A DNA stretch of 38,771 nt from Octopus bimaculoides (Eukaryota), in NCBI RefSeq assembly GCF_001194135.2, contig NC_068988.1:78623309-78662079 (forward strand), written 5' to 3'. Position 1 is the first letter of the stretch; every line of letters starts with the position of its first letter. Shown one piece after another: positions 1-38,771 of this stretch. The notes beneath the pieces were generated by a model, which saw nothing but the letters and a program-made list of their open reading frames with translations, was not told the DNA's origin and did no database searches. A program made the translations under genes and the position numbers.

Positions 1-299
1 TGAGTCGTTAACAGCAAAATATATATTGTATGTTATGTTATTGATGGCCACCATCCCTACCGTCATCATAATCTTATCACGAGTCTTTACATCGGCAGTA
101 TTTATTTACGATCATTTACGCTCTGTGATCAATTCCTGTGAATGTCAATTTTGTCTTTCTCCTTCCTGGTGTCGATGAAATAATATACGAGGCTACTAAT
201 AGAGTCTGCACAATCGACTGTACCTTCATAATTTTTTTTATTTTGCCGAAGAAGAAATCCTTCCTTGTGCAGAGACGTGAAACAATAATAATGCTTGTG

Positions 300-2200
300 T
301 GTAACAATCAACAACAGCGACAGAAAGACAGAAATTGTAAATTTAAAATAACAGTAACATCATTAACAACGTTAGTAATTATAACAGTAGTAGCAACAGC
401 TATGGCTGCACAGCTATTAGCAACAACAGTAAAAAACAATGACAACAGTTGTGACAACATTAGAAACAAGCCTGTGAGGGATTCGCTATGGGATTGCAAA
501 CCTATAAGAAATATCTGTCAAATGATTGGAGAAATGTATATTGAAGATTTTAATTCAAGTTACAGTCTGTCTGGATGTAAATGTGAGAGGGTCATTGCTG
601 GAATGTCTCTGCATATTGATCTGCGGCAGATAGACTGAAATGAAGATTTGCAACAACGACATAGCAACAACATATGTAACGGCAGCATTAACAACTCAAC
701 AGCAAATGCAACAGCATTATCAACAACAGCCGCAACAAAAGCATCATCATCAACAACAAGAGTGACACTATTAGCAACGCACGTAGTCAAATTATCAACA
801 TTAGCAACAACTACAATAAAAACAACTTTATCAGTAACAGCTTTAACGGTAGCAACAACAGCACCAGCAGCATTACTATTGACGGAAAGAATAGGTGAAA
901 CAACAGCAACAAGAAAAGTATTAGCAACAACAGCGGCAGCTATGATTGTAAAAGCGACGGTAGCCATTGACTGCTAAACCAGTAAAAAGAAAGACAATAA
1001 AAGCATTAGCAAGAAAACCTGCTGCAACAGAATCAACAACGGAAGCAGAGACAACAACAAAAAGGAACAAGAGCAACATCAGGAGTGAATAGAACATTAG
1101 TAACAATAACAGCAATACCAGTAGCAATAACTATAGCAACAACAGCAGCACTAGCAAGGAGTAGCTGTAACAGCAGCTATAACAATAGATGCAACGGCAG
1201 CTGCAGACCAATAGCAACAGTATCAACAGCAGCAATAACATTAGCAGTATTACTAGTTGCAACCACAATAACGTTAGCAACAGCAGTATGTCTTGCAACA
1301 ACAACAGCACTGTCAACAGCAATGTTGACAAGAACAGCAGCTGCAACATCAGGCGCTATACAAAAACAACAATTATAAGCAGGACATCATTTGCAACAAG
1401 AGCAGCACCTGCAATGCTAGTACCAAAAAGAAAAGCTGAACCAGCAAGAACACCTGCAGTAACAACAACAACAACATTATAGTTAGCAACAACTGCAGTA
1501 ACAACAGTATCAAAAACAATATTGGCACCAGCTAGTACAAGAAGAAAAATATGGAGTAATGGTTCCATGACTTTCTAGAAATAGCAACCAAATTTTTTAA
1601 AATCATATCCAACGGTATGTAATTACACGGACACATTGGGCAATGTGATTCTAGAAATAGAAAAAAAGACTGGATGGTTATGGTTGGAATACACCTACTG
1701 AACGTAGGTGTATTTGATCAAAGGCGACCAAGGGTTAAACAGTAATGGCAAGAAATATCTTCAGCAGCAGACAACAACAACAGCAACTACCACAATATTA
1801 ACAACACCAGCACCAGAAACATCAGCAATATTAGCAACATTATTAGCAAGAAGGAACAAAAGCAATATCAACGACCACCACCACCACAACAACAACAAAC
1901 ATTGTGCTGCTGAAATTGCTTCTATATAAATCATTGTGGTGGTGGTGGTGGTGGTGGTTGTGAGGGTGTTGGTGCTGTGTGAATTCCATATGTTGAGTTG
2001 TGTTGGCTGCTACAGGTAATGCTACTTCTATCCAGACGGTTACCATAGTAGCTATTGGCACTGACGTTGCAGCTGCAACTATCTTTCGCTGCCTTCCACT
2101 ACTACTAATACTGCTGTTGCTACTACTGGTGTTGATGTTGTTGCTATCGGTTGAAACTGTACGTTCTGCTATTACTGTCGCAACACTGCTTCCTCTACAA
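300..2200. repeat. Degenerate trinucleotide low-complexity tract, (AAC/AGC/ACC)n switching to (GTT/GCT/GGT)n after ~1930
   Basis: Dense acaacagca/caacaacaa motifs from 300 to 1900 with non-repetitive islands at ~480-640 and ~1560-1750; the complementary motifs dominate 1934-2200. Confidence 0.85.
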
Positions 2201-2419
2201 ATGTTCTTGTTCTATTTTAAGCTTTCCCCCAAAATGGTTATCGTTTTGGGAATAGAATATGTGTACACACATATTGATACACATAGTTGCACATAGTTAC
2301 ACATACATACCTTGGCACGTAAATATGTACAGACACTTATATGCAAGCACTATCTAGGCCATACGCACACACATAAACTGAGTAAACTCCACACCACACA
2401 AGCATGAAAATAAGTATAA

Positions 2420-2639
2420 GTAAATATATATATCATATATATATTATATATATTATATACATAATATATGCGTATGTATGTGTGTGTGTGTTTGTGTGTT
2501 TGTGTATGTATGTATGTATGTGTGCATATATGCATATGTATATATATATTTGTGTGTGTACATATATGAATATATATGTATAGATATATATGTATAAATA
2601 TATACACATGTGTATATATATATAAGTGTATATATATAT
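2420..2639. repeat. Compound (TA)n/(TG)n/(TATG)n microsatellite
   Basis: Directly visible; runs into the first gap. Confidence 0.95.
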
Positions 2640-3530
2640 NNNNNNNNNNNNNNNNNNNNNNNNNNNNNNNNNNNNNNNNNNNNNNNNNNNNNNNNNNNNN
2701 NNNNNNNNNNNNNNNNNNNNNNNNNNNNNNNNNNNNNNNNNNNNNNNNNNNNNNNNNNNNNNNNNNNNNNNNNNNNNNNNNNNNNNNNNNNNNNNNNNNN
2801 NNNNNNNNNNNNNNNNNNNNNNNNNNNNNNNNNNNNNNNNNNNNNNNNNNNNNNNNNNNNNNNNNNNNNNNNNNNNNNNNNNNNNNNNNNNNNNNNNNNN
2901 NNNNNNNNNNNNNNNNNNNNNNNNNNNNNNNNNNNNNNNNNNNNNNNNNNNNNNNNNNNNNNNNNNNNNNNNNNNNNNNNNNNNNNNNNNNNNNNNNNNN
3001 NNNNNNNNNNNNNNNNNNNNNNNNNNNNNNNNNNNNNNNNNNNNNNNNNNNNNNNNNNNNNNNNNNNNNNNNNNNNNNNNNNNNNNNNNNNNNNNNNNNN
3101 NNNNNNNNNNNNNNNNNNNNNNNNNNNNNNNNNNNNNNNNNNNNNNNNNNNNNNNNNNNNNNNNNNNNNNNNNNNNNNNNNNNNNNNNNNNNNNNNNNNN
3201 NNNNNNNNNNNNNNNNNNNNNNNNNNNNNNNNNATATGTAGAGATGTGTGTAAAAGAGGGAGAGTGAGAGAAAGTGTCTGTGAGTATGTATATATGTTCT
3301 TGTATATGTACGGTCAGAGTGTGCAAAAGTTGTAGGGCATAATCTTTATAATCCGAAATGAAGACAATGACAGTGCTATAGAGGTTGAAAAATGGGACAT
3401 GAAACCTCACACCGTTATACACTAAATGAAATAAAATTTGTTCCCGTGCATAGATGCACATTAAACTGCTTTTTGTTCTTTCCATATGTATCTAGAGCTT
3501 TCTCTTGCACTTCCTCTTTCTGTCTCTATA

Positions 3531-3585
<55 letters not shown>

Positions 3586-3612
3586 ATGTAAGTATGTATG
3601 TATGTATGTATA
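3531..3612. repeat. (GTCT)n(GTAT)n microsatellite
   Basis: Directly visible. Confidence 0.95.
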
Positions 3613-4529
3613 CATAGAAGGCATACATATGCGTATATACTGGCACGACTGTAACTGTCCTACAGGTAACCTTAAGCTTTCGAAAGTGTCTCCGTAAAAT
3701 TAATTTTACTGAATATCTTTGAGAACTAATGAACGGTTACTGATTTCACCTTTGGCAACGTAGAATAATCTACAAATATTTCGAAAGCATATATTTCAAT
3801 ATCAACCACAGACAAGGGAGTAGTTGTGATACTGTTAAATTTTATGAACAATTATTTTTCGTATCTCAACTCGTACTCCAGCCAAAGACCCCTAAAGATG
3901 TTTTAGATCAATTAATATGTTACCACGCCAGCTTTATTCTTCATAACTTTGTTTAGAATTTCTTTCCTGAGATCGTGATATGCTATTTTGCAACCTTTAT
4001 TTTGTAACCTCTAATTTCACCATTGAAAATGCAGGCCGAACCTACTCCTTTCCTGGTGTTCCTATTTCATAATATGGACCTATCGAAAGCAAACTAGGAT
4101 AGATTTATTCACAGTCTATCACTTGTCGCTCTGTTTTTCATACCCACCATCATCAAACTATCTTGGCAGATATTTTAAGATACAGTTATTAGCATATGTT
4201 CAAACCACATCACATCAAAATTTGTGAATAAAAATAGATGCAGGCTCACAGGATAATAAAGCTCTGTCAGCTGAAATAATGCAGTAGCGACAACTCGGCC
4301 TCCCAGATCATAGAAATAACACCGGAATAAAAATAAATGTATCATGTCCGGAACATCAACAAGGCCATCATTATTAAGTTTTGCTGAGGAAGACGGAAGT
4401 ATTGACAAATTAAATAAGATCTTAAGTGTTCAATTTTATTATAAAAAAAATATGGTCACTTCTTGATCTACCGGTCCACAGACTAATCAAAACAGCATTC
4501 TCCACAACGATGCTATAGAAATGGGGACA

Positions 4530-5010
4530 GTCTACAAAGCTGCTTCGTTTTCAGTGATTCTGATGTGGTTGACTTTGGCCGTATCAATGACATTAAACCC
4601 TCAAAATATCCTCCCTAACATTATTTTTAACTTCCCCGATATCACAGCACAACTCACTCAGCAATAGGCCTCGATAGATACTTTGCTAATGTCTTGAAGT
4701 AAAATCGACATCAATTGCATCTCATCTCGCTAATTTGGGATACACGCTCTTTAACTGAATATTTTCGAATATTTTCTATCCCAGTTCGTCATTCCATATT
4801 TGCAAAAAAAAACAAACAAACAAAAAAACAGCAACAACACAATTGCAGTTAACTACTAACTAATCTTACATAACATTGATATAAATGTATTGAGACTGAG
4901 AATAACTGATTTCCTGGAGAGCAACAATCTTCTAGTTTACGCTCAGCGTGGCTTTCAGTATGGCATGAACTGCTATACACCATTTTACTAATAATTTGAA
5001 TGTCTTGAGA
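4530..5010 (+). mobile_element. Decayed CR1/L2-like LINE ORF2 fragment (N-terminal side of RT)
   Basis: Manual translation gives SAIGLDRYFANVLK*NRHQL (GPDG..A.VLK...QL-like) and INVLRLRITDFLESNNLLVYAQRGFQYGMNCYT (LE.N.LL...QHGFR.GRSC-like), with stops and frameshifts. Confidence 0.6.
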
Positions 5011-5171
5011 GAGGACTCAAAGCAGAAGTCGTATATCTTGTCTCAATCACAGAAGAATGGACCGCAGTATGATCTTTTGTTAAACACACTTATCCAGCAT
5101 CAGAGTCGTAGAGAACTACTGCAGTGGATTAAATGTTTATTACTGCGTGTACATGCGTGTGCGGGCACATA

Positions 5172-5211
<40 letters not shown>

Positions 5212-5719
5212 CGCGTGCGCTTGCACATGTATTCTGTACTACACATGTATTAAAACTGCTGAAATAGCAGATTCATACTTCTAAAGTCCCTTTCATCCAA
5301 TGTTGATCATGGAAAATATTTGAAACTGAAAGCTTAAATAAATTATGGAGCAATTTTAATAGATATTCATGAATATAGATTGAGTTGTCCCCAAATGTAT
5401 TGGAATATGTAAACGTACACAGATGTGTTGTGTTAAGCGCCAGAATCTACCTCAGTTCTGAACCGTTGGTGACCTTCTAGAAAACTCAAGTGTAAGTGAT
5501 ATTGAAGTCTCGCTTATCTATCCACGCCAATCCTTTCAAACAGCCAGTGCAACATGCTATATGCACTTGGTCACAGATGTGCTGTTTCTTCTCTCTGCAC
5601 ATGTGTCTCTTACATGCATTAACATGTAGAAATGGAAGTTAAACATCAATTTATTGATCTCATCAGTCCCCGCGGTTTTATAAAGGTCAGAGATATTGTC
5701 CAACCTTTTCCGATTAAAT

Positions 5720-6006
5720 AATAAATATACAAAGAAATAAATGCATAAATAAATGAGCAGATAAAGAGGACGAATAAATACATAGATAAATAGATGGATA
5801 GACAGACAGATAGACAGACACACAGACAGAGAAATAGACACAAATAGTTGAACAGATATATAGATAATTAGGAAAACAGATCGACAGATACATGAATATA
5901 GAGAATTGAATCGGTAGATATATAGATAATTGAATAGCGAAGTAGATAGGGATCTAGATTGATAAATAGTTAGACAGTCATGAGATAGACGGATAGACAG
6001 ACAAAC

Positions 6007-6058
<52 letters not shown>

Positions 6059-6480
6059 GGATGGATGGATGGATGGATGAATACAGAGATGGGTGGATAG
6101 ATAGAAAGTCAGATGAATTTACAGATTAGTCGATAGACAAGTAGTTAAATAAATAAACAAATAAATAAGCGTGAGAAAGACACGTAAATAAATAGATTGA
6201 TAGGTAGAGAGACAGGTAGATAAATAGACTGACGGATAAACAGTTGGATAGATGGATAGACAGAGAGACAGGTGGTGCGAGAGAAAAATAGATGAATAAA
6301 GTGAGATATGCATTGGTAAATAGATAAATGAATTGATAGGTAGATAAAAAGGTAGGGAGAAAAATAGATGGATAGCTAATAAGACAGTTGGATAGCTAGA
6401 TAAATAGTTAGATAACCAGACTGATAGATCGATTAGTGGAGACAGATGCATATGTATATTCACAGTAAATACTTATATAC
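5720..6480. repeat. Degenerate (GATA)n/(GACA)n/(GATG)n tract
   Basis: Near-perfect GATA/GATG core at 6008-6078 with long degenerate flanks. Confidence 0.9.
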
Positions 6481-6799
6481 ATGTGTGTTCATGGAAAATA
6501 TATTCATATCTTTATGCAGCAAGACGTTTTATGCATATATTGTGACGAGTCAAAATATCTCATTTTTTGTGATGTGAAATGATGTAGTTGACAGTATTTG
6601 AACGCGTACGTTATTGATACCTATTTTACTGTTTAGGCAAATACTAAAGGCAATCAACAATGAAACTAGAAATAACACTCAAATCTTTACCGTCTTAAAA
6701 CCAACGTAGCCTTAGTTATAAAGCTGTAATGCCAGTTATATTAACCTGCAAGGAACTGGGATACTTCCAACCAATCAGAAATGACGTAGGCTAACCAAA

Positions 6800-6855
6800 A
6801 CCACCACCACCACAACCACCACCACCACCACCACCATAACAGCAACAACAACAAC
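6800..6855. repeat. (ACC)n(AAC)n microsatellite
   Basis: Directly visible. Confidence 0.9.
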
Positions 6856-6905
6856 TGGTTACTGTTTTTGTTATTACATTTTCTGCACTTTACAGTATCA
6901 AAATA

Positions 6906-7041
6906 TTCCTTTCTACTATAAGCACAAGACCTGAAATATTTTGGCGGAGGGAACTAGTATATTACATCAACCCCAGTGCACAACTGGTACTTATTTCATC
7001 GAACCCGAAAGGATGAAAGGCAAAGCCGGCCTCGATGGAAT
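6906..7041 (-). mobile_element. SINE family B, 3' part
   Basis: Reverse complement (ctttgcctttcatcctttcgggttcgatgaaataagtaccagttgtgcactggggttgatgtaat...caggtcttgtgcttatagtagaaag) aligns with the copy at 24373-24582. Confidence 0.85.
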
Positions 7042-7399
7042 ACAACATCGAAATACTGGTTACTCTTGTTGGTCCTAACTCCTCTGATGTAAGTTCGAAA
7101 CATTATAAGCCAAGATGACATGACTCTCTACATCAGGACGAAACATTCTGGAGGTACCACTAAACTACCGTTAAGCTGAAATGACATAAAACCAAATGTC
7201 CCGTTAAACTAAATATTTTAATTAACCAAAAGTACCAATTAATCACGTGTCTTATAAGAGTTTCTAGAATATTTATATCTAGAAAATCTTTGACTCACAT
7301 AGAGAAGAGCGTAACAATTTTCGGATGGATATCCTGTATCGAAGTAGTTAAGCTAAAATAAATTATGCAGGTATGTTTACATAACCAGAAATGTATGAC

Positions 7400-7689
7400 A
7401 TTCTCTAGATGTCACACAATTTGACAAGGTACACAAACCATGTCTTAATTTCAATGAAGCTTACGTTAGTATATCTGTATCAGCCATTATTATGATTGAC
7501 CGTTGACTGGACACTATTCAATTTTTTTTCTCCGTGTTTTTCTCCTTGTCTCCGTATTCTTTCTGTTGAAGAGCGTAGCTCGAAACGTCAAAGACTTTCC
7601 GTATTCCCGAGCGTCATACTAATACATCCTTTTGTTATTTACACCACCTGTCCTCGTCTGTTGTTGTTTTTTCGTATATTCTCCCATAT
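7400..7689 (+). mobile_element. Penelope-like element 3' terminal (pLTR-like) remnant
   Basis: Frame KVHKPCLNF (~7427-7453) resembles the ..KP.LN end of PLE GIY-YIG ORFs. It is followed by a pyrimidine-rich spacer and a hammerhead-like motif. The 3' side is cut by a gap. Confidence 0.5.
7558..7594 (+). ncRNA. Minimal type-I hammerhead-ribozyme-like motif (variant core)
   Basis: Stem I TCTTT/AAAGA; core CTGTTGAA (canonical CTGANGA); stem II GAGC-GTA-GCTC; GAAA; palindromic ACGT stem III; GTC cleavage triplet. Confidence 0.55.
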
Positions 7690-7743
7690 NNNNNNNNNNN
7701 NNNNNNNNNNNNNNNNNNNNNNNNNNNNNNNNNNNNNNNNNNN

Positions 7744-7775
<32 letters not shown>

Positions 7776-8049
7776 AAATACTGTCTACCCTGTCTTCAAA
7801 AACTATCACACATGTCTCTGAATAACACATTCCTCACACCGTAGATGGATTGTTGGATAGAAAGATGGTAGATAGATAAAAAGTCAGATGAATATGAAAT
7901 AAAGAAATATAATTCATACCTCACACCTTTTACACTAACCACTTCTCTGAAATGAAACAGAAAGTATAAGAGAAAGAAAGAGAGACAGAAAGTGAGAGGA
8001 AGAAAAAGAGAAAGAGAGAGGGAAGATGTTAGTGTCATCAGGTCACACA

Positions 8050-8310
8050 ATATTTTTCTCAATATCAGATACCATCATCGTATGTCAGTTGATCTTTGTA
8101 TTCAAAATCGAAACTTCTATATCAAGCATAGGCAACCTCTTTAGAGAATCAGGCCCCATGAGAGAAAGTTCATCATCATGTGTGCCGCATTACTAAAAAT
8201 ATCCAAGGTAACTTTACATAGCGTGCCCTTCGGAAAGTTCTGCGGGCGGCAGTTTGTCCATTACAGTTCTAGATGATAAACCGGGTTCATGGAAATAACA
8301 GTCCAATCTC
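8050..8310 (+). mobile_element. Possible highly decayed Penelope-like 3' end
   Basis: Weak DLCIQ and KFIIMC..H fragments resemble the PLE C-terminal CNLC...SKCRH motif, followed by a degraded agatga...ggaaa-taacagt motif. Confidence 0.3.
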
Positions 8311-8820
8311 CCTCATTTCTCACACTCAGGCTTTAATAAAAGATGTATTAAACAATGTAGTATTTGATATAGAAACAGAGGGGATGATTAGTACATACAT
8401 AAGATTAAAAAAACTAAGCTTACTTTGATCCTACAAGGGGAGATCTTTGCTCAGTGGTTCGACCTGTTAGAAATGGTTGCGAAATGTTCCTATGATCATC
8501 CCATTCTGTCTTTTAAAAAAAGATACATAGGACAATCTATTATCTTGTTTTTATATTTGAGTCTCCTGTAACTTCATATTATGAAATGGATGAAGAAAAA
8601 ATATGCAGTAGAGATGTTGTATGTAATTTATATAAGCATTAGTACAGACTGAAGGAGTAGAAAGAGCAGATAAATTAAGGGGAATAAGGGAAGTAGAGCG
8701 AAAAGCAAAGAGAGATAGATATATAAATAAATAGATAGATAGAGAGTGAGGGAGGAGAGAGAAGTAGATAGATAGACGGATATATATATATAAATGATAT
8801 ATGATATATATATATATAAT

Positions 8821-8997
8821 AGGCACATGAGTGACTGTGTGGTAAGAAGCTTGCTTTCCAGTCACATGGTTCCGGGTTCAGCCCCACTGCATGGCACCTT
8901 GAGCAAGTGTCTTCTACTATAGTCTCGAGCCGACCAAAGCCTTGAGAATGGATTTGGTAGACCGAAACATGTGTGTGTGTGTGTGTGNNNNNNNNNN

Positions 8998-9053
<56 letters not shown>

Positions 9054-9245
9054 TGTGTTTGTTCCCAACCATCGCTTGACAACGGATGTTGGTGTGTTTA
9101 CATCGTCCTAACTTTAGCGGTTCGGTAAAAGAGACCGATAAAATTGGTACTAGTCTTACAATGAATGAGTTCTGGGGTCGATTTGTTCGACTAAAGGCGG
9201 TGCTCCAGAATGGTGACAGTCAAATAACTGAAACAAGTAAAAGAA
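8821..9245 (+). mobile_element. SINE family A (tRNA head, CORE-like block, internal (TG)n), near full length
   Basis: A-box-like tgactgtgtgg, B-box-like ggttcagccc, CORE-like ggcaccttgagcaagtgtctt, internal microsatellite, tail actgaaacaagtaaaagaa. Homologous to 25295-25558 and 30800-31092. Confidence 0.9.
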
Positions 9246-9270
9246 CATATATATATATATATATATATAT

Positions 9271-9318
<48 letters not shown>

Positions 9319-9320
9319 TT
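9246..9320. repeat. (TA)n(GATA)n microsatellite at the SINE tail
   Basis: Directly visible. Confidence 0.95.
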
Positions 9321-10164
9321 AGTTAGATGCAGGGAGGGAGGGAGAGAGAAAGGTTTAGCCTGATTAATTGGAAGTCATTGCTGCTAAAAGAAGAAAAATG
9401 TAGATGTACAATGTGAAATGTTGCAGTGTATAGTATATAACGTAATGAACCAACCCTCCTATACTGATATGTTATTGACTCTGAAGGGATGACACGCATG
9501 GAGGGAAGACCCCGAGGGATTTAAACAGAATAAAGAGAGAAACCCTTAAATAGGCTAATGAATGAAGGTATGTTGTTCCTCTCTTTCTCTTTCACAAAGT
9601 TTAAGTTGAAAGAATTATTCATTGTTTCATAATTAAAAAAAAATCTCTACCTGTGACAAGAAACAGAGAAAGGAAAAGAGATACTGAAGAAAAAGGAAAT
9701 GTTTCAGTCTCGTCAATGACAAAGGAGAAATAACACTAATGAGTTAAAATAAAGGTTAAACAATGGGGAAATAACAAAACAACAACAAAATAACATCAAA
9801 AAGAAAACAACAAAAATAGGCTCCGAATTATGAATGTGTGACATGAATAACTTTTAAAAGGAAAAGAATACTTTAAATTTTAAATCCAAGAACAGAATGA
9901 TAAATTAAAATTTGAATTAAAATTTAAAAATTGAAGCAATTATACCTTCAGTCAAATGTAGCTGAAAATATGAATAATTAAAAGAGCTATATAACAGACT
10001 AAAGAATTATTAACACAGGCTTCAAAACGTGAACTTTTATAAATTTAAATAATTTAATGTTTTTCTTTTTGTTTACAATAATGAATTATCTCATTAGCTC
10101 AAGCGCAGAAGTCTTGACGAGTGATCCTGCTGACTATATCATCTCCATTTATGCCTGTTACATA

Positions 10165-10280
10165 TTTTATCGTCCCCAAAAGACTGAAAAGCAAAATTGA
10201 CTTTGGCGGGATTTGAAATCAAAACGCAGTTACAAATATTTCATGACATCTTGTCCTCCAATTTAATTTTGCTAGCCATA
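10165..10280 (-). mobile_element. SINE family B, degenerate 5' part
   Basis: Reverse complement ...ttttgatttcaaatcccgccaaagtcaattttgcttttcagtcttttggggacgataaaa matches 24440-24500. Confidence 0.65.
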
Positions 10281-10799
10281 GTNNNNNNNNNNNNNNNNNN
10301 NNNNNNNNNNNNNNNNNNNNNNNNNNNNNNNNNNNNNNNNNNNNNNNNNNNNNNNNNNNNNNNNNNNNNNNNNNNNNNNNNNNNNNNNNNNNNNNNNNNN
10401 NNNNNNNNNNNNNNNNNNNNNNNNNNNNNNNNNNNNNNNNNNNNNNNNNNNNNNNNNNNNNNNNNNNNNNNNNNNNNATTAGTTTAGTCAAAACATGAGT
10501 TTTGATTTTCGGGACCCGGTCCCACGAAGCAACTGCAAGATACTTAAAAACAAACAAAAAACATTAATGAAGACAAGCAAATGGTACGAAATGACAAAAC
10601 AGAAAATCCCAAACACGAAACATGAAATTCCCAAACACAGCAAACAACACATTTGACAGCAACATTAGTCAAGAACACTACACTAATATGTACTTTCTCA
10701 AACGAATTTCAAGCGAACATTAACGGAACACTAGTGTTTGTAAGTGTTCTTTTGATAAAAAAAACAAACAAAAAAAAAAACTAACTACAGACCTTTTTG

Positions 10800-11990
10800 T
10801 TGAAAGAACTAACGATTGGAGAAATTTTGCTCAGAAAATCCCAAACAAGGAAGACCACATCTGTAATTTTCAGCCTACAAAACTGTTAAACGGAAATTTC
10901 AAAATTTTGTCTAAAGTGTTAGCAAAGAAGTTAGCGCTAGTCGTCGATGGTCTAATGCGTGATGCACAAGCTTGAACCGTCCCATACAGGTCTATCTACA
11001 ACCTCCACTTTCGGTCCCGTATTCCTCAATTTGATTGCAGCAATGTAGAGCGACATTCGCTCAGTGCTTAAACTGTTTGATCACTTATTGGAAGCATTCG
11101 GCATCATGCACTCGGCCCGCCAAAGTTTTCCCTTCTCATTTCTTCTACTATATTTTTTAACAATTGAGCCACCATTACAGATACTAGAGTAGTTAAGGGG
11201 TATCCATGGAAGGAACGTGTTCTTCCGGTCAGGAGGTATCATTTGCTGCGTGGAGGAGTGGACATGCTGTGACAGATAATGTGCAGATGTGCGCTGAGGA
11301 TGCAACATCTCTAGCATTTCCTTGACGATGAGCAGATGTGGACACTGTTTGTCAGATATGCTTTTCTGCAGCTTGTCTTTTTAACTGAGCTGCAGTTTTG
11401 TATCAAGCGTAAACCAAGTCAGGCACCAAGAGATTCAGTCGGTTTAGTAATGTGATCGGTAGAACTTACACTTTAGTGTTCTATAGAGGATTAGTGAGAG
11501 ACCAGCAACAGCGACAACGTCCTTATTGAGGCTCTGAGTGTCAACGAGAATAAACCAGCTGGTCTTTTTCCGAGGACTTTCGAACCAGGATCCCTGGAGA
11601 CTTTTCAGAAATCTCCGACCTAGTAATGCTACCGTTCGTGATAAGCTTTACATGCATGGAAGTGCCGTGAGCTGAGCCTGCCTGAGAAACATGCTGGACG
11701 ACAAAACTTTATGCATTCATACTATGCCTAAGCATTGTAATGGAATTATATCGAACACTTTCCGATTTGGCTATCAGCTGGTTCCATTGCGAGAATCATC
11801 CTGTCGCCTTCCTTTAGGTGGGAAAGGCTGACAATGTTTACTTGTTTGGTGGCTTTAACGAAAGTGATTGTATGGTAGACAGGATGAAAGTGCTGACGAA
11901 ATACACTTTACTCTTTCATTTGAAAAGGAAAGTGAAAGTGGAGTGGGAAACAGAAATAATGTATATTTAAAGCGGTTTGGTCGCCTGGAA
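10800..11990 (+). mobile_element. Internally deleted, decayed Tx1/L1-clade LINE ORF2 (RT pieces plus C-terminal region)
   Basis: KIPNKEDHICNFQPTKLLNGNFKILSKVLAKKLALVVDGL; FGPVFLNLIAAM*SDIRSVLKLFDHLLEAFGIMHSARQSFP (SVRQGCP-like); GGVDML*QIMCRCALRMQHL*HFLDDEQ, which aligns to GGLGMPWLLMCRHALRLRHLWIYLDGGQ in the 36570-36990 copy. Confidence 0.85.
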
Positions 11991-13073
11991 TGCTGAGTTC
12001 AAATCTAACCATGTGTGTAGTTTCGAGCGGGACGCTACCTTCCTCCACTGAGTTACTCTAGACGCGTTGAATAAAGATGATTTTCTTCTTGATCTGCCCT
12101 AGTGCTCACGGAATCTTGTCCATTTTCCTCTTTTCATTTACACATTTTATATATGAAGGAAACAACGGATCTAACAGGAGTTGGAAACGATTTGATAGAG
12201 AGGATGTTGTTGATGTAGCACTGATAGTGGTTTTAACTATTAGATTAAAATGTGGTAGTAATTTTTCGGGAATTACTTGTAATATTGATAGGGATTCGTT
12301 GAGCGAGGTCTATGTCCATCCATTTTATTAGAAATACGTCTGATATATATGTATGATATGCATGTGTGATTCACATGTCTGATACACATATCAGGTAGAA
12401 TGAAAGTAGACTGTGTCTTCAGTGGATCAGCTCCCTTTTGAGCAGCCCGTAATCAGAGTGTAAGTTCTGACTCCCATCAACACATATCGCCACGATTAGT
12501 GCTTCGAAAAAGTCTTCCATATTTGTTTCTTTTTCTCCGTTTTGTGCATTTGTGCATACGCAGATTTCTACTAAAGCAACAAACAGCCAATGCAGGCAAA
12601 CGAAGCCTTTGCCAGAAAACTCTTTATGCTAAAAATAACAGCTAAAGGTCTGGTACACAGAAATATGCTATTAAGACAACTTATCTGCTGCATACGATTT
12701 TGTTTTTTCGCTTGAAGTAAATTCCCAGGTAAACGTTTCTAATAGAAAAGCAGAAAACACCAGAAGCAAAATTAAGAAATATGCACGCACAGCTAAATAT
12801 AGAAGTGTAAAGTATAATGTGTTACATAATATCTATAATAAGCATGATATTGAATGGAATAATTCCTCGTTTGAACTTTTATTAATTACATGTGTGTGTG
12901 TGTGTGCGTGAGTGTGTGTGTGTGTGTGTGGTAGAAATTTACGGATACACAAACGCGCAAAACGGAGAAAATGAACAAAATATGGACGACTTGTTCTGAA
13001 ACACCCCTTAGTGAGGAACAGTTCTGAAAAATAGCCCGCAATTATCCCCCCCTCCAAAAAAAATCCTATGTCC

Positions 13074-13290
13074 TCGGAATCTACGTAATCCGAAGTATAT
13101 TTGCAGAGAATTTCATTAAGGAATATCCATTATTTTAAACGTTAAGACGAATTAAAGATGGATTTTGCGAAACTTCTCACCCCACCCCATCCTAAAACAC
13201 TTTACCATCAAATTTTGTATATTCGGAATCTACATGATACAACACAAATTCGTAGAAAATTTCATTAAAAAAATATTCTTTTTTCTGAAA
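13074..13290. repeat. Two diverged direct repeats (46-bp core, period 149 bp), probably internal to an unclassified non-autonomous element
   Basis: 13074-13119 vs 13223-13268 match at 35/46 positions ungapped. Confidence 0.6.
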
Positions 13291-14116
13291 CAATTCGGGT
13301 GAGGTGGGGGCAGAAATCTGTAGTTATGCACACTACTCATATATGAACTGAAATATTTCTTAGGCGTACACACAACAAAAGATTAAAAAAAAAACATAAA
13401 TCGATACAATGAGTTCTAATATTTGTCTTCATTAGCCTAAATTATTTTTTATAAAAAAATAATAATTTTTTTGCTCAATTTTTTGCAGTATGGCTTTTTA
13501 AAGTCCATTTTTTTTTAATAAATTATTTTAATAACAAGATTATTTAATAGAATATTAATTTTTTTTTTGATTTTGTCATTNNNNNNNNNNNNNNNNNNNN
13601 NNNNNNNNNNNNNNNNNNNNNNNNNNNNNNNNNNNNNNNNNNNNNNNNNNNNNNNNNNNNNNNNNNNNNNNNNNNNNNNNNNNNNNNNNNNNNNNNNNNN
13701 NNNNNNNNNNNNNNNNNNNNNNNNNNNNNNNNNNNNNNNNNNNNNNNNNNNNNNNNNNNNNNNNNNNNNNNNNNNNNNNNNNNNNNNNNNNNNNNNNNNN
13801 NNNNNNNNNNNNNNNNNNNNNNNNNNNNNNNNNNNNNNNNNNNNNNNNNNNNNNNNNNNNNNNNNNNNNNNNNNNNNNNNNNNNNNNNNNNNNNNNNNNN
13901 NNNNNNNNNNNNNNNNNNNNNNNNNNNNNNNNNNNNNNNNNNNNNNNNNNNNNNNNNNNNNNNNNNNNNNNNNNNNNNNNNNNNNNNNNNNNNNNNNNNN
14001 NNNNNNNNNNNNNNNNNNNNNNNNNNNNNNNNNNNNNNNNNNNNNNNNNNNNNNNNNNNNNNNNNNNNNNNNNNTTAACTATTACTGCAATGCTTGTAAA
14101 AACACTGGACTAGCCG

Positions 14117-14464
14117 ATGAAAAATACGGACGCATACTCACAATATTCTTAACAATTAAACTTGGATATGTGGAGGACAAGAAAAAACTCATTAAAATTA
14201 AAGTTTTAAATATTGCTGCTAAAATTAAAATTTTAAATTTTTCTATTAATTCATTTAGCACAAAAATAAAATTAAAATAAAAAAAGGAAAAATGAAACTA
14301 ATTGAATTTTTAAAAAAATATGAAAAAGTACCTAAGTGGTACTTTTTAATTTTAATTTTAGCAGCAATATTTTAAGCTCTAATTTTAATGAGTTATTTTC
14401 TTGCCCTCTACTTTTCCAGGTTTAATTGTTTAGAATATTGTTAGTATGCGTTCGTATTTTTCAT
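14117..14464. mobile_element. Foldback/MITE-like element with ~115-bp inverted arms
   Basis: 14117-14232 is the reverse complement of 14348-14464 at roughly 85-90% identity, with an AT-rich spacer. No clean TSD. Confidence 0.7.
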
Positions 14465-14667
14465 TGGATTATAAATATGAGACAACAATATAGTCATTAC
14501 CTAATATTTTACTTGGGTCACGTGACAAGAAATTGTCTAAATCTATACAGGGATGTTCCTTCATAAAGTAAAGTTTATTTCTTCGGTTTCATCGCCGATG
14601 TTTCTATTGTATATAATGTAATCGCACACATAAGCATACGCAGATAAACGTATACGCATATGTATAT

Positions 14668-14721
<54 letters not shown>

Positions 14722-14759
14722 GTATCTATGTGGGTATTCTTTGCTGATTTTTATTGCAC

Positions 14760-14905
14760 ATGTTCCGTCACCTAAACTCCGCTCACAACGTACTCGGCTT
14801 CTCGTGGAAGGCTTTTGTAGAAAATACTGCCCAATGTGTCGCACAATGGGATTGAATCCAAAACCAAGTGGTTGTGTAGTGTCCTCAATGACCATGCAGC
14901 TATAT
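14760..14905 (-). mobile_element. SINE family A, degenerate 5' part
   Basis: Reverse complement gctgcatggtc...caaccacttggttttggattcaatcccattgtgcgacacattgggcagtattttctacaaaagcc aligns with the heads at 8821 and 31092. Confidence 0.6.
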
Positions 14906-15069
14906 ATGTAGCATCGAATATATTGATTTTTTTTTTAACAAGTTCACTGGCTAATTGCGATACCAGCGCTTATCCTAGCACTGTCATTCTATTAGGTTGT
15001 TCCGAAAATAATGGCCGATTTCAGAAGCATAATTTTATTCTGGAAAAATTAACAATACAAATGTTTTGA

Positions 15070-16089
15070 TTAGTCAAAGTATGAGCCGTGAACATCTATG
15101 CATCTCTGTCATCGATGAAAGAAATTAATTGTGCCTCGTTGATAAAAAACTTATTGGCTTTGATGCTAAGAAATCTTTGAAAGCTGATTCCACCGCTGGT
15201 TTGGACCTGAAAATTTTATCACTTAAAAACGTGTTTAAATGCTTAAAAATGGTAGTCAGTGGGTGAAAGATCAGGAGAATATGGGGGATGTGGTAAAGTC
15301 TCGTATCCCAAGCCTGTGAGTTTTTGCGGCGTCATTCTTGCAGCATGTGGCTTTGCATTATCATGGAGCAGAATTGGGTCACGCCTATTCACCAATGCAG
15401 GTTTCATTTTTTTCAAGTAAGCATACATTTCAGCGAGTGAATTGCAATGAACCTTTACTGTAATGCTCTTATGGGTTGCAGAAAGCTGTAATGGACAACA
15501 CCAATTGCAGACCACCAGACAGTCGTCACCATAATCTTGTGTTGATGCAACTTTAGTTTTGGGAAATGTTTGGGGGACTCATCAGGATCAAGCCATTGAC
15601 CTGATCGTTTACGGTTATCATAAAGGATCCACTTTTCATCAAAAGTGACTATTCAGTCAAGAAAAGGATCATTGGTGCTTCGCAGAAAGAGCATTGAGCA
15701 CACTTCAAAACGCCGAACATTTTGATTTTCATTGGGCTCATGCGGTACCCATTTTTCAAGCTTTTTCACCTTACCAATCTTCTGCAGATTGCATAAGACC
15801 GTTGTAATACCGACACCAAGTGCCGGAGATATTTCTCTGCCACTTTGACGTTGGTTATATTAAACAATTGCTTTCAATTGTTCATTGTCAAGACTGCATG
15901 GCGTCCTCTACTTTCTTCAGCTTCAAAGCTCCCATCACCACAACGGAATTTCTGAAACCACCTTCGTACTATGTGATCACTTGTGGACCCCTCTCCCCAT
16001 GCTATGTTGATATTGGTAGTAGTTTGGGAGGCATTGTGCCTAAGCTTGAACTCATGCAAGGTAAGTAAGCGAAGGTCCATTCTTGTCAT
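15070..16089 (-). pseudogene. Mariner transposase pseudogene (Hsmar1-like)
   Basis: LLTLHEFKLRHNASQ...RRWFQKF; KWVPHE; IVTFDEKW; HDNAKPH...YSPDLSPTDYHF with 34 residues between D2 and D3; ends GSYFD*. At least 2 in-frame stops and 3 frameshifts. Confidence 0.95.
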
Positions 16090-16168
16090 GTTCTTAATTA
16101 AGGGCGCCTATAATTCAAGAATGTTTTCTGTCAGAAATAAGTAGAAAATTATTAAAGAACATACATCC

Positions 16169-16251
16169 ATTATGTATGTCGAAATTCAACTAATTCAATT
16201 ATGTATGTCGAAATTCAACTAATTCAATTATGTATGTCGAAATTCAACTAA
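16169..16251. repeat. 29-bp tandem repeat, 2.9 copies, in the mariner 5' UTR
   Basis: Unit ATTATGTATGTCGAAATTCAACTAATTCA starts at 16169, 16198 and 16227 (last copy 25 bp). Copies are identical over their length. Confidence 0.95.
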
Positions 16252-16772
16252 AATACAATTAAAACACTATGATAAAATTGCGTTTTAAAACACAACACTT
16301 AGAGGGGCCATTATTTTCGGAACAACCTAATATATATCGCTGGCGGGGAGATGAGTCGCTGTTATCTCTAGCGGTCAAGCCTCTATCATTGACCATACCA
16401 AGGAAGGTTGAAATTATTTGGTCTTGTGGTCTCCCAGCTAGCGATGAGCGGATTTTGCACCAAAAACCAATATGCGAGTTACTCTATACAGCAGTATAGT
16501 TTGTTCTAATAGAACATCCACGTTTAAGTGCGGATAATTATTACCTCTCAGTATTAATTCTGCCTCTGTCGCTACTGTATATATTACATTTTTTCCAAGA
16601 AGTATAAAGAATTGATAATGAGGGTAGCGATAGAAGTAATATTTTTGTTTTATTATTGCTAGTATTAATGAAATAGCTGGAATGGACTATATTTTGTTAG
16701 GAAATAAAGTCGTTATGTCAGTCTGCCTGAATCATAATTCTCAGCGAAGCTCTTCAAAACCATTACAAAATA

Positions 16773-17590
16773 TTGGGTCATCCCATAAATTATGCGGTTT
16801 TTTCAATTGCATGAACTAAAAGTCGGAGGGGGACGGGATAAACTACCCGCATCAACTTGCTATAAAAGTAAGTAGCAATTTAAACGTGTCCTTATTCTTA
16901 GTGCAAGTTTTGAAGAGTGCAGTTCGATTTTAACAGTTATTTTTTCAAAGCGATAATGGAAGTGAGAAAGGAGCATATTCGACATATTTTGCTTTATGAG
17001 TTCAATAAAGGCAACAACGCAACGGAAAGTGCGAGGGATATTAATGCCGTATATGAGGATCGGACAATAAGCGTCAACGGTGGTTCCAGAAATTCCGAGC
17101 CGGAAACTACAGCGTAGAAGACGAACCTCGTCCTGGAAGATCTGTAGAGCCCGACTAGGACGTCCTGCAAACCCTGTTGGAACAAAATCCCATCGTAACC
17201 GTTGAGGAACTGATAGAGAAGCTTGGATTTGGTCATTCAGCCAGTCATTCAAGTAAGCGGTAGAAGAAAAACGACCATCTTTGATTTGAAGACGAAAGAT
17301 GTTCTTCCATCAGGATAATGCTCAGCCACATACAAATAGAGTTACATCCTAAAGACTGCGGCAGTTTGAATGGGAAACGATGCCCCACCTACCATATTCA
17401 TCGGACATTGCCTCATCTGATTATCATTTATTCCGCAATCTTCAAAATCATTTGGATGGAAAAAATATGAATTCTGTAGGCGAGGTCAGAACAGTGCTGG
17501 ATGAATATTTTTTGTCCCAGACAAGTGAATTTTGGAAGAGGGGCCTTGCAAGTCTACTAGATAGATGGAAGAACATTGTAGAAAACTAAA
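16773..17590 (+). mobile_element. Internally deleted, 3'-truncated mariner (DD34D), second family
   Basis: TA followed by TIR-like TTGGGTCATCCCATAAATTATGCGG; MEVRKEHIRHILLYEFNKG N-terminus; jump at ~17250 to EEKRP..HQDNAQPH...PYSSDIASSDYHLF (D34D) ...RWKNIVEN. WVPHEL and the first D are missing; no right TIR. Confidence 0.9.
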
Positions 17591-18484
17591 GAAAAGTATA
17601 TATAGCAGCCAGTTACTCTTTTTCTTCCTTTCTTAGACTGGTCCCTTAACTAACCAGTCGCAAATTCTGTCTCTCCGTTCTCCATCGTTCAAAACATTTT
17701 CTAAGTGTTACCTACTATTCTCGTCTTCTTGGCCCCAAGGCTGTATTTTGTTCTCGTCCACCGTGCTAGATCACACTCTGTGTCATTTTGCTTGTTTTGT
17801 TTCGTTTTGTTTGCTCTTGTTCCTAATTCTACGAAAGAAATCTTTTTTTTGCGGGCACCGCCAATTGGGAAGCATTCAGTCTTGTCGATAAAAGTGCGAA
17901 ACTGAAAGGTACCATTGGTCGATAACTGAGGAAGAATTATGGACTTTCTGGTCGTCCCCCGTTTGCTTTTACATTCAGTATACNNNNNNNNNNNNNNNNN
18001 NNNNNNNNNNNNNNNNNNNNNNNNNNNNNNNNNNNNNNNNNNNNNNNNNNNNNNNNNNNNNNNNNNNNNNNNNNNNNNNNNNNNNNNNNNNNNNNNNNNN
18101 NNNNNNNNNNNNNNNNNNNNNNNNNNNNNNNNNNNNNNNNNNNNNNNNNNNNNNNNNNNNNNNNNNNNNNNNNNNNNNNNNNNNNNNNNNNNNNNNNNNN
18201 NNNNNNNNNNNNNNNNNNNNNNNNNNNNNNNNNNNNNNNNNNNNNNNNNNNNNNNNNNNNNNNNNNNNNNNNNNNNNNNNNNNNNNNNNNNNNNNNNNNN
18301 NNNNNNNNNNNNNNNNNNNNNNNNNNNNNNNNNNNNNNNNNNNNNNNNNNNNNNNNNNNNNNNNNNNNNNNNNNNNNNNNNNNNNNNNNNNNNNNNNNNN
18401 NNNNNNNNNNNNNNNNNNNNNNNNNTAGCAATGTTAAATTATTCACTGATATATATATATATATATATATATACATACATGTAT

Positions 18485-19210
18485 TCAATTAAATCGCCAT
18501 TGGTTTCAACCATAGCCTCGAGACGAATTCGGAATCTCTTGCAACTCTTCTGGAGGTTCTCCTTGTTTAAACTGGTGAATGCTGCCATAATCCTTGCCTT
18601 GAGTTCATCTTTGGTGTCGCAAGGAGTTTGTTGGTCTGTCGCTCAACTGCGCCCCACACATAATAATCAGGGGTATTGCAGTCTGGGGAGTTAGATAACC
18701 AGATGTTTGGGGTGGTGTGGTTGTAAAAATTTTCTGACAGCCATGTCTGGGTCCTCCTGCTTGTGTGGCATGGTGCAGAGTCTAGCAGCCACCTTCATGA
18801 TCCAGGGCAGCACTACCTTCTCCAGGTACTTGATGTAGGCCTCCGTGTTGAGTCTGAGGCTGTGTGTGAAGAAGAATGGAGGCATAACGTCGCCATCGCT
18901 AGTGATCACGCGAAAACACCATGATGTTGACTGGATGTTTGATTTTTACCACTCTCGGTATATGTTTTTGGGACTCAGATTGACACCCAACCTTGAAATA
19001 TTCGTATTGGAGCTTCCGGTGCGAATGCCAAGCAGGACTGCATGTCGTTTCGAAATCTCTGGCAGAGTGAATTGCGTTATGGTGCTGTTTTTCTCACAGA
19101 CGGTGCCCAACCGATCCTGCTATACTGTGTAGTCGACAAAATCAAAAACAAACAAAGCGCATGCGCGAAATTAAAAGTATAAATGGCGACAATTTACCTA
19201 TCGCTCCCTG
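18485..19210 (-). mobile_element. maT/DD37D-type transposon deletion derivative
   Basis: TA|CAGGGAGCGATAGG terminus at 19210; IPRVVKIKHPVNIMVF..ITSDGDVMPP; DSAPCHTS...NSPDCNTPDYYVWG with 37 residues between D2 and D3; ends RLEAMVETNGDLIE. Large deletion near 18972; other TIR absent. Confidence 0.9.
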
Positions 19211-19822
19211 TATATATATATATATATATATATATACATGCATACATGCACACATACATATATATATATGTGTATATATATATATATATANNNNNNNNNN
19301 NNNNNNNNNNNNNNNNNNNNNNNNNNNNNNNNNNNNNNNNNNNNNNNNNNNNNNNNNNNNNNNNNNNNNNNNNNNNNNNNNNNNNNNNNNNNNNNNNNNN
19401 NNNNNNNNNNNNNNNNNNNNNNNNNNNNNNNNNNNNNNNNNNNNNNNNNNNNNNNNNNNNNNNNNNNNNNNNNNNNNNNNNNNNNNNNNNNNNNNNNNNN
19501 NNNNNNNNNNNNNNNNNNNNNATATATATATATATATACATACGTATGTCAACATATGTACCAACATATACAAATGCAAACAACTATATCTGTTTTAATG
19601 CATGCATGAACTATTTCGCCCCATAAATCCATCTGTAAAAGCTTTATAACAGGAGACCGAATATTTGTGGAGTTGTTTATTGATAATCAATGTACGGATT
19701 GAGGTGTTTAGTGGCAGTATGTAATGTCAACGCCTTCGTTATTTCTCTCAACACAAACATCTAAACAGTCATATTATAGAAAAACAAATACTGCAACTGA
19801 TTTCGTGTAGTTTCTTTAGCCC

Positions 19823-20070
19823 TCTCCTTCTTATTCTCATTCTCTCTCTCTCCCTCTCCCTCCCTCTCCCTCCCTCTCTCATTCTCTCTCTCTCATTCTC
19901 TCTCTCTCATTCTCTCTCTCTCATTCTCTCTCTCTCATTCTCTCTCTCTCCTCTCTCTCATTATCTCGCTCTCACTCACTCTCTCGGTCTCTATCACACA
20001 TATTCTTCCCTCACTCTCTCTTTCTGTCATTTTTCCTATCTTTCTTTTACTTAAGAGTCTTCACTCTTTC
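19823..20070. repeat. (CT)n-rich tract with higher-order TCTCTCTCTCATTC units
   Basis: Directly visible. Confidence 0.9.
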
Positions 20071-20171
20071 TTTCCACTCCGGCCAATGTTCTCATTTCTC
20101 AACCCCTAACACAAACTCAAATAAACAAATACATAAACACACTGCAACCCAAGTAAGTGCAACACCTGAAT

Positions 20172-20239
<68 letters not shown>

Positions 20240-20335
20240 ATACGTTTGTGATTAGGTGCATCAGTGGTTTGTGTTGTTTGTAGATGTGAATAATTATGAG
20301 TACACACATACGTACACGCAAATACACATAATACA

Positions 20336-20370
<35 letters not shown>

Positions 20371-20416
20371 GTGTGTGTATAAATGTATATGTATGTCTTT
20401 TTTGCTTATGTTAGTT

Positions 20417-20516
20417 TCCATCACCGCTTGAAAACTGGTGTTTGTCTGTGTACTACCAACAGATTATCGGAATGGCTGTTGTCCAATGACTGAAACAAGT
20501 AACAAATAAAAGATAT
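20417..20516 (+). mobile_element. SINE family A, deleted 3' fragment
   Basis: catcaccgcttgaaaactggtgttt and ccaatgactgaaacaagtaacaaataaaaga match segments of 9068-9245. Confidence 0.55.
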
Positions 20517-21461
20517 GTTTGTGTGTTTGCGTGTGTGTGTGTATGTGTGTTTCTGTGTGTAAGTGTATATATATATANNNNNNNNNNNNNNNNNNNNNNN
20601 NNNNNNNNNNNNNNNNNNNNNNNNNNNNNNNNNNNNNNNNNNNNNNNNNNNNNNNNNNNNNNNNNNNNNNATATATATAAGAACACAAACACACTCTCTG
20701 TCTGTCTGTCTCTCTCTCTCTCTCTCACACACACGCGTACACACACACACATATATATATGTACACTAGTAAATCCATGCCATAAAAAAGGATGGTATTT
20801 TAAAAGAAATAAACTGAATCCGGTATTTAGTAAATGCCCCAACATACATTCTATATATGGGATTTGGACTTGCTATAGCACTTTATATATCGCCATGATC
20901 GCTTCTTATCAAAGTTCATTAAAAATAAAATTAAGTATGTTTTGTCAATAATCAATGTAGCACGCATTACATACAAACATAATATAAATATCATGATAAC
21001 ATGTCTTTTATAGAAAACTTTTACAGTGAAACATATACTGTTATATACAAAGTTTCTTCAATATCATTTCAACGTATATATTTACTTTGATTAATGTACT
21101 TATGTTTTCATATAGAATACAATCTAGTTTACAGGTATAAAATATTCATTTCCAACATTTACATGATACTGATATGTAAATATTTGCAGTACACATATAA
21201 TAGAATATTTTTCATTCATTGCACGCTTGCATTATAAAGTGCATCATGCATGGCTGAATATAATTATGATCGTCCTTCATTGAATCATTTTGTGATTATA
21301 GTTCGAATGACATATCCTTAATAGTTTTTATGACATATACGGTTTCATGTTTAGTTAAGCATGTCTTTAATTACATTTTTAGCGGAGACTCTGCTTACAG
21401 TCTGCTTTCTTTGATCGTCACTTCTTTCTATGTATAAGATCAAATTATTCTTAATTCTAGT

Positions 21462-21493
<32 letters not shown>

Positions 21494-21673
21494 ACAGAGA
21501 TACAAACAGGGTTCTTATAGAAGATAGAGATAATAGTGACGCTTCATTATACACCTCTGGTGGAAGATGAACAAGAGGCACTCCTTTTTTTTTAGTTCTA
21601 TTACTAAATGACGCGATAAAAACATGTAAATTAAATATGCAAATGAATTTATTACGACAGGATCTCTGTCTAT

Positions 21674-21731
<58 letters not shown>

Positions 21732-21741
21732 CTATTTCTTT

Positions 21742-21779
<38 letters not shown>

Positions 21780-22836
21780 CTGGTGTGGGTGAGTGTGTGT
21801 ATGTATGTATGTATGTATATATATATGGTTAAAGGGGAGCTATAAAAGAAAGTGATATATCAAACTGGAGTGTGCCACAGTTGGCTAGGTCGGATGATGC
21901 ATATCATGCAGTTAAGTAGTTCATTATCGCAGCGCAAAATGCATCAATGAAAGGAAGTTAACTGTTGTTTGGAAATCTGTAATTCTAATAGAATCCAAAA
22001 GTGTCCGAAAATGAACGGAGCTTTAAGCGTGACGTAAAAACAATAAAAACAGACGAATGTGTTATCTGCTGCTGTTACAATTAACAGTCATTATGGTGAA
22101 ATAAACATGATGCAGTCAAATATGCAGTATGCACTATATCCATAAGATTATGTGATACATTACGCATTTCTCAACTCATTAGGCTTGTAAAATACACAAG
22201 CGAGCAGCGACATGTCGATTAATCAATAGGTCATCAAGTGAAATTTCGAATTGGAATTACCTACGTTTAAGGAATGTAAAGTGGATAGAACTACAGGCTG
22301 TCGATCAGGAGGGTGGATAAACGAAATTAATTATCACGTTCATGAATTTGTTTTGCAAGATTTCTGATGTGAAATCGAGTGTTGAAACATTTCGTGACAG
22401 ACATTTTCTTCTTGCTAAATAAACACACGCACTATATATTCGTTCTTCACTCGTTTATTATTGTTGTTATTTTAGCTTATGTTCATTGGCTGGAAATCTC
22501 TTCCGCGACTCTTCCCTCCCACGTGTATCCTCCTGTTCTATTTAGTCCATGGATTATTCAACATGTCACTGCTTGCTTAGAGAAAAGCGTAATGTATTGC
22601 ATAATCATATGGACATAGTGTATATTGCATATCTGACTGTACCATGCTAACGTCACAATAAAGGTTCTTAATGAAATGATTGTAGCAGTGCCAGATAACC
22701 CATTCATATATTTTTATACACATATTTTATACACATATTTATGTGTGTGGAAGTGTCAGTGTGTGTGCGCGCGAGCGCGTGTACGTGTGTGTTTGTGTGT
22801 GTGTGTGTGTGTGTATGTGCGCGCGCGTGCATGTTG

Positions 22837-22892
<56 letters not shown>

Positions 22893-23422
22893 CCTCCTTG
22901 TTTCATCTTACATGTCATGTCCTTTGACGTGACTCTTTTAAGTTATCTTCATAGGAAGAATAAAACAGTCCTAAGCTATAAATATCATGCTTTGACAGTT
23001 GGTGCTGTTGTTATAGGGTGAATGGGTTTCTTTTGTCTAATATCCACAACAAACAGTTAACATGTGAGAATGCGTTATAAATGTACATTAATCGTAATGT
23101 AGATCTGTTAGAGACATGCAATAACGTGTGTTAATGTTCTTTCATTTGTTTTCGGGGACAATTTTGGTTATTCATGCACCGTGTTAGTGTGTTTCCTTGT
23201 TTTTCTTTGTATGACTCAAAACCTGACTGAAAAGTATTTCCATTCCATAAATGGAAGAAGTCATTTTGTTGCTTTTATTACACATATACATATCTGATCA
23301 CCAACGCGCATGTTTCTATAAGCATATATGTAAACACACACACTCACTCACTCACAAACACACGCAGGCGCAGACACACATACTATGTGTGGGTGTGTGC
23401 CTGTTTAATAGCAGTTTGTCTT

Positions 23423-23543
23423 AGCCCCACCTGACTTAAAGTTTAGTGGGCTCTAAGGGAACGTCCATATCATCAGTTGATTCTGGCACCCGATGATATG
23501 GACGTGTGTTACGCGCCCACAAAACTTTTAGTCAGGTAGAGCT
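23423..23543. mobile_element. Small palindromic MITE-like hairpin
   Basis: 52-bp arms 23423-23474 and 23492-23543 pair at 41/52 ungapped. The innermost 14 bp are perfect; 17-nt loop. Confidence 0.65.
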
Positions 23544-23698
23544 GTCAATTTCTTAATAAATATATACCTTCTACTGAATGAGGTGAGTGCTATTTTTTTC
23601 GTGTGTTCCCTCACTCGTTCACATACATACATACATAATACATAAATACATACATACATACATGCATACATACACATATATGTATATGCATTTATATA

Positions 23699-23730
<32 letters not shown>

Positions 23731-23731
23731 A

Positions 23732-23774
<43 letters not shown>

Positions 23775-23957
23775 NNNNNNNNNNNNNNNNNNNNNNNNNN
23801 NNNNNNNNNNNNNNNNNNNNNNNNNNNNNNNNNNNNNNNNNNNNNNNNNNNNNNNNNNNNNNNNNNNNNNNNNNNNNNNNNNNNNNNNNNNNNNNNNNNN
23901 NNNNNNNNNNNNNNNNNNNNNNNNNNNNNNNNNNNNNNNNNNNNNNNNNNNNNNNNN

Positions 23958-23996
<39 letters not shown>

Positions 23997-23999
<3 letters not shown>

Positions 24000-25285
24000 T
24001 TGCGGCCATAATATAAGGGTTAGTAAGAACAAGCGTATTGAAATAGTTATTATATAAAATTAAGAAAACGTTGAGACTAAATATTTTATCCATATTTAGA
24101 TATATGTAATATCTATCTTTCGTTAAAATTTCAAGGGAATGGAATACATATTTCGTAAGTTATAAGGAAATAAACAAATAATTGTTCAAACTGCAACGCC
24201 CAAAAGTTAAGGGTCACTTAGAAAAACAATGAAAAATGGAACAAGAACAAAAAAGGAAACTCTTGCTATTAATATTTCGTGAACATCCCTTTAGTATCAA
24301 TGACCTCCTTACATCTGTTACCACAGGATTAATTTCTTGCAAAATGATGGAGTAATATTGTTCCATGCGAATGCGGCGAGCTGGTAGAAACTTTAGCACA
24401 CTGGACGAAATGCTCAGCGGTATTTCGTCTGTCTTTATGTTCTGAGTCTAAATTCCGCTGAGGTCGACTTTGCTTTCATCCTTTCGAAATCGATAAATTA
24501 AGTACTAGTTGCGTACTGCGTTCGATCTAATCGACTGGCTCCCTCCCCAAATTGTTCAGGCCTTGTGCCTAGAGTAGAGAAAAATATTATTCCATTCGTT
24601 TTACAATAATTCCCAGTATTCATCTTGGATCCAAAACGAACCTGAAACCACAATTCTTCTATTCAAATGACATGTTCGTGAGTCAAAAGAAGATGGGCTC
24701 TTTGATTCTTCTTGGAAATCAGGGGTTTCTTTGCCGGTGCCCAAACAAGCAACCCAGAACCTTATAACCCCCGAGAAACTGTTTTGCGCGAAACGTTGTC
24801 ATCGGAAGTGAAGCTAAACTCGTAGGATATCTCAACAACACTCTTAAACTTATCCTTCAGTGACATTCTAACGATCCTGTTTCGGTGAAGTTTAGCATCT
24901 GTCGATCCTGATTACTTAAAACGAGCTACAATTCGTTGCGCAACACTTCTGGACCTTCCTACATTAGTTGCTATCATAGATTTTGACTTGGCCTCTTGGT
25001 GAAGGCACACAATCCTTTGTTTTTCGTCACAAGACTGGTCGTCTCTCACAAGCTGCCATGTTGACTGTTGAATGTTCCAATAATGTAAGATCATAAGAAG
25101 TAACTGTTAGCACATTAACAGTCTTCTAAACAACAAATACCTCGATTAGTAGTTCATTTTCCCTAAGTGATACTTAACTTTTGGCCGCTGCAATTTGGAA
25201 GTTTGTAATTTCCTTATAACTTACGAAATCTTTATTCTATTCACTTGAAATTTTCACGAAAGATAGATATTAGATATATTCTATT
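23997..25285 (-). mobile_element. Tc1-like element with long IR/DR-type TIRs; catalytic core deleted; SINE insertions
   Basis: TA|CAGTTGCGGCC terminus. 24097-24220 is the reverse complement of 25163-25283 (~90% over the first 80 bp). Minus-strand DEKQRIVCLHQ...AKKPLISKKNQ is joined to EWNNITPSFCKKLI..RCKEVIDTKGMFTKY*. Confidence 0.88.
24373..24582 (+). mobile_element. SINE family B, full length, nested in the Tc1 element
   Basis: tRNA-like head gcggcgagctggtagaa...gagtctaaattcc, central ctttcatcctttcgaaatcgataaattaagtac block. Flanked by aatattgttccatgcg (24354-24369) and aatattattccattcg (24583-24598), 14/16 identical. Confidence 0.9.
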
Positions 25286-25294
25286 ATTCTGTTA

Positions 25295-25493
25295 TTCTTT
25301 TATTTGTTTAAGTTATATGACTGCGGTCATACTATAGCACCGCCTTTTGTCGATCAAATTGACCCCAGGACTTATTATTTGTAAGCCTAGTACTTATTCC
25401 ATCGTTCTCTTTTGCTAAACCGCTAATTTACGGTGACAAAAACACACCAACATGGGTTGTCAAGCGATGGTGGGTGGACAAACTCAGAAACAT

Positions 25494-25551
<58 letters not shown>

Positions 25552-25558
25552 GACGAGC
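25295..25558 (-). mobile_element. SINE family A, 3' half (5' half lost in gap)
   Basis: Reverse complement aligns with 9050-9245; internal (CA)n(TA)n and gacgagc as in the 30800 copy. Confidence 0.88.
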
Positions 25559-26016
25559 NNNNNNNNNNNNNNNNNNNNNNNNNNNNNNNNNNNNNNNNNN
25601 NNNNNNNNNNNNNNNNNNNNNNNNNNNNNNNNNNNNNNNNNNNNNNNNNNNNNNNNNNNNNNNNNNNNNNNNNNNNNNNNNNNNNNNNNNNNNNNNNNNN
25701 NNNNNNNNNNNNNNNNNNNNNNNNNNNNNNNNNNNNNNNNNNNNNNNNNNNNNNNNNNNNNNNNNNNNNNNNNNNNNNNNNNNNNNNNNNNNNNNNNNNN
25801 NNNNNNNNNNNNNNNNNNNNNNNNNNNNNNNNNNNNNNNNNNNNNNNNNNNNNNNNNNNNNNNNNNNNNNNNNNNNNNNNNNNNNNNNNNNNNNNNNNNN
25901 NNNNNNNNNNNNNNNNNNNNNNNNNNNNNNNNNNNNNNNNNNNNNNNNNNNNNNNNNNNNNNNNNNNNNNNNNNNNNNNNNNNNNNNNNNNNNNNNNNNN
26001 NNNNNNNNNNNNNNNN

Positions 26017-26058
<42 letters not shown>

Positions 26059-26469
26059 CATATGTATTTGTACTGAGTTCAATATCAGATTATGTTTGGA
26101 TTATGTACTTTATAATTCCTACTTTACTTTTTATAGATATGTCGAGTACAATCCAGCACGCGTTCAGGCTCAAAATAAAACGGCTATTCTTAGAGACAAA
26201 GCGAGAAAGCACAAGCGAAAAACGAGAGCTATAAACAAACAAACAAACAAACAAACAAGGAAATAACAGCTAAGAGGGAAAGAGAGATAATAGTTTTATC
26301 ACTTTGGTCCATTAGAAGGAAAGTAGTTTATATACGGCGTGACAATAGTCAGTGAAGTTAATCCGATGGGGAAAAGGCTAAAGTTTCTAAGTTTGTAAGC
26401 CTAATCCGGAGAGGGTGTTGTTATCCAGGTGGATATCAGAAACTTGTCGAGTGGTATAAGAAAATCTTT

Positions 26470-26990
26470 AATAGCCTTTCCATGATCGTTTCTTAAACCT
26501 GTTGCCCTAACATGAAAAGCATTATTACACGTAAGTCACACCAAGGATCCACACCAAATGCAACTTCAGGAACCGTGATACTGACCTACCAAAACCTGGT
26601 AAGCTCAACTGTATACGAAATAGTTAGCTCACTTCTGTTCTGCCATGTAACGAAACTATATATATTGGACGGTGTGCAATATAGATGTATCTACGCTAAT
26701 CACCAATCTTCTTCCCGGCACGTAGACAAAAGGAAAAGTACGATGCTAGGTAGCCACCTCTGGGGCCTGAAAGTTAGAAATACTTCATGCACTATATCCG
26801 GAGCCGTTTAGACATAACTACGCCATACGTCAATAGGGTAAGAAGGTGTAGGATTTGTGTAGCTGAAAGAACACTTATCCTTTTTAAATCAAAGGACTTC
26901 ATAGACCTACTGAACGTGAGAATGGACATTTTAATAAGATATAAACATCTCGACATGTCACTACTATCGAAGTGGGGAACACCGCACTCT
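26470..26990 (+). mobile_element. Penelope-like element fragment, linker plus GIY-YIG region C-terminus
   Basis: CCPNMKSII; STMLGSHLWGLKVRNTSCTI; RRCRICVAERTLILFKSKDFIDLLNVRMDILIRYKH (C.LC..EK..I....LLN.RSE....CRH-like). Confidence 0.7.
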
Positions 26991-27149
26991 CTTCCCTTTC
27001 TGGATCAGGCATACAGAAAAGGTTTTAATTTGAACGAACTAGATGTGATACCTTATATAAACTTCATGCATAATTGAGAATTAATGGAGCACAAACGAGC
27101 AGTATTTTAACCGCAATTCAAATGGTAAGTATATTTACGGGTAATAATT

Positions 27150-28150
27150 TCACCAAGTCGGAAGGAGGGAAGTTATATGCGATATCAGTGGTGGAAGAAT
27201 AGAAGTTTATCAGTGTTCTAATAAAATGTGTGATTGCACTGGTGCTGCAGAAATTTCTAAAGCTGCATCCAAGTTTATCGAGCGGATGAAGAATTCTACG
27301 TTAAAGAAAGATTATACCAACAAATTTTTCTTATATGGCTTCTCTCATTTGTAGTTCTGTCTATCTTGGAAAAAAATCGTTCTTGCCTGAATATAACAAG
27401 CATCATATAATAGTGTGAATATGAAAATGTTGGACAATCTAAATAAACTGAATTATTAAAAATGCATCTACGTTGATTGGATAGCTTATACACATAATTT
27501 AAGGGCCCATTCGATTTATGAAATGGCTAATATAGAACATTGGCAAGTTTGACGGTAACATACAGGAAAGAAAAAACAGAAGTGTTTGTTGCAGTAATTG
27601 TGGAAGTATTATTTTTTTAAGATTATGCAATTCTTTTTTTAGTCAGTCGGAGTATTATGAGTTGCTTTGGTAGATCATCTTTTACTGTTGGTAGAAATCC
27701 GTCTGCCCTTTGGTTAATTCTTTTGGTTAAATCAGTACAATACGATAAGATCTATAATCTCTACCGAAATATTGATTTCCAGGTTGACATCCAGTAGAAT
27801 TTGAGAAGTTTTCCTAATGCAGAGTAAATTATTAAAGTTAATTGTAATTTCCCCAGTTAACAAGGTAGTATCAATATAAAACTGGACAATGTGGGTAGTA
27901 ACAGAGTTGTCAATTTAGATTGCTTTGCGAAGCTAGGAATAATAGATTCACAGTCATTACAAATATATCAAACTGAATGAAGTAAGTAGTAAGTTATTTG
28001 TGAGGTTATGAAATCAAACGAGTTGTTAATTGCTTCAATAGTTTTCCTAATGTAAAGTTGTAGATGATTTTTATGAGAATGTAAAATATATAGAACGATC
28101 TTACAGGGCTTACATTAAAGTCAACTTTTATGGGATTTGAGGTTAAAGTA
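27150..28150 (-). mobile_element. Decayed Penelope-like RT plus linker fragment
   Basis: YFIQFDI; VKDDL; TITATNTSVFSFLYVTVKLANVLY*PFHKSNGPLNYVYKLSNQ (V.FLDVTL.L....Y.P..KPN....Y...SNHP-like); RKICWYN (WFNPP-like); NTDKL.YSST. Confidence 0.75.
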
Positions 28151-28788
28151 GTTTAGGAAGCAGAGTTTCAGTGCGTACATTTATTTAGTGTTTACTTGTA
28201 GGTTTAAGTCTGAATTTGAATTTTGGTCTTGTCGGAGTAACCTGTAACTACAAATTATTTACATACACCTTTCTTACGTTGATTCATTGTAACTGGGCCT
28301 CGACAAACCATAAACAATATAGATATTCCTACAAATATATTGCCACCGCTAACATACACTGATTTTTTCAAAATCTTAATACAAAGAACTAAGGATTTGA
28401 GCAAACGAAATGGATGGCGAGCCTGTCTCACTGATAATCAACGTAAGAAAGATCAAATACACTCAAGGTTTCAAGACTTACACAAAGCTACCTGAAAAAT
28501 CTCTTTCAAACAATCTGAGGATCATTTATTTATATTGCTTAAAAAAATCAGTGTTTACAAAAAATATATGATTATTTCATAAGAATCTGTTTACATGGAT
28601 ATAAAAATATCGGTAAATCAATGCTAACTATGTATACTCTGACAATACAGTTACTTTCTATTACCTGGACTACGGTTCTTTGTTCAATGGCTTAACAAAA
28701 AATTACAAACTTAACTCTTATATATTTATCCTGATAAACAACCACATAACACATCAGCAATGATCGAAGCCGTGACACTATCATATAC

Positions 28789-28840
<52 letters not shown>

Positions 28841-30302
28841 TACATGCATACATACATACATACCGATATATATNNNNNNNNNNNNNNNNNNNNNNNNNNN
28901 NNNNNNNNNNNNNNNNNNNNNNNNNNNNNNNNNNNNNNNNNNNNNNNNNNNNNNNNNNNNNNNNNNNNNNNNNNNNNNNNNNNNNNNNNNNNNNNNNNNN
29001 NNNNNNNNNNNNNNNNNNNNNNNNNNNNNNNNNNNNNNNNNNNNNNNNNNNNNNNNNNNNNNNNNNNNNNNNNNNNNNNNNNNNNNNNNNNNNNNNNNNN
29101 NNNNNNNNNNNNNNNNNNNNNNNNNNNNNNNNNNNNNNNNNNNNNNNNNNNNNNNNNNNNNNNNNNNNNNNNNNNNNNNNNNNNNNNNNNNNNNNNNNNN
29201 NNNNNNNNNNNNNNNNNNNNNNNNNNNNNNNNNNNNNNNNNNNNNNNNNNNNNNNNNNNNNNNNNNNNNNNNNNNNNNNNNNNNNNNNNNNNNNNNNNNN
29301 NNNNNNNNNNNNNNNNNNNNNNNNNNNNNNNNNNNNNNNNNNNNNNNNNNNNNNNNNNNNNNNNNNNNNNNNNNNNNNNNNNNNNNNNNNNNNNNNNNNN
29401 NNNNNNNNNNNNNNNNNNNNNNNNNNNNNNNNNNNNNNNNNNNNNNNNNNNNNNNNNNNNNNNNNNNNNNNNNNNNNNNNNNNNNNNNNNNNNNNNNNNN
29501 NNNNNNNNNNNNNNNNNNNNNNNNNNNNNNNNNNNNNNNNNNNNNNNNNNNNNNNNNNNNNNNNNNNNNNNNNNNNNNNNNNNNNNNNNNNNNNNNNNNN
29601 NNNNNNNNNNNNNNNNNNNNNNNNNNNNNNNNNNNNNNNNCATTACAATCATCACATTTCATCGTCATCAAATTTTTCTTCTAATCTATCACTGTTATAA
29701 CATATAAATATATAAATCTCTTGATAGCATAATTAGTAGTGCCTATGACAGTATATATCTTGTGTTATTTCTGTACTTCTATTATATTCTGGGTTCATAT
29801 CTTGCCCTACGTTCTTTGGTTGTTAGCTGTTCGCGGTCAGTAAAATTAATAGTAACGAATTAAAATGTACTGGATCAGTATAATTGACTATAAATTACAA
29901 GTTGATGTCATCATCACTGACACTAGCGAAAGGGAGGATCTAATAAATATAGATTCACTGCGTAGAATACAATATTTATGTAAGTACATCCAAAATCTCT
30001 CAGTTTTTTACAAATATTACGTCAAAATATTTGATGAACTATAAACATGACAATAGTTATATATAAATTACACACACACAATTACACACGCGCGCACATA
30101 CACACAGACACTTACTCACATACATAATATATATACACATATATATAAAGTACTTGGACTTCAAACGCGCCGAAACTATAATGATTCTGGACTCCATAGC
30201 TGAAGAGAAGGCTTTCATACTTACTTGTACTTTTTCGCTAATCGTTTCTATGTTCGATTTTGATTTTCACAAAGTAATACAAACACACACACGCACACAC
30301 AC

Positions 30303-30333
<31 letters not shown>

Positions 30334-30799
30334 TTAAATATATATACATATATACACATACATATGTACATACATTTATACATACATATATACATATATA
30401 TGCATATATATATATATANNNNNNNNNNNNNNNNNNNNNNNNNNNNNNNNNNNNNNNNNNNNNNNNNNNNNNNNNNNNNNNNNNNNNNNNNNNNNNNNNN
30501 NNNNNNNNNNNNNNNNNNNNNNNNNNNNNNNNNNNNNNNNNNNNNNNNNNNNNNNNNNNNNNNNNNNNNNNNNNNNNNNNNNNNNNNNNNNNNNNNNNNN
30601 NNNNNNNNNNNNNNNNNNNNNNNNNNNNNNNNNNNNNNNNNNNNNNNNNNNNNNNNNNNNNNNNNNNNNNNNNNNNNNNNNNNNNNNNNNNNNNNNNNNN
30701 NNNNNNNNNNNNNNNNNNNNNNNNNNNNNNNNNNNNNNNNNNNNNNNNNNNNNNNNNNNNNNNNNNNNNNNNNNNNNNNNNNNNNNNNNNNNNNNNNNN

Positions 30800-31092
30800 A
30801 TCGGTATCTTTTGCCGAACCGCTAAGTTACGGGGACATAAACACACCAGCATCGGTTGTCAAGCAATGCTAGGGGGACAAACACAGACACACAAACACAC
30901 ACACATACATATATATATACACATATATACGACGAGCTTCTTTCAGTTTACGTCTACCAAATCCACTCACAAGTCCTTGGTCGGCCCGAGGCTATAGTAG
31001 AAGACACTTGCCCAAGGTGCCACGCAGTGGGACTGAACCCGGAACCATGTGGTTGGTAAGCAAGCTACTTACCACACAGCCACTCCTGCGCC
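30800..31092 (-). mobile_element. SINE family A, well-preserved copy (3' end lost in gap)
   Basis: Head GGCGCAGGAGTGGCTGTGTGGTAAG; A box at 31072-31082; B box GGTTCAGTCCC at 31029-31039; CORE-like GGCACCTTGGGCAAGTGTCTT; internal microsatellite. Confidence 0.93.
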
Positions 31093-31249
31093 TTATATAT
31101 ATGAGATTTCAGCATCAATCTAACCTACTTTTTCCTAATCATTTTAAACAATTACATGGATTCAAATTAAATGATCCCCTAATATTTTATCCCACCTACA
31201 ATACAAAGAACATATCTGAAGCAAACACATTCAGGCACATAAGACAAGC

Positions 31250-32120
31250 ACAATTACCAAAGCATTCAAGAAAACGAACATCTCTACGAACAATGATATG
31301 AACAATGAAGCAAGAGACCTGGCCATCTTTTTGAAAAAAGAAGATCATATGGATTACCTCGCTACGCGATATTCCCAATATCTCAGGCGAAGAGCAAAAT
31401 CTCAACTTCCTTTCTAATCCTAACAGCAGGCTGGTTATCCCTTTAAGAGCAAAACAGACATTGTAAGTAAGTATATTTTCGATGCCTTCAACACTGATAT
31501 TAGAAGCACTATTGCTCGACGATGGGATCTCAGCACCACAGTAATTGTCTGGTTCTGTGAACTCGAGACGAAGCAGCTTACAATTTCACCCAGATCGATT
31601 CGTGGATTTCTACTCTTCAATATCAAAATCTCTTCTCCTGGAGGGCTCAGAATTTGGTTGGCAATTCACCAGAATCAGCGACCTCGACGTTAGCATCATC
31701 ATGAACTCTACAAGATCAATCTCAGTTCACAATGATTCCAAATGGGTGAAGAGGGAAGGCGACCCAATGTTCGACATGTCTATGGGGAGAGACGACGGAG
31801 CTGAAATCGCTGACTTTGTCGGGTTATTTATTTTGGAAACTCAAAGAACGTGTGCATATACCTATAACTCGGCCCTCTATAAGGATGATGGTTTGGCAAT
31901 CTCAGGCCATACGAACAACCACGCCATGAACAAGTTCAGGAAGGATCTGATAACAACCTTAAAAGAATTCGATCTCTTTGTAACAGTTACCATCAACTTC
32001 ACATAGGTCAACTTCCTGGACGTTATTCTAGGCTTGAAGATGACCAAGTACACTCTTACAGAAAGAGCAACGCGGAAAATGTTTACATTTATAAAAGCTC
32101 AAATCAACCCCCAACAGTAA
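31250..32120 (+). mobile_element. Penelope-like reverse transcriptase fragment
   Basis: NNEARDLA; NPNSRLVIP; DRFVDFYSSIS; KWVKREGDPMFDMSMGRDDGAEIADFVGLFIL; ALYKDDGLA; *VNFLDVIL. Disrupted by stops and frameshifts. Confidence 0.9.
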
Positions 32121-33744
32121 TTAGTTATTCATGCTGTAAATAATTATTCATGCTGCCATGTCAATGTTAACGATTAACCTGCATGAATAATTGGATTTCA
32201 CGGATATTATAAACAAATTTCAACAAATTTAGGTTTACATAACAAATCACCAAACTAGAAAAGATTGTGCTTGTCTCCTTGTTTCTACTATAGCGGTGAT
32301 GTTATCCAATGGTGCAGCACCAGTTGTTTTATGATACGAATAGCTTATTGCACTTTTCAACATCAGTTTTATGAACATCACAATGAAGAGGGGATTATAA
32401 TGTTTATCTCTAATATTTACCGGTTCGTCGGGGCTGCTTGGCTATAAACTGCTGGTCTAAGATACAGTGCTAGAAGTTCTGTCAGTCTAAAATAAATCCA
32501 TGATTGATATGGATCAATGCAAGGGAAACTGCATATGAATATGCTAGGTCAACCCAGACAAAACGAAGGTCCTTTGTGTGTGTGTGTGCACCCGTATGTA
32601 TGTGTACGTGTGCATGCACACGTGTATGAGAATGCCTGTGAACATCAGCGTGAAATTAAACATATTTGGTATGTCATTCACAGATGATTTTCTTTTCGTC
32701 TGTTACAGAGTCAATAAAAATAATCATCAATGTATTGGCTATATATATTTTAACGATTAGGAGAAAAGCGTGTGCTTGTATGTGTACGTGTTTGAGACTG
32801 TATGTATACGTACACATAAATATACATATTAAATCTATTCTTTCTCCGTCTCTCGTCATCTATCTCTCACTTTATCTCTCTTCCTTTCTCTCTCTCTCTC
32901 TCTTGCTCTTTCTCTCTCTTGCTCTTTCTCTCTACAATCACACATGTATATACACATAAGCATATGTGTGAATACAAGTATATGTACATACTGTACACAT
33001 ACATGCATATACATGTAAGCGATCACTTACAAATACTACACATGTATGTATGTATGTATGTATGTATGTATGTATGTATGTATGTATTCGTGTATATCAT
33101 ACACTATACAGTGCAAATGGTAACGATTTTCTCGCTAGTAGACTTACTGGCTCCAACGTAATTCTGTTCATTTATTGAATCACCAGATGAAACTATTACG
33201 TTATTGTATCTGTGCTATTATTAGACAAAATTCTTACAAGGTTTTATGTGAGCCCCCACTAGCATACATTGGCACTCATTTACATATCGAATACGTATAG
33301 CATTGAGGGCAAGTAACTATCAATTTGTATGTGTCATTAAGAAATTATAATGCAGAAAATTACATTAATAAAGTAACCTGTATTATGTTATATATTAACT
33401 AGCACACCCATATTGTCAAAAACGCCGAAAGTTTTATTAATGATAGAAAACGGGATATCAATACAATCAGAGAAACCATTGCTAAATGCCAGCAATTTAG
33501 TAAATATAGGTACATACAAGGAATCGAAGCACTTGAAGAATCTGATGCGGTTGTAAACTCCCGGTTGAAAATATCGCCTACATAATGTGTGTATGTATGT
33601 ATGTATGTATGAACGTATGTGTGTATATACGTATGTATGTATATATGTATGTATGCATGTATATATAGTTATATCTATATCTATTTCTACACACACACAC
33701 ACGTGCACACACAAACACACACACACACACACACGCACACACAC

Positions 33745-33785
<41 letters not shown>

Positions 33786-34365
33786 NNNNNNNNNNNNNNN
33801 NNNNNNNNNNNNNNNNNNNNNNNNNNNNNNNNNNNNNNNNNNNNNNNNNNNNNNNNNNNNNNNNNNNNNNNNNNNNNNNNNNNNNNNNNNNNNNNNNNNN
33901 NNNNNNNNNNNNNNNNNNNNNNNNNNNNNNNNNNNNNNNNNNNNNNNNNNNNNNNNNNNNNNNNNNNNNNNNNNNNNNNNNNNNNNNNNNNNNNNNNNNN
34001 NNNNNNNNNNNNNNNNNNNNNNNNNNNNNNNNNNNNNNNNNNNNNNNNNNNNNNNNNNNNNNNNNNNNNNNNNNNNNNNNNNNNNNNNNNNNNNNNNNNN
34101 NNNNNNNNNNNNNNNNNTATTTTGCTTAAAAGAGTTCCAACACTGTCTGTTTTTTATGTTTTATTTATATTCCTGCAGAACTAATGTGGGGTATAGAATA
34201 TGGAATATACAATATATAATATGATATACAATATACAATATAAAATAAAATAACATAAAAATGGATGGCACCCTGAAAGAAAGTATTGAATGTAGATGAA
34301 ATATTGAGTGTTCAATATAAAGGATCAAATATATAAATATATAAATATAAATATATATATATAAA

Positions 34366-34405
34366 GGCGACTCGAGTTTCAGGGCTATTTCCCTTCGTCA
34401 TGGCC
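34366..34405 (-). ncRNA. Minimal type-I hammerhead-ribozyme-like motif
   Basis: Minus strand reads GGC CATGACGA AGGG-AAATAG-CCCT GAAA CTCGAG TC GCC: 3-bp stem I, core one edit from CTGACGA, 4-bp stem II, ACTCGAGT palindrome, GTC site. Confidence 0.55.
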
Positions 34406-34737
34406 GGTATGACAGACTTTAACAGACTGTATATATATATATATATATATACATATAGCCTTGGCCAAAATTATTAGGCCTCCCTAATGTTTTGGGGTTC
34501 TGCTATCTCAATGTTAATGAAACACGTGCACATATTAGGTAATGGTATATTTCACAATATACAATAGTTTTAATATCTGGCTGACCCTCCTTTAGCATTA
34601 GTTACCGCTTTTATACTGTGCTGTACAAATGCAACCAATTATGAGTAAGACCAACGTCCAAAATTAACTTACGTTTCCTTGATTATTTCAGAGTTTTATG
34701 CTAAAATACGTTGTAGATACAGTTTGTAAACAGTAAA

Positions 34738-35890
34738 ATGCCTAAAACAAAGGAGTTGAGTGAGCGTGAGCGAGGTCAGATCGTAGCTCATCATGAAGCT
34801 GGAATGTCTCAAAGGCAAATTTCTCTAAAGACGAAATGTTCTCGATGTGCGGTGCAAACGACTCTCAGGCACTTCAGAAATGCAAAAAATGTGAAGACGA
34901 TACAAAGAACAGGTAGAAAAAGGGTTGCATCACCTTGTGATGACAAATCCATCATCCGTCAGTCGCTCAGAAACAGGAGAAAAACATCATCGGACCTCTG
35001 TGCGGACTTCAACGAGGCAAGTACTTCACAAATATCAACCAGAAATGTTAGAAGAAAGCTTGTAGAGTACGGTTTGAAAGGCTTTAAAGCCAGGAAGAAG
35101 CCTTGGGTTTCTGAAGCGAATATGGAAAAACGTCTTCAGTGGGCCAAAAACCACTCAAATTGGACCAGTGAGCAATGGTCGAAAGTCATATGGTCTGATG
35201 AAAGTAACTATGAGGTAAGATAGTACATGTATTCAATGAACATATAAACTTAATGTAACTGGTTTGTTGCCCAAAATATATTAAAAAAAATATCCAGCAT
35301 AAAGCTAATATTATATTTCATGTTCTTACTTAGGATTTCGGTACATCTGATGTAACTTTCGTGCATCGCAGAGTTGGGGAAGCATTTAAGGCTGAATGTC
35401 TGGTACCAACTGTAAAACATGGGGGTGGTTCTATCATGGTGTGTGCCTGCATGTCTGCCACAGGACCTGGAGAAATGTTTTTATGTCAAGGAAGGATGAA
35501 TTCAGCTACTTATGTTCTTATGTTAGTAGATGTTTTAGAGCCAGCAATTGCTAAATTGCATCTAGGAGTGTCGACAAAACAGTGTTATCAACAGGACAAC
35601 GCTCTCTGTCATACAACAAAGAATACTCGTCAATGGTTTGAGACACAGGTTATAGTTCCCATGGACTGGCCAGCTCAAAGTCCCGATCTAAATCCGATCG
35701 AACACCTATGAGGAACTCTTGGTGAAGCTATCAGGAACACAATAATTAAAAATAAAGAGCATTTGTATCAAGAGTTGAGAGAAGAATGGAGTAAAATAGC
35801 TGCTAGCACCGGGGAGAAACTAGTTGATTTAATGCCTAGCCGTATAAAAGCGGTAATTGATGCTAAAGTAGGGTCACCAGATATTAAAAC
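34738..35890 (+). pseudogene. Two-exon Tc1 transposase (~344 aa reconstructed), nearly intact
   Basis: Exon 1 (34738-35214) MPKTKELSERERGQIV...WSDESNYE. Exon 2 from 35334: DFGTSDVTFVHRR...TVKHGGGS...QQDNALCH...WPAQSPDLNPIE (D34E). TGA at 35709-35711 (W to stop) and a 1-bp deletion near 35878. Confidence 0.93.
35215..35333 (+). other. Putative spliceosomal intron in the Tc1 transposase (119 nt, phase 0)
   Basis: GAG|GTAAGA donor, CTAAT branch-like motif at 35305-35309, pyrimidine-rich TTTCATGTTCTTACTTAG|G acceptor, very AT-rich. Removal restores the frame and Tc1 motif spacing. Confidence 0.85.
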
Positions 35891-36003
35891 TAATGCATAT
35901 TGTGAAATATTCCATAATCTACCATGTGCACTAGTTTCATTAACATTGAGATAGCAGAACCCCAAAACATTGGGGTGGCCAAATACTTTTGGTCAAGGCT
36001 GTA

Positions 36004-36024
36004 TATATATATATATATATATAT

Positions 36025-36066
<42 letters not shown>
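36004..36066. repeat. (TA)n(GATA)n microsatellite
   Basis: Directly visible, right of the Tc1 TSD. Confidence 0.95.
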
Positions 36067-36067
<1 letters not shown>

Positions 36068-36500
36068 TTAGCTGGTGTACCCGGTAATTCCCGGGGGTAA
36101 AGATGTTCTATTTAAATGCCTTATTAATCTGATATAAAAAAGCAATTTTGTTATAACTGCCACAAAAAAGGTGTATTTTCTATTGCGAAAAAGTATAAAA
36201 GACTGTCAGTTGGAGGAGGGAGAGATTGTCGGAGGTTGGCTAGAGAGGTTGTCGGAGGTTGGCGAGAGAGACTGTTGGAGGTGTTAGAGAGAGGCTTTCG
36301 GAGGTTGGCAAGAGAGGTTGTCGGAGGGAGTGGCATCTTTGTTCCAAAATTTCAGTCCTGCAGGGCTTCGTGATACACAATGTTTTTGGTTTCGCCGTTG
36401 GGTGTAAAGGTTAATAAATTTTTCGGATTTCCAACTCTAGAGCATCCGACATAGAGCTGTCCGTGAGAAAATCAGGATTGGGGCGCACTTATTAAATACG
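36067..36500. mobile_element. Unclassified non-autonomous repeat, possibly Helitron/DINE-1-like
   Basis: Starts TAGCTGGTGTA followed by a CCCGG-taattc-CCGGG hairpin; internal 23-bp minisatellite; ccaaaatttcag block. The classification is by resemblance only. Confidence 0.35.
36220..36329. repeat. 23-bp G-rich minisatellite, ~4.8 copies
   Basis: Consensus GAGAGGTTGTCGGAGGTTGGCNA; units start at 36220, 36243, 36266, 36289 and 36312. Confidence 0.9.
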
Positions 36501-36569
36501 TTCTGGAATCAAAAGTTTATCTGCTGTCATCGAGAAAGTTTAACTGGAAAAAGGCAGAATTATCAGAGA

Positions 36570-36990
36570 TAACGTCCAGTGTCGGTGGGCACTGGACGGA
36601 TGGTCCTGTTAAGTTGCTTGGAGTTTGGTTTGGACCAGATTCCCAGACGGAGAAGAATTGTAGTGAGGTGGCAGGCAGGGTGGAGGCCCTAGTCCGGATC
36701 TGGTCTGGATAGGCGCTGTCCTTGAAAGGGAGGGCGGAGGTGGTGCAGGTGTTTATTGCGTCTGTTATTACCTACCGTCTGACCGTTGTCCCTTGCCTTG
36801 ATTCGTGGCTATGGAAGTTGGTTCAACTTCCCTTCTGCTTTTTGTGGAGGGGAAAACTGTTTTTGAGGCGCTCCGTATGCTGCCAAGAACCACTAAAGGG
36901 TGGATTAGGGATGCCGTGGCTATTGATGTGCAGGCATGCATTGAGGCTAAGGCATCTCTGGATCTACCTGGATGGTGGCCAGGTACCATC
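36570..36990 (+). mobile_element. Tx1/L1-clade LINE ORF2 fragment (post-RT region)
   Basis: HWTDGPVKLLGVWFGPDSQTEKN...ALSLKGRAEVVQVFIASVITYRL...KGGLGMPWLLMCRHALRLRHLW; homologous to 11240-11340. Confidence 0.88.
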
Positions 36991-37174
36991 TCAAGAGCAA
37001 GATAGGGCTGGAGAGGAGACACTTGTCGCGAAGTATATATGAGAAAAGATTGAAGGATGTCGTGAGGAAGTTAGGAGTGATTGTCCCTACTTAGTTCCAC
37101 CCATGATTAAAGCAAGGTGTAGTCGCTGGCTTTCCGGCTATAGTTTGCAAAAAAAAAGTTTGTGAAAATTTTCA

Positions 37175-37217
<43 letters not shown>

Positions 37218-38411
37218 AATGTAAGGATTGGAGAAAANNNNNNNNNNNNNNNNNNNNNNNNNNNNNNNNNNNNNNNNNNNNNNNNNNNNNNNNNNNNNNN
37301 NNNNNNNNNNNNNNNNNNNNNNNNNNNNNNNNNNNNNNNNNNNNNNNNNNNNNNNNNNNNNNNNNNNNNNNNNNNNNNNNNNNNNNNNNNNNNNNNNNNN
37401 NNNNNNNNNNNNNNNNNNNNNNNNNNNNNNNNNNNNNNNNNNNNNNNNNNNNNNNNNNNNNNNNNNNNNNNNNNNNNNNNNNNNNNNNNNNNNNNNNNNN
37501 NNNNNNNNNNNNNNNNNNNNNNNNNNNNNNNNNNNNNNNNNNNNNNNNNNNNNNNNNNNNNNNNNNNNNNNNNNNNNNNNNNNNNNNNNNNNNNNNNNNN
37601 NNNNNNNNNNNNNNNNNNNNNNNNNNNNNNNNNNNNNNNNNNNNNNNNNNNNNNNNNNNNNNNNNNNNNNNNNNNNNNNNNNNNNNNNNNNNNNNNNNNN
37701 NNNNNNNNNNNNNNNNNNNNNNNNNNNNNNNNNNNNNNNNNNNNNNNNNNNNNNNNNNNNNNNNNNNNNNNNNNNNNNNNNNNNNNNNNNNNNNNNNNNN
37801 NNNNNNNNNNNNNNNNNNNNNNNNNNNNNNNNNNNNNNNNNNNNNNNNNNNNNNNNNNNNNNNNNNNNNNNNNNNNNNNNNNNNNNNNNNNNNNNNNNNN
37901 NNNNNNNNNNNNNNNNNNNNNNNNNNNNNNNNNNNNNNNNNNNNNNNNNNNNNNNNNNNNNNNNNNNNNNNNNNNNNNNNNNNNNNNNNNNNNNNNNNNN
38001 NNNNNNNNNNNNNNNNNNNNNNNNNNNNNNNNAACGTCACAGGAACAACGTCCTGTGTAATATGATATCATTTGAACGATAATACTTTAAAAGCAAAATA
38101 ATTTATTATTTACCTTCATATCTGATAAAATAAATAAAATTTATGAGAAGAAATTTGCAGTTTCATTGTGATTAAAATATCAGCGACTTCAGAAAAAAAC
38201 ATTTTAGTACAGTTCACCTGCATTTAGCGCATCTGACTATCGCTAACGCCCACTCCGTTTGTTCATTTTTTTCTACCAGTGTGACCGACGAGAACACATT
38301 GCACACTATTATATGTAAGATTTCCAATTTTCACACTACCAAAAGATTGTTGATATAATTAACACACACTCATACATGTATACATATATAAATACACACA
38401 CACACCCACAC

Positions 38412-38443
<32 letters not shown>

Positions 38444-38579
38444 ATGTATGTTCATGTGCGTATGTGTGTGTAATACTACATTTACATAATATGAAGCTAC
38501 TTGTTCTCTGAGGAGTCTACAGAGGTGAAATCAGCCACATCCGAAATATTTTCTTGCATTGGTGTACATATACCTATGC

Positions 38580-38721
38580 TCGCGTATCCACACATATACA
38601 AATGTACGTATGCATGCATGTATGTATGTATCCATCTATCTCTTTAATTATATATCTATCAGTCTATCTATCTAAAACATGATATATACATATACATACG
38701 CACGCACGCACGCACGCACGC

Positions 38722-38771
<50 letters not shown>
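38580..38771. repeat. Compound microsatellite ending in (CACG)n(CA)n
   Basis: Directly visible; runs to the window end. Confidence 0.9.

What the first reader, a model, noticed from the sequence alone, without database searches (positions are those of the whole stretch)
35215..35333. Spliceosomal intron inside a Tc1 transposase, five codons after the first catalytic Asp
Seen: the ORF track shows separate ORFs, but a 119-nt GTAAGA...CTAAT...TTAG segment splices them in frame to WSDESNYE|DFGTSDVTFVHRRVGE, matching the length of the intronless Tc1 motif (WSDESKFNLFGSDG..YVRR). Unspliced RNA stops at 35221-35223, giving a 161-aa product with the paired-like DNA-binding domain only. Established: Tc1, Tc3 and Minos contain introns, and tissue-specific splicing controls the P element through a truncated repressor. 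Inference: splicing here could toggle transposase versus repressor. I do not recognise this intron position from described families.
Basis: partly seen in the sequence, partly recalled or inferred. Interest (0 to 1): 0.72.

Follow-up and report, generated by a model that had tools for sequence, protein, structure and literature searches.

The report
Conserved intron in a Tc1 transposon
The 119-base segment is a genuine intron that a whole lineage of Tc1-type jumping genes carries at the same codon boundary. This copy is a dead relic, and there is no evidence yet that the intron acts as an on/off switch.

Summary
Window 34456-36001 is a 1546-bp Tc1-like (DD34E) transposon with TA flanks and inverted ends. 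Its transposase gene is split by a 119-nt GT...AG segment (35215-35333; 24% GC against 42-43% in the exons). Removing it restores a reading frame that aligns without gaps to homologues and to the Sleeping Beauty catalytic domain.

It is not a private insertion. Eight other distinct family members have a GT...AG intron at exactly this phase-0 boundary, five codons after the first catalytic Asp. They come from a butterfly, two beetles, a bee and four assemblies of unnamed sequencing runs. Their introns are 111-115 nt, AT-rich and unalignable, while the flanking exons are conserved. Four of these members splice in silico to intact 344-aa proteins and have near-perfect ends. The nearest relatives outside the clade are intronless.

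The position differs from the Minos-type intron, which lies 42 codons upstream in a Minos-like relative. I found no published description of this lineage.

The window copy is broken by a nonsense codon and a 1-nt deletion. No RNA data could be reached. The transposase/repressor toggle therefore remains conjecture, and nothing in the intron sequences points to regulation.

The parts
34456..36001 (+). Whole Tc1-like (DD34E) element, 1546 bp. It sits between TA dinucleotides (34454-34455 and 36002-36003) inside a (TA)n microsatellite.
   Evidence: Inverted repeats and self-BLAST. The termini TA|CAGCCTTGACCAAAAGTATT... match those of the insect members.
34456..34616 (+). Left terminal inverted repeat, about 160 nt. 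The first base is mutated (TAGCC instead of CAGCC). Its inner part is the reverse complement of the last codons of the transposase gene and still reads ...AKGGSARY*.
34738..35214 (+). Exon 1, 477 nt, codons 1-159. It encodes the paired-like HTH DNA-binding domain, the KARKKPW basic stretch (the usual Tc1 position of a nuclear-localisation signal; assigned from general knowledge, not tested) and the first catalytic Asp (D154, 35197-35199).
   Evidence: ORF. (HTH_Tnp_Tc3_2 at residues 70-141, HTH_23; HTH_SB below its cutoff). Exon 1 is also 477 nt in all three annotated close insect homologues.
35215..35333 (+). Intron, 119 nt, phase 0. Donor gag|GTAAGA; branch candidate CTAAT 35305-35309; pyrimidine-rich tail; acceptor TTAG|ga. 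If retained, an in-frame TAG at 35221-35223 gives a 161-aa product.
35334..35887 (+). Exon 2, carrying the rest of the DDE domain (D247 at 35595-35597, E282 at 35700-35702, so DD34E). It is broken by TGA at 35709-35711 and by a 1-nt deletion after 35876. The ancestral stop would be 35885-35887.
35842..36001 (+). Right terminal inverted repeat, about 160 nt, 89% complementary to the left arm. It overlaps the 3' end of the coding sequence.

Best explanation
The 119 nt are an ordinary U2-type spliceosomal intron, inherited from the common ancestor of a distinct DD34E Tc1 lineage. In this lineage the transposase gene has two exons. Exon 1 (159 codons) encodes the paired-like DNA-binding domain, the basic KARKKPW stretch and the first beta-strand with the first catalytic Asp. 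Exon 2 encodes the rest of the RNase-H-like fold. Splicing by the host is obligatory to make the roughly 344-aa transposase.

The intron persists because a cut-and-paste DNA transposon has no RNA copy step that could remove it. That point is inference.

The window copy is an old, inactive member. It has a nonsense codon, a frameshift, a mutated left terminus and arms that have diverged to 89%.

What is shown: the anatomy, the conservation of position and phase, the drift of the interior, the intactness of spliced ORFs in relatives, and the intronless state of the nearest out-clade relatives. What is inferred: that the intron is actually removed from RNA, and that removal is constitutive.
For: **Within the window.**
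- Removal restores the frame, a continuous DDE_3 match and gap-free alignments.
- There is a sharp GC drop, 24% against 42-43%.

**In relatives.**
- The same codon boundary (after SDES[ND][FYI][EQ], before [IVD]FGT) carries a GT...AG intron in Danaus chrysippus L001 (113 nt), Hypothenemus hampei L002 (113), Acanthoscelides obtectus L003 (114), Anthophora plagiata L012 (115) and four distinct Logan elements L005, L009, L010 and L011 (111-114).
- At least ten ORF2-only proteins in Logan/ENA begin at or within a few residues of [IV]FGTPG; several carry a leader that reads the pyrimidine tract and CAG in frame.
- Spliced Logan elements give intact 344-aa proteins, and their contigs carry 94-100% complementary ~30-nt TIRs in elements of about 1557-1563 bp. 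P0253 lies on 23 contigs.
- Intron interiors have pairwise identity 0.58 against 0.54 for shuffles, with no shared k-mer beyond chance. The flanking 120 nt of exon are 0.71 identical.

**Clade structure.**
- A neighbour-joining tree groups the window protein with the intron-bearing clade.
- The nearest outsiders, P0004 and P0005, are single uninterrupted ORFs.
- The TIR termini are shared: CAGCCTTGGCCAAAAGTATT.GGCACC.
Against: - No transcript evidence.
- The insect gene models are computational predictions.
- The window protein is only 47-51% identical to the other intron-bearing members (41% to the bee member), against 41-45% to intronless ones. Its placement in the clade therefore rests on an NJ tree without bootstrap, plus the shared intron and TIR ends.
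- The tight length range (111-119 nt) despite complete sequence turnover is not explained by neutral inheritance alone.
Confidence: 0.8

Rival explanations
1. Regulated intron retention. The intron is spliced only in some tissues or conditions. Unspliced mRNA yields a roughly 161-169-aa protein with the DNA-binding domain and the KARKKPW basic stretch (the usual Tc1 position of a nuclear-localisation signal, not tested here). That protein would occupy the transposon ends and repress transposition, like the P element 66-kDa/KP repressors.
For: - Exon 1 is a self-contained DNA-binding module (Tc3 N-terminal domain 1U78 and SB 5UNK matches).
- Retention terminates translation 2-15 codons into the intron in 8 of 9 members.
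- In three members a stop follows the donor hexamer directly (GTAAGATAG, GTATGTTAA, GTAAGTTAG).
- With a single intron, a retained transcript has no downstream exon junction and so would escape junction-dependent decay (inference).
- Intron length is held at 111-119 nt.
- Precedent: mRNA-processing control was proposed for Bari3 (PMC4120734). P element IVS3 is established knowledge.
Against: - No conserved intronic motif.
- Donor sites are mostly strong and differ between members (GTAAGT, GTGAGT, GTATGT, GTACGT), unlike a conserved weak site.
- The stop distances fit the roughly 9% per-codon stop rate expected at about 25% GC. The Danaus member reads 44 codons before a stop.
- No RNA data at all.
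Confidence: 0.15
2. The 119 nt is a private insertion, a local rearrangement or an assembly artefact in this one copy, and only mimics GT...AG by chance.
For: Only one copy exists in the window, and no closer relative was found anywhere. The segment ends carry a 6-nt inverted match, GTAAGA...TCTTAC.
Against: Eight other elements from different genomes have an intron at the identical codon boundary, with similar length and unrelated sequence.
Confidence: 0.02
3. A domesticated, host-co-opted Tc1-derived gene that acquired an intron, like the TLEWI genes of bivalves.
For: Introns in Tc1-derived sequences are often linked with domestication (10.1101/656579; PMC13548663).
Against: - TIRs and TA flanks are present.
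- The coding sequence of the window copy is decayed.
- Relatives are multi-copy, have near-perfect TIRs and sit at unrelated loci in several orders of insects.
- The signature is DD34E, not DD36E.
Confidence: 0.02

Closest known systems
Minos (Drosophila hydei) and Minos-like elements
   Same: A Tc1-like DD34E element with TA target and inverted ends. It has a two-exon transposase with one short phase-0 GT...AG intron that must be spliced out (PMC2874221 for Minos; L004).
   Different: - In a Minos-like element (L004; ORF2 68% identical to Minos) the 61-nt intron lies between GYGFYK and AKEKPLL. That corresponds to window residues 117/118, which is 42 codons upstream, before the catalytic domain.
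- The proteins are only about 30% identical.
- Minos has ~255-bp TIRs.
- Minos proper was not read at DNA level. Its position is inferred from the relative and from ORF2 starts such as P0122.
Tc1 and Tc3 of Caenorhabditis elegans
   Same: Founding DD34E elements whose transposase genes each carry one short intron (established knowledge, recalled from memory).
   Different: As I recall, both introns lie in the N-terminal DNA-binding part and not next to the first catalytic Asp. This was not tested here because no DNA of these elements was reachable.
TLEWI (Tc1-like elements with introns; Puzakov et al., bioRxiv 10.1101/656579)
   Same: Tc1-family transposase genes with spliceosomal introns at positions conserved within the group.
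   Different: TLEWI elements are DD36E, have 3-6 exons, lack TIRs and TSDs and are low-copy. They are restricted to pteriomorph bivalves and are proposed to be domesticated. The present lineage is DD34E, has 2 exons, and has TIRs, TA flanks and intact multi-copy members.
P element third intron (IVS3) control
   Different: It belongs to a different superfamily. Its regulation rests on defined exonic silencer sequences and soma/germline factors. No comparable conserved element was seen here and no RNA data exist.
Bari3 cryptic splicing and Sclerotinia Tc1-mariner introns
   Same: Splicing events within Tc1/mariner transposase transcripts, discussed as possible regulation (PMC4120734, PMC4188875).
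   Different: Bari3 splicing is a 699-nt cryptic event that removes the DNA-binding part. The Sclerotinia introns are in fungal pogo/Fot-like families, at other positions and often optional. Here the intron is obligatory for an intact ORF.

Membership tests
Tc1 family (DD34E) of IS630/Tc1/mariner | DDE triad with 34 residues between the second Asp and the Glu | tested here: met
   D154, D247 and E282 are invariant columns in the alignment; 282-247-1 = 34. DDE_3 match. SB100X catalytic domain at E 2.7e-46.
Tc1 family (DD34E) of IS630/Tc1/mariner | N-terminal paired-like bipartite HTH DNA-binding domain | tested here: met
   HTH_Tnp_Tc3_2 at 58.8 bits and HTH_23 at 27.7 bits, both above cutoff. 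HTH_SB reaches 30.3 bits, below its 43-bit cutoff. Tc3 transposase 1U78 matches residues 1-140.
Tc1 family (DD34E) of IS630/Tc1/mariner | Terminal inverted repeats starting CAG... and a TA target duplication | tested here: met
   The arms are 34456-34616 and 35842-36001, with TA on both sides. Caveat: the element lies in a (TA)n run, so the duplication cannot be told apart from the microsatellite.
Spliceosomal (U2-type) intron | GT...AG boundaries with a pyrimidine-rich 3' end and a plausible branch point | tested here: met
   Donor GTAAGA, CTAAT 25 nt upstream of the acceptor, 74% pyrimidines at -22..-4, acceptor TTAG.
Spliceosomal (U2-type) intron | Position and phase conserved among homologues while the interior drifts | tested here: met
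   Nine distinct elements share the same boundary. Introns are 111-119 nt. Interior identity is 0.58 against 0.54 for shuffles; exon flanks are 0.71 identical.
Spliceosomal (U2-type) intron | Spliced junction observed in RNA | not testable with these tools
Minos-type two-exon Tc1 elements | Intron between the HTH domain and the basic linker (GFYK|AKEKP) | tested here: not met
   The Minos-like L004 intron is at 755-815, equivalent to window residues 117/118. The window intron follows residue 159.
TLEWI | DD36E signature, 3-6 exons, no TIRs or TSDs | tested here: not met
   The window element is DD34E, has two exons, and has TIRs and TA flanks. TLEWI definition taken from 10.1101/656579.
P-element-like splicing switch | Tissue-dependent retention that gives a functional repressor | not testable with these tools
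   No RNA or functional data. The indirect sequence signatures looked for were absent.

The most novel reading that the evidence does not exclude
An undescribed Tc1 lineage that is still active in insects (intact 344-aa spliced ORFs, near-perfect ends) has kept a roughly 114-nt intron of fixed length next to its first catalytic residue. It keeps the intron because retention produces a nuclear, end-binding truncated protein that self-limits transposition. This would be a splicing-based autoregulation not known for Tc1/mariner elements.
Probability: 0.12. Interest if true: 0.65.

Novelty: new member of a known kind. Interest (0 to 1): 0.38.

Why it matters
Tc1/mariner transposase genes are described as intronless "as a rule" (PMC10379824, PMC4120734). 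The textbook exceptions are few: Tc1, Tc3, Minos and TLEWI.

This finding adds a lineage, spread over at least three insect orders plus the unidentified host of this window, in which one intron at a new position has been kept through deep protein divergence. It has three practical consequences.

- ORF-based transposon mining splits these elements into two "genes" of about 161 and 185 aa and will undercount or misclassify them.
- The intact insect members are candidates for a new transposon tool. Their expression needs splicing, so they would be silent in bacteria.
- The lineage offers a clean system to ask whether splicing limits DNA-transposon activity.

For the window itself the result is ordinary: a dead transposon copy.

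Tried and rejected
- **Exact look-up of the 161-aa ORF1 product.** Not on record.
- **Closer relatives or other copies of the window element.** None above about 51% identity in the 5.8-billion word-indexed search. None in the exhaustive search of 1.84 billion representatives. None in metagenome contigs, where only 27-32% hits appeared. None in viral contigs. None elsewhere in the window. Copy number and host could therefore not be established.
- **Host identification.** Rfam found nothing. Pfam on other window ORFs gave only a mariner-like DDE fragment.
- **Minos primary paper.** PMC43865 and PMID 8197129 are not held. I replaced them with DNA of a Minos-like relative.
- **Tc1 and Tc3 intron positions.** The literature search was uninformative, so these rest on memory.
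- **Introner or MITE origin of the 119 nt.** Considered and dropped. There is no repeat of it in the window, no TSD, and the 6-nt terminal inverted match is absent in the other members.
- **TLEWI membership.** Considered and rejected (DD36E, no TIRs).

Full report
**1. What is at the coordinates**

The window holds one Tc1-like element at 34456-36001 (1546 bp). It is bounded by TA on both sides and lies inside a (TA)n run. Its inverted arms are about 160 nt long and 89% complementary.

The coding sequence starts at 34738.
- An ORF of 161 aa ends at TAG 35221-35223.
- A second frame resumes downstream.
- Removing 35215-35333 (119 nt; GTAAGA...CTAAT...TTAG) joins them in frame to ...WSDESNYE|DFGTSDVTFVHRRVGE....
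- The segment is 24% GC; the coding flanks are 43% and 42%.

The spliced product behaves as a normal transposase.
- It gives HTH_Tnp_Tc3_2 at residues 70-141 and one continuous DDE_3 match at 151-303.
- It aligns without a gap over the junction to nine homologues and to the SB100X catalytic domain, 5CR4, at E 2.7e-46.
- The catalytic residues are D154, D247 and E282, so the signature is DD34E.

The copy is dead.
- TGA at 35709-35711 replaces the conserved Trp of HLW.
- One G is missing after 35876, which destroys the family C-terminus. The left arm still reads ...AKGGSARY* in reverse complement.
- The left terminus is TAGCC instead of CAGCC.

**2. Private insertion or family feature**

The closest named proteins are 47-50% identical. 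They come from Danaus chrysippus (P0001), Acanthoscelides obtectus (P0002) and Hypothenemus hampei (P0003). I fetched their loci.
- Each gene is about 113 nt longer than its coding sequence.
- In each, exon 1 is exactly 477 nt, as in the window.
- In each, a GT...AG intron follows SDESNF[EQ] and precedes [IV]FGTPG.

A profile of these four sequences (A2) was searched again.
- It brought up at least ten proteins of 179-203 aa that hold only the DDE part and begin at or within a few residues of [IV]FGTPG.
- Several have a short leader that is the pyrimidine tract plus CAG read in frame, for example MNLSFLNTFFFNFQ|IFGTPG.
- Their contigs (L005-L011) all carry an upstream ORF of 161-169 aa and a GT...AG intron of 111-114 nt at the same boundary.

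Spliced in silico, four distinct Logan elements give intact 344-aa proteins.
- Their contigs hold whole elements of about 1557-1563 bp with 94-100% complementary ~30-nt ends: TA|CAGCCTTGGCCAAAAGTATTGAGCACCC.
- One of them lies on 23 contigs.

A more distant bee member has a 115-nt intron at the same place. It is Anthophora plagiata P0038, 41% identical to the window protein and 50% to the Danaus protein.

The nearest relatives outside the group, P0004 and P0005 (43-45%), are single uninterrupted ORFs. A neighbour-joining tree puts the window protein with the intron-bearing sequences. The TIR termini agree as well.

**3. Behaviour of the intron across the nine elements**

| Property | Result |
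|---|---|
| Lengths (nt) | 111, 113, 113, 114, 114, 114, 114, 115, 119 |
| GC content | 19-30% |
| Pairwise identity, interiors | 0.58 (0.54 for shuffled introns) |
| Pairwise identity, 120 nt of flanking exon | 0.71 |
| Shared 6-8-mers | None beyond the shuffled expectation |
| Donors | GTAAGA, GTATTG, GTAAGT (twice), GTACGT (twice), GTATGT, GTGAGT, GTATAT |
| Acceptors | Seven CAG, two TAG, behind tracts of 63-84% pyrimidines |

This is the pattern expected of a real, inherited spliceosomal intron.

**4. How it most likely works**

Shown:
- The gene has two exons, and only the spliced form encodes a complete transposase in every member examined.
- Exon 1 is a self-sufficient DNA-binding module that ends just after the first catalytic strand.

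Inferred:
- The host spliceosome removes the intron.
- Removal is constitutive.
- The intron is kept mainly because a cut-and-paste element never passes through an RNA copy that could delete it.

- Retention would give a 161-169-aa protein in most members.
- Because the gene has a single intron, a retained transcript would have no downstream exon junction to mark it for decay (inference).

I found none of the sequence signs that such regulation usually leaves.
- There is no conserved intronic or donor-site feature.
- Stops occur 2, 2, 2, 5, 5, 6, 10, 15 and 44 codons into the intron. That fits a stop rate of roughly 9% per codon in sequence of about 25% GC.

The narrow length range is the one observation that neutral inheritance does not explain.

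**5. Comparison with known cases**

- **General rule.** Reviews state that Tc1/mariner genes are intronless as a rule (PMC10379824; PMC4120734).
- **Minos.** Minos has a two-exon gene with a 60-bp intron (PMC2874221). I located the Minos-type intron in a Minos-like Logan element (L004). It is 61 nt and lies between GYGFYK and AKEKPLL. That corresponds to window residues 117/118, 42 codons upstream, so the position is different.
- **TLEWI.** These elements are DD36E, have 3-6 exons, lack TIRs and are bivalve-restricted (10.1101/656579). This is a different group.
- **Fungal and Bari3 cases.** These are optional or cryptic events at other places.
- **Tc1 and Tc3.** From memory, their introns lie in the N-terminal part. 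I could not test this.
- **This lineage.** Full-text searches found no description of it or of this intron position. Subscription literature and Repbase were not searchable.

**6. Limits**

- There is no RNA evidence.
- The host of the window is unidentified, and no second copy or close relative of this particular element was found.
- The insect gene models are predictions.
- The tree has no support values.

**7. Verdict**

The intron reading is supported by strong comparative evidence. The regulatory reading is untested and unsupported.

It is a new member of a known kind: an intron-bearing Tc1-like transposon, with the intron at a position not found in the literature I could search. It is of moderate interest to transposon specialists and of practical use for annotation. 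The copy in the window is itself a relic.

Noticed in passing
window 34456-34616 and 35842-36001: The window copy has ~160-nt inverted arms, whereas the close insect relatives have 25-42-nt arms. The left arm contains the reverse complement of the last ~13 codons and the stop of the transposase gene. It preserves the ancestral ...AKGGSARY* reading that the real 3' end has lost through a 1-nt deletion. The arm extension is therefore older than the frameshift.
   Followed up: partly
introns of window, L001, L002, L003, L005, L009, L010, L011, L012: Intron length stays within 111-119 nt across nine elements whose intron sequences are no more alike than shuffles and whose proteins are down to 41% identical. 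Element length is also held at about 1546-1563 bp. No explanation was found.
   Followed up: partly
window 35215-35223; L005 1387-1395; L009 769-777: In three of the nine elements the donor hexamer is followed directly by an in-frame stop (GTAAGATAG, GTATGTTAA, GTAAGTTAG). Retention would then add only two residues. Overall, the stop distances fit chance.
   Followed up: yes
L004 755-815: A Minos-like element from a Logan assembly carries a 61-nt GT...AG intron between GYGFYK and AKEKPLL. Dozens of Minos-like ORF2-only proteins of about 214 aa in Logan data show that this split is also family-wide.
   Followed up: partly
L004-L010 (records SRR21069059 to SRR21069290): All but one of the Logan contigs with intact intron-bearing elements, and the Minos-like contig as well, come from one block of run accessions (SRR210690xx-SRR210692xx). 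L011 is from SRR28250424. This suggests a single multi-species insect sequencing project. The organisms were not shown.
   Followed up: no
window 15243-15515 (- strand): A fragment of a mariner-like transposase (...HDNAKPH...PYSPDLSPTDYHF; weak DDE_3 match, E 2e-4). It is a second, unrelated Tc1/mariner relic in the window.
   Followed up: partly
window 34427-34455 and 36002-36067: The element is embedded in a (TA)n microsatellite, followed on the right by (ATAG)n. The TA target duplication therefore cannot be distinguished from the repeat. The whole window is dense in di- and tetranucleotide repeats and has 14 runs of N (5029 N in all), as in a draft eukaryotic scaffold.
   Followed up: partly
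window 36220-36327: A tandem array of a 23-bp unit (also scored as a 46-bp unit; 4.7 or 2.3 copies, GAGAGATTGTCGGAGGTTGGCTA) lies about 220 bp downstream of the element. Its meaning is unknown.
   Followed up: no
L012 1201-2389: The annotated Anthophora plagiata gene model skips a stretch that contains two in-frame stops (...DG*MNSERYISM*K...) as a second "intron". This looks like an annotation work-around for a decayed copy and not a real intron.
   Followed up: partly
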